From NCBI GenBank assembly GCA_022707425.1, contig JAKJAQ010000005.1:10988-74987 (forward strand): a stretch of 64,000 nt of DNA, read 5' to 3'. The notes beneath the pieces are model-generated. The model made no database searches. It was not told the DNA's origin and saw nothing but the letters and a program-made list of their open reading frames with translations. The stretch comes from Candidatus Babelota bacterium. Its GTDB lineage: Bacteria; Babelota; Babeliae; Babelales; JACPOV01. The position numbers and the translations under genes are program-made. This document shows positions 1 through 64,000 of the stretch, piece after piece (the first letter of the stretch is position 1; every line of letters begins with the position of its first letter).

Positions 1-763
1 TGCAACCGAAAATTTGCTCATGGCAGCAACATTAACACAAGGTAAAACGCGCATTGTCAATGCAGCATTGGAACCTGAAGTTATTGATCTTATAGCATTA
101 TTACGTTCAATGGGTGCACGCATTACCGTTCATGCCCCGGCTACCATTGAGATAGAAGGTGTTGAGCAATTACGTCCAGTTGAACATACTGTGATGATGG
201 ATAGACTTGAAGCGGGAAGTTTATTGTTGGCGGCAGCAATTACTGGCGGCTCAATTCGATTGCCGCACGCGGTTGCAACTGATATGGAAGTATTTTTGCT
301 AAAATTGCAAGAAATGGGGCACGAAATAGAAATTGGTGTTAATGGCCGTGGTGTGACCTTGTGTGCCACCAAACAACCACAAGCAGTTTCATTTGCAACG
401 GCACCCTATCCAGGGTTTCCAACCGATTTGCAAGCGCCGATGATGGCCGCTTTGTGTTTGGCACAAGGAAAAAGTGTTATTCACGAAACCGTATTTGAAA
501 ATCGTTTTTTGCATGTTCGTGAATTCCAAAAAATGGGTGCACAAATTTCGATCGAAGGTGATCGTGCCAAAATAACCGGTGTTGAAGAACTCTATGGCAC
601 TTCGGTAATTGCAACCGACATTCGATCATCATGTGCCTTGGTTATTGCAGGATTAGCTGCCAAAGGTACAACAGCAATTACTGGTGTTCATCATTGGCGA
701 CGTGGCTACCAAGCACTGGAAAAAAAATTGATGCACTTAGGTGCAAAAATTGTCATGAATTAA
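1..763 (+). CDS. murA: UDP-N-acetylglucosamine 1-carboxyvinyltransferase (MurA), C-terminal part; 5' end cut by the window edge
   Basis: The frame is open to position 2. The translation ATENLLMAATLTQGKT...APYPGFPTDLQAPMMA...VHHWRRGY matches conserved MurA blocks. Confidence 0.9.
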   Translation, partial: ATENLLMAATLTQGKTRIVNAALEPEVIDLIALLRSMGARITVHAPATIEIEGVEQLRPVEHTVMMDRLEAGSLLLAAAITGGSIRLPHAVATDMEVFLLKLQEMGHEIEIGVNGRGVTLCATKQPQAVSFATAPYPGFPTDLQAPMMAALCLAQGKSVIHETVFENRFLHVREFQKMGAQISIEGDRAKITGVEELYGTSVIATDIRSSCALVIAGLAAKGTTAITGVHHWRRGYQALEKKLMHLGAKIVMN

Positions 764-1599
764 AAAAAGCTGCCAACAAGATCAGTGAGTTCGCGTGTGA
801 TTTTTGCTTGACGCAATTTGTTGTAGTTGATGCGCATTTCATCAAGCATGGTTGACGCATTTCTGGTTGAACTATCCATTGCAATAAAACGTGCACTTTG
901 TTCAGCAATTAATGAGTTGAGTAATGTTTCATGAAACGTTATTTCGATCTGTTTTTTTACTAATGCATCAAGCAACTCTTTTGGGTCGTGCTCCCAGCGA
1001 TACGGTTCTAGTTGTTCCTGTTGTGAACCATCACTCACCGATTGCGTGAGATTATAAAGTGAAGGTCGCTGTGCGAAAAAAGTTTTTGGATATTGATAGT
1101 AGATAGTAATAGATCGGTAACGATTGCCTTCCGCCAGAACATAATCGGTGATTTTGCGAGCAATTCCTGCAAGTGTATTTATAGTAAATGCTTTGAACTC
1201 CATAAGGAGACTACCTTGTTTTTTGGTGAGCAGATCGACTGCTTTTTTTCCAATAACAATGGTGTCGAGGTTATGAGGGTCATTTTGTTCGGTGCTGCGT
1301 GCAAAAAAAGCAATCAATGCATTATTAAAATTGCCACACAAACCTTTTTGAGAGCCAATAACAATTGCCAAATCTCGCGTTGCATCAAGGTTTGGTTGAA
1401 GAGGGTAATGCCAATCATGCTGTGTTGCTTGAATAGTTTTGATCATGCGAATGAGCTCGCTCTGATAGTGTTCAAGTAATCCACGTTTTGAACGCAAACG
1501 GGCATGGCTGGACATTGAAATGAGGCGCATTGCATGAGTAACTTTTTTAATCGTTTCGATTGCTTTCATGCGCTGGCGCATTTGAATTAATTCTGACAT
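760..1599 (-). CDS. atpG: F-type ATP synthase gamma subunit
   Basis: N-terminus MSELIQMRQRMKAIETIKKVTHAMRLISMS, an internal GSQKGLCGNFN block, and C-terminus AEQSARFIAMDSSTRNA...YNKLRQAKITRELTDLV are typical of gamma subunits. I moved the start to the ATG at 1599 (the ORF track starts at 1662). Confidence 0.85.
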   Translation of the reverse strand: MSELIQMRQRMKAIETIKKVTHAMRLISMSSHARLRSKRGLLEHYQSELIRMIKTIQATQHDWHYPLQPNLDATRDLAIVIGSQKGLCGNFNNALIAFFARSTEQNDPHNLDTIVIGKKAVDLLTKKQGSLLMEFKAFTINTLAGIARKITDYVLAEGNRYRSITIYYQYPKTFFAQRPSLYNLTQSVSDGSQQEQLEPYRWEHDPKELLDALVKKQIEITFHETLLNSLIAEQSARFIAMDSSTRNASTMLDEMRINYNKLRQAKITRELTDLVGSFF

Positions 1600-1689
1600 T
1601 TTTCGCCTGCTCCCTCGTGCGGAGATTGTATAAAGGACCTTCTCTTTGATAGTATAAAACAAAAATCAATAAAACAAAGAAGTGAAATA

Positions 1690-2268
1690 ATGATTCTCGT
1701 CATCGATGGTTATAATGTGCTTAAATATGGTGAAACTGGAGGGAAACACAGTGAGCACGATCGTGAGCGATTTATTGAAATCCTCAACCGGTACGCAACA
1801 GCCAAAAAGTTAAACATTATTTTAGTATTTGATAGTGGCCCTACCATTTGGCCTTTTCGTGAAAAACATGGCCGCGTGTTAGTTATTTATGTAGGACAAG
1901 GAGAGAGCGCAGATCATTTTATTATAGATTATGTGCAGGAACACAAAGAAAAAGACCTTGTGGTGGTATCATCTGATCGTGAGATTGTACAAGGTGTGAG
2001 TTCATTCAGGATTGAGACGATTTCGGCGGCTGATTTTTATCAGTTATTAAAGCATGCGTTGATACCGTCAGTTAATATAATAAAAAAAAGCTCGCCCAGA
2101 AAATTTGCACATGTGCCCGATCAACCTGAGGTTGACCAACTGATGCTCTACGGAAGTTCATTACCAATAAAAAAAATGCAGGAAAAAGAAGCAGAAACAC
2201 GCGAGCGAGAAAAACAACAACAATCGAAAAAAGAAAAAAAACGAGAACAAAAATTAAAAAAACTATAA
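1690..2268 (+). CDS. YacP/NYN-domain (PIN-like) protein with a K/E-rich C-terminal tail
   Basis: MILVIDGYNVLKY...ILVFDSG...ESADHFIIDYV...VVVSSDREI resembles the NYN_YacP (Rae1-like) pattern. The tail is the low-complexity stretch EKEAETREREKQQQSKKEKKREQKLKKL. Confidence 0.55.
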   Translation: MILVIDGYNVLKYGETGGKHSEHDRERFIEILNRYATAKKLNIILVFDSGPTIWPFREKHGRVLVIYVGQGESADHFIIDYVQEHKEKDLVVVSSDREIVQGVSSFRIETISAADFYQLLKHALIPSVNIIKKSSPRKFAHVPDQPEVDQLMLYGSSLPIKKMQEKEAETREREKQQQSKKEKKREQKLKKL

Positions 2269-2272
2269 CCAA

Positions 2273-2716
2273 GTGGCATCAATGCAGACAAATTCAATCG
2301 TTATGACACCCGATACAATCAAAAAAGTTGCTCAACAGCTCTTTCAGTTAAAAGATCAATGTGCTGTGTATACATTTACTGGGTCACTTGGTGCTGGTAA
2401 AACAACCCTTATAAAAGAACTATGTGAATTATGGGGTGTGCGTGAGCCAATCACGAGTCCAACATTCAATTATGTGAATGCATATAAATTAAACAATGAT
2501 CAACTGCTCTATCATTTTGATTTATATCGCCTTTCTTCAATCGATCAGTTTATTCAGGCTGGGTTTGACGAATTTCTCTACTTGCCTAAGAGCTGGGCAT
2601 TTATTGAATGGCCTGAAATAATTTTGCCATTACTTAAGCATCATGTATGCCACGTTGCGATTGAGTATTCGTTGAATCAAAATGAACGCATTGTTGTATA
2701 TCGTACCGTTTTGTAA
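2273..2716 (+). CDS. tsaE: tRNA t6A37 biosynthesis ATPase TsaE (YjeE)
   Basis: Walker A GSLGAGKTTLIKE, SPTFNYVN and HFDLYRL motifs; length is about 147 aa. The listed start is a GTG at 2273; an ATG at 2282 is an alternative. Confidence 0.85.
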   Translation: MASMQTNSIVMTPDTIKKVAQQLFQLKDQCAVYTFTGSLGAGKTTLIKELCELWGVREPITSPTFNYVNAYKLNNDQLLYHFDLYRLSSIDQFIQAGFDEFLYLPKSWAFIEWPEIILPLLKHHVCHVAIEYSLNQNERIVVYRTVL

Positions 2717-2722
2717 TTGCTT

Positions 2723-3250
2723 TTATTTTAATTTATCTTGGATTGCTTTGTTGATTGCACGCAATGTAGCATTTTCCTGCTCATAAATGCGGATTTTTTT
2801 TCCCAGTTCTATGATGCGGTCATTAAATTGTTTTGTAGCATCTGCGGTTAATTTTGCAAGATCTTGCTGTTGGACGCGTAATTTTTCTTCAAGTTTGGTA
2901 ATCGTATTTCCAGCTTTTGATTTTGCCAGCGCTTTTAAATTTTTTATTTGTTGATCATTTAATCTCGATTTTATATTTACTTGCGATTTAACGGAATCCC
3001 ATGCTTCTTTAATTTCGTTCTTGGTTTTTTCTAGCGCTGTTCCCATTTGAGCAGTAATTTGAGCAATTACTTTATTTTTCTGATCTATCAAGTTTTTTAG
3101 CTCTTGTGAGTCAGGCATTTTTTTTCGTTCATCTGATTGCATTTTTGCCAGACTTTCAAGGGAAAGGTTTTTAAAATTGGTTGAAGTTTGTTGTGCAAAT
3201 ATATTTGAACTAATGATGAGGAAGATAAGTGAGAGTATTAACTTTTTCAT
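2723..3250 (-). CDS. Hypothetical secreted coiled-coil protein
   Basis: Signal peptide MKKLILSLIFLIISSNIFAQ, followed by K/E/Q-rich heptad-like sequence. I recognise no family. Confidence 0.5.
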   Translation of the reverse strand: MKKLILSLIFLIISSNIFAQQTSTNFKNLSLESLAKMQSDERKKMPDSQELKNLIDQKNKVIAQITAQMGTALEKTKNEIKEAWDSVKSQVNIKSRLNDQQIKNLKALAKSKAGNTITKLEEKLRVQQQDLAKLTADATKQFNDRIIELGKKIRIYEQENATLRAINKAIQDKLK

Positions 3251-3280
3251 AAGAATGTCCTTTGTTCTTTAATTTGTTAA

Positions 3281-4045
3281 TTATGATGGAGATGGATAAT
3301 AATCATAAATAATGTTTAATGTTCTAAAGTCATCGGTTACTGGAAGCGTTACTCGTACATCTTGATATGATGGATGAAACATATCCGAACCTACATAGTC
3401 ATAATTAAGATTGATCGCATTAATTTTGATCGGAGGAGAGCCGGCACCAGAAACATCAATAGTAAAATTGAGTGTTATTTGGTTAAAAATAAGACTATAG
3501 CCAGATGAAGCAGTGAGCAAATTTGATTTTAAAACTTGGCTTGGATTAGTTCTTGCAAGTTGTATCAACAAATTGCGTGGATTGTTAAGATCTAAAATAT
3601 TTTGTAGTAATCGTGCAAGATCAAAGCGCAATGTATAAGGAAGCGGGGCAACTTGTGGTCCGGTACCATTGAAAGTGATTGATGCGCCAATTAGAAATTG
3701 AGATGCATCAACGCTGGAATTAAAATTAGCTGTGACTTGATAATAATTTGCAGTATCAATGGTTGATGAAATAGTGAGTGGTTTACCATTATCAAAAATA
3801 TTAGGATTAAGATTAGCACCAAGAGGAAGTAATCCCGCCGTTAGATCATTATTTCCTAGAACGTTAGCTCCGGAAAGTAATGAAATGCTCGGATAAGCTG
3901 ATAGTGAAAAAAGAGGTACGCTACTACCAGTACCATTTTCTAAGGTAATAGTACCAATACCAAATGAAGGAACGTGGGTAATAGTTATCGCTTGCAGTGA
4001 AGCTTGCATCGCAACCAGAGCTAATAAAATACGTAATAACTTCAT
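3281..4045 (-). CDS. Hypothetical secreted protein, apparently beta-rich
   Basis: The internal start MKLLRILLALVAMQASLQA gives a signal peptide. The rest is N/S/T/G-rich with alternating hydrophobic residues. I recognise no family. Confidence 0.5.
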   Translation of the reverse strand: MKLLRILLALVAMQASLQAITITHVPSFGIGTITLENGTGSSVPLFSLSAYPSISLLSGANVLGNNDLTAGLLPLGANLNPNIFDNGKPLTISSTIDTANYYQVTANFNSSVDASQFLIGASITFNGTGPQVAPLPYTLRFDLARLLQNILDLNNPRNLLIQLARTNPSQVLKSNLLTASSGYSLIFNQITLNFTIDVSGAGSPPIKINAINLNYDYVGSDMFHPSYQDVRVTLPVTDDFRTLNIIYDYYPSPS

Positions 4046-4232
4046 AATTCCCCTTTTTTTGGATCGCAACTGTCATTTTTTAATAAGTATGGCAGATTTA
4101 TGGAACATGGTTCAATATTTTATATTTGTATTTGGTTTGGGGGTGCTGGCATGGTTAAATTGTATTGAGTTTGAACTACTGAAGAATAAAGTTGAAATTT
4201 CGCCAAAAAAGCTCTACTCTATTTCCAATTGT

Positions 4233-4318
4233 GGCGAGATTCCCGAGCGGTCAAAGGGGACGGACTGTAAATCCGTTGGCTTATGTCTTCGTAGGTTCGA
4301 ATCCTACTCTCGCCACCA
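4233..4318 (+). tRNA. tRNA-Tyr (anticodon GUA)
   Basis: Hand-folded cloverleaf: acceptor GGCGAGA/TCTCGCC, anticodon stem ACGGA/TCCGT with loop CTGTAAA, a 13-nt variable arm, T-loop TTCGAAT, and an encoded CCA. Confidence 0.9.
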
Positions 4319-4400
4319 TTTTGATGGCGCAAATAAGCAATAATCCTAGAAATCGATTAAAGTTTTTCTAAAACTTGCTTATGATATCTGAAATGTATGT

Positions 4401-4476
4401 GCGGGAGTAGCTCAATTGGTAGAGCGACAGCCTTCCAAGCTGTAGGTTGCGGGTTCGAGCCCCGTTTCCCGCTCCA
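4401..4476 (+). tRNA. tRNA-Gly (anticodon UCC)
   Basis: Acceptor GCGGGAG/TTCCCGC, anticodon stem ACAGC/GCTGT with loop CTTCCAA, T-loop TTCGAGC, and an encoded CCA. Confidence 0.9.
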
Positions 4477-4486
4477 TTTTAATAAC

Positions 4487-4562
4487 GCTGGCGTAGCTCA
4501 GTTGGTAGAGCAGCTGATTTGTAATCAGCAGGTCGCTGGTTCGAATCCAGTCGCCAGCTCCA
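4487..4562 (+). tRNA. tRNA-Thr (anticodon UGU)
   Basis: Acceptor GCTGGCG/CGCCAGC, anticodon stem GCTGA/TCAGC with loop TTTGTAA, T-loop TTCGAAT, and an encoded CCA. Confidence 0.9.
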
Positions 4563-4644
4563 AAGACAACGCGTAATAGCGCAAAAACGGGTTGTTTTTT
4601 TTCTTTTTTTTATTTAACCTTAATACTAGGTTTGTGAAATATGT

Positions 4645-4719
4645 GCCCACGTAGCTCAGTGGCAGAGCACTTCCTTGGTAAGGAAGAGGTCACCGGTTCA
4701 ATCCCGGTCGCGGGCTCCA
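4645..4719 (+). tRNA. tRNA-Thr (anticodon GGU)
   Basis: Acceptor GCCCACG/CGCGGGC with one A5:C68 mismatch, anticodon stem CTTCC/GGAAG with loop TTGGTAA, T-loop TTCAATC, and an encoded CCA. Confidence 0.85.
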
Positions 4720-4763
4720 AGCAAAAAAATAACGTAGTTTTAACATAAATTTAAGAGAACACT

Positions 4764-4925
4764 ATGGCCAAAAAGAAACGTGTAATTACCGCTCTCGCTT
4801 GTGAAAAATGTAAAGAACGTAATTATTCACAGCTTGTTGCGGGACAAAGATCGGCAGGTTCTTTGCACTTAAATAAGTATTGTTCTCGTTGTCGTAATCA
4901 TACGATGCACAAAGAAACAAAATAG
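4764..4925 (+). CDS. rpmG: 50S ribosomal protein L33
   Basis: This 53-aa ORF is below the track cutoff. It translates to MAKKKRVITALACEKCKERNYSQLVAGQRSAGSLHLNKYCSRCRNHTMHKETK, with the CxxC...CxxC arrangement of Zn-type L33. It sits in the classical position upstream of tRNA-Trp and secE-nusG. Confidence 0.85.
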   Translation: MAKKKRVITALACEKCKERNYSQLVAGQRSAGSLHLNKYCSRCRNHTMHKETK

Positions 4926-4934
4926 ATTCATCGG

Positions 4935-5011
4935 AGGCCAGTAGCTCGAATTGGTAGAGCGGCAGACTCCAAATCTGCGGGTTGGGGGTTCGAGTCCCTC
5001 CTGGCCTGCCA
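4935..5011 (+). tRNA. tRNA-Trp (anticodon CCA)
   Basis: Acceptor AGGCCAG/CTGGCCT, anticodon stem GCAGA/TCTGC with loop CTCCAAA, T-loop TTCGAGT, and an encoded CCA. Confidence 0.9.
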
Positions 5012-5076
5012 ATGAACACGAAGGTGTAGCTGATGAAAAATTTTTTTTTCCATCTCTCATTAAAAGAGGTGTTTGA

Positions 5077-5259
5077 GTGGTAAAAAGCGCGATTCGTTTT
5101 GTACAAGAAGTTCAACTTGAGCTTGCTAAGATTGTATGGCCTAGCTTGAACGAGTTAATTGGATCGGTAATTATTGTACTTATTTTAGTATGTTTTTTTT
5201 CGGTTTATATTGGCTCAATTGATGTGGTATTTTATAAAATTGCTGGGCAAATTTTTTAG
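5077..5259 (+). CDS. secE: Preprotein translocase subunit SecE
   Basis: 60 aa with a single C-terminal TM helix. The block FVQEVQLELAKIVWPS is SecE-like, and the gene lies immediately upstream of nusG. GTG start. Confidence 0.8.
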   Translation: MVKSAIRFVQEVQLELAKIVWPSLNELIGSVIIVLILVCFFSVYIGSIDVVFYKIAGQIF

Positions 5260-5274
5260 GGCATCGGATAATTC

Positions 5275-5793
5275 ATGAAGCGTTGGTATGTTGTTCAAAT
5301 TTATGCTGGCTATGAAGAAGCAATAAAGACTGACCTTTCGCGCCGTATTAAAGAAACTGGGTTGCAAGAACAATTTGGTGAAGTATTAATTCCATCGGCT
5401 AAAGTGAAAAACATGTTTTCTGCGGAAGCAAAAGATGAGCAACAGTTGTTTCCTGGGTATCTTTTGATTGAAATGGAATTGACGCAAGAAACAATGCGTT
5501 TGGTGCAAGCAACGCCACGCGTTATTCGGTTTTTGGGGGGTAAGGAACCGATGCCGATTTCGCAAAAAGAGATTAGTCGCATTGTTTCGCAGATGAAGGG
5601 TGAAGTTGCTCTCGTTCCTAAGAAGAGTGACTTTGTTTCAGGTAGCGAAGTTGATATCTCTGAAGGGCCATTTGCGGGATTTGTTGGAGTAATTGAGAAA
5701 GTTGATGAAGCTAATGAGCGTCTGACATTGATGGTAAGCATCTTTGGAAGAATGACGCCTATTGAGCTTGGGTTTGATCAGGTAAAACGGTAA
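5275..5793 (+). CDS. nusG: Transcription termination/antitermination factor NusG
   Basis: MKRWYVVQIYAGYEE (NGN domain), FPGYLLIEM, and a KOW region GSEVDISEGPFAGFVGVIEKVD. Confidence 0.95.
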   Translation: MKRWYVVQIYAGYEEAIKTDLSRRIKETGLQEQFGEVLIPSAKVKNMFSAEAKDEQQLFPGYLLIEMELTQETMRLVQATPRVIRFLGGKEPMPISQKEISRIVSQMKGEVALVPKKSDFVSGSEVDISEGPFAGFVGVIEKVDEANERLTLMVSIFGRMTPIELGFDQVKR

Positions 5794-5811
5794 TTACGGT
5801 AGGTTTACACT

Positions 5812-6234
5812 ATGGCAAAAACAGTTAAAGCAAAAGTAAAATTAAAAGTTCCTGCGGGAGCAGCAACGCCTGCGCCGCCGGTTGGTTCTGCGCTGGGTCA
5901 GCAAGGTGTTAATATTATGGATTTTTGCAAACAATTTAATGCAAAAACTGCCCATGCGAAAGGTGAGATGTTGCCGGTAATTGTTACCGTTTATATCGAT
6001 AAGTCATTTGACTTTGTAGTCAAAACGCCTGAAACATCAGCACTTCTAAAGAAAAAAATTAAATTGGAAAAAGGTTCCTCCAAACCTAATACGGATAAAA
6101 TTGGCAAATTAACATGGAAAGATATTGAAGATATCGCATCGGTAAAAATGCCAGATCTCAATGCGCTTGATTTGGAGCAGGCAAAAAAGATTGTAGCTGG
6201 TACTGCTCGAAGTATGGGAATTGATATCGTTTGA
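5812..6234 (+). CDS. rplK: 50S ribosomal protein L11
   Basis: [30 protein letters not shown] is a hallmark L11 sequence. Confidence 0.95.
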
Positions 6235-6250
6235 TTGATCGGGGTTTGAT

Positions 6251-6919
6251 ATGGCAACGCATGGTAAAAAATTTAGAGCGGCAAGTGAAAAAATGAATAA
6301 AGAAACACTCTATTCATTCAATGAAGGACTTGCACAAGTTAAAAATTTAGCATTTGCAAAGTTTGACGAATCGGTAGATGTTCATGTCAATCTTGGCATT
6401 GATGCATCTAAGGGTGAGCAAGCAGTTCGCGGATCGGTAGTTTTGCCTAATAGCATCGGCAAAAAGGTTCGCATTATTGTTTTTGCAAAGGGTGATCAGG
6501 CTGAAGCTGCACGAAATGCTGGTGCTGACTTTGTAGGCGCTGAAGATCTTGTTGAAAAAATCGAGGGAGGTTGGCTCGATTTTGAATATGCAGTTGCAAC
6601 ACCCGATTTAATGGGCATGGTAGGTAAGCTAGCAAAAATTTTGGGGCCTCGTGGTTTATTGCCTAACAAAAAAGTAGGTACTGTTACTTTCGATGTTGCT
6701 TCTGTAGTAAATGATTTGAAAAAAGGTCGCCAGTTTTTCAAAAATGATAAAAGTGGTTTGATTCATTTTTCAATCGGACGAGTTTCATTTGATGTAGCAA
6801 AGTTACAAGAGAATTTGGTTGCATTTTTGCGAGCACTCTCTACTACCAAGCCTTCAACATCAAAAGGCAAATTTATTAGAAAGTTGACGGTTGCTTCCAC
6901 TATGGGAGTTGGCAGATGA
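6251..6919 (+). CDS. rplA: 50S ribosomal protein L1
   Basis: FDESVDVHVNLGID...RGSVVLP, GPRGLLPNKKVGTV; synteny after rplK. Confidence 0.95.
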   Translation: MATHGKKFRAASEKMNKETLYSFNEGLAQVKNLAFAKFDESVDVHVNLGIDASKGEQAVRGSVVLPNSIGKKVRIIVFAKGDQAEAARNAGADFVGAEDLVEKIEGGWLDFEYAVATPDLMGMVGKLAKILGPRGLLPNKKVGTVTFDVASVVNDLKKGRQFFKNDKSGLIHFSIGRVSFDVAKLQENLVAFLRALSTTKPSTSKGKFIRKLTVASTMGVGR

Positions 6920-6956
6920 TATAGTAAACGCTTAGTGATCGGATAAAGGTATAACA

Positions 6957-7481
6957 ATGAATCGTCAAAATAAAGAACAAGTCGTCCAAGCCTTGCAAAA
7001 CGAGTTGAAGACAAGTCAGGCTTCGTTTTTGGTTGGCTATAAAGGAATGACGGTTGCACAACTGACAGATCTAAGACGTAAATTGCATGATGTTAATGGA
7101 TCCTTTCAAGTGGCAAAAGTTACCTTAATGGAACGTGCTATTAATCAAACGCCATCAGTTGATGGATTGCAATCTTATTTGGGTGACCAAATTGCGCTGG
7201 TTTTTGCTCATAAAGAGTCGCCAGTTGTAGCAAAAATTTTATTTACCTTTGCAAAAAGTAACGAGCAGCTCAAGTTAATTGCTGGATGCTTTGAGCAAAC
7301 GGTGTTTGCACCTGATAAAATCAAAGTGCTTGCTTCGTTGCCGCCTCGAGAAATTTTGCTCGCGCAAGTATGTGGTACATTAAAAGCGCCTACGCATAAA
7401 CTGGTGATGATGCTCAACCTTATGCGCGTGCGTTTGTTCTATGTGTTGCAGCAAGCGGCTGAAAAGAAAAAAGCTGCGTGA
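6957..7481 (+). CDS. rplJ: 50S ribosomal protein L10
   Basis: L10-like N-terminus (KEQVVQALQNELKTSQASFLVGYKGMTVAQLTDLRRKL); position between rplA and rplL. Confidence 0.9.
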   Translation: MNRQNKEQVVQALQNELKTSQASFLVGYKGMTVAQLTDLRRKLHDVNGSFQVAKVTLMERAINQTPSVDGLQSYLGDQIALVFAHKESPVVAKILFTFAKSNEQLKLIAGCFEQTVFAPDKIKVLASLPPREILLAQVCGTLKAPTHKLVMMLNLMRVRLFYVLQQAAEKKKAA

Positions 7482-7550
7482 GGTAGTTTTTCGGTACGTA
7501 AATACGTATGTGTTGTATAATCTATTGTTAATCGTAAGTTGGGGAATGCT

Positions 7551-7943
7551 ATGGCATCTAAATCATACGAAAAATTGATCGAAGAAATTGGTAATTTATC
7601 AGTGCTTGAATTGAATGATTTTATTAAAGCACTTGAAACAGCATGGGGTGTCTCTGCTGCAATGCCTATGGCGGCCGCTGCTCCAGCAGCAGGCGCACAA
7701 GCTGATGCAGGCGCTGCTAAATCAGAAGAAAAATCAACTTATAAAGTAACGTTGGTTGAATCATCTGATAAGCTCAAAGCAATAAAAGCACTTCGTCAAG
7801 TATTGCCAAATTTGGGACTTGGTGATGCAAAAGCAGCTGTTGAAGGTTTGCCATATGTCGTTGGTGAATCAGTAGCTAAAGCTGACGCAGACAAAATGAA
7901 AAAGACTTTAGAAGAAGCTGGTGCTAAAGTTACATTGTCATAA
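7551..7943 (+). CDS. rplL: 50S ribosomal protein L7/L12
   Basis: An Ala-rich hinge (AAMPMAAAAPAAGAQ) and the C-terminal domain KIKAIKALRQV..LGLGDAKAAVEG..P. I prefer the ATG at 7551 to the TTG at 7539. Confidence 0.9.
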   Translation: MASKSYEKLIEEIGNLSVLELNDFIKALETAWGVSAAMPMAAAAPAAGAQADAGAAKSEEKSTYKVTLVESSDKLKAIKALRQVLPNLGLGDAKAAVEGLPYVVGESVAKADADKMKKTLEEAGAKVTLS

Positions 7944-8039
7944 TTGACACATTTTTTGGTGTAGTAGTCTGTTCTTATTTTGTGAGTGTTGCCAGAGAAT
8001 AAGAGCAAATATGGTTTTGCAATAGGGAGGAACAGCTGC

Positions 8040-11000
8040 ATGTCTAACATGCGCATGGATAACGGTGTTGTTCGCAAATCGTTTGGCCAAATTAAAGATA
8101 TTGTACCAGTTCCTGATCTGATAGCGATTCAGTCAAGGTCATTTAATGATTTTGTGCAGTTAGATTGTCTTCCTGCTGAAAGAAAATTAATTGGCTTAGA
8201 AAAAGTATTGCGCGATATTTTTCCGATTGATTATGAAGATAAAATGTCGTTGGAATATGTAAGCTATGAGTTAGGTGAATGGTCTTGTACATGCGGCAAG
8301 CTGAAAGGCATTGCCAATCGTTATACATGGAGCTGTTCTTCGTGTAAAAAGTCTGATTGTTCACGATTAAATGATCAATTGGAATGTACATTTTGCAAGA
8401 AAAAAACTGCACGTTACAAGACGTGTTCAAACTGTTTAGCACGGGTTACTGTGCAAATGGCTATGAGTTTAGAAGAATGTCGATCAAGTGGTCAGACATT
8501 CTCTATGCCATTAAAAATCAAAGTTCAGTTGATGACTTGGGATGTTGATGGATCGGGCAACAAAGTTGTTCGCGACATCAAAGAACAAGATATTTTCTTT
8601 GCTGATGTACCAGTAATGGCAGATCTTTATGAAGAAAATGGTGTTTATAAGCTTGGAAATGCCGGTACGTTCCTTATCAACGGTGTTGATCGTGTTGTTG
8701 TAAGCCAGTTACATCGTTCGCCAGGTGTGGTCTTTACTCAAAGCAAAAAAGTAAAAGACGTACGTGGACGACCTTATTATGTTGCTCGTCTTATTCCAAT
8801 GCGTGGTTCATGGCTTGACTTTGAATTTGATAGTAACGACTATCTGTATGTAAGAATTGATAAAAAGAAGAAAATGTTAGTGACGACGTTCTTGCAAGCG
8901 CTTGGCGTAGCACGAGAAAACATTATCAAGCTTTTTTATCCGTTCGATCATGTCTATTTTGCAAAAGATGAATTTTATCGCACGGTTGATATGAATTTAA
9001 TTGGCCAACGACTTGAAAAGGGAATGATCCCGGACAACGTAGCCGATGAGTTTGTAGGAACACGTGTTAATGCTGCGTTGTTAGAACGATTAAAAAAAGC
9101 TGGCATTGATAAAATTTATCTTAAAAAATCAAGCTTAATTAATCGTGTATTTGGTGCCGATGTTGTTGATTCTGAAACGGGTGAAATCTTGGCAGAACAA
9201 GGACAATCGTTTACTGAAGAGCACTATGAACAGTTTAAAAAATTAAAAAAATTAGAATTTGATATTATCAGTGCATCTGGGTATGTTTTGCAACCAACTG
9301 TTGCAATGACACTTACGCAAGATCGTTGCTATACGCAAGATGATGCATTGAAAGAATTGCATTCTAAAATTTGGCCTGGCGATAGTTCGTCTCTCAAAGA
9401 GATTAATGAGCGACTTGAAGCAATGTTGTTTAGCAGTCGTTTATACGATCTGACTCGTGTTGGCCGAATTAGAATGAACAGAAAATTGGGCATCAATGTA
9501 CCTGAAGATGTTCATGTACTGTCTCGTGAAGATATTTATGCTACCGTTAAATATCTTATAAATTTACGTGAACTTGGCGAAGGTGAACTTGATGATATTG
9601 ATCACTTGGGCAATCGCCGTGTTCGTTTGGTGGGTGAACTTCTTACTAACCAAATTTATATCGGCTTTTTGCGTATTGAGCGCATTATTAGAGAGCGATT
9701 CAGAACGCAAGATACTCATGCAGGATTAATGCCTCAAGATTTACTCAATATTAAGCCACTTGGTGCGGTATTGCGTGAATTCTTCGGTACTGGTCAATTG
9801 TCACAGTTTATGGATCAGACAAATCCTCTTTCAGAAATTGCACATAAACGTCGTCTTTCAGCCCTCGGGCCCGGCGGTGTATTAAAAGATCGTGCTACCT
9901 ATGAAATTCGTGACGTTCATACATCTCACTATGGCCGTATTTGTCCGATTGAAACACCAGAAGGTCAAACTATTGGTTTGATTTCTTCATTAGCAACCTA
10001 TGCTTTAGTTAATGACCTTGGGTTTATCGAAACTGCTTACCGACCTGTTCAAAAAGGCAAAGTAAAAGATGAAGTTGTGTTCCTTGATGCATTCCAGGAA
10101 CAAGACAAATACATTGCACAAGCCGATTTTGGAACGCATACAACTAAATATAATGAAAATAAAATTGTAGCGCGTCATGAAGGTAATTTTCTTTATGAAG
10201 AGCCAAGCAAAATTGATTATGCAGATCTTTCACCGAAGCAATTAGTATCTGTTTCAACAGCGCTTATTCCATTTTTAGAACATGATGACGCAACACGTGC
10301 ATTGATGGGTTCAAACATGCAACGTCAAGCAGTGCCGATTGTTCGTTGTCAGGCGCCACTTGTTGGCACTGGCATGGAAAAGGAGATTTGTAAATCTTCT
10401 GGAGCTGCCATAATTGCACAACGGCCGGGCATTGTTGAATATGTTTCTTCAGAGAAAATTATTGTTCGTGCAGACGAAAATAGTTTTGCAAATACTGAAG
10501 ATTGGATTGCAAATGGTATTGATTCATATCATTTAAAAAAATATCAGCGTTCAAGCTACAGCACATGGATTCATAATACGCCGATCGTTGAGCGCGGAAG
10601 ACGCGTTAATGCAGGAGACATTTTGTCTAATGCGCAAGCAATTCGCGAAGGTGAATTGGCATTGGGTACTAATCTTCTTGTTGGCTTTATGCCATGGCAT
10701 GGATACAATTTTGAGGACGCAATCGTTGTAAGTAAACGACTGGTTGCACAAGAAGTGTTATCATCTGTCCACATTGATGAATATATTGTAGATGCTCGCG
10801 ATACAAAACTTGGGCCTGAAGAAATCACTAAAGATATTCCAAACGTGAGTGAAGCGGCACTTGCTTGTCTTGATGAAGATGGGATTGTGCGCATTGGTAC
10901 TCGTGTTAAAGCTGGTGATATCTTAGTTGGTAAAGTAACGCTCAAGGGAGATATTCAATATTCTCCTGAAGAGAAACTTTTGCGTGCAATTTTTGGTGAA

Positions 11001-12362
11001 AAATCTCGTGAAGTACGTGATACTTCATTGCGTGTACCACCTGGGGTTGAAGGCACAGTAATCGATGTTAAAGTGTTTTCGCGCAGCGGTATTCGCAAAG
11101 ATAAACGATACAAGGATATGGTTACTAAGCTAACTGAAAAACTTGAATCTGAGTCGCGCGAACACCAAGAGTTCTTACGCTTAATGATTGCTGACAAAGT
11201 AATTGCTCTCTTAGCAGGGCAGGCTGCCGAAGGCAAAGTCGCTGCTAAATTAGTCAAAAACAAGAAATATGATCTTTCAGCGCTTAAAGAAATTTCATTT
11301 GATGAATTGATTGTATTGAAAACAGATGACAAAAAAATTAATGAAATGATTGAGCACCTGCAACACTCGTTTGAAAACCAAAAACGAATTCTTGCTGGTT
11401 TGAAAGAAGAGCGAATCAATAAATTGAAACGAGGCGACCCATTACCATCTGGTGTTATTAAGATGGTGAAAGTGTACATTGCAAGCAAACGCCACGTTGC
11501 AGTTGGTGATAAACTCGCCGGTCGTCATGGAAACAAGGGTGTTGTTTCTATTATTGTCCCTCGTGAAGATATGCCTTATTTGGAAGATGGTACACCTGTA
11601 GATATTGTACTTAATCCACTTGGTATCGTATCTCGTATGAACGTTGGTCAAATTTTGGAAACGGCTCTTGGGCTTGTGGGGCGTGAAGTTGGTAAGAAAT
11701 TTACCAAATTACTTGCCGATACACAGGATGGGCTCGTCAAAAAAGAATTGATTGAGTTTTATGGACAAGCATTAGTTGATTCATATGAAAATCTGTATGG
11801 TAACGAAGGATTAAAGCAGCTAGCTGAAAAAACAGCACGTGAAGGTATGCATTATCAAACACCAGTGTTTGACGGCGCTTCACTTGATACTGATATTAAG
11901 CCACTGTTGAAATCGTTGAATTTACCAGATTTAGGTTCATTTAGATTGCTTGATGGTAGATCTGGTGACTATTTTGATCAGCCAGTAACCGTTGGCGCAA
12001 TTTATATGATGAAACTTAATCATATGGTTGAAGATAAGTTACATGCTCGTTCTGTTGGACCATACTCATTAGTAACTCAGCAACCACTTGGCGGTAAAGC
12101 GCAAATGGGTGGCCAGCGCTTGGGTGAAATGGAAGTATGGGCATTGGAAGCATATGGTGCAGCGTATACCTTACAAGAATTGCTCACCTATAAATCTGAT
12201 GACGTGAATGGTAGACCAAAAGTGTACGATGCGATCGTGCGTGGCGAAAGAATACCTGAGCCAGGGTTGCCAGAAGCGTTCAATGTGTTAATTAAAGAAC
12301 TTCAAAGTGTTGGATTACGGGTAGATCTATTTAAGGCGGGCAAGGAGGAAATCGGTGAGTAA
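8040..12362 (+). CDS. rpoB: DNA-directed RNA polymerase beta subunit, carrying a Cys-rich N-terminal insertion
   Basis: Conserved beta blocks GTFLINGVDRVVVSQLHRSPGV, RRLSALGPGG, ETPEG, NMQRQAVP, KLAGRHGNKGVVS and GGQRLGEMEVWALEAYGA. I set the start at the ATG at 8040, which follows a GGGAGG Shine-Dalgarno sequence. Confidence 0.97.
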   Translation: MSNMRMDNGVVRKSFGQIKDIVPVPDLIAIQSRSFNDFVQLDCLPAERKLIGLEKVLRDIFPIDYEDKMSLEYVSYELGEWSCTCGKLKGIANRYTWSCSSCKKSDCSRLNDQLECTFCKKKTARYKTCSNCLARVTVQMAMSLEECRSSGQTFSMPLKIKVQLMTWDVDGSGNKVVRDIKEQDIFFADVPVMADLYEENGVYKLGNAGTFLINGVDRVVVSQLHRSPGVVFTQSKKVKDVRGRPYYVARLIPMRGSWLDFEFDSNDYLYVRIDKKKKMLVTTFLQALGVARENIIKLFYPFDHVYFAKDEFYRTVDMNLIGQRLEKGMIPDNVADEFVGTRVNAALLERLKKAGIDKIYLKKSSLINRVFGADVVDSETGEILAEQGQSFTEEHYEQFKKLKKLEFDIISASGYVLQPTVAMTLTQDRCYTQDDALKELHSKIWPGDSSSLKEINERLEAMLFSSRLYDLTRVGRIRMNRKLGINVPEDVHVLSREDIYATVKYLINLRELGEGELDDIDHLGNRRVRLVGELLTNQIYIGFLRIERIIRERFRTQDTHAGLMPQDLLNIKPLGAVLREFFGTGQLSQFMDQTNPLSEIAHKRRLSALGPGGVLKDRATYEIRDVHTSHYGRICPIETPEGQTIGLISSLATYALVNDLGFIETAYRPVQKGKVKDEVVFLDAFQEQDKYIAQADFGTHTTKYNENKIVARHEGNFLYEEPSKIDYADLSPKQLVSVSTALIPFLEHDDATRALMGSNMQRQAVPIVRCQAPLVGTGMEKEICKSSGAAIIAQRPGIVEYVSSEKIIVRADENSFANTEDWIANGIDSYHLKKYQRSSYSTWIHNTPIVERGRRVNAGDILSNAQAIREGELALGTNLLVGFMPWHGYNFEDAIVVSKRLVAQEVLSSVHIDEYIVDARDTKLGPEEITKDIPNVSEAALACLDEDGIVRIGTRVKAGDILVGKVTLKGDIQYSPEEKLLRAIFGEKSREVRDTSLRVPPGVEGTVIDVKVFSRSGIRKDKRYKDMVTKLTEKLESESREHQEFLRLMIADKVIALLAGQAAEGKVAAKLVKNKKYDLSALKEISFDELIVLKTDDKKINEMIEHLQHSFENQKRILAGLKEERINKLKRGDPLPSGVIKMVKVYIASKRHVAVGDKLAGRHGNKGVVSIIVPREDMPYLEDGTPVDIVLNPLGIVSRMNVGQILETALGLVGREVGKKFTKLLADTQDGLVKKELIEFYGQALVDSYENLYGNEGLKQLAEKTAREGMHYQTPVFDGASLDTDIKPLLKSLNLPDLGSFRLLDGRSGDYFDQPVTVGAIYMMKLNHMVEDKLHARSVGPYSLVTQQPLGGKAQMGGQRLGEMEVWALEAYGAAYTLQELLTYKSDDVNGRPKVYDAIVRGERIPEPGLPEAFNVLIKELQSVGLRVDLFKAGKEEIGE

Positions 12363-15300
12363 TCAGGTTTTAGAGCGCTTTCGCGAATACATCAGTGCCA
12401 CTCATTTCAATGCGATGAAACTTGGTCTTTCATCGCCTGAGAAAATACGTTCGCTTTCATATGGTGAAGTAAAGAAAATCGAAACGATTAACTACCGAAC
12501 CTTGAAACCAGAACGTGATGGTCTCTTTTGTGCGCGTATCTTTGGCCCAGTAAAAGACTGGGAATGTAACTGCGGTAAATATAAGCGTATGAAACACCGT
12601 GGTGTTACCTGTGAAAAATGTGGTGTTGAAGTAATTCAATCTCGCGTTCGTCGTGAACGGATGGGACACATTGAATTAATCGCGCCTGTTGTTCACATTT
12701 GGTTCCTCAAAGGAATTCCAAGCTATCTAAGTCTCGTATTGGATATGCCTGTTAAAGATCTTGAACGCGTTATTTACTTTGATGCGTACTTAGTTATTAA
12801 GCAAGGTAAGTCTCCGTATCCTCTTAAAACATTATTGAGCAGTGCTGATTATGAGCGCTATATTGATGCACACCCAGAAGATACCGAATTCAGGGCAGAT
12901 ATGGGTGCAGATGCAATTAAAGAAGTGCTTTCAATTTTTGACCTCAATATTGAGATTTCTAAGTTAAAGCAAGAATACGTTAAAGCATCATCAGTTGCAT
13001 TGCGTCATAAAATTATGCGTCGAGTAAAGGTATTGACTGGATTAATACAAGCAGATATACGTCCTGAATGGATGGTATTTACCGTATTGCCAGTACTGCC
13101 ACCTGATTTACGCCCATTGGTACCACTTGAAGGTGGTCGATTTGCAAGCTCTGATCTTAATGAATTATATCGACGCGTTCTAAACCGAAATATTCGCTTA
13201 ATGCGTTTAATCGAAATTGAAGCACCTTCGGTGATTATCAAAAACGAAAAACGTATGTTGCAAGAATCTGTTGATGCGTTGATCGATAATGGTCGCCGTG
13301 GACAACCTGTTCGTGGAACCAATCGTCGACCACTTAAATCATTGAGCGAAATGCTTCGTGGTAAACAAGGTCGTTTCCGTCAAAACTTGCTTGGTAAACG
13401 TGTTGATTATTCAGGTCGATCAGTGATTGTTGTTGATCCTGAATTGAAAATGGATCGTTGCGGTTTGCCTAAAATTATGGCATTAGAACTGTTCAAACCA
13501 TATATTTATGCAGGATTAATGGAGCGAGAATTAGCTCCAAATTTGCGTATTGCTAAACGAATGGTTGAAGAAAGTGCGCCAGAAATTTGGGACGTATTGG
13601 AAGAAGTTGTAAAAAATCGTCCAGTACTACTTAACCGTGCACCTACATTGCATAGACTTGGTATTCAAGCGTTCTATCCAATTTTGGTTGATGGTAAAGC
13701 AATTAAGATTCATCCGCTCGTTTGTTCTGCATTTAACGCGGACTTTGACGGTGACCAAATGGCTGTTCATATTCCATTGAGTGATAAAGCTCAAGAAGAA
13801 TCAAAAACATTAATGTTATCAACACGAAACATCTTGTCTGCAGCTAATGGAAGATCGGTTGCGGTTCCAAGTCAGGATATGGTTCTTGGTTTGCATTACA
13901 TCACAAAAGTTCGTTGTGGTGCACAGGGTGAAGGAACTGTTTTTTCTAACGTTGCTCAAGTTGTCACTGCTTATCAGCATAGTCAAGTAGCGCTTCATGC
14001 AAAAATTAAAGTGCGACTTGCATCTGGTGAAGTGGTGGAAACAACAACTGGTCGCGTTATTCTTTATAACGCACTTCCTGTTGGTTCTGATTTTAATTGG
14101 ATCAACAAAGTAGTTAAAAGTAGCGATTTGACTAAGTTAGTTGAGCGGATCTATTACCGATTTGGTAACCAGGCGACAATAGAATGTCTCGATAGAATTA
14201 AAAAATTAGGTTTTTATTATTCAACCCAAGGTGGTATTTCGTTCTCTCTTGGAAATCTAATTGTGCCAACCGTTAAAGATGAGATTGTCAAAAAAGCGGA
14301 AAAAAGTGTTGCCCGCGTTGAAAATCTTTATATGGATGGTGTAATTACCAATGGTGAACGTTACAACCAAGTTATTAGTGTCTGGGGACATGCTACTGCA
14401 GATGTTGCAGGCGCAGTAACTCGTGATCTTGAACAAGAAAACGAAGCGGCTTTTAATAACAAAGATGATGCATTCAAACCGTTTAACCCAATTTTTATGA
14501 TGCTTGAATCTGGTGCTCGTGGTTCTAAAGACCAAATTAAACAGTTGGTTGGTATGCGTGGATTGATGGCAACACCAACTGGTGAGATTATGGAAACGCC
14601 AGTTAAGAGTAATTTTAAAGATGGCTTGAACGTATTTGAATATTTCATTTCTACTCACGGTGCTCGTAAAGGTCAATCTGATACCGCGCTTAAAACAGCA
14701 AACTCTGGTTATTTAACAAGACGTTTAGTTGATGTAGCGCAAGATGTTGTTATTTCAATGACCGATTGCAAAACGCTCGGTTACGTTGAACTTGAAGATC
14801 TTAAAGAAGGTGGCGACACCTTACTTTCACTCGCAGGTCGTTCATTTGGGCGCGTTGTTGCTGCCGATTTGAAAGATCCAGTAAGTGGACAAGTATTGTT
14901 CAAACAAGGTGATTTGATTCGTCGTGATGATGTTGATAAAGTTGCTCATTCGGCATTAAGTAAATTACCTGTTCGATCAGTGCTTACCTGTCAAGCAAAA
15001 CGCGGCGTTTGTGCGTTGTGTTATGGTCTTGATCTTTCTAAGGGTCAAATTGTTGATTCAGGTACAACGGTTGGTATCATTGCAGCACAATCGATTGGTG
15101 AACCTGGTACGCAGCTTACCATGAAAACTTTCCACGTTGGAGGTATTGCATCTGGTACCGGTGAACAATCATCATATGTTGCAAAACATGCAGGTATGAT
15201 CCAATTGCGTGGTGTGCGTACGGTACAGAACCGCGATGGTAAATCGGTAAACTTGAGCCGTAAATCGCGCCTTGTAATCGTTTCGCCCGATGGACGAGAA

Positions 15301-16473
15301 TTGCAGCAACATGATCTGGAGTATGGTTGTGTTCTGTTGGTTGAAGATAGACAAGAAGTTAAGGTTGGCGCTGTTTTAGCAGTGTGGGATGCAACCAGCC
15401 GCGTTATTTTAACTGAACGCGCAGGTTCGGTACAGTATGTTGATTTGGTTGAAAACATTACCATTCAAAATGTTTTTGATGATGCAACAAATAAATCATC
15501 AAAAATGATTCTTGAACATAAAAATGACAAATATCAACCGTCAATAGACATTATCGATAATTCAGGAAATGAAATTGCACAATATCATTTACCACCAGGA
15601 TCATATCTTGTGGTTGATGATGGCCAAAAAGTAAGCGTTGGCGATGTTCTTGTTAAAATGCCGCGTGAAATTTCTAAAACCAAAGATATCGCAAGTGGTT
15701 TACCACGTATTGCTGAATTGTTCGAAGCACGTGTTCCGAAAGATCCAGCAATTATTTCCGATATCGATGGTGAAGTAGTGTTTGGTGGATTACACCGTGG
15801 ATTGCGTAAAATTACCGTTTCTAACGGTTATGAATCGTACGATTATTTTGTACCACGTGGTAAACAGATCATGGTTATGAGTGGTGACAAAGTAAATGCT
15901 GGTGATCCATTAACTACCGGTGCTCTAGTGCTGCATGATATTTTACGTATCATGGGGCCTGAAGTATTGCAAAAATATTTGGTAAATCAAGTTCAAGAAA
16001 TTTACCTGTTGCAAGGAATTGACATTAACGATCGACATATTGAGTTGATCGTGCGTCAAATGTTGCGTAAGGTTCGTGTTGTTGAACCTGGTGATTCCGA
16101 TTTCTTGATTGGTGATCGAGTTGATCGCATCCATTTCAAATCGGTCAATGCGTTATTGCAAGCTGAAGGCAAAAAAGTGGCGAGTGCTAAACCGACACTT
16201 ATGGGCCTTACTCTTGCTTCGCTTGATACAGAAAGCTTCATCTCTGCTGCATCGTTCCAAGAAACAACTAAGATCTTGGCATCAGCAGCAATTGAAGGAC
16301 AAGTTGATCATCTGTATGGATTAAAAGAAAATGTGATCATCGGTAAATTGATACCTGCAGGTACCGGTATGAAAACATTTAAAGAAAAATATCTTGGCAC
16401 TGACGAGTCGGATCTCGAGCGTCAAGCACGCATTGAAGAAATGCAAGAATTGCAACGAATTAAAGAGGCATAA
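12355..16473 (+). CDS. rpoC: DNA-directed RNA polymerase beta-prime subunit
   Basis: Zn site CNCGKYKRMKHRGVTCEKCG, catalytic NADFDGDQMAVH, and trigger-loop and bridge-helix blocks. The GTG start follows a GGAGG and overlaps the rpoB stop by 8 nt. Confidence 0.97.
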   Translation: MSNQVLERFREYISATHFNAMKLGLSSPEKIRSLSYGEVKKIETINYRTLKPERDGLFCARIFGPVKDWECNCGKYKRMKHRGVTCEKCGVEVIQSRVRRERMGHIELIAPVVHIWFLKGIPSYLSLVLDMPVKDLERVIYFDAYLVIKQGKSPYPLKTLLSSADYERYIDAHPEDTEFRADMGADAIKEVLSIFDLNIEISKLKQEYVKASSVALRHKIMRRVKVLTGLIQADIRPEWMVFTVLPVLPPDLRPLVPLEGGRFASSDLNELYRRVLNRNIRLMRLIEIEAPSVIIKNEKRMLQESVDALIDNGRRGQPVRGTNRRPLKSLSEMLRGKQGRFRQNLLGKRVDYSGRSVIVVDPELKMDRCGLPKIMALELFKPYIYAGLMERELAPNLRIAKRMVEESAPEIWDVLEEVVKNRPVLLNRAPTLHRLGIQAFYPILVDGKAIKIHPLVCSAFNADFDGDQMAVHIPLSDKAQEESKTLMLSTRNILSAANGRSVAVPSQDMVLGLHYITKVRCGAQGEGTVFSNVAQVVTAYQHSQVALHAKIKVRLASGEVVETTTGRVILYNALPVGSDFNWINKVVKSSDLTKLVERIYYRFGNQATIECLDRIKKLGFYYSTQGGISFSLGNLIVPTVKDEIVKKAEKSVARVENLYMDGVITNGERYNQVISVWGHATADVAGAVTRDLEQENEAAFNNKDDAFKPFNPIFMMLESGARGSKDQIKQLVGMRGLMATPTGEIMETPVKSNFKDGLNVFEYFISTHGARKGQSDTALKTANSGYLTRRLVDVAQDVVISMTDCKTLGYVELEDLKEGGDTLLSLAGRSFGRVVAADLKDPVSGQVLFKQGDLIRRDDVDKVAHSALSKLPVRSVLTCQAKRGVCALCYGLDLSKGQIVDSGTTVGIIAAQSIGEPGTQLTMKTFHVGGIASGTGEQSSYVAKHAGMIQLRGVRTVQNRDGKSVNLSRKSRLVIVSPDGRELQQHDLEYGCVLLVEDRQEVKVGAVLAVWDATSRVILTERAGSVQYVDLVENITIQNVFDDATNKSSKMILEHKNDKYQPSIDIIDNSGNEIAQYHLPPGSYLVVDDGQKVSVGDVLVKMPREISKTKDIASGLPRIAELFEARVPKDPAIISDIDGEVVFGGLHRGLRKITVSNGYESYDYFVPRGKQIMVMSGDKVNAGDPLTTGALVLHDILRIMGPEVLQKYLVNQVQEIYLLQGIDINDRHIELIVRQMLRKVRVVEPGDSDFLIGDRVDRIHFKSVNALLQAEGKKVASAKPTLMGLTLASLDTESFISAASFQETTKILASAAIEGQVDHLYGLKENVIIGKLIPAGTGMKTFKEKYLGTDESDLERQARIEEMQELQRIKEA

Positions 16474-16479
16474 AGGGGC

Positions 16480-16554
16480 AGGCGCGTAGCTCAGTGGCAG
16501 AGCATTGCTTTGACGTAGCAGGGGTCAGCGGTTCAATCCCGCTCGCGCCTACCA
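16480..16554 (+). tRNA. tRNA-Val (anticodon GAC)
   Basis: Acceptor AGGCGCG/CGCGCCT, anticodon stem TTGCT/AGCAG with loop TTGACGT, T-loop TTCAATC, and an encoded CCA. Confidence 0.9.
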
Positions 16555-16587
16555 GTAAAACGTATTATACTATTAGAGGTTTTGGTT

Positions 16588-16848
16588 ATGGCAGAACAAG
16601 TTACAAAAAAAACGATTATTGAAAAATTTAGTCAACATGCTCAAGATACAGGGTCAGTAGAAGTGCAAATTGCATTGCTTACTGAACACATGAATCGTTT
16701 AACTGAGCATTTTGAGAAAAATCCGAAAGACTTTTCATCTAAACGTGGATTGCTTAAGATAGTCAATAAGCGTCGTCAATTTTTAAAATATTTAGAAAAA
16801 TCAAATGAAGAACAATATAAAGTGGTTACAAAGCGTCTACAAATCTAA
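16588..16848 (+). CDS. rpsO: 30S ribosomal protein S15
   Basis: DTGSVEVQIALLTEHMNRLTEHF..NPKD..S.RGLLK.V.KRR..L.YL is S15-like. The gene lies upstream of pnp, as in many bacteria. Confidence 0.9.
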   Translation: MAEQVTKKTIIEKFSQHAQDTGSVEVQIALLTEHMNRLTEHFEKNPKDFSSKRGLLKIVNKRRQFLKYLEKSNEEQYKVVTKRLQI

Positions 16849-16895
16849 CACAATGCTTTGGAATGCCCTTTATCATCCTATAAGGATCAATATTA

Positions 16896-18977
16896 ATGGT
16901 AAAAAAATTTCGTCTCGATGAATTTGGATACGAAGTAGTCCTCAATAAATATGCTCAGCAAGCTGATGGTGCAGTATGGTTTCAACAAGGTGGTACAGTA
17001 GTTTTAGCTACTGTTGTTTCAGCTCCATCTCCTGAGTTTCCTGGTTTTTTACCATTGACTATTGATTATCGTGAGCAGTTCGCTGCTGCAGGTAAAATTC
17101 CCGGTGGTTATTTCAAACGGGAAGGTAAATTTACCGACAAAGAAGTTTTAACCGGTCGCCTGATTGACCGAGCAATACGACCTTTGTTCCCTGAAAATTA
17201 TTTTCATCAAATTCAAGGGTTGGCAACGGTCTATTCTGTTGATAAAGAGCATTCTCCACATATTTCAGCACTTGTTGGAATGTCGTTAGCTCTTACAATT
17301 TCAAAAATTCCTTTTATGGGTCCGGTTGGTGCAATTGAAGTAGCGCGTGTTAATGGTGAATGGATTTTCAATCCAACCTACAGTCAATCACTTGCATCTG
17401 ACGTTAAAATTATCGTTGCTGGTACTGCTGAAGGTATTTGCATGGTAGAAGGATGCACAAACGAAATTTCTGAAGAACAGTTTGTGGATATTCTCTTCCG
17501 TGCACATGAAAAAATTAAAAAACAAGTAGCATGGCAAGAAGAAATCGCACGTGAAGTACATGTGCCAAAAGAAGCTATTGAAGATCTTGCGCAATGGAAT
17601 GAGTGGAAAGAAAAAATTAAATCTTTCTTAACGCTCGATAAAGTTTCTGCCATTTTTATGACAGATAAAATTAAGCGCGATGAAACGATGGAAAAACTTC
17701 ATGATGAAATGAAAAAACATTTTGAAGCAGCAGCCACTGAAGAAAAAATGTCGATGTCTGTGATCGACTATATTTACGATTCTGTCTTAAAAGAAAAAAT
17801 TACTTCCCATATTTTTGAAACGGGTAAACGAATTGATGAACGTGGGTTCGATCAAGTTCGAAAAATTTCTGTTGAAGTTGGGTTGTTGCCATTTACTCAT
17901 GGATCAGCATTATTCACTCGTGGACGCACGCAAGTTCTTGCAAGCGTAACAATGGGTGGAGGGCAAGATGAGCAAAAAATTGAAGATTTAATGGGCAATA
18001 CGATTGAAAAATCGTTTATGCTTCACTATAATTTCCCGCCATTTTCGGCTGGTGATGTTCGCCCAATGCGTGGACCAGGTCGTCGCGAAGTTGGCCATGG
18101 CTATTTAGCTGCATCTGCTTTGCATTTTATATTGCCAACTAAAGAACAATTTCCCTATACCGTTCGTGTTGTTGCTGACGTTTTAGAATCGGATGGCTCA
18201 ACCTCTATGGGTACTGTTTGTAGTTCTGTTATGGCTCTGATGAATGCTGGTGTGCCAATTCGCAAAATGGTGAGCGGTACTGCAATGGGATTATTGCGTA
18301 GCTCAACCGGCACTTTCCAAGCATTGACCGATATTAGTGGAACTGAAGATGCCTACGGATTAATGGACTTCAAAGTTGCTGGTACTGCTGATGGTATTAC
18401 CGCAATTCAAATGGATATTAAATACAAAGGTGGATTACCACGTTCGGTTTTTGAAAAAGCATTAGAACAAGCAAAACGCGGTCGTTTGCACATTTTGGGT
18501 GAAATGCAAAAAGTGATGACTGCACCAAATCCAACCTTATCAGATTTGGTACCAAAAATTGTTACTTTCAAAGTTGAAACCGATAAGATCGGTGCAATTA
18601 TTGGAACGGGTGGCAAAGTTATTCGTGAAATCATCGAAAAAACCGGCACTATGATTGATATTGAAGGTGATGGAACAGTCAAAATCTTTGGTGGCCCAGA
18701 AGCTAAGATTGATGAAGCGGTTAATTGGGTAAAACTACTTGGTGGTTTAATTGACCGTGGTTCGATTTATCGCGGTAAAATTAGACGCATTGCCGATTTT
18801 GGTATTTTTGTTGAATTGGTTCCTGGCCAAGATGGCTTAGTTCACATTTCAATGATTCCACGCGAAAAACAGCGTAATCTTTCACAAGAATATCCGATTG
18901 ATAGCGATGTGATGGTTGAAGTTATTGATTACGATCCAGTAACTGGCAGAATCAGATTACGCATGGTAGATCAATAG
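16896..18977 (+). CDS. pnp: Polynucleotide phosphorylase
   Basis: Two RNase PH-like domains, a KH segment (IGAIIGTGGKVIREI) and an S1 segment (GKIRRIADFGIFVEL.PGQDGLVHIS); 693 aa. Confidence 0.95.
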   Translation: MVKKFRLDEFGYEVVLNKYAQQADGAVWFQQGGTVVLATVVSAPSPEFPGFLPLTIDYREQFAAAGKIPGGYFKREGKFTDKEVLTGRLIDRAIRPLFPENYFHQIQGLATVYSVDKEHSPHISALVGMSLALTISKIPFMGPVGAIEVARVNGEWIFNPTYSQSLASDVKIIVAGTAEGICMVEGCTNEISEEQFVDILFRAHEKIKKQVAWQEEIAREVHVPKEAIEDLAQWNEWKEKIKSFLTLDKVSAIFMTDKIKRDETMEKLHDEMKKHFEAAATEEKMSMSVIDYIYDSVLKEKITSHIFETGKRIDERGFDQVRKISVEVGLLPFTHGSALFTRGRTQVLASVTMGGGQDEQKIEDLMGNTIEKSFMLHYNFPPFSAGDVRPMRGPGRREVGHGYLAASALHFILPTKEQFPYTVRVVADVLESDGSTSMGTVCSSVMALMNAGVPIRKMVSGTAMGLLRSSTGTFQALTDISGTEDAYGLMDFKVAGTADGITAIQMDIKYKGGLPRSVFEKALEQAKRGRLHILGEMQKVMTAPNPTLSDLVPKIVTFKVETDKIGAIIGTGGKVIREIIEKTGTMIDIEGDGTVKIFGGPEAKIDEAVNWVKLLGGLIDRGSIYRGKIRRIADFGIFVELVPGQDGLVHISMIPREKQRNLSQEYPIDSDVMVEVIDYDPVTGRIRLRMVDQ

Positions 18978-18986
18978 GCTTTATAC

Positions 18987-19763
18987 ATGCAACGTTCATA
19001 CAATCGCCAAGTGCATGAATTGAGACCAATTCGACTCGTGTATAACATTTTTGAGTATGCTGATGGTTCAACATTATTTGAAATTGGTAAAACGCGGGTC
19101 GTTTGTGCGATCACTCTTGCTCCTGGAGTTCCGCATTTTCTAAAAGGAAAACAGCAGGGCTGGCTGAGTGCATCATATTCACTCTTGCCAGCTTCAACTA
19201 AATCGCGCATAGAACGTGATTCTGTTGCAAAACGGAATGAACGTTCGGTCGAAATCTCTCGTCTTATTGGGCGCGTATTGCGCACGATTGTAAAATTACC
19301 CCTTATTGGTGAACGTACCATTTACGTTGATTGTGATGTGCTGCAAGCGGATGGTGGCACCAGAACTGGTTGCATTACTGCTGCGGGTGCGGCGCTGAGA
19401 ATGGCGCAGGACAAATGGTTGAAAAACGGTTTGATTAATGAGCCAATTTTGGTTGATGACGTTGCTGCCGTTTCTATTGGTGTAGTTGATGAAACCTGTT
19501 TAGTGGATTTAGATTTTGCTGAAGATAGTCAAGCAGATGCCGATTTCAATTTTGTATTTACTAAATCGGGAAAAATTTTAGAAGTACAAGGTACTGCTGA
19601 ACGAACTGCAATTTCGTGGCAAGCGGTTGAAAAAATGGGTACACTTGCATTTAATGCAACACAAAAACTTTTCGATTACTGTTTAGCGCAGCCGTACAAA
19701 AATCAATCACCAATGATCAACAATAGCGTAGACCGTATCGATCAACATCCAGCAGTATTATGA
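18987..19763 (+). CDS. rph: Ribonuclease PH
   Basis: ELRPIRLVYNIFEYADGSTLFEIGKTRVVCAI, RSVEISRLIGR.LR, and DCDVLQADGGTRT. Confidence 0.9.
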   Translation: MQRSYNRQVHELRPIRLVYNIFEYADGSTLFEIGKTRVVCAITLAPGVPHFLKGKQQGWLSASYSLLPASTKSRIERDSVAKRNERSVEISRLIGRVLRTIVKLPLIGERTIYVDCDVLQADGGTRTGCITAAGAALRMAQDKWLKNGLINEPILVDDVAAVSIGVVDETCLVDLDFAEDSQADADFNFVFTKSGKILEVQGTAERTAISWQAVEKMGTLAFNATQKLFDYCLAQPYKNQSPMINNSVDRIDQHPAVL

Positions 19764-20743
19764 ATATTTCAACATTCTTGAAAGCGGTGCACGAACCCAA
19801 CTGGGCTTCGCGCTTTGCTGTTGTATGCCTAAAAAGTAAACATTATCCTCTCTTGGCTAGTTCATTTTTGTTGAACAAGCTTAAAATTATCAGTGGATTA
19901 CAAACAATTTCGCTTGACGTTGGACAACTTGAAGATGGTGAACTCAAAGCACAATTGGCAGTGTCATTTCTCGGGCAACGAATGCTCTATTGCCTTGGTG
20001 ATTTGTCATTACTTGATGCAAAACGGCACAAAGCACTCATTGCATTTTTGCAATCATATCGCGGCCCGCATGCTCTTTATTTTTATAGTGATCAATTTGA
20101 TTCAAAAAATGAACAACACAGTACCATTGATCTTCTTGAAACAATAGTGTGTGATGAGTTAAAAATTATTGCTGCACAGGTGCTTGATGCGCAACAAGTG
20201 GCAGTGCTCGATCTTTTATTGACTGCACAATCGTACCAATTGGAAAATGCATTCTTATTATTGTCATATGTTGAAATTATGAGCAAACCAATGGTTACTG
20301 AATTTAAAAAATCATGGTTTCACAAATTGATTAGTCCTGAAAGTTCATTGTTTACCTTAAGCAGTTTGTTTTTTGCACGGCAAGAAAAACAATTTTTTTT
20401 ACAATGGCACATCATCAAAGATGATTATCCACCTGCATTTTGGACTACTTTTTGGTCAGAGCAACTATTTCGTGCATCATCATTTATTGCACTGATGCGT
20501 GCAGGACAAACAGCGCAAGCGAAAAAAATTGCATTCAGATTACCATTTACTTTTTTAAAAAAAGAATGGCAACAATACAAACAGACACAATTAGCTTGTG
20601 CGCATGATTTTTTGTATCGTATCGATTGCTCACTGAAAAACGGTGGAGAACCATTTAGTCTCGAGTTGTTTTATCTCAAATTTTTTCTTGATGAATTTAA
20701 GTTAGCTCCGGTGATGAGCCATGCAAAAAATCTCATGCATTGA
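19760..20743 (+). CDS. Hypothetical protein, possibly DNA polymerase III delta subunit (HolA-like)
   Basis: Size (327 aa) and a helical C-terminal half ending with ...AHDFLYRIDCSLKNGG are reminiscent of delta. The similarity is weak and comes from memory only. The start overlaps the rph stop (ATGA). Confidence 0.35.
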   Translation: MNISTFLKAVHEPNWASRFAVVCLKSKHYPLLASSFLLNKLKIISGLQTISLDVGQLEDGELKAQLAVSFLGQRMLYCLGDLSLLDAKRHKALIAFLQSYRGPHALYFYSDQFDSKNEQHSTIDLLETIVCDELKIIAAQVLDAQQVAVLDLLLTAQSYQLENAFLLLSYVEIMSKPMVTEFKKSWFHKLISPESSLFTLSSLFFARQEKQFFLQWHIIKDDYPPAFWTTFWSEQLFRASSFIALMRAGQTAQAKKIAFRLPFTFLKKEWQQYKQTQLACAHDFLYRIDCSLKNGGEPFSLELFYLKFFLDEFKLAPVMSHAKNLMH

Positions 20744-21937
20744 AAGAAATAATGATTGATTAATCGTTCGCGCGATGGTTCCATCATTATTTTTTAATTT
20801 TATCAACTGATTATTATGTTGCGCATCAAATAATTGTTCAAATGTTTCAATTCCCACAAACAATTCGTTTAATTTTTTTTCAAAGACTGAGCCGTAACCA
20901 TATTGATAGCCAAGAACACTAATTACTTTATTGCGCGCAAGATTACTGACTGCAAAAAGAGCTCCGGGCACCCAAAGTAAATCGCCTCTCTTTAAATCAT
21001 CAATCGAAGTTATTGGTGACATGCTGTTTTTTGCAGTAAGAGTATTTTTAAAAAAATAGGGAATCTGACAAATTTGCGCTGCACGCAAAATTAATCCGGA
21101 GCAATCAAAACCAGAAAGTGGATATTCTTCATTTTCTAAGAACCAAAAAAATCCTCTATTGTCACCTTTTTTTTCTTTAAGCGAAAACTGAATACGTTTA
21201 TAGATTTGCGCAAACGATACGCCACCCCAAACGAATGGAATCGCGCCATTTGGCAGATGAGCCCACAGAGTAAGTAAATCAACAAATGCAGCAATTTGTT
21301 CTGAATGGTTTTTATAGGTAGTTGCGGCACAATATTTTTTGGGTAACTCAATTTTTTTAAAATTATGCTCTGACGGAGTGTACATATATACCCGATACGA
21401 TTCGTGAGATTCGCTTTTGGCAATAAATCGTGTTCCAGCTGAAAAGGTGCGACGAGTAAGTGGATCAAAAAAAGGCAATTTAAGTGTAACGGTTAGTTGG
21501 AATGAAGAAAGTTCATTTTTTTGTGATGAAATCGGTTTTGGTACATGACTGGTTATAAAATGTGCATTACCTAATTGATCCAATGGTAAAAGATATTTTT
21601 TGAGTGTCCAGCACATAGTTCTTTTATCATGAGTTTCAGAATCAAGATAAAACATAGTTGGCAATTGAATGAGCACTTGACCATCAGTTTGTTCTTTAAT
21701 AATGGTTACAATTTCATTAAATAATAGTTGATGTAATCGTGGACAAACTACTTTATCAGTTTTGTGCGGGCCCCATGAAGCTGGAATCTTATTGTATTGG
21801 CTTGAACTGCTCAAATGTTCGAATGGTTCACCAATTGCATTAGCAACTGGTACTACAACAAGCGCTTTTTTTGAATAGGGATATAACGAAAAATAATTAG
21901 CCATTAAAAAAAGTAGAATGAACAGATTTTTTTTCAT
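20702..21937 (-). CDS. Secreted NlpC/P60-like (C40) domain protein
   Basis: The internal start MKKNLFILLFLMANYF has an AAGGAG Shine-Dalgarno sequence and gives a signal peptide. The C-terminal block GFDCSGLILRAAQ...RGDLLWVPG resembles the NlpC/P60 catalytic Cys region. Confidence 0.5.
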   Translation of the reverse strand: MKKNLFILLFLMANYFSLYPYSKKALVVVPVANAIGEPFEHLSSSSQYNKIPASWGPHKTDKVVCPRLHQLLFNEIVTIIKEQTDGQVLIQLPTMFYLDSETHDKRTMCWTLKKYLLPLDQLGNAHFITSHVPKPISSQKNELSSFQLTVTLKLPFFDPLTRRTFSAGTRFIAKSESHESYRVYMYTPSEHNFKKIELPKKYCAATTYKNHSEQIAAFVDLLTLWAHLPNGAIPFVWGGVSFAQIYKRIQFSLKEKKGDNRGFFWFLENEEYPLSGFDCSGLILRAAQICQIPYFFKNTLTAKNSMSPITSIDDLKRGDLLWVPGALFAVSNLARNKVISVLGYQYGYGSVFEKKLNELFVGIETFEQLFDAQHNNQLIKLKNNDGTIARTINQSLFLSMHEIFCMAHHRS

Positions 21938-22022
21938 GCTGTCTCCTTGGTAAACAGTGCTCTTGAAAAATAGCCTACCAAAAATCAGGAGATCGATACA
22001 AAAGGCAATTACTGAGTGGTGC

Positions 22023-22652
22023 TTATTTTTTACTAAAACGTTCTGGTTGAATGATCCCACCAGAAATAATAAGTGACATTGCTTCTTGGCGAGTCAGATC
22101 GATCGAAATGATTTCGTTTTCAGGAACCGCTACTAAAAATCCGGTTGTTGGATTTGGCGTTGTAGGAATAAATACTTTAAAATACCGTTTGTCTTGTTGT
22201 GGCGAGATAGCTGAAGGAACTTCACTTGTAAGAAAACCAACACTGTACAAACCAGAACGCGGAAACTCAACAAACACTACTTTTTGAAACGTTAGTTTAT
22301 CAGGCACGGTGAACGCTTGCACCAGTTGTTTGATTCCTGAATATACGGGGCTGAACAATGGAATTTTTGAAGCAATTCTTTCAATCATATGTAAAAATCG
22401 TTGCAAGAAAAAAAGTCTAAAAATTGCACCAGTAAGCAAAATTAAGATTAACACTAAAATAAATTCTGAATGAGGTATTGCTTGTAAATAGAGCGGCTCA
22501 AGTCGGTAAAGCGGAGCGAGCCAACTTTTGAGTAATCGAAAGAAAAAGGCAAATACGGCAATGGTGAATGTGATGGGCAATATGATTAATAACCCATTAA
22601 AAAAAATTGATTTTATACCGTCAAAAAAACGTCTAAGCCATCCGTGTTGCAT
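22023..22652 (-). CDS. DUF502-family membrane protein
   Basis: Two N-terminal TM helices, plus IPTTPNPTTGFLVAVPENEIISIDLTRQEAMSLIISGG, which matches the conserved DUF502 C-terminal signature. I set the start at the Met just downstream of the glmM stop. Confidence 0.7.
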   Translation of the reverse strand: MQHGWLRRFFDGIKSIFFNGLLIILPITFTIAVFAFFFRLLKSWLAPLYRLEPLYLQAIPHSEFILVLILILLTGAIFRLFFLQRFLHMIERIASKIPLFSPVYSGIKQLVQAFTVPDKLTFQKVVFVEFPRSGLYSVGFLTSEVPSAISPQQDKRYFKVFIPTTPNPTTGFLVAVPENEIISIDLTRQEAMSLIISGGIIQPERFSKK

Positions 22653-22665
22653 AGGTGCCTTTCTT

Positions 22666-23982
22666 TTATGAAATCGCTTTTTGCAATGTTTGCGATAATA
22701 ACGTACCAAGTGTCTGTGCGTGATCGCAATCATCATCTTCGATCATGATTCGAAGAAGTGGCTCAGTACCAGAATAGCGCACCAGTAGTCGCCCATTGTG
22801 CAGTTGTTTCAATGTTGTTTCAATAATATCACTCAATGGTGGAAGCGCAAGATCTTTTTTGTTTTTAACGGGGATATTGATAATGATTTGAGGAAATTTT
22901 ACAAACGTGCTCATTTCCCAATTATGAGTGCGTATCAATGTTTGTATAACACGCAACGCCGTAAAAATGCCATCACCAGTTGGTAAATAATCGTTCAGAA
23001 TAATGTGCCCTGATGGTTCACCACCAAGTAATAAGTTGTGTTGATTGAGATGCTCAGCTATATATTTATCACCAACTGCGGTGCGCACTAATCCAATACC
23101 GTGTTTGCGCAGATGCAGTTCAAATCCTTGGTTGGTCATTACGGTTCCAACCATTGTTTTTGTTGATTGATAGAGATGATGATCAAGCAATAATGCCAAT
23201 AAATCATCGCCGTTTTTAAGTTGTCCGTACATATTCACTGCAATGACACGATCACCATCACCGTCAAACGCAAAACCAATATCGGCATGTTCATCAATAA
23301 CTGCTTTTTGAAGTGCTTGTGTGTGCAATGCACCACATTGTTTGTTGATATTCATACCATTTGGATTATTAAACAATGTTATTACCGTTGCACCTAATTG
23401 TTGAAAAATTGTTGGAGCAATTGAACTTGTTGCACCATGTGCACAATCAAGTACTACTTTTTTTCCTCGCATTAAATCTGCTGGAAAATGATCAATAATA
23501 ATTCTTTGATATTGATCTTGTGCATCAGCCATAATTTTTTCGCAACCCAAACTTGTATAGTGAAAATCTTTTTCTTGAGCAAGTAATGAACTAATTAATT
23601 GTTCATCATATAGATTGAGTTTGCCTGACGCTGCATCAATAATTTTAATACCATTATCATGGTACGGATTGTGTGAAGCTGAAATGATAATCGCCGCATC
23701 AAAAAAAGTGTGTTTACGCATGAGTGCTAAAAGTGCTGGCGAAGGAAGTACGCCCGCATCATGGACCGTAATTGGATGAGTAAAAAGTGCACTTTTTAGA
23801 ATCGATTTTACTAAAGCGCATGAGGCTCGTGTGTCATGTGCCAATAATAATGTTGGTGTTGGGCCATACCGCTCGAGCGCCCACAACGCAAGTGCATTAC
23901 CAATGTTTAATAATGAAGACATAACAAACGGTTCGCCGCCCATTGCGCCGCGAATCCCGTCAGTACCGAAAATCGATTTCAT
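22666..23982 (-). CDS. glmM: Phosphoglucosamine mutase
   Basis: MKSIFGTDGIRG, active-site SASHNPYHDNGIK, FDGDGDR, GGEPSGH, and the C-terminal VRYSGTEPLLRIM. Confidence 0.95.
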   Translation of the reverse strand: MKSIFGTDGIRGAMGGEPFVMSSLLNIGNALALWALERYGPTPTLLLAHDTRASCALVKSILKSALFTHPITVHDAGVLPSPALLALMRKHTFFDAAIIISASHNPYHDNGIKIIDAASGKLNLYDEQLISSLLAQEKDFHYTSLGCEKIMADAQDQYQRIIIDHFPADLMRGKKVVLDCAHGATSSIAPTIFQQLGATVITLFNNPNGMNINKQCGALHTQALQKAVIDEHADIGFAFDGDGDRVIAVNMYGQLKNGDDLLALLLDHHLYQSTKTMVGTVMTNQGFELHLRKHGIGLVRTAVGDKYIAEHLNQHNLLLGGEPSGHIILNDYLPTGDGIFTALRVIQTLIRTHNWEMSTFVKFPQIIINIPVKNKKDLALPPLSDIIETTLKQLHNGRLLVRYSGTEPLLRIMIEDDDCDHAQTLGTLLSQTLQKAIS

Positions 23983-24374
23983 GCTTTTTTTTCCTGAACA
24001 TAAACATCTACTGAAAGTAATGATGGAGTACAGTGTACCAATTTTATATCAGCAGGTACAAAAAAATGATCTTTGGTGAGTGCGATACTATTTTTACCAA
24101 GTGTTAATTGTTGTGCATTTATGTGAACTGCTTGCAAAGCAGTGGACAAATAATTTGCTTGATTGCGTTTATGGCATACCGTGACTGAAATATCTTTTTG
24201 ATTTTTAATGATCATTCCTTCAGGAACATCATACCACACAACTGGCACCTGCACTGTTTGTTCAACAACTTGTGTTTGACTTAGTAAAAACCATAATGAA
24301 TAACCCGCAAGTAGCGAAGCGGTTTTAAGAATGAAGTTGCTCGTGATTGTTTGTTTGATCAGGTTTGATTTCAT
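23979..24374 (-). CDS. Small membrane-anchored protein in the CdaR/YbbR position
   Basis: One N-terminal TM helix followed by a beta-rich region. The call rests mainly on its position between the cdaA-like gene and glmM, which is the conserved cdaA-cdaR-glmM order. It overlaps both neighbours. Confidence 0.5.
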   Translation of the reverse strand: MKSNLIKQTITSNFILKTASLLAGYSLWFLLSQTQVVEQTVQVPVVWYDVPEGMIIKNQKDISVTVCHKRNQANYLSTALQAVHINAQQLTLGKNSIALTKDHFFVPADIKLVHCTPSLLSVDVYVQEKKA

Positions 24375-25167
24375 AATGATCTCCTTGTGTGTGCACCGGT
24401 TTCTGGTTATTGAGTACCTGTTGTTTAATGAGAGTGACTAATTGTTTTGCCGTTATTTGTTCTATGAGCGAATTGTTCACAATAAAAGTAAAACCTGCGT
24501 GTGTTGGATTGAGCATAAATACAAGTGCGTCAGTTTTTTGTGCTAACCGTTGCATTGCTGCAATAAGAGTGTCACTAGTGGTTCCTTTAATAGTGCAATG
24601 AATACCGCGCACTATGCCTTCTTTGGTAATATAAAATGCGGTTGTTTGATCATAGGAAGGACTATCAATGAGAACTGAAAGAACTGATAGATTTACGGGC
24701 GTGTTGAGACTAATGGGGCAATCGATGAGCAATTGGAGCGCATCTCGCTGTTCAATAATGCACACAAAAGATTTATTTTGTGATCGTGCATGCAAAGCAG
24801 AGCGAATCAGAAGTTCAATCCACTCATGAGAAATTTCGGTCGTTGTAGGAGAAATTGCATTTTGAACGGTCACAAAGTTTTTTTGCAACGATTCTTGATG
24901 AAACAACATACTCAGCATAATCATACTCGGGCCATAGAACCATAAAAATGAACTTACGGTGGGTAAAGAAAATAATGAAATAAAAATCAAACAAAAACAG
25001 TACGCAAAAAACGTTGCGAGTAATGTTGAATTGCGGTCTCGTTTCAACCAAAGAGAAATACGATAAAGTAATGAACTGAAAATAATAATTTCGACTATAT
25101 CTTTCCAATTAAACAGGCCCAAGTGATTGCAGATCACGCGAGCACCATGCCAAACTTGCATTAACAA
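24325..25167 (-). CDS. CdaA-like membrane protein with a diadenylate-cyclase fold and degenerate catalytic motifs
   Basis: Three N-terminal TM helices with W.DIVEIIIFSSLLYRISLWLK, as in CdaA. The C-terminal domain aligns to the DAC domain, but the DGA and RHR positions read QTT and TLI. Confidence 0.6.
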   Translation of the reverse strand: MLMQVWHGARVICNHLGLFNWKDIVEIIIFSSLLYRISLWLKRDRNSTLLATFFAYCFCLIFISLFSLPTVSSFLWFYGPSMIMLSMLFHQESLQKNFVTVQNAISPTTTEISHEWIELLIRSALHARSQNKSFVCIIEQRDALQLLIDCPISLNTPVNLSVLSVLIDSPSYDQTTAFYITKEGIVRGIHCTIKGTTSDTLIAAMQRLAQKTDALVFMLNPTHAGFTFIVNNSLIEQITAKQLVTLIKQQVLNNQKPVHTQGDHYEIKPDQTNNHEQLHS

Positions 25168-25259
25168 CTCCCATGTAAAATGAGGATGATTTTTTATTTC
25201 TTATTCTTAATAAAACTAAGAGCAGAGAGCAATGTTTCACAAAAAAAGGAGGCGGTGGA

Positions 25260-26659
<1,400 letters not shown>

Positions 26660-26674
26660 TTAAAAAGGAGAGAA

Positions 26675-27280
26675 GTGAAGAAAATAACAAGAAATACACT
26701 CATTTCGATCATTGTCATCGCTATTTTAGGCATCTTGTTTGTAGCAAGCATATTTATGTATTGGTACCAGGTGCGAATTGATACAAACGAGCTGATTTCA
26801 CAACAAGTGGTGGAATTACAGCAGATATTTAAAAAAATTGATGAAGCTGCTGGCATTGTCGATTTTGATCATCAAAAAAGTTACATCGATTTTCTAAATG
26901 TTGGTTCATTTTCAGGTTCCGAAGTAGGTGCCATGAACCTACGCAATCCCAAAAAGTGGCAAGGACCGTATTTAAAAGAAAACCCAACGATTCAAGAACA
27001 AAATTACCAAATTGTACGTACTAAAAAAGGGTTTTTCATTGTTCCAGGTGACGGAGTTGTGCTGAGCAATGGAAAAATTATAGGAAAAGATATTATTTTT
27101 GATGAAAACGCCGACATTCCAGCAATGATGAGTGATCCAACAATGCTCAATTTTCAAAATAAAGCATTAGCAGCACCGCTTCAAATGAGTGGACAAAAAA
27201 TGCCAGATTTACTTATTGATACTGATACATTTGATGTTGGTTCAACTAGCGAAATTCAACCGTTGACCGTTGTCATGTAA
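26675..27280 (+). CDS. Membrane-anchored pilin/pseudopilin-like protein with a degenerate prepilin leader
   Basis: GTG start after AAAGGAGAG. The N-terminus MKKITRNTLISIIVIAILGILFVA parallels the class III leader M-K-K-G-F-T-L-I-E-L-L-V-V-I-A-I-I-G-I-L. The later block KKWQGPYLKENP recalls the GspG-type W.GPYL motif. Confidence 0.4.
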   Translation: MKKITRNTLISIIVIAILGILFVASIFMYWYQVRIDTNELISQQVVELQQIFKKIDEAAGIVDFDHQKSYIDFLNVGSFSGSEVGAMNLRNPKKWQGPYLKENPTIQEQNYQIVRTKKGFFIVPGDGVVLSNGKIIGKDIIFDENADIPAMMSDPTMLNFQNKALAAPLQMSGQKMPDLLIDTDTFDVGSTSEIQPLTVVM

Positions 27281-27417
27281 CAGAATCTGTTGTTAAAGTT
27301 TGTTGAGCAGAAATTTTTCCGTAAAGTAGACAAAAAATGGGACATTTTTATTAAAGAATGATAAAGTGAGGCTCCAATAAAATAAAAGATATTTCTAGAT
27401 TGTTAAAGAGGGATTAT

Positions 27418-28236
27418 ATGAAGTTCCAAATACATCATAATGAAAAACGTTACTTAACTATTATAACTCTCTTTAGTTTTATGATCTACGGAATAATTTT
27501 TCTTTGTGGGGTTGAATTAATTTTAGGTTTACTTCAAATAGGTGCAATTGGTTTCGGTATATATTTGTTTGCATCGTTATTCTTCATAGGTCACTTGCAG
27601 GGAAATGCTGTCAAAGTAGGCATGAAGCAATTTCCTGATATATATGAAATTGTCGAATCACACTCAAAAAAACTTAATCTGAAAAAAGTTCCTGATCTGT
27701 ATATTTTACAAGGTAACGGTGTGTTAAATGCATTTGCCACAAAATTTGCAAAGCGAAATTGTATTGTTTTATATTCTGATGTCTTGGAAGTTGCTTATCA
27801 AGAAGGAAAAGAAGCGGTTTCATTTATTATTGGCCATGAACTCGGTCATATCAAAAGAAATCATGTAGGTTTTTTTAAATCAATTATTTTATTGCCAGGA
27901 AGGCTTATTCCGTTGGTAGGGAATGCCTATTCAAGGGCATGTGAATATACGTGTGATAATATTGGTTACAATTTATGCCCTGAAGGAGCATTAAAGGGCA
28001 TGTTAATACTTGCAGTTGGTAAAAGATTGTACACGCAAGTAAATATTGATGAGCTTCCACTTCAAAAAAAATATGATGCACTTTTTGCTTTATCGTTTGC
28101 TGAAAAATTTTCAACTCATCCAGCGCTTGTTAAAAGAATAGCAATCGTTAAACGATTGAATCGTGATAATTTAATCTTAACTACTCCTTTTCATACTGCT
28201 GAAATTGCTATTAATCAACCAGATGCTAACAGATGA
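27418..28236 (+). CDS. M48-family zinc metallopeptidase (HtpX/Ste24-like)
   Basis: Two N-terminal TM helices; HExxH in IIGHELGHIKRNH; a downstream STHPALVKR block. Confidence 0.75.
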   Translation: MKFQIHHNEKRYLTIITLFSFMIYGIIFLCGVELILGLLQIGAIGFGIYLFASLFFIGHLQGNAVKVGMKQFPDIYEIVESHSKKLNLKKVPDLYILQGNGVLNAFATKFAKRNCIVLYSDVLEVAYQEGKEAVSFIIGHELGHIKRNHVGFFKSIILLPGRLIPLVGNAYSRACEYTCDNIGYNLCPEGALKGMLILAVGKRLYTQVNIDELPLQKKYDALFALSFAEKFSTHPALVKRIAIVKRLNRDNLILTTPFHTAEIAINQPDANR

Positions 28237-28277
28237 GCCAGTAATTTCTATTGAGTGATGGGTGTACAGGGAATATG

Positions 28278-28814
28278 TTACATACTAAGCCACTTGTCAA
28301 ACAAACGCGTTACGGAGCGCTGCTTTGTTGGAAAACTATTTCTATCTTTTGCCACCCACGCAAGTGAATGTGATTCTTCACTCAACACAATTGTTTCATC
28401 ACTTGTGACCTGTAGTAAAAAGCGCACATCATAATGATAATGCGCTGGAGTTACGTTGTTTGCAGGAATTAAATGAACATCAATATCAAAAATGTCGTTG
28501 CTTAATGGTTCAATTGCTTGAATTCCCGATTCTTCGCGCGCTTCTTTGAGTGCAACTGCTAATACATCTGATTCGCCATCGCAATGACCACCAAGTTGAA
28601 ACCACGCATTTAATTTTTTGTGATGCGTGAGTAATGCATGAGTTTTTTCTTTATTGAGCAACCAAGATGATGCAGTGATGTGCCCGACATCAAGTGTTCG
28701 TTCAAAACAATCTTGATGTTGATTTATGAAATCAATCATGCGCTTCTTGAATTCAACTTCTTCAGCTGCTGGTTGATAGTGTTGTAATAAGTTGAGTAGT
28801 TGAGATCGTTTCAA
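28278..28814 (-). CDS. NUDIX hydrolase
   Basis: The Nudix box GGHCDGESDVLAVALKEAREESGI fits GX5EX7REUXEEXGU. Confidence 0.85.
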   Translation of the reverse strand: MKRSQLLNLLQHYQPAAEEVEFKKRMIDFINQHQDCFERTLDVGHITASSWLLNKEKTHALLTHHKKLNAWFQLGGHCDGESDVLAVALKEAREESGIQAIEPLSNDIFDIDVHLIPANNVTPAHYHYDVRFLLQVTSDETIVLSEESHSLAWVAKDRNSFPTKQRSVTRLFDKWLSM

Positions 28815-29311
28815 GCAATGCCTTTTTTTGATGAATTCATTTCATCATGCGCGGGAGTGGTAAATATCAAAGTCATTAAAGCAGTTGATAATGCAAATGC
28901 GCTGATATAATGACAAAAATTTTCCATAGTATATAGTTTTTTTAGTTTTTTTGCGATTTTTCTTGTCGGCGAACTCCAGTCATAAAACTGCGACCAATTA
29001 ATATAATATCGATAATGGCTAGCAGCTGGATTTTCCCAAAAATTATTAAGTGATCGTTGCTGATAAGCTAAATAAGCAGTATGTTCTTGATACCAAGGAA
29101 TAAAAATATCCGCGAGCTGTTCACGTTTTCCAGCAAGGAGCTTTCCCAAGATGAAATAGGTTCCTGTGATTAAAAATGAAAGAGCATAAATAGTATTTTT
29201 GTTTTTTATTAATGCATTAATAATCGGTGGTTGTGCTTGTAAATTTGCGTTTGTCGTAAACAATAAATTACAAACTAAAAACAGACTAAAAATCTTTGAT
29301 TTTTGCATCAT
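28811..29311 (-). CDS. Hypothetical membrane/secreted protein
   Basis: A signal peptide plus internal hydrophobic segments; W/Y-rich. There is a 4-nt overlap with the downstream NUDIX gene. Confidence 0.5.
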   Translation of the reverse strand: MMQKSKIFSLFLVCNLLFTTNANLQAQPPIINALIKNKNTIYALSFLITGTYFILGKLLAGKREQLADIFIPWYQEHTAYLAYQQRSLNNFWENPAASHYRYYINWSQFYDWSSPTRKIAKKLKKLYTMENFCHYISAFALSTALMTLIFTTPAHDEMNSSKKGIA

Positions 29312-29572
29312 TATCTTTCATATTTTCTAGATTATTACCAAAATTAACTTTGTTGAACTTCTTTATTTTTTAGTATTTTAGCATATTCTTCAATTTCTTT
29401 ATGAAAATTCCACAATTTTTGAATAATAATTTCATAACGAATTTTAAATTCTGGTGATTCTGTAGCAAGCGATTTATAATCATGTTCATATTTATTTATT
29501 GATTGTTTTAATAAATCTCCAAAAAAAATATAACATCTTTAAAATCAATTAAAATTGTTGCAATATCAAAAT

Positions 29573-29836
29573 CTAATCCGCTTCATGTTGTTGTCTTTGT
29601 AATTCGGCGTTCAGGAGAAACGATTTTTTAAGTTCGTCTGCTTCAGCTTGCAGTTTTAAGTACTCATCATAATTCGGTTGAAACCCGCTTGTTTCATTAT
29701 TTTGATTTTGTTGTGAATTTATTTGACCAGAATTGATTTCATCGAGCTCTGGTAAATCAGATTGACAAAATAATTGATGTTTAACTATAGCAGTTAAAAT
29801 AAATAAAACGGTGAATGACCAAAGTTGTTTCTTCAT
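29573..29836 (-). CDS. Hypothetical small secreted protein
   Basis: Signal peptide MKKQLWSFTVLFILTAIV, then a Q/N/E-rich region. I recognise no family. Confidence 0.45.
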   Translation of the reverse strand: MKKQLWSFTVLFILTAIVKHQLFCQSDLPELDEINSGQINSQQNQNNETSGFQPNYDEYLKLQAEADELKKSFLLNAELQRQQHEAD

Positions 29837-29909
29837 GTAATACTCTCCAATTATGAGTTCATTACACGCGCAATTATAAATCTTTTAAAAAAAAATGATA
29901 GAAAATTAA

Positions 29910-32153
29910 TTATATTTTTTCTACAAATGAGGATTTGATTTTTTTAAGGCCGGCTTTGAATTGTGCAGTAAGAACCACATCATCATCACTGCGTTTATCG
30001 ATGTGTTTAATAATGCCAATACCAAACTTTGCATGTTTGATTGGTTGATTGAGTTGAAATGTGCAAGCAATTGTTGCTGCGCGCACATTTTGTGCAGGTG
30101 CGGTACTCTTTTCCGGCTCAGTTTTTGTACCAAACGTGCGAATGTGTGTTTTTACTGCAGTTGTGGTGCCTAACCAGTTTGAAAAAAATTGTTTCAATTG
30201 GTGTTCATGCCAAAATGATGCATCAGCTCGTTGTGCAAGATGATCGGGCATTTCACTTAAAAATCGTGAAGCAACTTGGTCAGTTGTGGTGCCAAAACTT
30301 GATCGGTAACGCACATGAGTGATGAGCAATCGTTCGCGCGCACGCGTAATGCCAACATAGAGTAAGCGCCGTTCTTCTTCTATCGATTCAAGTTGATGTT
30401 GTGCATGTGGGCTGGGAAATACTCCTTCTTCAAGACCAGTGAGCATGACCGTGTCAAATTCTAGACCTTTTGCAGCATGCAATGTCATTAAATGAACACG
30501 TTGTTCACCCTCATTCTTTTGCGCTTTTTCTTGCATCAATGTTACTTGCGCAAGAAAATCGGTAATTGAACTGATGCCAATATCATCAAAATGTTTTGTT
30601 GCGCGTAACAATTCTTTGCAGTTTTCTATTTTTTCGTGCGCTTGTTCAAGGTCGAATGCATGTTTGAGATAGTCAAAATAATCTATTTTTTTAATCAATT
30701 GTTCAATCGCATCATGAGCATTGCTTGTTGTGCTGCAACTGTTCATGTTGTGTATAAATTGTTTCAATGCCGTGCGCTTTGATGGAACAATGAGCGATTG
30801 TTCAATCAAATGATTCGCCACTTCATAAAATTGCCAAAATGGTTGTTGGTCCCACACCGCAAAAAATTCTTCAACAAAAACATCACCAAGTCCGCGGTTT
30901 GGACAATTAATAATGCGCGCAAATGCAACGCGATCAAACGGGTTTACCAACAAACGTAAATAGGCAAGCAGATCTTTAATTTCTTTGCGTTCATAAAATT
31001 GAATACCACCAATAATAACATAGGGAATTGAATGTCGGATGAGCGCTTCTTCAAGTGTTCGTGATTGATAATGTGCGCGATACAACAGTGCAATCGAATT
31101 TAGTTGTTGGTGAGTCCGCAGTTGTTTAATGCCATGCGCAATCAATTCACCTTCTTGATAGCTGGAAACACACGTGACAATTCGCACACGATCGGCACCT
31201 TCTTTGGTTGACCAGAGTTGTTTTGGTGTGCGCTGTAGATTGTATTTAATAATGTGGTTTGCTACCTGTAAAATTGGTTCAGCTGAGCGATAATTTTGTG
31301 CAATGGTGACCATTTTGGTGTCAGGAAAATCGGTTTTAAACTCTAAAATGTTGGCAACGGTTGCACCGCGCCATGAATAAATTGATTGATCTTCATCACC
31401 AACGGCACACAGTGAATCGATCGCAAAATCACCACCTGGAGTAAGTGCCATTTGTTTTAACAATTCGTGTTGAACACGATTAGTATCTTGATATTCGTCA
31501 ACAAGCAAATGGCGCACCGCTTGTTGGTGAAATTCTTTAAACGAACTGTCTGTTTTGAATAACTGGAGAATCTGTAAAAGCAAATCGTCAAAATCCAAAC
31601 ATTTGCTCAATTTTTTTTCATGTTCATACATCATGAGCACTTGTTTAACAAACGGATCCATAAAAGCATCACGATCTTGGTGATAATCGTTGCATTTGAG
31701 CAAACTTATTTGGTGCATAAGATTTTTTGGAGAATATCTTTTTTGGCTGCCGGTTTTTTTGAGAATTGAGGTAATCAATTGGAGTTGATCATCGGCATCC
31801 AAAATTGAAAATGTTTCATAACCGATTCGCGAACTGTGCACTTTCAATAAATACAAACAATAAGAATGAAAGGTGCCAATGAATAATTGGCGCGCATGGT
31901 GTGCCGATTGCGCTGCAATCCGTTCCTTCATTTCACCAGCTGCTTTATTGGTAAACGTCAGTGCAACTATTTGTTGCGGTATAACGGTGTTTTTTGAAAG
32001 CAAACGCATAATGCGTGAAGTAATAACACGCGTTTTACCTGAACCAGCACCGGCAATTACCAACAACGGTCCCGATTCATGAAGAACCGCTTGTTGTTGT
32101 GGCTCATTGAGATGATGCAAAAATGTATCGTGAGTTAATTGTTCATTTTTCAT
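29910..32153 (-). CDS. pcrA: ATP-dependent DNA helicase, UvrD/PcrA/Rep family
   Basis: Walker A AGAGSGKTRVITSR, the DEYQDT box, VGDEDQSIYSWRGA, MTLHAAKGLEFD and YVGITRA. Confidence 0.92.
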   Translation of the reverse strand: MKNEQLTHDTFLHHLNEPQQQAVLHESGPLLVIAGAGSGKTRVITSRIMRLLSKNTVIPQQIVALTFTNKAAGEMKERIAAQSAHHARQLFIGTFHSYCLYLLKVHSSRIGYETFSILDADDQLQLITSILKKTGSQKRYSPKNLMHQISLLKCNDYHQDRDAFMDPFVKQVLMMYEHEKKLSKCLDFDDLLLQILQLFKTDSSFKEFHQQAVRHLLVDEYQDTNRVQHELLKQMALTPGGDFAIDSLCAVGDEDQSIYSWRGATVANILEFKTDFPDTKMVTIAQNYRSAEPILQVANHIIKYNLQRTPKQLWSTKEGADRVRIVTCVSSYQEGELIAHGIKQLRTHQQLNSIALLYRAHYQSRTLEEALIRHSIPYVIIGGIQFYERKEIKDLLAYLRLLVNPFDRVAFARIINCPNRGLGDVFVEEFFAVWDQQPFWQFYEVANHLIEQSLIVPSKRTALKQFIHNMNSCSTTSNAHDAIEQLIKKIDYFDYLKHAFDLEQAHEKIENCKELLRATKHFDDIGISSITDFLAQVTLMQEKAQKNEGEQRVHLMTLHAAKGLEFDTVMLTGLEEGVFPSPHAQHQLESIEEERRLLYVGITRARERLLITHVRYRSSFGTTTDQVASRFLSEMPDHLAQRADASFWHEHQLKQFFSNWLGTTTAVKTHIRTFGTKTEPEKSTAPAQNVRAATIACTFQLNQPIKHAKFGIGIIKHIDKRSDDDVVLTAQFKAGLKKIKSSFVEKI

Positions 32154-32194
32154 ATGAAGTTAGTGTAGCGATGTTTTTATTTTTGTGGAGAAGA

Positions 32195-32232
32195 AAATAA
32201 AAAAAGCGGCCACTTTTTTGTGACCGCTTTGA
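32195..32232 (-). terminator. Rho-independent terminator after the coiled-coil gene
   Basis: On the minus strand the stem AAGCGGTCAC / GTGGCCGCTT pairs at 9 of 10 positions, with a 6-nt loop and a following TTTTTTTATTTTC tract. Confidence 0.6.
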
Positions 32233-32252
32233 AAAGTTATAATAATTGTTAA

Positions 32253-33668
32253 CTATTTTTTGTCTTCAATTGTTGGTTGTGCTTGCTTCGAGCCCCAGAA
32301 GTATCCGGTTAGACCAGAAAGCGAAAGGTATGAAGTATTGTTGTTGTTTTGACTAGGATTGAGTCGTTTATCCATTTTTCCAAGGTCAGTAGTCAATTGT
32401 GTAACAAGTTTTTCTTGTTCAGTTATAATGGGAGAGTTTGTTTTTTTCTTGTCGTTAAATGCAGTTAACAACGCTACTTTACGCGTAGCATCTTTTTCTG
32501 CAGTGTACATTCTTTCAGCCTCGGTAAGTTCGTTTTTTAATGCAGTTAAATACGTTGTAGCTGATTCTTTGCTTGCAAAGAATTCGCTGTAATCCTGTTC
32601 TTCAAGAGAATGCATAAGATTAATAGCGTCTTCAATTGTATCAGCTTCACTTTGAAGCTTATCATGTGCCGTACACATTTTTAGTTTTTCTGCGACTAAT
32701 TTATCAATTTGTGCTTGCAATGCAGCTGCAGCGTCAAGATTTGTTTTAATCTGTCCAGCAATTTGCTGTTGTGTTATTTGATTTGATTTGCGAAGTTCGT
32801 CTTTTGTTCTAAATTTATCATAAGCTTGTGTTTCGCCATCACTATCGTATTCAGCAAGTTTATAAAGACCATTAATTATTTCTGTTTTATCTTGTGCAGG
32901 AAGTTTGGCAATGATTGATTTAAGTAATTTAGCTGTTGCTGCAAGTTTTTTTCGTTCCTCTGAGCCACGCGCAAATTGTAATTTCAATGCCATAGCTTCG
33001 TACATCAGCCCTTTAAGTTGAATTTTATCTTGCAGCGACAATTCTTTTACGTCTTTAAATAATTCCGAAAGGTTTTTTGCTTGCTGCGATAATATTGATA
33101 ACCCAACTATAGGATTATTATCAACGACGAAGTATTCATCATCATTTGGTTTTTCTGAACGAGGCTTAGATGACTGCATAGCTTGGGCTATGTGTTGCAT
33201 CGTGGTCATTAGGCCGGTATTTTCTACTGATGGATTGTTAATAATTGGTGAATCAGTTAAATCTATTTTTTTGATTTCTGCCGTAACTTTAACGCACTCA
33301 TCGTTTACAGGGTTTTGTGAAATAGCATCTGGGTTGTAAAGAATAGGTTCGATCTGTTCTTTTTTGGTAACCCAATTTTGATCGAATTCTATTTCGACCG
33401 GTTCGATTTGACCAATAACTGGTGCTGTAATCTCTGGGTTGATGACCGATGGAACGAAATTTTGTAGGTCTATATTAATTTTTTTTTCAGATTGTGGAGA
33501 TGTATTTCCCTCTGATGAAGATGATATATTCGGAGCGGTCATTTCGACAGAACCGCTAATCTTTTCTTTTGCCTTTTTTTCAAAATCATATTGTCCTCTT
33601 TTGTTCATTGCTATTGCATACGGATTGAACATGCAAAGAAAGATTAATACGGAAGACAAGCATTTCAT
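32253..33668 (-). CDS. Hypothetical secreted coiled-coil protein (471 aa)
   Basis: Signal peptide MKCLSSVLIFLCMFNPYAIA, and a long K/E/Q/A-rich C-terminal half with a heptad character. I recognise no family. Confidence 0.55.
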   Translation of the reverse strand: MKCLSSVLIFLCMFNPYAIAMNKRGQYDFEKKAKEKISGSVEMTAPNISSSSEGNTSPQSEKKINIDLQNFVPSVINPEITAPVIGQIEPVEIEFDQNWVTKKEQIEPILYNPDAISQNPVNDECVKVTAEIKKIDLTDSPIINNPSVENTGLMTTMQHIAQAMQSSKPRSEKPNDDEYFVVDNNPIVGLSILSQQAKNLSELFKDVKELSLQDKIQLKGLMYEAMALKLQFARGSEERKKLAATAKLLKSIIAKLPAQDKTEIINGLYKLAEYDSDGETQAYDKFRTKDELRKSNQITQQQIAGQIKTNLDAAAALQAQIDKLVAEKLKMCTAHDKLQSEADTIEDAINLMHSLEEQDYSEFFASKESATTYLTALKNELTEAERMYTAEKDATRKVALLTAFNDKKKTNSPIITEQEKLVTQLTTDLGKMDKRLNPSQNNNNTSYLSLSGLTGYFWGSKQAQPTIEDKK

Positions 33669-33795
33669 AAAGACTCCTATTAGACGCCTTTTTTCTATTA
33701 CTCCTCATGCACTGCGCACGAGTTACTTATTGTATAGCTAATCCTGTGGGCGAAGTACATTATTTTGTGATTTTTTTTTTAACGTTCTTTTGTGC

Positions 33796-34917
33796 TTACT
33801 TTGACACTGAATTGTGATACGCTGTTGTCCATTTATCTAAAAAATCAATGAGCGGATCAAGACCGTGCGGTGCCGTAGCACTCACCAGCACATGTGGTTG
33901 AAATTGTTCAAGCTCATTTTGTAACTGTTGAGTTGGCGCAATTTTATCAACTTTGTTAAACACATAGAGCATTTCACCATTGACATCTAAATCAAGTAAA
34001 ATTTGATGCACTACTGCCATATGAAGTTTCCAATCAGGGTCAGCAATATCAACAACATGGAGCAATAAATGTGCATGCTGTAATTCTGCAAGTGTTGATT
34101 TGAATGCGTCAATCAAATGATGAGGCAATAATTGAATAAAGCCGACCGTATCAGAAATAAGACCTGCCTTTTTTTTGTTTAAAAAAAGTTCGCGCGTTGT
34201 GGTATCAAGCGTGGCAAACAGTTTATCTTCTGCAAGCACGTTGCTTTTTGTAAGTGCATTTAAAATAGTTGATTTGCCAGTGTTGGTGTAACCAATGAGA
34301 CAAATGAGCGGCAATTTGCTTTTTAGTCGTGATTTACGCCGCGTTTTTTCAAGCTGTACCAATTCTCTTTTGAGACGCAACATTAATGTTTCAATGTGGC
34401 GGCGTTCTTTTTCTTTTACTGTTTCACCAAAGCCGCTGCGCAATCCGACAACACCACCTTGTTGCGATAAATGAAGACCCTTGCCTGCAAGACGCGTTTT
34501 TTGATATTCAAGCATTGCAATGGCAACTTGAACTTTACCTTCTGCTGATTGTGCCGCTTTTTCAAAAATTTCTAAAATTAAATGAGTGCGGTCAAACACA
34601 CGAACATGCAAATAATCATTGAGATTACGTTCTTGCTGTGGGCTGAGCGGCTCTGAAATAATCACTTCAGTAATATTTTTTTCATCACAAATTTTTTTGA
34701 TCGATTCAAGTTGGCCAGTGGTGATGAATGTTGCTGGCTCGATGGTTCGCAATCTGAAAAAATAGGTTGCATCGTGCGAAACACCATTTGATTTAACTAG
34801 ATTGAGAAACTCTTCATAGTACGAATCAATGTTGGGAGTTTTATTGTATGGCGCTTGAATGCCAACAAGCAAAATGCGGGAACGATGTTCTTCGGGTCGA
34901 TAAAACGTGCGTGTCAT
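33796..34917 (-). CDS. hflX: GTPase HflX
   Basis: An HflX N-terminal domain, then G1 GYTNTGKSTILNAL, G3 DTVGF and G4 NKVD. Confidence 0.9.
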   Translation of the reverse strand: MTRTFYRPEEHRSRILLVGIQAPYNKTPNIDSYYEEFLNLVKSNGVSHDATYFFRLRTIEPATFITTGQLESIKKICDEKNITEVIISEPLSPQQERNLNDYLHVRVFDRTHLILEIFEKAAQSAEGKVQVAIAMLEYQKTRLAGKGLHLSQQGGVVGLRSGFGETVKEKERRHIETLMLRLKRELVQLEKTRRKSRLKSKLPLICLIGYTNTGKSTILNALTKSNVLAEDKLFATLDTTTRELFLNKKKAGLISDTVGFIQLLPHHLIDAFKSTLAELQHAHLLLHVVDIADPDWKLHMAVVHQILLDLDVNGEMLYVFNKVDKIAPTQQLQNELEQFQPHVLVSATAPHGLDPLIDFLDKWTTAYHNSVSK

Positions 34918-35097
34918 GCTTTTTTTCTTATTTGAGTAAAAATCTGTATACTAATGTTAAAGTGTAGCAGCTTTTTAGGGAAACTCAAAAAACAACCGGT
35001 AATGGGAACTACTTTGAATTGGTATCATTCTAGTAGGTAAAGGAATCGATCTTATTTTTTGATGAACAGAGACAAATGAACAAAAGAGAAGGAAAAA

Positions 35098-35490
35098 ATG
35101 AACATAAAAAAAATTATTTTATCAGCATTATTATGCGTGATGCCTTCAATGCAAGCAGGAATCACTGATGTGTCTAAGATAATCACCGGTGCAACTTTTG
35201 TGGTTGGTGGAGGGATTTTTGGATTAAAAGGCTATGAAGAATATAACAAGCAGAACCGAATGATCAAAAAAGTTGGTGACGGTGTAAAAAAAGTAAACAA
35301 AGAACTTGGTAAATTGACAGATAACATCGCCGGTGGAAATTTAAAAAAAGATGATTTCGAAGATGCGCTATTGGAAGCTGGCAATGGATTTGCAGATTTT
35401 TTTAAAAATAATGGAAAAACAATAGCTTATGGAATCGGAACGGTGAGCTCTGTTATTATTGGATTTAAATTGATTAAATCTGGATGGTAA
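35098..35490 (+). CDS. Hypothetical small secreted/membrane protein
   Basis: A signal peptide and Gly-rich hydrophobic segments at both ends. I recognise no family. Confidence 0.45.
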   Translation: MNIKKIILSALLCVMPSMQAGITDVSKIITGATFVVGGGIFGLKGYEEYNKQNRMIKKVGDGVKKVNKELGKLTDNIAGGNLKKDDFEDALLEAGNGFADFFKNNGKTIAYGIGTVSSVIIGFKLIKSGW

Positions 35491-35568
35491 TCATTATAGA
35501 TGACTTTACTCAATTGATAGAATCGGTACACTAAAACTGAACGAATATTTTATACCTGTGGTGCATCA

Positions 35569-36912
35569 ATGTTTGATTTTTTAACCGAAAAATTTTCTTC
35601 TGTTTTTTCCCGATTAACTGGACAACGGTATTTGACCGAAACGAACATTGCGCAAACGCTTGAAAAAGTGCATGAAGCACTTATTGAAGCTGATGTGCCG
35701 TTTTCGACAGTGAATGCTTTTATTGAACAACTCAAACAAGAAGTTGTTGGAAAAAAGGTTTTAACTACCCTCAACCCGGGCGAACAGTTTATAAAATTGG
35801 TTCACGATAAATTGGTTTCTTTTTTGGGTGCAGTTCCCGGTAATGATCAGTTTTTATTTAATAAAAAATCAACGGTGCTTGTGATGGGGCTGCAAGGTTC
35901 AGGAAAAACAACCACCATTGGTAAATTAGCGCACTATGCTTTGCAAACAGCGCATATGCGCAAACAACCTGCACCAAAAATTTTATGTGCATCGGTCGAT
36001 TATTATCGGCCAGCAGCAATTGATCAATTGGAAATACTTGCAAACAAAGCACGTGTTTCATTTTATCGCGCACAAAGCACCGATGTCGTTCAAGCAGCGC
36101 AAGAAATTGTGCACTTTTTTAAACAGCATGAATACACGCTTTTGTTTCTTGATACTGCGGGTCGGTTACATATAGATAATAATCTACTTGCCGAGTTGAA
36201 AGAAATTAATCAAGTTGTCCAGCCAAACACCACCTTGTTGGTGCTTGATGCAATGACCGGCCAGGAGTCGCTCCGAGTTGCTCAAGCTTTTGATCAAGCG
36301 GTTGGGTTTACGGGCGGCATTTTGACCAAAATTGACAGCGAAACTCGTGCCGGTGTCGCATTTGGGTTTTGCTTTGAACTGAAAAAACCGCTCCTTTTTG
36401 TCGGTTCGGGAGAAAAACTTGATGAATTAGAAGCGTTCCATCCAAACCGGATGGCAACGCGCATGTTGGGCATGGGCGATGTTCAATCGCTTCTTGAAAA
36501 GGCACAGCACAAAATTAAGCAGGTAGATCAGGAAAATTTAGAAAAATCGCTCAAAAATGGTGTCTTTACCTTGGACGATTTTGCAAAACAAATCGATATG
36601 ATGAACTCTTTGGGATCTTTTTCTCAAGTGCTCAAGTATATTCCAGGAGTTTCTGGCGCTGGCATTAAGCAAGAAGCGATCAGCCAAGGTGAATCGCAGA
36701 TGAAACAGTTTCGGGCAGTTATTAATTCAATGACTCGAAAAGAGCGTCTGAATCATCGATTACTTGATGGCTCGCGCAAGCAACGGGTGGCAAAAGGAGC
36801 TGGTGTACCGGTGTCGGTGATAAATATTCTCATCGACCGCTTTGAACAAATGCAACAATTTGTTAAACTAGTAAAAAAATCGGGAAAATTCTCCCCATTT
36901 AATCTTCGATAA
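35569..36912 (+). CDS. ffh: Signal recognition particle protein Ffh
   Basis: NG domain with GLQGSGKTTT, DTAGR and TKIDS..RAG, followed by a Met-rich M domain. Confidence 0.95.
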   Translation: MFDFLTEKFSSVFSRLTGQRYLTETNIAQTLEKVHEALIEADVPFSTVNAFIEQLKQEVVGKKVLTTLNPGEQFIKLVHDKLVSFLGAVPGNDQFLFNKKSTVLVMGLQGSGKTTTIGKLAHYALQTAHMRKQPAPKILCASVDYYRPAAIDQLEILANKARVSFYRAQSTDVVQAAQEIVHFFKQHEYTLLFLDTAGRLHIDNNLLAELKEINQVVQPNTTLLVLDAMTGQESLRVAQAFDQAVGFTGGILTKIDSETRAGVAFGFCFELKKPLLFVGSGEKLDELEAFHPNRMATRMLGMGDVQSLLEKAQHKIKQVDQENLEKSLKNGVFTLDDFAKQIDMMNSLGSFSQVLKYIPGVSGAGIKQEAISQGESQMKQFRAVINSMTRKERLNHRLLDGSRKQRVAKGAGVPVSVINILIDRFEQMQQFVKLVKKSGKFSPFNLR

Positions 36913-36937
36913 ATTTTCAATGAAAGGATTGCCTGCA

Positions 36938-37195
36938 ATGGCAGTTAAAATTAGAATGGCTCGTTTGGGCAAGAAAAATGCACCGTATTTTCGTATTGTG
37001 GCAGTTGATTCACGAAAAAAACGTGATGGTGCCTGCATAGAAGATCTTGGTACCTATAATCCAGCTTCAGGTGAACTGATTCAATTTCACGTTGACCGCA
37101 TTGAATATTGGATGTCAAAAGGTGCAATTCCTTCTGAAACGGTAAAACGTATTTATAAATCACAGAAAAAAAGCAGCGCAACAGTAGGTGCATAA
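36938..37195 (+). CDS. rpsP: 30S ribosomal protein S16
   Basis: MAVKIRMARLGKKNAPYFRIVAVDSRKKRDG..IE.LG.YNP is S16-like. I prefer the ATG at 36938. Confidence 0.9.
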   Translation: MAVKIRMARLGKKNAPYFRIVAVDSRKKRDGACIEDLGTYNPASGELIQFHVDRIEYWMSKGAIPSETVKRIYKSQKKSSATVGA

Positions 37196-37196
37196 A

Positions 37197-37427
37197 ATGT
37201 TAAAGCCGCTCGTTGAGCATGTGGTGCGCGAACTGGTCGACAAGCCTGATGCTGTCAAAGTGGAAGTATTTCACGAAGATCGCAAAGTACTTGTTGAACT
37301 AACCGTTTCTCCTGAAGACTTCAAGCGTGTTATTGGCAAAGAAGGGCGCGTAATCAAAGCGATTAGATCGCTGGTGTACGTGCTTTCTCCTGCTGATAAA
37401 GAAATTGTGGTCGATGTTGTACAATAA
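37197..37427 (+). CDS. KH-domain RNA-binding protein (YlqC/UPF0109 family)
   Basis: LVDKPDAVKVEV....V.VEL.V.PEDFKRVIGKEGRVIKAIRSLV; conserved position after rpsP. Confidence 0.8.
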   Translation: MLKPLVEHVVRELVDKPDAVKVEVFHEDRKVLVELTVSPEDFKRVIGKEGRVIKAIRSLVYVLSPADKEIVVDVVQ

Positions 37428-38729
37428 ATGAACATCTCAATTTTGACCGTTTTCCCTGAGTTGTACGAACCTTTTTTGAAAACAAGCTTAATTGGTCGTG
37501 CAGTCCTGCAGGGAACTGTGTCATTTGATCTCACCAGTTTTTTTTCATATTCTCCCCCAAAACAGCGCATTGATGCGCGGGCTTTTGGTCATGGTGCAGG
37601 TATGGTAATGCGTCCTGAAATTGTGGGTGCGGCAATTGAAGATAAAGAAAAAGTGCATGGCAAAGCCTTTAAAATCTTTTTTTCGCCGCAAGGTAGAAAA
37701 CTCACACAACCTGTTCTTAAAGAGATTGCTGACCGGGTTTTGCAAGCCAATAACCACCTCATGATTGTTTCTAGCCGTTATGAGGGCATGGATGACCGCA
37801 TTGAACAAAATTATGCTGATTTGACCATTTCTATAGGCGATTTTGTGCTTATGGGTGGTGATGTCCCAGCAATGGTATTGCTCGAAGGTCTTTTGCGGCT
37901 TATTCCTGGAGTAGTGGGCAAAGCAGAATCAGTTGAATATGAATCGTTTAATGGACCGTTTGTAGATTTTCCTACCTACACCACTCCCGTTATATGGAAT
38001 GGGTGGGAGGTGCCACCGGTGCTACGTTCAGGAAACCATGCGGCTATAAACAAGTGGCGCGAAGATCAAGCGATTGAAAAAACGGTAAAACACCATTTTG
38101 AGTGGGTGCGGTCATATGCACTTTCGGCTCAACAAAAAAAACAAGCAGCGGAGCGCATTCCGCCGCATTATTGTGTGCTTATGCATAGTAATGTAATGTT
38201 ACCAAATGGTGAGGTGGGTACTACTTCGGTGACTTCAATGGATATTCATGACATTGCTCGTTCAGCGCGCACCTATGGGCTGAAAAACTACTTCATAGTA
38301 ACTGAGCTTGAAGACCAAACACGAGTGGTACAAACACTGCTTGATTTTTGGCAAACCGGTTACGGCATTGAATACAATAAAAACAGGCATGAGGCGGTGA
38401 AACGAGTAAGTCTGAAAAAAACGTTTGATGAGGTGGTTGAAGCCATTAAAGAACGTGAAGGTGTCGCACCGATTGTTCTTGCGACTTCTGCAAAAACAGG
38501 AAGTGCACAATCTATTACCTATTTTGATCAGGAAAGAGTATGGAGTCATAAAAAACCAGTTCTTTTTGTACTTGGTACTGGTAAAGGATTGAGTCCTGAA
38601 CTGATGAACCGTGCTGATTATGTGCTTGAACCAGTTGAAGGATTTACCGACTTTAATCATTTATCGGTAAGAACCGCAGCGGGTGTTATTTTTGACCGTT
38701 GGTTGGGGTTGCAGCACAAAGCACGTTAA
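37428..38729 (+). CDS. trmD: tRNA (guanine37-N1)-methyltransferase TrmD fused to a C-terminal second SPOUT-like domain
   Basis: Residues 1 to about 240 are TrmD (ILTVFPELYEPFL, GHGAGMVMRPE, SSRYEGMDDR, ISIGDFVLMGGDVPAMVLLEG..RL.PGV, LRSGNHAAI.KWR). Residues from about 245 to 433 are an extra domain ending in VLFVLGTGKGLSPELM...NHLSVRTAAGVIFDRW, which resembles a SpoU/TrmH knot. Confidence 0.9.
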   Translation: MNISILTVFPELYEPFLKTSLIGRAVLQGTVSFDLTSFFSYSPPKQRIDARAFGHGAGMVMRPEIVGAAIEDKEKVHGKAFKIFFSPQGRKLTQPVLKEIADRVLQANNHLMIVSSRYEGMDDRIEQNYADLTISIGDFVLMGGDVPAMVLLEGLLRLIPGVVGKAESVEYESFNGPFVDFPTYTTPVIWNGWEVPPVLRSGNHAAINKWREDQAIEKTVKHHFEWVRSYALSAQQKKQAAERIPPHYCVLMHSNVMLPNGEVGTTSVTSMDIHDIARSARTYGLKNYFIVTELEDQTRVVQTLLDFWQTGYGIEYNKNRHEAVKRVSLKKTFDEVVEAIKEREGVAPIVLATSAKTGSAQSITYFDQERVWSHKKPVLFVLGTGKGLSPELMNRADYVLEPVEGFTDFNHLSVRTAAGVIFDRWLGLQHKAR

Positions 38730-38811
38730 GATTGAAGTTGGCAGAGACTCTTTTTTGGTTTATAATAAAAAAACTACGTAAAAATAACTGAAATTGGCTA
38801 AGGAATGTCTC

Positions 38812-39216
38812 ATGAAAGCAAAAACATACACCCGTGAAACAATTCGTGATCTTGGCGTGACCGAACGTAATTTTCCAAAATTTGGTATCGGTGACACGAT
38901 CATAATCTCCCAACGCATTAAAGAGGGCGATAAAGAACGTTTACAAACGTTTGAAGGCGACATTATTGCAATGCGTGCAAATGGTGCAGCATCAACCTTT
39001 ACGATTCGTAAAATTGGTGCCAATTCAGTTTCTGTCGAAAAAATTATTCCGTATTATTCACCGTTATTAGAATCAATCAAATTTGTGCGTCAAGGTAAAG
39101 CTCGCCGCGCAAAATTGTTCTACATGAGAAAACGTGTTGGTAAAGCAGCTCGTGTTGAAGAAGACATTGTTTCAAAAGCAAATGAAAACAAATCACGAAC
39201 CAAGAGTGTTCGCTAA
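38812..39216 (+). CDS. rplS: 50S ribosomal protein L19
   Basis: FGIGDTIIISQRIKEGDKERLQTFEGDIIAMR..G...TFT.RKI..GV.VEK..P..SP.. is L19-like. The ATG at 38812 follows AAGGA. Confidence 0.9.
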   Translation: MKAKTYTRETIRDLGVTERNFPKFGIGDTIIISQRIKEGDKERLQTFEGDIIAMRANGAASTFTIRKIGANSVSVEKIIPYYSPLLESIKFVRQGKARRAKLFYMRKRVGKAARVEEDIVSKANENKSRTKSVR

Positions 39217-39241
39217 TTGCTTCAATTCTTTAGCAAGCGGT

Positions 39242-39670
39242 TTGAGTTTTGTACGTTTAGGTTTTGCGTGCATATGTTTAGCTCTTCTTCTTTTACCTGC
39301 TTGCAATAAGCGGCAACTACTCAAGAAAAATGAACTGATTGAAGTGCATGAAGCACGTTTGTTTGATGTGCCATTTTATATAGGTGCTTTTGATAATGTT
39401 TCATTGCATGATCAAGATGGCACTGAACAGATAACGTACTTCGCTCGTGCAACGAGTTCAGAGATACGTTATTTTTTTTGTCAGGAAATGGAACGACTTG
39501 GATGGCTTAATGTTGTGGAGTTTACCGGTCCTGAGCAGATTCTTGTTTTTAAAAAACCGTCTTCCTGGTCTGTAGTAACGATAGAGAAGCAGAGTTCCAA
39601 CATGGTGCATGTTAAAATTATGTTGAAACGATTAAATACTCAACTGGACGATGCACACGGTGAAGACTAA
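39242..39670 (+). CDS. Hypothetical lipoprotein
   Basis: A TTG start gives MSFVRLGFACICLALLLLPAC, with lipobox LLPAC. The longer ORF-track version (from 39134) would overlap rplS. The start is uncertain. Confidence 0.45.
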   Translation: MSFVRLGFACICLALLLLPACNKRQLLKKNELIEVHEARLFDVPFYIGAFDNVSLHDQDGTEQITYFARATSSEIRYFFCQEMERLGWLNVVEFTGPEQILVFKKPSSWSVVTIEKQSSNMVHVKIMLKRLNTQLDDAHGED

Positions 39671-39679
39671 TTATTATTT

Positions 39680-40120
39680 CTATTTCATTCCGTCATCTTC
39701 AATCAAATGTTTTACTTCGTTGCGTTTCAGCTGACGCTTTTCCTTGCTTGCCTCGCGCAATTCTTTTTGTAAATCGGCTACATCTAATTTAAGATTTCGT
39801 AACTCGCTATTCAATTTTTGATTTTCTTTAAGTAAGCGTCTGTTGTCTTGTTGCAAATCTGCAATTTCGTCATCTTTGCGGGCGAGTGTACGTTCAAGAT
39901 TATTAACGCGTGAAGCTGATGCACCATTGTCGGTATAGACAACTTCTCGCACCGTTGTTCTTTCGCGCGGAGCAGTTGAGCGGCCGATCATATAACCAAT
40001 ACCACCACCAATAAGTCCCGAAGTCGCACCGCTGCCTGCATTGAGTGAGCAGGCGGCTATCATGAATACCGAAAGAATATATAAAATCTGTCTTTTCATG
40101 GTTTTATTCCTTTTTTTCAA
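39680..40120 (-). CDS. Hypothetical lipoprotein with a glycine-zipper and coiled-coil region
   Basis: MKRQILYILSVFMIAAC lipobox (alternative start at 40099), a GLIGGGIGYMIG segment, then an E/K/L-rich heptad region. Confidence 0.5.
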   Translation of the reverse strand: MKKRNKTMKRQILYILSVFMIAACSLNAGSGATSGLIGGGIGYMIGRSTAPRERTTVREVVYTDNGASASRVNNLERTLARKDDEIADLQQDNRRLLKENQKLNSELRNLKLDVADLQKELREASKEKRQLKRNEVKHLIEDDGMK

Positions 40121-40192
40121 GAAAAAATAGGATTATATTTTTATTGTACAGTATTTCTATTAGAAAATTCAATAAATGTGCGTTTTGCAAAA

Positions 40193-40238
40193 AGAAAAAA
40201 CGGCGCTTTCAATAAATATGAGTGCGCCGTTTTTTTTA
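40193..40238. terminator. Bidirectional hairpin terminator downstream of the HDAC-family gene
   Basis: Stem AACGGCGC / GCGCCGTT with a 17-nt loop, flanked by an A-run upstream and TTTTTTT downstream, so a T-tract follows it on either strand. Confidence 0.5.
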
Positions 40239-40251
40239 AAATTACGATAAA

Positions 40252-41511
40252 TTATTTCGAGTGTTTGTTTTCAAGATTTCTGATTAAATGATTGTTGTAC
40301 AAATTCACAATCGATTCACCAATTATTTGTGCGCTTTCTTTTGAATAACCACCTGAAGTTGTCATCACAAGCGGAATATTTTGTTTTTGTGCAAATCTAA
40401 AAACCATTTCATCACGTTGTATGATGCCAGCTTTAGTGAGATTCATGCGACCGAGTGCGTCACCTTCATACGGATCAGTACCAGCATTGTACACAATTAA
40501 ATCTGGTTGCCTATTAAATTTTTCACGTCCTGGAAGTTTATCGAGAGCAGTTTCAAGGCTGGTTAAATATTTGCTTCGACATTGATCGCATTTTTCGCGT
40601 TTAATGTAACGGTTTGCAGCGTTTGTTCTACATTTGTCACTGCAATAAATGTGGTATGATGTTAAAGAATTATCGATTGCATTCTCATCGGGCTTGATCT
40701 TAAATGGATAATTATTTTCATTGTAGCAATCAAGAATGAATATATTGTTATCACCAACGTAATATGAAGCAAAACCATTGCCGCGATGCGCATCAAGGTC
40801 AATATAGAGGACTTTCAAAGTAGGAATTTTTTCACGCAATTTGGTTATTGCAAGTGGCATATCAGAATAGACACAAAATCCTTCACCATACGTTCGCTTT
40901 GCATGGTGATAACCACCACCCAAATTTATTGCTGCCGTTTTATTATTAAGTGCATATTCTGCTGCATCGATGGTGCCCTGCGTTGCCAATCTCATTGGAC
41001 TCAATATATTTCTTTGTATGAGGAAGTTTGGCAATAAGCTCAATAAGGGAATACCAGTAATGCCTGCAACCACTCTTGAATTCAATCCAGTCAAATATTT
41101 TTCAGTATGTACTTTCAATAAATCTTGTTTTGACACTTCGGAAGCGGGTGCTCTAAAATGATTGTCACTTAAGTTTAATTGATTTTTAATTAATGCGTGT
41201 GCACCTTCATATTTTGTTGAATCGAATGGATGGATAGGAAGTTTTTCTATACCAAACATGCGAATGTTATAATTATCATGATAAAAAACTGGTAACTTTT
41301 GAGCATCTGCTACCGGTTTTTGTAACCATTTGTATGTTGCATTATATGCAGTTTTGCCAACCAGATACGTTCCAACGGTTGCTGCAATTATTGTTTTTGT
41401 GCTCCATTGTGTTGGATTAACTAGTTGCCAATCAACACTGTGCACTGGTTGGTGATATGAGGTTAGGGAAAAAAATAAGCACAGGGATAAGAGTATATTT
41501 TTTTGTTTCAT
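40252..41511 (-). CDS. Histone-deacetylase-superfamily enzyme, class IV (HDAC11-like), with an N-terminal signal/anchor region
   Basis: LPIHPFDSTKY, GGGYHHAKRTYGEGFCVYSD, YIDLDAHRGNG, YNAGTDPYEGD.LG and TTSGGY together give a complete catalytic signature. The N-terminus MKQKNILLSLCLFFSLTSY looks like a signal peptide. Confidence 0.85.
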   Translation of the reverse strand: MKQKNILLSLCLFFSLTSYHQPVHSVDWQLVNPTQWSTKTIIAATVGTYLVGKTAYNATYKWLQKPVADAQKLPVFYHDNYNIRMFGIEKLPIHPFDSTKYEGAHALIKNQLNLSDNHFRAPASEVSKQDLLKVHTEKYLTGLNSRVVAGITGIPLLSLLPNFLIQRNILSPMRLATQGTIDAAEYALNNKTAAINLGGGYHHAKRTYGEGFCVYSDMPLAITKLREKIPTLKVLYIDLDAHRGNGFASYYVGDNNIFILDCYNENNYPFKIKPDENAIDNSLTSYHIYCSDKCRTNAANRYIKREKCDQCRSKYLTSLETALDKLPGREKFNRQPDLIVYNAGTDPYEGDALGRMNLTKAGIIQRDEMVFRFAQKQNIPLVMTTSGGYSKESAQIIGESIVNLYNNHLIRNLENKHSK

Positions 41512-42953
41512 GCTGATTCCTCAACGTGATTTTTTTTATTTTTATTGGTATTCATTGATGAGTGTAGAGTAGTTGATTTTGTTTGCAATAGATCGGCGAG
41601 TTTATTAATTTTTCCTGCACCTTGAAGTAATATCAAATCATCAGGTTCTGTAATTGTTTCAAGAATTCGTGTTATTGATGCAAAATGTTCATCAAGCGGA
41701 GCATAATACAGTTCAAATCGTGGATTGCGTTGCGCAAGCGCTTTAACTAAATTAGCGCTCGTAATTTCAGGAATCGGATCTTCGCATGCAGCATGAATAT
41801 CAGTAATAATAAGTGCATTAATGGGACTATCGATTAATATTTGCACAAACCAATCCCACAATTTGTGTGTACGCGTAAAGCGATGCGGTTGAAAAACTAA
41901 AATGAGTTTGTTTTTTGTTCGTTTGCGTGCAACAAGCAGCGTATTGCGAATTTCTTCTGGGTGGTGGCCGTAATCATCAAAAATTTCAGCACCTAAAAAG
42001 GTGCCATGATAACTAAAGCGTCGCTCAATACCTTTAAATGAAGAAAGTGCCTGTGCGATCGTAGCAAATGGAATTTCTAAATGCAAAGCAAGAGCAGTTG
42101 CTCCAAGTGCATTAAGTACATTGTGCCGGCCGGGCATGTTAATTTGAATGGTACCAAGCGGCTGTTGCTGGTTTTTTGTGCACACATCAAAATGTGAAGA
42201 ATCAACATCGAGTAGAACATTGTGTGCATAGATATCTGCCGAATCATCAAATCCATATTTTACTGTTTTTAAGTGTGGAAGCGGTAAAATTGAGCGCGTA
42301 TGTGGATCATCGGTGCATAAAATTGCACAACCATAAAATGGTAAATTATTGAGAAATTGTTTGTACGTATCTTTAATGTCATCAATATCACGGTACGTTT
42401 CAAGATGTTCAAGATCAATATTAGTGACTAATGCAATTGTTGCATGAAGATGTAAAAATGAGCGATCGCTATCATCAGCTTCCGCAACTAAAAAATCACC
42501 ACTGCCCCAGCGAGCGTTAGCAGAAATGTTTTTTAAGTGGCCACCAATAATCACCGTTGGATCCATTTTTGCTTCAATCAGAATATGCGAAATGAGTGAA
42601 GTAGTAGTAGTTTTTCCATGTGCTCCAGTAATTGCAATGCTGTATTTCGTGCGCATTAATTCTGCAAGCATGAGTGCACGACGAATGGTTGGAATGCCAC
42701 GTTTCTGCGCAGCAACTAATTCAGGATGATCAAGTCTAATCATTGTTGAATACACTACCACATCAATTGAAGAATCATGGCAACCGTGAGAGTTGTTTCC
42801 TTGAAATACGGTGCACCCGCTTGCTTGGAGGTCAATAACACTTTGTTGCTGCAAATCATTATCACAACCGGAAATGATGTAACCTTGATTTTTCAAAATT
42901 TGAGCAATCCCGCTCATGCCAATGCCACCAATTCCAACAAAATGAATGTGCAT
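41508..42953 (-). CDS. murC: UDP-N-acetylmuramate--L-alanine ligase
   Basis: MHIHFVGIGGIGMSGIAQIL, ITGAHGKTTTTS, and Mur ligase middle and C-terminal domain blocks. The start could instead be the upstream Met at 42971. Confidence 0.93.
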   Translation of the reverse strand: MHIHFVGIGGIGMSGIAQILKNQGYIISGCDNDLQQQSVIDLQASGCTVFQGNNSHGCHDSSIDVVVYSTMIRLDHPELVAAQKRGIPTIRRALMLAELMRTKYSIAITGAHGKTTTTSLISHILIEAKMDPTVIIGGHLKNISANARWGSGDFLVAEADDSDRSFLHLHATIALVTNIDLEHLETYRDIDDIKDTYKQFLNNLPFYGCAILCTDDPHTRSILPLPHLKTVKYGFDDSADIYAHNVLLDVDSSHFDVCTKNQQQPLGTIQINMPGRHNVLNALGATALALHLEIPFATIAQALSSFKGIERRFSYHGTFLGAEIFDDYGHHPEEIRNTLLVARKRTKNKLILVFQPHRFTRTHKLWDWFVQILIDSPINALIITDIHAACEDPIPEITSANLVKALAQRNPRFELYYAPLDEHFASITRILETITEPDDLILLQGAGKINKLADLLQTKSTTLHSSMNTNKNKKNHVEESA

Positions 42954-43029
42954 TTTTTTTCGACGATACATTACGATCCTTCATGTTGATGTCTATGCGT
43001 GAAATTAATGTATCAAAAAAATAATGAGA

Positions 43030-43359
43030 TCAATATAATTTCCCACCATTGGGCACTTCATTGATGGGCATCAAGAGCGTTGGTTGTTTATCTTCATTTG
43101 GTACACCCAGTGTTAATACCTCCGAAATAAATGGACCAATCTGTTTTGGTGCAAAATTAACGACGGCGATTATTTGTTTACCCAGCAATAATTCTTTCGT
43201 GTACTGCGTAATTTGGGCCGACGATTTTTTGATGCCAATTGTTAGACCAAAATCAATTGTGAGTTTGTATGCCGGTTTGCGAGCTTCAGGAAAATCGTCG
43301 ACTGCAATAATAGTACCAACACGAATATCAACTTGTTCAAAATCGTGATACGAAATCAT
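43030..43359 (-). CDS. tRNA-binding domain protein (CsaA/Trbp111-like)
   Basis: FEQVDIRVGTIIAVDDFPEARKPAYKLTIDFG....KKSSAQIT..Y....L.GKQIIAVVNF.PK.IG...SEVL.LG. I trimmed the ORF to the Met that ends its overlap with the symporter gene. Confidence 0.8.
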   Translation of the reverse strand: MISYHDFEQVDIRVGTIIAVDDFPEARKPAYKLTIDFGLTIGIKKSSAQITQYTKELLLGKQIIAVVNFAPKQIGPFISEVLTLGVPNEDKQPTLLMPINEVPNGGKLY

Positions 43360-43370
43360 ACCAATTCCTT

Positions 43371-44783
43371 TTATGCAGCGCGACGCGATGAGGTAAAAAA
43401 CGAAACAATAAAAATCAGTGCTAATCCCACGACAAAACCGGGGGCAAGTGGCATGATGTTCAACTGAAGATGTGGCCATACAATACCAAAAGCACCACCA
43501 AAGAGCATGGCACAAATTGCACCATATTGGTTTACCTTTTTTAAATATAATGCTGAAATTACCGTTGGTGCAAAAGCAAGGCCAAGGCCTGACCATGCAT
43601 AGGTTACTAAATCGTTAATGGTGCTTGTGCTGTTGCGTGCAATAACGTAGGCAATAAGAGGTAAAAACACAACGCACGCGCGAATAATAAAAAGCGAAGC
43701 ATTGGCACTTAACGGACGCTTGATAATTCGTTTAATAAAATCTTCAGAAATGTTTGATGCAGTTGCCAAAATCTGTGCGGTCATAACTGACATGGTTGCA
43801 GCAACAATCGCGCACAAAACTAATCCTGCAAAAAGTGGATGAAACAGTTCTTTTACCATTTCAATATAAACTAATTCTCGGTTTGCAAGCGGTGTTGCAA
43901 AAAATTGAGTACCAAGCCAGCCAATAATTGTTGCCGCAGTCAAAACAATGATTTGCCACGTAATACCAATATATTTTGCCTGATTAATTTTTTCCGGTTC
44001 TTTAATGCCCATGAAATTAATTAAAATGTGTGGAGAACCAAAATAACCAAGCCCCCAACCGGTTGATAAAATGAGTATTTGGCTAAGCGTTGCATATGAA
44101 AAATCTGGTACCACCTGTGTTGTAAGCCATGAAAGAGAAAATGTTGAACTTGTTCCAAGATGCATCCAAGCGAACAAGGGAACAATGCAAATCATTACCA
44201 CTAAAAACAGGCCACGGAACATGTCTCCCCAGGCAACAGCAACGAAACCGCCAACTAAAATGTTAATCACAACAATTAATATGCTGATTGCAACGCCATA
44301 ATCATAACTAATGCCAAAGGTGGATTGAAAAAGGCGCCCAAGGCCAATGAGGCCGGCAGCAATATAATAACTTAAAAAATAGAGCGTAAAAAAGACGGTC
44401 ATGAGGCGCAATAATCCTGAACTATCTTCAAAGCGTCGTTCAAAAAATGAAGCGAGTGTAACGCTGTGATATTTTTCCGTTTCAATGCGTAATCGCGGAG
44501 CAATAAAGTGCCAATTAAGAAACATGAAAACAACTAAACCAACTGCAACCCAACCATAAAAAAGGCCGCAACCATAAATGAGCCCAGGATAGCCCATGAA
44601 CAACCAATCGCTCATGTCGCTTGCTTGTGCGGCGATTGCAGCCACCCAATAACTCACTGAACGATTTGCTAAAATAAATGCACCAGCATTACGATTTTTG
44701 CGGTAAAAATAAAGACTCACCCCAAAGAAAAAGGCAAAGTACGCTATAAATGAAATCAGATAGTAACTATTCATATGATACAA
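43371..44783 (-). CDS. Sodium:solute symporter family transporter (PutP/PanF-like)
   Basis: About 13 predicted TM segments. The N-terminal FILANRSVSYWVAAIAAQASDMSDWLFMGYPGLIY is a typical SSF signature. Confidence 0.8.
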   Translation of the reverse strand: MYHMNSYYLISFIAYFAFFFGVSLYFYRKNRNAGAFILANRSVSYWVAAIAAQASDMSDWLFMGYPGLIYGCGLFYGWVAVGLVVFMFLNWHFIAPRLRIETEKYHSVTLASFFERRFEDSSGLLRLMTVFFTLYFLSYYIAAGLIGLGRLFQSTFGISYDYGVAISILIVVINILVGGFVAVAWGDMFRGLFLVVMICIVPLFAWMHLGTSSTFSLSWLTTQVVPDFSYATLSQILILSTGWGLGYFGSPHILINFMGIKEPEKINQAKYIGITWQIIVLTAATIIGWLGTQFFATPLANRELVYIEMVKELFHPLFAGLVLCAIVAATMSVMTAQILATASNISEDFIKRIIKRPLSANASLFIIRACVVFLPLIAYVIARNSTSTINDLVTYAWSGLGLAFAPTVISALYLKKVNQYGAICAMLFGGAFGIVWPHLQLNIMPLAPGFVVGLALIFIVSFFTSSRRAA

Positions 44784-44852
44784 TCCTTAAAAAGATCGCT
44801 GATAAATAATTTTTTTTGAAAATAACTTGTGGGAACGATTAAGGTAAAGAAA

Positions 44853-44873
44853 ATAATCGAATTATTCGATTAT
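44853..44873. promoter_or_regulatory. Perfect 21-bp palindrome in the divergent intergenic region (candidate operator)
   Basis: ATAATCGAAT-T-ATTCGATTAT, i.e. 10-bp arms with a 1-nt spacer, about 70-90 nt upstream of the symporter start. A GC palindrome CCCCGCGGGG lies at 44887-44896. Confidence 0.35.
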
Positions 44874-45078
44874 AAAATAGTTTATACCCCGCGGGGCAAG
44901 GAATACAGAAAATAGAAAAAGCGTTTTTGATGAAACATACATTTTACCACTATGAATTGTTTATTCAAAAAGATATCGATAATAGCAAATTCTGTCAAAT
45001 TGCGTTTATTCTCATCGGTAAAAAACGCTGATACACTACAGAAAGTTTATAGTTCAAATGTAATTTAAAGGTTTTTCT

Positions 45079-45627
45079 GTGAAGATCAAAAAATATTATT
45101 GTTTATTTCTTTTCAGTTCACTCATGTATGGAATGGAAACTTCAAACATTCAGCTGGATGAATTTAACTCAATTCTGTTGAATGATATTAAGTTGATGCT
45201 TCAGCGTGACAAGCATTCAATTGACAATTTGACTAATTACGATTCATTAATAACCAATATTTGCAAAGGAAATACTACCGAGTTTCAAGTGTTTCGAACG
45301 GTAGAATTTAAAACTCGGACGCTCACAAAGCCTGAACTTGTAGGATTTATTCATTATCTTACGGTTAAAAATAGTTTTCTGTGTATCGAATCTGATAAAA
45401 TTACTTATATCAAAGCATTAATTATAAAGCAAAATGAACGACGCAACGGACATGGAACATTTTTGCTGCAATCAATGTTACGTGACATTGACCCTCAGGT
45501 TAATGAAGTTCATGTACGGATTGCTCATGATAATAAGGCGGCGCAAAAATTATTTGAGCGAAACAATTTTAAACATTGTGCGTACAATGGTAATTATAAC
45601 GATTATTGCTTGAGGATAGAAAACTAA
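45079..45627 (+). CDS. GNAT-family N-acetyltransferase with a hydrophobic N-terminus
   Basis: The acetyl-CoA motif RRNGHGTFLLQSML and the C-terminal NKAAQKLFERNNFKH. The N-terminus MKIKKYYCLFLFSSLMYG looks like a signal peptide. GTG start. Confidence 0.7.
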   Translation: MKIKKYYCLFLFSSLMYGMETSNIQLDEFNSILLNDIKLMLQRDKHSIDNLTNYDSLITNICKGNTTEFQVFRTVEFKTRTLTKPELVGFIHYLTVKNSFLCIESDKITYIKALIIKQNERRNGHGTFLLQSMLRDIDPQVNEVHVRIAHDNKAAQKLFERNNFKHCAYNGNYNDYCLRIEN

Positions 45628-45639
45628 AAAGGGGATATT

Positions 45640-46209
45640 ATGGAATTGGGAGCAATGTTATTACCAGCATTTATGTTGCAAATGTTGGGTGAAGAGCCGC
45701 CACAAAAATCGATCAATAAAACAAAATCAGAGATTATTGCAACTACGCAAATCGACTATATGAAATTCGATATCATGCGGGGAAAAAAAATAAAAGATAA
45801 GCGTGAAGATTGGATGACTGAAGATATTGGATTGGTAACATCGGCCAGTAAGCATCGAATATTATTGCTTAATAATAAAAAATGTGGTTTTGCCCGTTAT
45901 CGAACCATTCAATCGAGCAACCGTCTTGGCAGTTATGCATTCGTAGATAGATTTTGTATTGCATTTTGGCATTGCAAGGATAAAGAAGAAATAAATACTA
46001 CCTATGAAGCATTGTATCAGGCAATTCGCAAAGATTTAAAATTCCCTCGTTCGGTTGAACTTATTATTCCACAGACAGATGTCCTTACTCAAAATTGGTG
46101 CCGAGCCCGTGGATTTAAAAAAATGTATAAATATAATGAGAAGCCATTAGTCAGTTATCTTATGTCATTTCGTAATTCTGCATGTATAGATGACTCAGAA
46201 AGTGACTGA
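45640..46209 (+). CDS. Hypothetical protein, possibly a degenerate GNAT fold
   Basis: Only the C-terminal NWCRARGFKK and the overall size resemble a GNAT; no Q/RxxGxG/A motif is visible. The 3' end overlaps the convergent cryptochrome-like gene by 55 nt. Confidence 0.35.
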   Translation: MELGAMLLPAFMLQMLGEEPPQKSINKTKSEIIATTQIDYMKFDIMRGKKIKDKREDWMTEDIGLVTSASKHRILLLNNKKCGFARYRTIQSSNRLGSYAFVDRFCIAFWHCKDKEEINTTYEALYQAIRKDLKFPRSVELIIPQTDVLTQNWCRARGFKKMYKYNEKPLVSYLMSFRNSACIDDSESD

Positions 46210-47654
46210 GCGATTTTGATATATTTCTTAAGTTGTGGTGGCGTTAAACGCTTTAACTGTTGATAGGCAAGAATCATTCGCGAATTGCTCGAGAGCTTTT
46301 TTTTGTTGCAATACAAGAAGTGCCAATACAATGCATTCCATTGCTCACACCATGCAGCTTTTTTAAAATGTGTGCTCATGGTTTGAATATAATGCGATGT
46401 TGATATATATGGTTTGGTCATCATTAAACCACCATCAGCAAATTGACTCATACCAAAAATATTAGGTATCATCACCCAATCGTAAGCATCAATAAAAAGC
46501 TCCATAAACCATTGATGAACGGCTGAAGGTTTGGTTTGACGCAAAAGCATATAATTACCCAAAATCATAAGCCGTTCGATATGATGAGCGTATCCATAAG
46601 AGAGTATTTTCTTTATTGTGCTATCAATAGGTTCAATGCCGGTTGATCCATCCCACCACGCAGAAGATAGTTTCTGAGTATGATTGAAAAAATTGCTGTT
46701 TTGCTGTATTTCTCCATGAACTTGGTAGATGCCACGGACATATTCTCGCCATTGAAGAATTTGCCGGACAAATCCTTCAATGGAATTGATAGGGACTTTA
46801 TTTGTTGCACCGTATTTTACTGCTTTTTCAATGATAACATGAGGTATTAATAATCCTATATTAAGTAATGGTGAAAGAACTGAATGAAATAAAAATGGTT
46901 GTTCGTGGTTGATTGCGTCTTGATATTCACCAAATGAGCTAAACCTATTTTTTAAAAAATCATCAAACCATCGATCTGCATCGTTAAAAGTTACCGGATA
47001 ACAAAAATGATCAATAGTTCCAGGATTTTTCGGAAAATGTTTTTGCACATAATTGATCCCTTCGCGTACATATTTATTTTTTTTTGGCGTCCATAAAGGT
47101 GGAATGATCATATTTGGTGGGATCTTTTTTCGATTTTCTGTATCAAAGGTCCATTTGCCGCCGATTGGTTTTTCATTATGAGTTAAAATTGCAAATTGTT
47201 TGCGCTGTTTGACATAAAACGGATACATTCGAAAAGTTTTTTTGGCGCTAAATTGCTCCTGTACCTGAGTAGATGAAAGCATAAATGCAGGAGTATCATA
47301 TTTTTCTGTTTTAATACTGAGAATGCGACATATTTTTTTGAGTTGCCTTTCTACCGTGGTATCCACCGGGTCGATGTAAAGCAACTTGTCGATTTTTTGA
47401 TGTTTAAGTAGTTTTTCTAGCGACTCATTAAAGGTACAATAGGTGATAATATATTTTTTCTTTTTAAGATGGTCTTTATAAAATTGCATTGATGCGCGGT
47501 GCAACACAATTTTTGCTTTATGAAATGTGAATCGTGTAAAAAAATGCGGCGCTTCCCACATGATCATTGGAATATTTTTTTCGAATACCTGATGATATTC
47601 AAAAAGTTGATGCGGAAAAATTAACGCAGCTTCACAAAGTTGTTTTTTTTTCAT
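46155..47654 (-). CDS. Cryptochrome/photolyase-family protein of the FeS-BCP / (6-4) photolyase PhrB-CryB type (COG3046-like)
   Basis: N-terminus LIFPHQLF...FHKAKIVLHRASMQFYKDHL, then YAHHIERLMILGNYMLL and AYDWVMIPNIFGMSQFADGG..TKPYISTSHYI match that family as I remember it. About 500 aa. Confidence 0.8.
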   Translation of the reverse strand: MKKKQLCEAALIFPHQLFEYHQVFEKNIPMIMWEAPHFFTRFTFHKAKIVLHRASMQFYKDHLKKKKYIITYCTFNESLEKLLKHQKIDKLLYIDPVDTTVERQLKKICRILSIKTEKYDTPAFMLSSTQVQEQFSAKKTFRMYPFYVKQRKQFAILTHNEKPIGGKWTFDTENRKKIPPNMIIPPLWTPKKNKYVREGINYVQKHFPKNPGTIDHFCYPVTFNDADRWFDDFLKNRFSSFGEYQDAINHEQPFLFHSVLSPLLNIGLLIPHVIIEKAVKYGATNKVPINSIEGFVRQILQWREYVRGIYQVHGEIQQNSNFFNHTQKLSSAWWDGSTGIEPIDSTIKKILSYGYAHHIERLMILGNYMLLRQTKPSAVHQWFMELFIDAYDWVMIPNIFGMSQFADGGLMMTKPYISTSHYIQTMSTHFKKAAWCEQWNALYWHFLYCNKKKLSSNSRMILAYQQLKRLTPPQLKKYIKIAQSLSESSIHAELRNDIR

Positions 47655-49036
47655 GGCTTTGCATTTCGGTAGATGGTTTTTGCGCGTGCACTTTCTTTTT
47701 GATGATCAACCATTGGAGAAGGGTAATGAGTTGTATGTTGTGTAGATTGCTTTTGCCAAGCGTGAATAATTTCGGGAGAATATTTTTTTAATTCGGGAAC
47801 CCATTTTTTGATGTAAGAACAAGTGGGATCAAATTTTTTTTGTTGTAACCAGGGATTAAAAATACGAAAATAGGGTTGTGCATCGCAACCAGTCGATGCG
47901 CTCCACTGCCAATTGCCATTATTCACTGCAGGGTCATAATCCACCAACTGTTGAGCAAAATACTGTTCACCCAAGCGCCAATCAATATGCAAATCTTTGG
48001 TTAAAAACGATGCAACAATCATGCGCACACGATTATGCATAAAACCGGTAGCATTTAATTGCCTCATGCCAGCATCAACGATGGGGAACCCAGTTGTTCC
48101 AGTACACCAGCGCATAAAATCTTTTTTGTTAGGATTCCATGGAAGCGAATCATATTTTTTGTGAAACGCATGTCCAAATACAAATGGTGAATGATACGCT
48201 ACGTGTGTAAAAAAATCACGCCAATACAATTGACGTAACAAAGGATGCTGAATCCCAAGTATTTTACTCATTGCGTTATGCACTGTTCGTACCGATACGG
48301 TGCCAAATTTTAAATGCGCAGAAAGATTCGTGGTAGGAATGGATGGAAAATCGCGTTGTTTTTGGTAGTTAATATATGTTTTAAGCGATTTCAATAGAGT
48401 ACGCGCATTTCTGCTACCACCATGCACATGAATTTGGGTATTAATTTTCGGCATTATTTTTTTAAACACATCTTTAGCACGCTGAGATTCATTAATTTTT
48501 TTTTGATAAAAATCAATAGCCGGTAAAATATCTGGCTTTTTTATAGGATGGTAAAGTGATGCTTTTAAAAATGGCGTAAAAATGCTATAAGGAGTGCCAT
48601 CTTGTTTAAGAATTTCTTCAGGCTCATTGAGTAATGCATCACCATATTGTTCAAATATCGCTTTATAGTGAATACATAGTTTTTTTATTTTTTCATCACG
48701 TTTGATGCTGAAAGGTGTATAATCACGATTCGTGAAAATGGCATCAATGGTGATTTTTTTTAGCAGGTGTTCAACAACGCGATCAGTTGTTCCATAAAAA
48801 AGATAGAGACTGCCATTTTTTTTCTTGAGTTGTTCATTAAGATCTTGAATTGATTCAATCATAAATTGAATTGCGTTGCTACTGCGAAATGGATTGTTTG
48901 GGCCAATTTGTTGTGTATCAAAAATGAAACAAGGAAGTATGCAATGAGCTTTTTTTGCTGCAGCAATAAGAGCGGTATTATCTTCGAGTCGAAGATCACG
49001 ACGAAAAATAAAGAGTGCTGTTTGATATTGTTTCAT
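47651..49036 (-). CDS. phr: Deoxyribodipyrimidine (CPD) photolyase
   Basis: ALFIFRRDLRLEDNTAL, LYWRDFF, TGFPIVDAGMRQL..TGFMHNRVRMIVASFL, and DYDPAVNNGNWQWSASTG.D..PYFRIFNP. Confidence 0.93.
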   Translation of the reverse strand: MKQYQTALFIFRRDLRLEDNTALIAAAKKAHCILPCFIFDTQQIGPNNPFRSSNAIQFMIESIQDLNEQLKKKNGSLYLFYGTTDRVVEHLLKKITIDAIFTNRDYTPFSIKRDEKIKKLCIHYKAIFEQYGDALLNEPEEILKQDGTPYSIFTPFLKASLYHPIKKPDILPAIDFYQKKINESQRAKDVFKKIMPKINTQIHVHGGSRNARTLLKSLKTYINYQKQRDFPSIPTTNLSAHLKFGTVSVRTVHNAMSKILGIQHPLLRQLYWRDFFTHVAYHSPFVFGHAFHKKYDSLPWNPNKKDFMRWCTGTTGFPIVDAGMRQLNATGFMHNRVRMIVASFLTKDLHIDWRLGEQYFAQQLVDYDPAVNNGNWQWSASTGCDAQPYFRIFNPWLQQKKFDPTCSYIKKWVPELKKYSPEIIHAWQKQSTQHTTHYPSPMVDHQKESARAKTIYRNAKP

Positions 49037-49039
49037 TAT

Positions 49040-49414
49040 TTATAAAAGTTCGCGTAATTTGATCAATTTTTTTTGGAGAATAACAATTTGTTGAGCAATT
49101 GATTCTGGCATTATGGTAGTTGGTTCTTGATGAATTACAAAACTTGTTTTTGCAGATGCGGTAATGTTTGTGAGTGGTTCTTGTTCATCAAGCAATTTTT
49201 TTGCACCGGCGATGGTAAATCCTTGGCTGTAAAGCAGTTCCTTGATTCGTTTGAATCGTTCGATTTCATATTGTTCGTAGCATCGCTGGCCGCCGATTGA
49301 ACGAGAACAACTTAAGCCAAATTCTCTTTCCCAGAAGCGAATAACAAATCGCTTTACATTGAGTTCCTTGGCAACATGGCCAATTCGGTATTGTTTTCTT
49401 TGTCTATTCATCAT
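49040..49414 (-). CDS. MerR-family transcriptional regulator
   Basis: The helix-turn-helix YRIGHVAKELNVKRFVIRFWEREFGL, followed by a coiled-coil tail. It is the first gene of the photolyase operon. Confidence 0.85.
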   Translation of the reverse strand: MMNRQRKQYRIGHVAKELNVKRFVIRFWEREFGLSCSRSIGGQRCYEQYEIERFKRIKELLYSQGFTIAGAKKLLDEQEPLTNITASAKTSFVIHQEPTTIMPESIAQQIVILQKKLIKLRELL

Positions 49415-49533
49415 ACATCCCTTTATATGAATTTAATACCGTACTTGTTTTGAGCTAGCTGAACTTCTTCTTATCTGGTACACTAACAAAAAAATGCTTA
49501 CAAATACTATTGTTTTGGTTCAAGGTATCACAG

Positions 49534-51096
49534 ATGAAATTTAGAGAAATTTTTATTGCGTTTACATTGGCAGTGATTACTGCAGCAGCTTTACAGTTTT
49601 TTTTGGGTCGTTATACAACTTCCGACAATGGTGAGATTACACGGTCGGGACAACGATTTAGTGCACCAAAATCTACTGATATGCAAATGTATAAACCGTT
49701 AAACTTGGAAGTAGATTTTACTGATATTAAAAGTACCAAGCAGCCGATTGTTACTGTGCTCAAAACAGATCATGCACTGTATGAATTTACTACTGATGGT
49801 GCTGCATTGAGTCGTTTAGAATTTACGCGCAATTATGGTGGCAAAGAGCAATTAATTAGCACTGTTTTCCCACCTGCAGCAACTGATCGCGAACGAAGCT
49901 GTTTTCTTGTTGCACTTGATCAACAAACGCCCTATGTTTTTGAATTTGTCGATCAACAAGAAAATGATCAAATGTATTCGCTCAGCTATAAGGCATCCAT
50001 AAATAATGGCGCATTACTAAAAAAATTTAATGTGTATAAACATGAACATCGCATCGATTTGGAAGTAGCTCTTCAATTGGCGCAGGGCGCTCCAGCAAAC
50101 CAAGCACGCATTTTCATTCCAGCACCACTTGTTCCTGAGCTTGCAGGAGAAGATGCAGTGACTGGTCTTGCAAATGATGATCGCAATAAAATTTTAATTT
50201 TGCCACGTACTGCTGAAACTACTTCATCTTATTGGTCCCGACCGACACTTTTTGGAGCACAAGATCGCTATTTTGTGCATGCGATGGTGAACGATCAACA
50301 ACAATTTACACAACGTGGTTATTTTAAAGCGATTGATCTGGAAGGTTGGTTTGCTATTCTTGAAGGTCCTCAAGTTACAACCGATAGCTCATGGAAGTTG
50401 ACTTTTTTTATGGGACCAAAAGAAGATCATGCAATTAATCAAGTTGATAGTCGCTTGGAACAAACGCTTAATTATGGTTTCTTCTCATTTATCTCAAAAC
50501 CGCTCTCAAAATTAATGTTGCGCGCGCTCGATTTGATTTATGGTGTTGTGCATAACTATGGTTGGGCAATTATTATTTTGACCATTTTGCTTAAATTGCT
50601 TTTGTTACCATTCACTTGGCGTGGTGAACAAAGTATGAAGTTACGTTTAGAATATCAAAAGAAGCTTTCGTATATTGAGTCAAAATATAAACATGATAAA
50701 GAAACATTGGCACATGAACGTGCAGAATTAGTGCGCAAATATGGAATGCCAGGAATGGCAGGATGTTTGCCGGTACTGTTACAATTGCCAATATTTTGGG
50801 CATTGAGCATTGTTCTTGCTAACTCAATTGAACTGTATAAAGCGCCGTTCTTGTGGATACCAGATTTATCTGCGCGTGATCCGTATTATATTTTGCCTGT
50901 TCTGGTCGCAATAGGAATGGTTTTACACGCACCGGCAATTGCTGATACAAAACAACGGCTTTCATCAGTTGCAATGGCATTGTTAATCGCAGCGCTTATT
51001 TCAAGTTTCTCAAGTGGTTTAGCTCTCTTTACCGTAGTGAGTACATTCTTGGGTGTTGCACAAGCACAACTTATGAAAGTTATGAAGCATGATTGA
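49534..51096 (+). CDS. yidC: Membrane protein insertase YidC, long form with a periplasmic P1 domain
   Basis: An N-terminal TM helix, a periplasmic region of about 300 aa, then the 60-kDa insertase core (GWAIIILTILLKLLLLPF...QKK....PGMAGCLPVLLQLPIF.AL). I prefer the ATG at 49534. Confidence 0.92.
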   Translation: MKFREIFIAFTLAVITAAALQFFLGRYTTSDNGEITRSGQRFSAPKSTDMQMYKPLNLEVDFTDIKSTKQPIVTVLKTDHALYEFTTDGAALSRLEFTRNYGGKEQLISTVFPPAATDRERSCFLVALDQQTPYVFEFVDQQENDQMYSLSYKASINNGALLKKFNVYKHEHRIDLEVALQLAQGAPANQARIFIPAPLVPELAGEDAVTGLANDDRNKILILPRTAETTSSYWSRPTLFGAQDRYFVHAMVNDQQQFTQRGYFKAIDLEGWFAILEGPQVTTDSSWKLTFFMGPKEDHAINQVDSRLEQTLNYGFFSFISKPLSKLMLRALDLIYGVVHNYGWAIIILTILLKLLLLPFTWRGEQSMKLRLEYQKKLSYIESKYKHDKETLAHERAELVRKYGMPGMAGCLPVLLQLPIFWALSIVLANSIELYKAPFLWIPDLSARDPYYILPVLVAIGMVLHAPAIADTKQRLSSVAMALLIAALISSFSSGLALFTVVSTFLGVAQAQLMKVMKHD

Positions 51097-51688
51097 TCAA
51101 GTGCCAACACTTGCGCAGTTAGTTAAACAATTACAACAAATTCCCTATTTGGCATCTAAAAATGTATACCGAGTTGCGCATTATTTTTTGATGCTTGATC
51201 AAGCTCGTGTGCAGCAACTCTGCAAAATTATTATTGATGCAAAAATGCAAGTTATAGCATGTCAAACGTGTTTTGTGTGGAAAGAAAAAGAGCGTACTTG
51301 TCCATTTTGTGATTCAAAGCGAAGAGATATAACAGTTATTTGTGTCGTTGAAACATGGCAAGAATTGATGGCTATTGAAAAAACCGGTGGCTATCAAGGG
51401 TTGTATCATATTCTTGGTGGTGCAATTTGCCCACTAAATGGAATCGGGCCAGAAAATTTAACGATTGATCCATTGATAAAGAGAATTAATGAGTCGGTCC
51501 GTGAAATAATTTTAGCAACCAATCAGACACCTGAAGGTGAAGCTACCGCTTCGTATATTGCTTCAAAATTGAAAGATCGATCGCTTAAAATTTCATGTTT
51601 GGCGCGTGGTATTCCAGTAGGATCAACACTTGAATATATGGATCGCGTAACTGTATTTAAAGCGCTATCTGAACGACGACCGTTTTAG
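51089..51688 (+). CDS. recR: Recombination protein RecR
   Basis: An HhH N-terminus, the C4 zinc finger CQTCFVWKEKERTCPFC, and a Toprim region VICVVE...IILATN.T.EGEATA.Y. It overlaps yidC by 8 nt. Confidence 0.93.
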   Translation: MIDQVPTLAQLVKQLQQIPYLASKNVYRVAHYFLMLDQARVQQLCKIIIDAKMQVIACQTCFVWKEKERTCPFCDSKRRDITVICVVETWQELMAIEKTGGYQGLYHILGGAICPLNGIGPENLTIDPLIKRINESVREIILATNQTPEGEATASYIASKLKDRSLKISCLARGIPVGSTLEYMDRVTVFKALSERRPF

Positions 51689-51689
51689 C

Positions 51690-51887
51690 TTATTCAGGAA
51701 AATCGGCACATTCACGTACTGAACCGTCCTGTCCAGATAGTAAACAACCGTTACATTGGATGCAACATTCTCGATCTACAAATCTACCTTGTTTACAACA
51801 TTCTTCACAATTTACTGCTTGCAAGGCAGGGATATTTACTATAAAAATTGTCGTCAAAAATAATAATAGTGCTGTTAATTTCTTCAT
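51690..51887 (-). CDS. Secreted cysteine-rich mini-protein (about 41-aa mature region, 8 Cys)
   Basis: An AGGAG Shine-Dalgarno sequence lies 8 nt upstream. The signal peptide MKKLTALLLFLTTIFIVNIPALQA is followed by VNCEECCKQGRFVDRECCIQCNGCLLSGQDGSVRECADFPE. Confidence 0.55.
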   Translation of the reverse strand: MKKLTALLLFLTTIFIVNIPALQAVNCEECCKQGRFVDRECCIQCNGCLLSGQDGSVRECADFPE

Positions 51888-51944
51888 GAGCAGCTCTCCT
51901 TTTTTTAGGTTATTCTTTATCGTAATAAATTGAGCATGAAAAAA

Positions 51945-53129
51945 TCAACAATTTTGATGGTCAATTTTGGTCTTTTTTGCGATCTGGTCGATGTTTGGGT
52001 AATTGAACTCGGTTGTTGTTCCTGCCAGAAGGAGTGACGGTTGATTTTCGCGTGAGTTGTGTTGTTCATGTTCTATGAATGCTTGCGAGATTTTTTTTTC
52101 GTATTCAGTTTCAGGATAGATAGCAATAATATTAAATACTTCTTTAATAAATTCGTTAATGGTTCCGCTTTCTTTTTCGAGTGATGTTGATTCACACAAT
52201 TCTAATTTTCTTTTGTTACTGACAATTGAGGGTTCGTAATTTTTTATGAGTGGTTCATACGAATTAGACACAGTGAATGTTCGCATGCTGGTAAGAATAG
52301 TGCAAGAGATGGGAAGTTTTTGAAACTGTGTTATGCGGCATGCGGGACTATAACATGAATCAATTGCTACTAAACAATGTGGATGGTATCTATTGAAATG
52401 ATCTATTATTTTTGAAATATTAGTTTGCATGAGTCCTGCAATGCGCGGTATTTCACTTGAGGTTTCATTTCCATGTCCCGTGAAATAGATTTTTAAAGGG
52501 TGTTGTTGCGGTGAAATGATAAACCTATCTAAGTTATTTATCCATTCGTTCGTATTATCCGAAAGTTTATAATACAGCGGAGCGAGCATGTGTTTAAATT
52601 CATGCGTGTTTATGACAGTTTGAGGTATGCCACATTTTTTAATATAAACGAGACCGATGTTTGAATCGTACGCGGTCCATTCATCTTGTTTAAAAGCAAG
52701 AACAAGATTTAATTTTTTTCTTATTTTTTTTGACTTAATTGCAGATTTTGTTTGATTTGTTGTCTCATCAACTGAAAACGGCTTGTAATTTTCTATTTTA
52801 ATTTGTGAAGAGGGTTGCGTAATTGCATATCGTTCATAAAGATACCGTTTTGAATTTAAATTTTTTGTGGCAAATCGTTGCCAAAGACTATAGGGAACAA
52901 AAATATGCGCATAATTTTTGCGGAGTAACGCATGAAGGAAATCATAATAAATTGCCTTTTTTTTATCTTGGGTTTCATAATCGATAATTTTTGTTGTCAT
53001 TTGACTGGTACTGATAAAAAATGCGATCGAATTATGACCACCATGATTCATACCATGAAGGGGTAGAACGTGAAAAAATATGATGTTCAAAAAATAATGA
53101 CAACTAAGAATGGCGTATTTTTTTTTCAT
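51945..53129 (-). CDS. Hypothetical secreted protein with a caspase-like (clan CD) His/Cys dyad pattern
   Basis: I trimmed the ORF to MKKKYAILSCHYFLNIIFF (hydrophobic N-terminus). KIYFTGHG (His codon at 52473-52475) is followed 40 residues later by LVAIDSCYS (Cys codon at 52353-52355). Each motif follows a hydrophobic strand, as in caspase/metacaspase folds. Confidence 0.4.
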   Translation of the reverse strand: MKKKYAILSCHYFLNIIFFHVLPLHGMNHGGHNSIAFFISTSQMTTKIIDYETQDKKKAIYYDFLHALLRKNYAHIFVPYSLWQRFATKNLNSKRYLYERYAITQPSSQIKIENYKPFSVDETTNQTKSAIKSKKIRKKLNLVLAFKQDEWTAYDSNIGLVYIKKCGIPQTVINTHEFKHMLAPLYYKLSDNTNEWINNLDRFIISPQQHPLKIYFTGHGNETSSEIPRIAGLMQTNISKIIDHFNRYHPHCLVAIDSCYSPACRITQFQKLPISCTILTSMRTFTVSNSYEPLIKNYEPSIVSNKRKLELCESTSLEKESGTINEFIKEVFNIIAIYPETEYEKKISQAFIEHEQHNSRENQPSLLLAGTTTEFNYPNIDQIAKKTKIDHQNC

Positions 53130-53184
53130 GAATTCAGTACACTTAATAATGATGTTTTGAATAATAATGCTCACAAGGAATTCT

Positions 53185-54516
53185 ATGCCGATTGTTGAAA
53201 AACATGATACGGTTTTTTTTAAAAATCGTCGAGAACAGTTAGTAGATTTGATTAAGAAACAATATCCCGATGCAAACAACGGTATTGTTTTATTGTTTGG
53301 TTCGTTTGAGTCACATGCCGTATTTAAACAAGAACGTTCATTTTTTTATCTGACCGGCATAGAAGAACCAGCAACTGCGTTAATGATTGATCTTGAAAAT
53401 AAAAAAACAACGCTGTTTGTCCCCAATTATGCGCAAGAGCGTGCAAAATGGGCATCTTCGGCGATATTTGCTGAACAAAAAGAACGATTTGGCTTTGATG
53501 AACTCATGTATTTAGGACAAGAATGCAAAGGATATCAATGCCATCCTTTTTTTACCAAAGAACAATATCACAATCTACTGGTGATCATTGATGAATGCGT
53601 TAAGAATAAGAAACCAATTTACACACTTAATCCGCAAACAGTTTCAGGTTATGTGGAGCAACGATTTATATTGCAAAGAATTGCGCAATTAATTTCAGGT
53701 TTTAATTCACAATTAATTGATATTTCGCCGCTTGTAGCTCGTTTACGTCGCACAAAATCTCGTCAAGAAATTGAATATATTTACAAAGCAATTGATGTAA
53801 CTATTGATGCACATGATGCAGTTGCACGCGCAATAAGTGCTGATAAGAAAGAATATGAAATTCAAGCTTTGCTTGAGTATATGTTTACGGTACGCGGCTG
53901 TTCGATTGCATTTCCAAGCATTGTAGCGTCTGGAAAAAATGGCACTGTTTTACATTACCATCAAAACAATGCAACGCTACAAAATGGTGAATTAGTGGTT
54001 GTTGATATTGGTGCAGAATATAATTATTATTGCGCAGATTTAACCCGTACATTTCCCGTTTCAGGTACATTTTCAAAGCGACAACGTGAACTTTATATGA
54101 TTGTTCTTGAAACGCAAGAACATATTGCCCAGCTAGCACAGCCAGGTATGTGGATTTCTAATAAAGAGTATCCTGAAAAATCGTTGATTCATTTGGCGCA
54201 CAAATTTTTAGACAAGTATGGGTATGGCAACTATTTTGTTCATGGTATTGGACATTTCTTGGGTCTGGATGTGCACGATGTTGGAGATTATTCGCAACCA
54301 TTACAACCAAATGATGTAATTACTATTGAACCAGGTATTTATATTCCTGAAGAAAAGATAGGAATTCGCATTGAGGATAATTATTGGATTGTAGAAGGCG
54401 AAGCGATCTGCTTAAGTGAGGATTTGCCCAAAGCACCAGATGATATTGAATTAGCAATGGCAAATACTTCGAATGAAGAAATAAATAACGAAGAGATTCA
54501 AGAACAAGAAAATTAA
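53185..54516 (+). CDS. pepP: Xaa-Pro aminopeptidase (M24B)
   Basis: VVDIGAEYNYYCADLTRTFPV, HGIGHFLGLDVHD, IEPGIYIPE and IRIEDN metal-ligand blocks. The ATG at 53185 follows AAGGA. The C-terminal tail is acidic. Confidence 0.9.
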   Translation: MPIVEKHDTVFFKNRREQLVDLIKKQYPDANNGIVLLFGSFESHAVFKQERSFFYLTGIEEPATALMIDLENKKTTLFVPNYAQERAKWASSAIFAEQKERFGFDELMYLGQECKGYQCHPFFTKEQYHNLLVIIDECVKNKKPIYTLNPQTVSGYVEQRFILQRIAQLISGFNSQLIDISPLVARLRRTKSRQEIEYIYKAIDVTIDAHDAVARAISADKKEYEIQALLEYMFTVRGCSIAFPSIVASGKNGTVLHYHQNNATLQNGELVVVDIGAEYNYYCADLTRTFPVSGTFSKRQRELYMIVLETQEHIAQLAQPGMWISNKEYPEKSLIHLAHKFLDKYGYGNYFVHGIGHFLGLDVHDVGDYSQPLQPNDVITIEPGIYIPEEKIGIRIEDNYWIVEGEAICLSEDLPKAPDDIELAMANTSNEEINNEEIQEQEN

Positions 54517-54520
54517 AAAA

Positions 54521-54560
54521 AATGAACGGAGCATTGTTTCCCATGCTCCGTTCATTTTAG
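54521..54560. terminator. Bidirectional hairpin terminator between convergent genes
   Basis: A 14-bp stem AATGAACGGAGCAT / ATGCTCCGTTCATT with an 8-nt loop. An A8 tract lies upstream (a T-tract for the minus-strand gene) and TTTT follows downstream. Confidence 0.65.
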
Positions 54561-54576
54561 GTTGTGAAATAAATCT

Positions 54577-54936
54577 TTAGCAGTGTGCTGCCTTCATTTT
54601 TTCAAAAAATGCAATTGCGTCTTTAGAGCCAAGTGCTAAAACAGCAAAACCAAGTGCTAATCCAGCACCAAATATTTTGCCACTTGTTTTTTTACTTGTA
54701 ATAAGTTTATAAATTCCCATTATTGAACCAGCTGCACCAATAGTTGCAATTGCTGCTACGCGGGGATCATTATCATTTGGTGTAAACCATTTATGCGAAA
54801 TATAATTTTTTGCACTTTCAAGTTTTTCTAATTGTTGTTCTGAAAGAAAATCTTTGAAAGATGCAGATTCTGCTGGTTGATTGTGGACCAATGCACTACC
54901 GAGTAATAAGGCCATTGATAAGTGTCGAATATTCAT
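54577..54936 (-). CDS. Hypothetical small secreted/membrane protein
   Basis: A signal-peptide-like N-terminus and two Gly/Ala-rich hydrophobic segments. I recognise no family. Confidence 0.45.
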   Translation of the reverse strand: MNIRHLSMALLLGSALVHNQPAESASFKDFLSEQQLEKLESAKNYISHKWFTPNDNDPRVAAIATIGAAGSIMGIYKLITSKKTSGKIFGAGLALGFAVLALGSKDAIAFFEKMKAAHC

Positions 54937-55010
54937 AATTCCTCCATTGATAAAATTCTCTATTTACTCTACCAGAACTGCGAAATTGAACAATAGGTGG
55001 TCAATTTTTA

Positions 55011-56606
55011 TTAAATTTGTCGTTTTTTGGTGAGATAATTGATCAACATGAGAATCATAATGGCAATTGTTATACCTGAGACTAATGATACTGTACAACT
55101 AATGAGCGCTCCGTAAGGCATCATAATACCAGCAATTAAATAGGCTATGAAGGTGGCAAACAATGCAGGAAGTGCATAAGGTAACTGCGAATAGATATGT
55201 GCGTGCAGATTAGCCTCTGTGCTTGCAGCGGTCATAATTGTTGTTGTCCCAATGGGTGAAACATGATCACCAGCAACAGCACCTGCAAAAACAGCGCCAA
55301 TAACCGGTAGAAGTAAAACAATGTGATCAATTGATGTTGGTGTTGTCACATTGGTAAACGATGTCACCAAAGGAATAGCAAGTGGTACCAATACTGCAAT
55401 GGTTCCCCATGATGATCCAGTACCAACTGCGGTGATAAGTGAAGTTATATAAAACATTGCTGGTAAGAATGCGCTACTTACCGAACCAATAAGTATTTGT
55501 GCTAAATAATCGCCTGTGTGTAGATCGTTTTTTAGCAAAGTACCAAATGTCCATGCCAGAAAAAGAAGCGCAATTGAATCTTTCATCAATTGGTAACCGC
55601 CGTGAGCAAGTACAGGTAAACCCGAAACGGTTAATGTTTTGCGCGCCAATGCAAGAAGAACACTCAGGATAAATGAAGCGCAGCAGCCAATAAGTAATGC
55701 TAAGAAAATATCGGTTTGTTGCATTGTTTGATTCAGTGAATTTGATCCACCAAATAGTTTTGAATCTCCAAGATATAACACAGCAATAACAACAAAACTA
55801 ATTAGTGATGCAAGAGGAAAGATAAAATCTAAGAGTGTTCCAGTTGCTGTGTTTGAACTCTTAAATGTTTCAGTTGGAACAGATTCTCCGCCAAAAAGAT
55901 TTCCTGTTTCGTGTGCAATTTCTTCATGCGTGTTCATGAGACCCCATGAGCTTCGTGAACGTACAATGTAAATAACTGATGCACTGATGATGAATGAATA
56001 AAAAATAAATGGAATTGTTTGTAGATAGAACGCAAAAGGATCTTCCAGAATAAGTGGTTGATCAGCGCTATTTATCGAAACGCCTCCTTTTTCAAGTTGC
56101 ATCAATACCATTGCTATCCATGTTGAAACGGGCACAAGAATGATGAGTGGAGCAGCAAGTGAGTCAATTAAGAATGCTAATTTTATTCGTGGAATTTTAA
56201 ATGAATCGGTTACCGGTTTCATGATAGAACCAACGGTCAAAATGCTAAAAAAATCGTCGATGGCAAAACAAAATGAAAGTAAGACAGAGGCAGTTTCACT
56301 CGTTTTAGCAGAAGTTAGTCTTTTTTTTATCAATTTACCATAAGCAATGGTTCCACCGGTATGACCCATGAGCGTTATTAATGCACCAAGAAGAAGCAGG
56401 AAACCAAATGTATACATATTTGCAAGTTCAAACTGCGCTTGAATATTGTGTGCAATTATAGCTATTGTTTGATAAAGCGAAAAATTAGCTACAATGGCAG
56501 CGCCAATAACGATTCCTATTGCAAGAGCCAATAAAACGCGATGTGTAATAAATGCTAAAGCAATTACGAGAACGGGTGGAATGAGTACAAGCCAAGATAC
56601 CTGCAT
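55011..56606 (-). CDS. NhaC-family Na+/H+ antiporter-like transporter
   Basis: A polytopic protein with at least 11 TM segments. The N-terminal VLIPPVLVIALAFITHRVLLALAIGIVIGA pattern and the overall size resemble COG1757 transporters. The call is from memory only. Confidence 0.6.
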   Translation of the reverse strand: MQVSWLVLIPPVLVIALAFITHRVLLALAIGIVIGAAIVANFSLYQTIAIIAHNIQAQFELANMYTFGFLLLLGALITLMGHTGGTIAYGKLIKKRLTSAKTSETASVLLSFCFAIDDFFSILTVGSIMKPVTDSFKIPRIKLAFLIDSLAAPLIILVPVSTWIAMVLMQLEKGGVSINSADQPLILEDPFAFYLQTIPFIFYSFIISASVIYIVRSRSSWGLMNTHEEIAHETGNLFGGESVPTETFKSSNTATGTLLDFIFPLASLISFVVIAVLYLGDSKLFGGSNSLNQTMQQTDIFLALLIGCCASFILSVLLALARKTLTVSGLPVLAHGGYQLMKDSIALLFLAWTFGTLLKNDLHTGDYLAQILIGSVSSAFLPAMFYITSLITAVGTGSSWGTIAVLVPLAIPLVTSFTNVTTPTSIDHIVLLLPVIGAVFAGAVAGDHVSPIGTTTIMTAASTEANLHAHIYSQLPYALPALFATFIAYLIAGIMMPYGALISCTVSLVSGITIAIMILMLINYLTKKRQI

Positions 56607-56767
56607 AAAAAAACCTTTAATGATAAAATGATTAGTGTATGCTAACTATAAATCAAAAAAGGTAATTTTGGCTATGAGAATGTGTAACTTGCATTTGACC
56701 AGCGGCTTTTTTTGCTTTACTCTAAAAAACACACAGATTTTTCTGCTATGTCAATAAGGACGTTCGT

Positions 56768-57187
56768 ATGGATATGAATAAAGCATTTTTCTTAAAAAAA
56801 GAAGACCGTAATCCTCAATGGATTGTTATCGATGCAAATGGCATGGTTGTTGGGCGATTGGCAACTAAGATTGCTGATATCTTGCACGGCAAACATGTGC
56901 CAGCATTTACACCGCATGATGATGCAGGTGATTATGTGATTGTTATCAATGCAAAGGATGTTGTTTTGTCAGGTAACAAATGGTCTCAAAAAACCTACGA
57001 CCGTTACTCAGGCTATATTGGTGGTCTTAAAACGAGCTCGGCAAAAGACCTTGGCCCAATAGGCGTTATTGAAAAAGCGGTAGAGCGCATGCTTCCTAAA
57101 TCAAAAATGGGTCGTGCTGCTATGAAGAAGCTACGAATCTATGAAGGTGCAGAACATCCTCATCATGGACAAGTTGCTACCAAATGA
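56768..57187 (+). CDS. rplM: 50S ribosomal protein L13
   Basis: W.VIDA.G.V.GRLAT.IA..L.GKH.P.FTPH.D.GD.V.VINA; 139 aa. Confidence 0.93.
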   Translation: MDMNKAFFLKKEDRNPQWIVIDANGMVVGRLATKIADILHGKHVPAFTPHDDAGDYVIVINAKDVVLSGNKWSQKTYDRYSGYIGGLKTSSAKDLGPIGVIEKAVERMLPKSKMGRAAMKKLRIYEGAEHPHHGQVATK

Positions 57188-57210
57188 TAATTAGCAATCA
57201 ATTATAGTAA

Positions 57211-57251
57211 AAAGAAAGAGGCCGTTTTTATTAACGGCCTCTTTCTTTTTT
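57211..57251. terminator. Strong bidirectional rho-independent terminator
   Basis: A perfect 16-bp stem AAAGAAAGAGGCCGTT / AACGGCCTCTTTCTTT with a 6-nt loop. T-rich tracts follow it on both strands. It lies between rplM (+) and rseP (-). Confidence 0.75.
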
Positions 57252-57269
57252 GTTTGCAAAATTATTAAA

Positions 57270-58385
57270 TCAACCAATTGAAAAAAGATGGAAAATGTCT
57301 TTAACGCTGAGAACAATCACGAGCAATAGAACAGCAATCCAGCAAATATAATGAATCAGTATTCTTGTTTTTTCAGGTAATGAACGCCCCAGAATCGCTT
57401 CAATGGTATATAATAAAGCTTGTCCGCCATCCATAATAGGCAGCGGAATAATATTAAGAAGTGCTAAGTTTACACTGATGAACGCCAAAAGAAGTAAGAA
57501 TACTTTTCCTCCACGTTCAGCACCCTTGATTGTTTGAGAGATAACCATGAGAGGGCCGCCCAGTTGCTGTACGTTTTTTTGGGTGAAAATACTTTTTAAT
57601 GCATGCCACACTTGACCAATAATAATGTGCGTTGCTTTGATTCCCATCGAAATTGATTGAAAGAATGAATAACGAGGGATTACGAAATCAACCCCTAAAA
57701 AGCCAAAAGTTGATTGTTGAATTTGGCGTTGCCCAATGACCAGCGGTATTTCTTGTTGGGTACCATTGCGGTTAATAGTAAGGGTTGCAGGGGTATTTGG
57801 ATTGTTTTTTACTTGATTGATAACTTCTTCAGCTTTTTCAACAGCTATGCCGTTAAAGGCTAGTACGTCATCACCTGATTGTAATTGAGCGATTGCAGCA
57901 GGTGATTCTGGTTCAACCGAGGCAATAACGGTTGATGCGTTTGCGGGATACAAGAGAGCCGATTTTGGCATTCCAACAAAATAAAGGAGTGAAAGGGCAA
58001 TATAGGCAAACAGTAGATTAAATAAGATACCACCGGCCATTACCAGCATTTTTTGATAATATGGTTTTTTTGCAAAAGAGTGCTGGTCGGCGCGATGAGC
58101 CTGTTTTTGCTCTCCTTGTCCTACTTCTGCCGCTCCGGCAATTTCAACGTAGCCGCCAAGGGGGATTGCCGAAAGAGCAAATTCAGTCTCACCTATTTTC
58201 TTAGTAAATAATCGAGGTCCCATGCCTATAGAAAATGAAGGAGTGGCGATTCGAAAGATCTTGCAAAAGATAAAATGACCGAGCTCGTGAAAACCAATTA
58301 AGAACCCTATGCCTATAATGCCAACTGCAATAAAAAAAAGATGCTGTGCTAATCCTGCAATTGATGAAATAAGTGCCATAGCCAT
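57270..58385 (-). CDS. rseP: RIP zinc metalloprotease RseP (site-2 protease, M50)
   Basis: HELGHFIFCK (HExxH) in the first TM helix, one PDZ-like region (PAAIAQLQSGDDVLAFNG), and the C-terminal NLLPIPIMDGG motif (here NIIPLPIMDGG). Confidence 0.9.
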   Translation of the reverse strand: MAMALISSIAGLAQHLFFIAVGIIGIGFLIGFHELGHFIFCKIFRIATPSFSIGMGPRLFTKKIGETEFALSAIPLGGYVEIAGAAEVGQGEQKQAHRADQHSFAKKPYYQKMLVMAGGILFNLLFAYIALSLLYFVGMPKSALLYPANASTVIASVEPESPAAIAQLQSGDDVLAFNGIAVEKAEEVINQVKNNPNTPATLTINRNGTQQEIPLVIGQRQIQQSTFGFLGVDFVIPRYSFFQSISMGIKATHIIIGQVWHALKSIFTQKNVQQLGGPLMVISQTIKGAERGGKVFLLLLAFISVNLALLNIIPLPIMDGGQALLYTIEAILGRSLPEKTRILIHYICWIAVLLLVIVLSVKDIFHLFSIG

Positions 58386-58682
58386 GTTTTAGCTCCTTAA
58401 AGAGAATTGTGCGCAATAGTGATTGCCGATAGTGAAGTCTTATGTAATTTCTCGGTACCATAAACGGTAGCATGATTAGCGACGTCCGTCTACGATGAAA
58501 ATCATAATTATTGAGCATCAATTCCACTTGAAAAAAATCAGAGAAAGGATAAACTAGTAATAATTCTTACATGTTTCAAAATTAAATAAGCAGAGAATTA
58601 ACACGCCCGACGCTTCATTTTTGGGTCTATGATTTAGTAATTAAGTACAAGTTATTGATTAATTTTTTTTTGGGAAGATTGT

Positions 58683-59054
58683 ATGCCAACAATAAATCAG
58701 CTTGCTCGCTTTGGACGACACAAAGTGACCGATAAATCAAAAAGTCCGGCGCTTAAAGGCGCACCTCAGGCTCGTGGAGTGTGCACTCGTGTATTTACCA
58801 CAACGCCTAAAAAACCTAACTCAGCACTTCGAAAAGTAGCTCGTGTTAAGCTTTCAACTGGAATTGAAGTTACTGCGTATATTCCTGGAGAAGGTCACAA
58901 TTTGCAAGAACACTCTGTTGTATTGGTAAGAGGTGGTAGGGTAAAAGATCTTCCAGGTGTTAAATATCACATTGTTCGCGGCGCTCTTGATGCTGCAGGT
59001 GTTGAAAACAGAAAGCAAGGACGCTCATTATACGGTGCTAAGCGACCAAAATAA
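58683..59054 (+). CDS. rpsL: 30S ribosomal protein S12
   Basis: MPTINQL...[11 protein letters not shown]...[17 protein letters not shown]. Confidence 0.97.
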
Positions 59055-59077
59055 GTAAGGCAAGAAGGATTTAATTC

Positions 59078-59563
59078 ATGGCAAGGCGTAAAAAATTAAT
59101 AAGCTTAAAACGCGAAATCGGTGTAGATGAACGTTATGGATCAGAATTGATTCAAAAATTCATTAATGTCATTATGTTGCGTGGTAAAAAAGGCGTTGCT
59201 CGTCAGATCGTCTACGATGCAATCGATTTGATTTCAAAAAAAGCTGGCAACAATAAAGAAAAAGGTTTGGAAACATTTTACCGAGCATTTGACCAGGTTT
59301 TTCCTGCGATTGAAGTGCGTCCGCGTCGTGTTGGCGGTAGTGTATATCAAATTCCTGTAGAAGTTCGACCAGAACGCCGTCGCGCGTTAGCAATGCGTTG
59401 GATTATCGATGCTGCTAAAAAACGCTCTGACAAAACAATGGGTGACCGTTTGGGTTACGAATTGCTTGAGGCGTCTGAAGGACGAGGCGATGCGGTGAAG
59501 AAAAAGCTTGATGTTCATAAAATGGCAGAAGCAAATCGAGCATTCTCTCATTATGCATGGTAA
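59078..59563 (+). CDS. rpsG: 30S ribosomal protein S7
   Basis: KFIN.IM..GKK..A..IVY.A...I, VEVRPRRVGGS.YQIPVEV, and the C-terminal KMAEANRAF.HY.W. Confidence 0.97.
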   Translation: MARRKKLISLKREIGVDERYGSELIQKFINVIMLRGKKGVARQIVYDAIDLISKKAGNNKEKGLETFYRAFDQVFPAIEVRPRRVGGSVYQIPVEVRPERRRALAMRWIIDAAKKRSDKTMGDRLGYELLEASEGRGDAVKKKLDVHKMAEANRAFSHYAW

Positions 59564-59575
59564 CAAGGGTGGGTT

Positions 59576-61648
59576 ATGAGTAAAGATAAAGAACTACAAA
59601 AATTTCGGAATATTGGGATTGCTGCGCATATTGATGCTGGTAAAACAACAGTAACTGAGCGCATTCTTTTCTATACCGGTGTGACACACAAAATGGGTGA
59701 AGTCCATGAAGGTGAAACCGTTATGGATTGGATGGAGCAGGAGCGCGAGCGTGGTATTACCATTACTTCTGCTGCAACAAAATGTATGTGGAAGGGGCAT
59801 TCGATTAACATTATCGATACACCCGGTCACGTAGATTTTACTATTGAAGTAGGTCGTTCATTGCGCGTGCTAGATGGCATGGTCGGTGTGTTTTGTGGCG
59901 TTGCTGGTGTGCAACCACAATCAGAAACCGTATGGAGACAAGCGCGTCGCTACAAAGTTCCACGCATTATTTTTGTAAATAAGCTTGATCGCACGGGAGC
60001 AGATTTTTTACGTGTTGTTAATGATATTAATCAGAAGCTTCATGTAAACGCAGTCCCGGCTCAAATGCAAGTTGGGTTGTCGGACGATTTTAATGGGATT
60101 ATCGATTTATTGACCCGTAAGATGGCAACATTCAGCACGGCCGATAAAGGTGTCACCATTACCTGGTCTGATGTTCCAGCAGAATATGTTGAGCAGATGG
60201 AAAAATTGCGTACACAGTTGATTGAGAAAGCATGCGATTTTGATGATGCAATGGCTGAAAGATATCTCAATGGTGAAGAGTTAGAGTTGCCTGAAATTAA
60301 AGCAGCTTTACGCAAAGGTGTTCTTTCTCAAGAGATCGCAATTGCATTTTGCGGTACTGCTTTCAAAAATAAGGGTGTTCAACTTCTTCTTGATGCAGTG
60401 AACGATTATTTACCATCTCCTTTAGATGTTCCTCCGGTTATTGGAAAAGTACCCGGTACGAATGAAGAACAAGAACGCAAAGCTGATGTTGATGAACCGT
60501 TGGCTGCATTAGTGTTTAAAATTATGACCGACCCATTTGTTGGCGTTCTTACTTTTATTCGTGTGTATTCAGGAGAAATTAAAGCTGGATCATATGTATA
60601 TAATGCTAACACTGGTACCAAAGAGCGCGTAAGCCGCTTGGTTAAGATGTATGCAAATAAACGTGAAGAAATTGATTCAATTAAGGCTGGAGATATAGCT
60701 GCTGCGGTTGGTATTAAAGATGCGATTACAGGGCATACTTTGTGCAGCGAAACTCATCCTATTTTGCTCGAATCTATTGATGTACCGGCACCGGTTATTG
60801 ATAGCTCTATTGAGCCAAAAAATAAGGGTGATTATGAAAAGATGGTGATTGCTTTACGAAAAATGATGCAAGAAGATCCATCGTTTAGATTTTCGTATAA
60901 CCAGGAAACTGGACAAACAGTTATCTCAGGTATGGGTGAACTGCATTTAGAAATTATTGTCGACCGCTTAAAACGTGAGCATAAAGTTGAAGTTGTGCAA
61001 GGTACATTGCAAGTTGCTTACAAAGAAACGATTCAAAAGCCGGTCGAATCTGAAGGAAAATATATCAAACAATCTGGTGGTCGTGGTCAGTACGGACATG
61101 TATGGATCAAGCTTGAGCCTCTTGAGCGCGGCAAAGGATTTGTTTTTGAGGATGATATTGTCGGTGGATCGATTCCAAAAGAATTTATCCCTGGTGTACA
61201 GAAGGGTATTGAAGAAGCGCTTAATTCTGGAGTACTTGGTGGTTTTCCGGTCGTTGATTTGAAAGTATCACTTTACGAAGGTTCATATCACGATGTTGAC
61301 TCTTCAGAAATGGCGTTTAAAATCGCTGGTTCTATGGCTTTTAAAAGTGGTATGGCACAAGCCTCACCGACTTTGCTTGAACCAATTATGAAGGTTGAAG
61401 TAGAAACGCCTGATGAATACATGGGCGATGTAATGGGCGATTTAAATTCGCGAAGAGGACGTATTCTTGGCATGGATGATCGAAGTGGTACTCAGGTAAT
61501 TAATGCCGAAGTTCCGCTGGGAGAAATGCTTGGATATGCGACATCGTTGCGTTCAATGACCAAGGGTAGAGCAAGTTATTCGATGGAGTTTGAGGCTTAC
61601 CGCGAGGTGCCAAAACACATTGAAGCAGCAGTAGTTCAGAAAAAATAG
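59576..61648 (+). CDS. fusA: Elongation factor G
   Basis: [27 protein letters not shown], and domain IV/V blocks; 690 aa. Confidence 0.97.
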
Positions 61649-61686
61649 TAAAACAGTTTCAGGACCTAGTCTTAGGAGACCATATA

Positions 61687-62874
61687 ATGTCAAAAGTATT
61701 TGAAAGAAAAAAGCCACATATAAACGTTGGAACGATTGGACACGTTGATCATGGCAAAACATCTTTAACAGCTGCAATTACAAAATATTTGGCTGGAAAA
61801 GGTTTAGCTAATTTTACCGCCTATGATCAAATCGACAAATCTCCTGAAGAAAAAGCACGTGGTATTACCATTGCTGCTTCACACGTTGAATACGAAACAG
61901 ATAAACGTCACTATGCACACGTTGACTGTCCTGGCCATGCTGACTATGTGAAAAATATGATCACTGGTGCAGCTCAGATGGACGGAGCAATTTTGGTGGT
62001 ATCTGCTGCTGATGGTGCTATGCCTCAAACACGTGAACATATTTTGCTTGCAAAAAACGTTGGTGTACCTGCATTGGTCGTTTTCCTTAATAAAGTTGAT
62101 ATGGTCGACGACAACGATATGATTGATATGGTCGAAGAAGAAGTTCGTGATCTTATCAGCAAATATGGTTTTCCTGGTGATAAGGTTCCTGTAGTACGCG
62201 GTTCTGCAACCAAAGCGCTTTCTGGTGATGCTGGTGAACTAGGTTATCAAGCTATCCAAAAATTACTTGATGCTATCGACACCTACATTCCTGAACCAAC
62301 TCGCGAAATTGACAAGCCGTTTTCAATGCCGGTTGAAGGCGTTTTCTCTATTGCTGGCCGTGGTACGGTAGCAACAGGACGTGTTGAACGTGGCCGTGTT
62401 CAAGTTGGCGACGAAGTTGAAATCATCGGTTTTGGTACAAAAATTAAAACAGTTGTAACCGGTGTTGAAATGTTCAAGAAAGAATTGAAAGACGCACAAG
62501 CTGGTGACAACATTGGTATTTTGCTTCGTGGTGCTAAGAAGGAAGATATTGAGCGTGGTATGGTTATTGCTAAACCAGGTTCAGTTAATCCTCACCAAAA
62601 ATTCAAAGCACAAGTATACGTGTTGACCAAGGAAGAAGGTGGCCGTCATAGTCCATTCTTTAGTGGCTATCGTCCTCAATTCTATTTCCGTACAACAGAC
62701 GTTACTGGTGTAGTAACATTGCCTGCTGGCCGAGAAATGGTTATGCCAGGTGACAACGTTGAGTTGTCTGTTGAGTTGGTTGCACCGATCGCGATGGAAA
62801 AAGATCTACGCTTTGCTGTTCGTGAAGGTGGACGTACCGTTGGATCTGGTGTAGTAACTGAAATTATTAAGTAA
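61687..62874 (+). CDS. tuf: Elongation factor Tu
   Basis: [36 protein letters not shown], and [22 protein letters not shown]. Confidence 0.98.
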
Positions 62875-62894
62875 TCATACGCAGTAAGGTTGTT

Positions 62895-63200
62895 ATGAAG
62901 AAACACAAAATTCGCTTAGCACTTAAATCGTATGATCATCAATTGCTCGATCAAGCAGTAAAACGAATTGTTTTGACAGCTTTAAAAACAGGTTCCCAGA
63001 TAGTGGGACCTGTTCCTTTGCCTAATAAACGTCGCTGCTTTACCGTGTTGCGATCGCCGCATATCGATAAAAAGTCTCGTGAGCAATTTGAGTTGACAAC
63101 GCACAAGCGCATCGTTGATATTGTTGCACCTTCAGAAGAAACGATGAATGCGCTTATGAAATTAAGCATTTCTTCTGGTGTTGACGTAGAAATTTGCTAA
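62895..63200 (+). CDS. rpsJ: 30S ribosomal protein S10
   Basis: KIRL.LKSYDH.LLD......V......G....GP.PLP.....[21 protein letters not shown]. Confidence 0.97.
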
Positions 63201-63215
63201 CGGAAGAGGTTTGAT

Positions 63216-63833
63216 ATGTTGAATGGTGTGTGGGGAACCAAGATTGGGATGACCCAGGTATTTTCAGAAAAAAATACCGTTGTGCCGGTTACAGTAATCG
63301 ATTTAAACGATTGGATTGTAACCCAAGTTAAAACAAAAGAACGTGATGGTTATGAGGCATTGCAAATTAGCTGCTTGCGTAAGCGATTTGCAGGAAAGCC
63401 TTTTGAGGCTCAATGGCTGAAAAAAAAGAATAACTATTTCCGTTTTTCAAAAGAAGTTGCTTTACAAGAAGCTGGCCAATATGAAATTGGACAACGGTTT
63501 AATGCGGCAGCAGTTCTTGAAGTTGGCAAAACGGTTGACGTTTTTGGTATTACCAAAGGACGCGGGTTTCAAGGTGTAGTTAAACGCCATGGTTTCCGTG
63601 GTGGTTCTGCCAGTCATGGACCACGTTTTGGTCGTTGGCCTGGATCAATGGGATTCATGAGATCGCAAGGTCGAGTTATTAAAAACAAAAAGCTACCAGG
63701 ACAAATGGGCTGTGATCAACGAGCGATGAAGCGCTTAGAAGTGATCCGCATTGAATCGGAAGCACAGATTGCTTTAATTAAGGGCTCAGTTCCGGGTGGA
63801 GCTGGTTCGTTGGTATTCATGCAAAAAGCATAG
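63216..63833 (+). CDS. rplC: 50S ribosomal protein L3
   Basis: G.KIGMTQVF, GITKGRGFQGV.KRHGF.GG.ASHG and PG.MG......L.V. are L3 blocks. Confidence 0.95.
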   Translation: MLNGVWGTKIGMTQVFSEKNTVVPVTVIDLNDWIVTQVKTKERDGYEALQISCLRKRFAGKPFEAQWLKKKNNYFRFSKEVALQEAGQYEIGQRFNAAAVLEVGKTVDVFGITKGRGFQGVVKRHGFRGGSASHGPRFGRWPGSMGFMRSQGRVIKNKKLPGQMGCDQRAMKRLEVIRIESEAQIALIKGSVPGGAGSLVFMQKA

Positions 63834-63840
63834 GAAAAAT

Positions 63841-64000
63841 ATGTGTGCTCAAAGATCAAAAAAAATCGAATCAACAGATCAAAATGCTTTGTTAGAGATG
63901 GTAAAAGCTTCTGATTTTCCAGAAGTATCAGAACGCTCAATCAACAAAGCCGCTTTTGCTGTTTGTGTTCGTGCATTATTGCAAAATTGGCGTCAAGGAA
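63841..64000 (+). CDS. rplD: 50S ribosomal protein L4, N-terminal part; 3' end cut by the window edge
   Basis: The ORF runs off the window. AAFAVCVRALLQNWRQG resembles the conserved L4 ...A..RQGT block. Position after rplC. Confidence 0.8.
   Translation, partial: MCAQRSKKIESTDQNALLEMVKASDFPEVSERSINKAAFAVCVRALLQNWRQG

Follow-up and report, generated by a model that had tools for sequence, protein, structure and literature searches.

A Class IV, HDAC11-type Deacylase with a Predicted Export Signal and a Putative Structural Zinc Insertion in a Dependentiae Bacterium

The reading frame at 40252..41511, on the minus strand of the window (the whole 64,000-nucleotide stretch of Candidatus Babelota DNA that was analyzed), encodes a protein of 419 residues plus stop that is, judged by its sequence, a catalytically complete class IV, clade B-like deacylase. 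The bacterium, a protist parasite of the Dependentiae (Babeliales), has a genome of ~1 Mb, and this is the single HDAC gene in it. We estimate a probability of roughly 0.58 that the protein is an active zinc amidohydrolase of this type that is exported by the Sec pathway, carries a second, structural zinc, and acts on N-acyl amide substrates. The features are listed in Table 1. The placement of the gene on the minus strand had not been stated in the first-pass annotation of this DNA.

Table 1. Features of the deacylase gene and its surroundings (window coordinates; residue numbers refer to the deacylase)
Feature	Position	Strand	Basis
murC (UDP-N-acetylmuramate-L-alanine ligase), upstream gene	41508..42971	-	three Mur ligase domains
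GAGGA Shine-Dalgarno-like element within murC, 6 nt ahead of the deacylase ATG	41518..41522	-	sequence
Whole CDS, class IV HDAC11-type zinc deacylase	40252..41511	-	PF00850 E 4.8e-48; AF2; fold match 9gz5
Predicted Sec/SPI-type signal peptide, residues 1-25	41437..41511	-	sequence rule; similar N-termini in relatives
Conserved NPxxW motif, Gly/Ala/Thr-rich hydrophobic helix, aromatic/basic tail, residues 32-65	41317..41418	-	alignment, AF2
Catalytic arginase/deacetylase-fold domain, residues 72-410	40282..41298	-	Pfam, PDB matches, alignment, fold match
HPFD motif (loop L1), H94-P95-F96-D97, clade B signature	41221..41232	-	signature per PMC13325672
Gly151 at the position of human HDAC11 Glu94 (ITGIP vs ITEIP)	41059..41061	-	pairwise alignment with mammalian HDAC11, family alignment
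GGGYHH: foot-pocket gatekeeper Tyr201, catalytic His202/His203	40903..40920	-	His202 and His203 invariant
DLDAH: zinc ligands Asp240 and His242; Asp238, monovalent-cation ligand by homology	40786..40800	-	invariant columns
Lineage-specific insertion, residues 277-313, putative structural zinc site	40573..40683	-	PDB alignment break, family pattern, AF2
YNAGTD: third catalytic zinc ligand Asp346	40474..40491	-	alignment
SGGY: catalytic Tyr389	40345..40356	-	alignment
Intrinsic terminator: 12-bp stem hairpin, then UUUUUUCUUUUU	40183..40235	-	~17 nt past the deacylase stop codon

Catalytic Domain

Pfam Hist_deacetyl (PF00850) matched residues 94-396 at 164.5 bits (cutoff, 27.9; E 4.8e-48), and none of the NCBIfam models matched the protein. 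The first-pass annotation had recognized a full HDAC catalytic signature, and every motif that it quoted was located in the translation: HPFDSTKY (residues 94-101), GGGYHH (198-203), DLDAHRGNG (238-246), GTDPYEGD (344-351), and SGGY (386-389). His202, His203, Asp240, His242, Asp346, and Tyr389 were invariant in an alignment of 117 homologous sequences. The AF2 model had a mean pLDDT of 92, and the best 50 Foldseek matches were HDAC-family chains throughout. The top fold match (9gz5, TM 0.84 on the target) was the HDAC11 of Leptospira interrogans (liHDAC11/B; PDB 9GZ5, 9RJD), a clade B enzyme that was also the best PDB match by sequence (E 8.7e-36). Further class IV or cluster 5 chains followed at E 3.4e-25 and 6.8e-25, and the best class I chain reached only 2.4e-16. 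Mammalian HDAC11 aligned with the deacylase over the whole catalytic domain at 40% identity (E 4e-80), with the catalytic residues intact and the blocks in the same order, as the first-pass annotation had proposed for the human enzyme. The class IV call was thereby upheld; membership in AcuC/APAH or class I/II groups was excluded by the E-values and the signature residues. Homologues bear the source name "histone deacetylase 11."

The Leptospira enzyme shares the HPFD motif, the GGG[F/Y]HH gatekeeper, the zinc ligands, and the catalytic tyrosine; it has a characterized fatty-acid-binding foot pocket and was solved with dodecenoic acid bound. However, its identity to the Dependentiae protein is only ~28% in the structural alignment, and with 305 residues it lacks both a signal peptide and the insertion at query positions 276-314 and keeps Glu84, the equivalent of Glu94. 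Human and other animal HDAC11s are lysine defatty-acylases that are cytosolic or nuclear. In contrast to the protein studied here, they contain neither signal peptide nor second hydrophobic helix nor Cys/His insertion, have Glu94 in place of Gly151, and form a clade of their own in trees. HDAC11 is N-myristoylated, and membrane association would be a theme common to the animal enzyme and the Dependentiae deacylase. The second-best fold match was HdaH of Vibrio cholerae (cluster 5b; PDB 9GKV, 9GKY), a de-decanoylase that belongs to the same class IV-related cluster 5, has SGGYHH/GGGY motifs, and possesses an extended foot pocket (PMC11532494); it is more distant (E 6.8e-25), shows no evident signal peptide or insertion in the aligned chain, and served as a tree outgroup. 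Clade B HDAC11s of the ciliates Tetrahymena, Stentor, and Paramecium also have hydrophobic targeting segments ahead of the enzyme (PMC13325672), but these are ER-targeted multi-TM anchors, and the eukaryotic proteins cluster with animal HDAC11 and lack the zinc insertion.

Clade B is marked by HPFD in loop L1, the proline of which is replaced by Arg in clade A, by a bulky Phe or Tyr as gatekeeper in GGG[F/Y]HH, and by a foot pocket without the closing Arg-Glu salt bridge, the position being Pro113 in the human and Ser94 in the Leptospira enzyme (PMC13325672). The deacylase has HPFD, Tyr201 as gatekeeper, and Pro172 aligned with human Pro113 (LSPMR vs LRPLR). The clade B glutamate is replaced by Gly151. 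Human Glu94, located in loop L2, touches the peptide backbone of the substrate, and a clade A-like glycine at this position is associated with enzymes found inactive on peptides (PMC13325672). Several clade relatives (P0005, P0006, P0010, P0016, P0017, and P0021) retain Glu at this position. A 2-residue "PI" insertion directly before HPFD was unique to the deacylase among the aligned sequences.

N-terminal Region

The protein starts with MKQKNILLSLCLFFSLTSY; further on, residues 40-52 (TIIAATVGTYLVG) make up a second hydrophobic stretch. The extension ahead of the conserved LPVFY is ~57-68 residues long, varying with the comparator, in agreement with the ~65 residues given by the first-pass annotation, which had also noted the second stretch and proposed the Sec-type signal peptide. 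The first 25 residues can be divided into an n-region (MKQK), an h-region (NILLSLCLFFSLTSY), and a c-region (HQPVHS) with Val at -3 and Ser at -1. The putative cleavage site is HQPVHS/VD (slash, cut), and the corresponding ends in relatives read AQA/M, TKA/M, TEA/S, LLA/L, and SIA/K. Signal peptides were called by rule, i.e. from a home-made hydrophobicity and -3/-1 analysis; by this crude rule, which may over-call, about one-third of the open reading frames of the bacterial genome were signal-bearing. The crude insertion energy of the signal-peptide 19-mer was +8.0; the 13 TM helices of a neighboring SSF transporter ranged from -1.4 to +6.0.

The export-signal reading gained from conservation across the family. 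A hydrophobic N terminus was present in every Dependentiae homologue with a readable N terminus, and ~74% of 205 assessable close homologues from many phyla had export-type N termini: 106 were SPI-like, 9 had a lipobox, 14 were anchor-like with a positive N-flank, and 22 had two hydrophobic segments. Lipobox or anchor versions occurred in Cloacimonadota, Spirochaetota, Bacteroidota, Elusimicrobiota, and Patescibacteria. Because such signals are found on so large a share of homologues and across so many phyla, they appear to be common on HDAC11-type enzymes.

The second helix was predicted by AF2 as a continuous stretch of 26 residues (38-63, pLDDT ~88). Its hydrophobic core comprises 13 residues, and its crude dG, +7.8, falls beyond the values of the 13 TM helices used as controls, all of which are more hydrophobic. 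Residues 32-65 may form a membrane-interacting helix or a weak TM segment. This module is ~65% identical to those of P0002-4 (counted by eye), and on its own it found no significant match in Pfam or PDB searches.

Cysteine Insertion

The first-pass annotation had described a Cys4 insertion with the pattern C-x3-C-x13-C-x2-C at nt 40579-40644, and Cys290, Cys294, Cys308, and Cys311 fall exactly there. Because the alignments to the best PDB matches break into two pieces at query positions 276-314, the segment is a true insertion. The pattern C-x2-4-[C/H]-x3-21-C-x2-C was present in 21 proteins with insertions of 23-40 residues. Three cysteines were invariant in this set, and ligand 2 was Cys in 10 proteins but His in the other 11; P0011, also a member of the insertion clade, has neither at this position. 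AF2 predicted the insertion with pLDDT values of 89-97 and placed Cys290/Cys294 and Cys308/Cys311 at the N termini of helices 292-299 and 309-328. Two conserved, short-spaced ligand pairs with Cys/His exchange are the pattern of structural zinc ribbons or knuckles. The insertion, confined to one Dependentiae clade, is thus most likely organized by a second, structural zinc with the ligands Cys, Cys or His, Cys, and Cys.

A second, non-catalytic Cys/His zinc site within an HDAC catalytic domain has a precedent in the structural zinc-binding subdomain of the class IIa enzymes HDAC4 and HDAC7. This belongs to another class, however, occupies a different place (between early loops of the fold, close to where the active site opens), and has no sequence kinship with the Dependentiae module, which, if real, would be the second case of a structural zinc site grafted onto the fold, class IIa being the first.

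Cysteine-based zinc sites are unusual in exported proteins, a point that counts against combining zinc and export. Pfam and PDB searches with the insertion alone gave no significant match. When the insertion and the N-terminal module were each searched, the best hits were DUF7576 (E 0.018) and a C-terminal CSxxCRTN stretch of TrhO (E 0.95), the latter taken as chance.

Substrate and Location

Cleavage of the predicted Sec signal peptide would place the catalytic domain outside the bacterial cytoplasm, where the deacylase most likely stays, either in the envelope or at the interface with the host; the conserved, weakly hydrophobic helix behind the signal peptide may hold it there. By analogy with the human and Leptospira HDAC11s, it would hydrolyze medium- to long-chain N-acyl amides, e.g. 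N-epsilon-fatty-acyl-lysine. Candidate substrates are host-derived or envelope N-acyl compounds, given that the organism appears unable to make fatty acids: its genome has no ketoacyl synthase and does have a PlsC acyltransferase. In one cultured member of the Dependentiae, lipid biosynthesis is absent, and 44% of the CDS have signal peptides (PMC6561590). Because the equivalent of the backbone-binding Glu94 is a glycine and loop L1 is modified, recognition of substrates is suggested to be altered and possibly to involve non-peptide compounds.

Class IV HDACs are the least understood of the classical deacylases, and those of bacteria have until now been regarded as soluble enzymes of the cytoplasm; export signals on them are not discussed in two recent surveys (PMC11532494, PMC13325672). 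Should the export signal be real, HDAC11 chemistry, which frees amines of long fatty acyl groups, would also proceed outside the bacterial cytoplasm, which raises the question of extracytoplasmic or host N-acyl substrates. The organism offers a compact system: its 1-Mb parasite genome has one HDAC gene and lacks both a fatty-acid synthase and a Dsb oxidase. A wider and, in our estimate, doubtful extension is that exported HDAC11-type defatty-acylases constitute a widespread, unrecognized extracytoplasmic class of bacterial enzymes. In lipid-auxotrophic parasites and episymbionts (Dependentiae, Patescibacteria), these might work at the host interface and defatty-acylate lysine-acylated host proteins or N-acyl lipids, for host manipulation or fatty-acid harvest, with the Dependentiae zinc module serving in targeting.

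Alternative Explanations

One alternative is a host-directed effector. After Sec export, the deacylase could be released by type II-like machinery or outer-membrane vesicles and reach the protist host. Histones or lysine-fatty-acylated GTPases are examples of the host proteins that it would then strip of acetyl or fatty-acyl groups, with the zinc module acting as a targeting or interaction domain. Secreted HDAC-like effectors of Legionella had been named as parallels in the first-pass annotation, and LphD (Smh1) of Legionella pneumophila is delivered by a type IV route. The parallel holds as a concept, a bacterial zinc deacetylase delivered into a eukaryotic host; it does not hold by family, since LphD is a cluster 3 (ApaH-like) rather than a class IV enzyme and is described as a secreted para-effector, not as a protein with a Sec signal (PMC11532494). 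The nearest relatives of the Dependentiae deacylase lie in class IV/cluster 5, not in cluster 3. Presumed host-directed proteins of Dependentiae do use Sec signal peptides, as in C. destructans, where 78% of the ankyrin-repeat proteins have one (PMC6561590). The deacylase gene is an accessory one of patchy distribution (found in 48 of the 261 genomes of the phylum, with paralogues in some), the genome encodes two secretins and two T2SS/T4P-type ATPases, and a GNAT with an export-like N terminus lies 4 kb away in conserved synteny. Peptides are the preferred substrates of clade B enzymes, and a Cys/His zinc module would suit the reducing host cytosol. Against these points, signal-bearing enzymes of the same type occur across numerous phyla that are not known to be intracellular parasites, so export would predate any effector role. 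A route from the periplasm to the host cytosol has been demonstrated for no member of the phylum, peptide substrates become less likely with glycine in place of Glu94, and Pfam searches detected no nuclear-targeting or eukaryote-interaction domain in the protein. An effector role is thus possible, if on the unlikely side. We consider it rather unlikely that the enzyme faces the cytoplasm, anchored by a hydrophobic hairpin or by a type I anchor behind a cleaved signal, with the catalytic domain and zinc module tethered to the inner membrane like the N-myristoylated eukaryotic HDAC11. The tail behind the second helix, Lys-rich (+4/-1) and aromatic, would fit the positive-inside rule, and the unbroken 26-residue helix, the more hydrophobic glycine-zipper second segments of some homologues, and the typically cytoplasmic occurrence of Cys/His zinc sites point the same way. 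The 13-residue core, however, is weaker than any of the control TM helices, and the second segment is present in some insertion-clade members and absent in others, so a stop-transfer role would require the catalytic domain to switch sides repeatedly within one clade. In at least eight members of this clade the signal peptide is the sole hydrophobic segment, which puts their catalytic domains outside the cytoplasm; relatives with a lipobox or a type II anchor would likewise have theirs outside. An exported enzyme, most likely kept at the envelope or host interface, stays the preferred reading. Export would in turn be compatible with a disulfide-stapled surface loop (C290-C311 plus C294-C308, or similar) in place of the zinc site: the four cysteines are closely paired, two by two, and their total in the mature protein, 6, is even. 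Histidine, which forms no disulfide, is nevertheless ligand 2 in 11 of the 21 members, and this exchange argues for a structural zinc site over disulfides. Moreover, DsbA, DsbB, and VKOR were not found in the bacterial genome (98.8% complete), and the reducing DsbD is present. The exported-like open reading frames of this genome showed no bias toward even cysteine counts, which lends weak support, as the test used a crude home-made export classifier from which the deacylase itself was excluded because of its hydrophobic L2 loop. The disulfide loop is accordingly disfavored and improbable, and a zinc site remains the more plausible core of the insertion.

The 40% identity to animal HDAC11 and the numerous eukaryote-like genes of Dependentiae (PMC6561590) could be taken to indicate recent capture of the gene from a eukaryotic host, and horizontal transfer had been raised by the first-pass annotation as a matter for phylogeny. 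In two quick IQ-TREE trees, which were rooted on clade A/cluster 5b and had animals and ciliates as the eukaryotes sampled, the animal and ciliate HDAC11s formed one clade (SH-aLRT 98-99). The insertion defined one Dependentiae clade apart from it (18 proteins in the tree, SH-aLRT 98-99), which adjoined other bacterial proteins, among them a protein from Babeliales that lacks the insertion. Across many phyla, bacterial homologues were 42-48% identical to the deacylase, as close as or closer than animal HDAC11. Because the sampled eukaryotic HDAC11s form their own clade, transfer from host to parasite is not supported, and recent capture is highly improbable. No Dependentiae sequences were present in the supplementary data examined from PMC11532494 and PMC13325672, and neither bacterial nor Dependentiae rows were found in that of the MBE paper. 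The least credible reading is a functional coupling to MurC, in which the deacylase would act on peptidoglycan precursors or cell-wall-linked substrates. The overlap with murC noted in the first-pass annotation was confirmed as ATGA, the deacylase ATG at 41511-41509 and the murC TGA at 41510-41508. A pattern scan found no terminator between the two genes, a terminator follows the deacylase, and the adjacency is retained in two to three close relatives. Co-transcription of murC and the deacylase gene is likely, without functional meaning. The linkage was seen at loci L007-L009 only, L001-L006 having other contexts; it is absent from the next relatives, P0005, P0006, and P0017, with three other, non-murC contexts. 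In the close relatives that keep it, the genes are spaced by 9-10 nt and do not overlap. Overlaps of 4 nt occurred in 51 of 587 same-strand gene pairs of the bacterial genome, which is 89% coding. MurC is cytoplasmic, whereas the deacylase bears an export signal, and the known peptidoglycan deacetylases have another fold (CE4). The overlap thus looks incidental, and in view of synteny and the frequency of 4-nt overlaps it was rejected as a functional clue to a cell-wall role.

The terminator behind the deacylase gene had a folding dG of -21.2 kcal/mol (z -4.0), and none of 200 shuffled sequences was equally stable. Having a long loop, it was overlooked by the pattern scan and was recovered by folding.

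Family assignment and phylogeny of the deacylase

All five catalytic blocks quoted in the first-pass annotation were found in the deacylase sequence, and a profile search matched Pfam Hist_deacetyl to residues 94-396 (E = 4.8e-48). The class IV assignment proposed there was borne out, as the top solved-structure matches were class IV enzymes: Leptospira interrogans HDAC11 (9GZ5/9RJD; the top PDB match, E = 8.7e-36), the Chlamydomonas clade A HDAC11 (9RJE; E = 3.4e-25) and Vibrio cholerae HdaH (9GKV/9GKY; E = 6.8e-25), all ahead of the best class I chain (E = 2.4e-16). The identities of these PDB chains were taken from PMC13325672 and PMC11532494. A mammalian HDAC11 shared 40% identity across the whole domain (E = 4e-80). 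An AlphaFold2 model built from an alignment of 117 homologues had a mean pLDDT of 92, and its best fold match was 9GZ5 (TM 0.84 on target), the Leptospira structure with a C12 fatty acid bound. The family alignment showed no variation at the paired catalytic His, at the Asp/His/Asp residues that bind zinc or at the catalytic Tyr. By the signatures defined in PMC13325672, the active site is intact and, together with the foot pocket, resembles that of clade B, with the HPFD motif, the Tyr gatekeeper and the Pro at the foot-pocket end. The protein departs from clade B at the position of Glu94, which is occupied by Gly151; Glu94 positions the peptide backbone, clade A enzymes have Gly there, and mutants with the E94G exchange lost mainly short-chain activity (PMC13325672). 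Loop L1 carries a private two-residue insertion ahead of HPFD.

The homologue set consisted mostly of metagenome proteins, and the named close homologues belonged to Candidatus Babeliales/Dependentiae. A homologue was present in 48 of 261 genomes of the phylum, some with two copies; the gene is accessory there. IQ-TREE trees (quick mode, LG+C20) were computed from 318 shared columns, leaving out those of a lineage-specific Cys/His insertion. The 18 insertion-bearing proteins in the tree all fell into a single clade (SH-aLRT 98-99), which adjoined further proteins from bacteria, one of them a Babeliales protein lacking the insertion. Animal and ciliate HDAC11s formed a separate clade (98-99, quick-mode values). 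The transfer from eukaryotes considered in the first-pass annotation thus found no support, and a recent capture from the host is likewise argued against, in trees that were without amoebozoan sequences and carry quick-mode support.

Two groups of database entries deserve comment. The metagenome representatives P0204, P0221 and P0222 clustered with Tetrahymena and Stentor HDAC11 and had the same multi-TM N-terminal anchors, which indicates that some "metagenome" class IV matches are ciliate genes. P0023 (EukProt NODE_759), from a eukaryote proteome resource, probably entered that assembly as bacterial contamination: its signal peptide is of the bacterial type, with AGGK at the end, and it groups with signal-bearing metagenome proteins outside the eukaryote clade.

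Features in and around the deacylase gene
Feature	Position	Strand	Remarks
Deacylase ORF	40252-41511	-	419 aa
Second helix region	residues 32-65 of the deacylase	-	NPxxW motif, 13-residue Gly/Ala/Thr-rich core, Tyr/Trp/Lys tail
Small lipoprotein-like ORF	39680-40120	-	146 aa, just downstream of terminator
GNAT acetyltransferase (FR47/Acetyltransf_1) ORF	45079-45627	+	signal-like N-terminus
Partner ORF of GNAT	45640-46209	+	no Pfam family matched
TrmD	37428-38729	+	433 aa, second domain present
tRNA_bind (CsaA-like) ORF	43030-43596	-	called 188 aa; overlaps end of SSF symporter gene

The Cys/His insertion

The Cys4 pattern described earlier, C290-x3-C294-x13-C308-x2-C311, fitted nt 40579-40644 exactly, and the segment proved to be a real insertion: the three best solved relatives each aligned in two pieces, with a gap between query residues ~271-276 and 314-334. 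Taken alone, it matched no Pfam family and no solved structure. The pattern C-x2-4-[C/H]-x3-21-C-x2-C-x3-5-Y was present in 21 proteins, in which Cys 1, 3 and 4 were invariant and the second ligand was divided between Cys (10) and His (11). Such an exchange at one position would be tolerated by a metal site, not by a disulfide. In the AlphaFold model, C290/C294 and C308/C311 lie at the N-termini of two helices (pLDDT 89-97). DsbA, DsbB and VKOR were absent from the genome (98.8% complete), DsbD was present, and a crude test revealed no even-Cys bias among its exported-like ORFs; a zinc site made of thiolates could thus persist in an extracytoplasmic protein. We infer that the insertion forms a putative site for a second, structural zinc.

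Predicted N-terminal export signal and membrane topology

The n-region of residues 1-25 is basic, the h-region spans 15 residues, and Val and Ser stand at -3 and -1. Relatives of only 44-50% identity retained this layout with AxA-like ends, and all Dependentiae homologues with a readable N-terminus, with or without the insertion, began with a hydrophobic segment. Among 205 assessable close homologues, 106 had SPI signal-peptide-like N-termini, 9 a lipobox, 14 an anchor that is long and very hydrophobic, flanked by strongly positive residues on the N side and acidic ones on the C side, and 22 two hydrophobic segments; the extension was absent in 32 and non-hydrophobic in 22. Where the genome was named, versions with a signal, lipobox or anchor came from Patescibacteria, Cloacimonadota, Omnitrophota, Bacteroidota, Spirochaetota, Elusimicrobiota and others, and plain cytoplasmic versions from Planctomycetota, many Bacteroidia and cyanobacteria. 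Given these counts and this phylum spread, the predicted export signal is a common property of this bacterial class IV branch and not peculiar to the gene studied here. As regards bacterial class IV export signals, the terms "signal peptide" and "periplasm" do not occur in the text of PMC11532494, and PMC13325672 treats targeting signals for eukaryotes only. Class IV homologues at the Patescibacteria loci L026, L028 and L030 had long N-terminal anchors flanked by strongly basic residues on the N side and by acidic "DDW/SDEW" on the C side; judged from sequence, these suggest that another lipid-scavenging lineage has deacylases exposed at its surface.

Residues 32-65 were ~65% conserved in the closest relatives, unlike the signal peptide, and the model places a helix at 38-63 (pLDDT ~88). 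In a crude sum of Hessa-scale values its best 19-mer scored +7.8, worse than each of the 13 TM helices in the neighboring SSF transporter (-1.4 to +6.0). A hairpin with the catalytic domain facing the cytoplasm would suit the Lys-rich flank of this helix. However, some members of the insertion clade carry the module and others do not, so that a stop-transfer function would require the catalytic domain to have switched membrane sides repeatedly, and we regard the hairpin as unlikely. The poor TM score and the patchy presence favor translocation of the helix, which would then interact with the membrane or serve a structural purpose.

Gene neighborhood and possible function

The overlap with murC noted before was confirmed, the deacylase ATG (41511-41509) sharing nucleotides with the murC TGA (41510-41508); a GAGGA element lies 6 nt upstream of the ATG. 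The local order is SSF symporter, tRNA-binding protein, murC and deacylase, followed by a strong terminator hairpin (dG -21.2, z -4.0). Co-transcription with murC is likely. The cell-wall link drawn from it is unsupported, because murC lay directly upstream only in close relatives (three contigs, 9-10-nt gap), in the next relatives the deacylase has other, unrelated neighbors (ogt and dnaX, or rapZ and ctpA), and 4-nt overlaps are common in this genome, which is 89% coding (51 of 587 same-strand neighbors).

The enzyme would be exported by the Sec pathway with cleavage near residue 25, bind a second, structural zinc and, once outside the cytoplasm, hydrolyze N-acyl amides of medium to long chain length. 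It may act at the envelope or host interface on host-derived N-acyl compounds, or it may be released as an effector whose targets are host proteins. The genome (1.03 Mb, 37% GC, 98.8% complete) contained no ketoacyl synthase and keeps one PlsC-type acyltransferase; one cultured member of the Dependentiae likewise lacks lipid synthesis and has signal peptides on 44% of its proteins, among them 78% of those with ankyrin repeats (PMC6561590). These traits suit both readings. Two secretins and two T2SS/T4P-type ATPases are encoded, and by a crude rule about a third of ORFs of at least 100 aa are signal-bearing. Since the exported type also occurs across many phyla with a lifestyle other than intracellular parasitism, the envelope or host-interface role is slightly preferred to the effector.

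In the small ORF downstream of the terminator, an N-terminus reading …VFMIAAC|S is combined with a Gly-rich stretch and, at the C-terminus, a coiled coil; Pfam gave weak sub-threshold coiled-coil matches only. A 132-aa ORF takes its position in L007-L009, the close-relative contigs with murC beside the deacylase. The GNAT gene and its partner belong to a synteny block kept in L007 and L009, and the pair is missing at the loci of the next relatives P0005, P0006 and P0017. An exported deacylase would have an oddly good partner in an acyl-CoA-dependent enzyme that carries an export signal. In the L007-L009 orthologues of TrmD the second domain is listed as PF09936 (Methyltrn_RNA_4). The tRNA_bind protein is 109 aa long in relatives, and its true start in the window is therefore probably an internal Met near residue 79.
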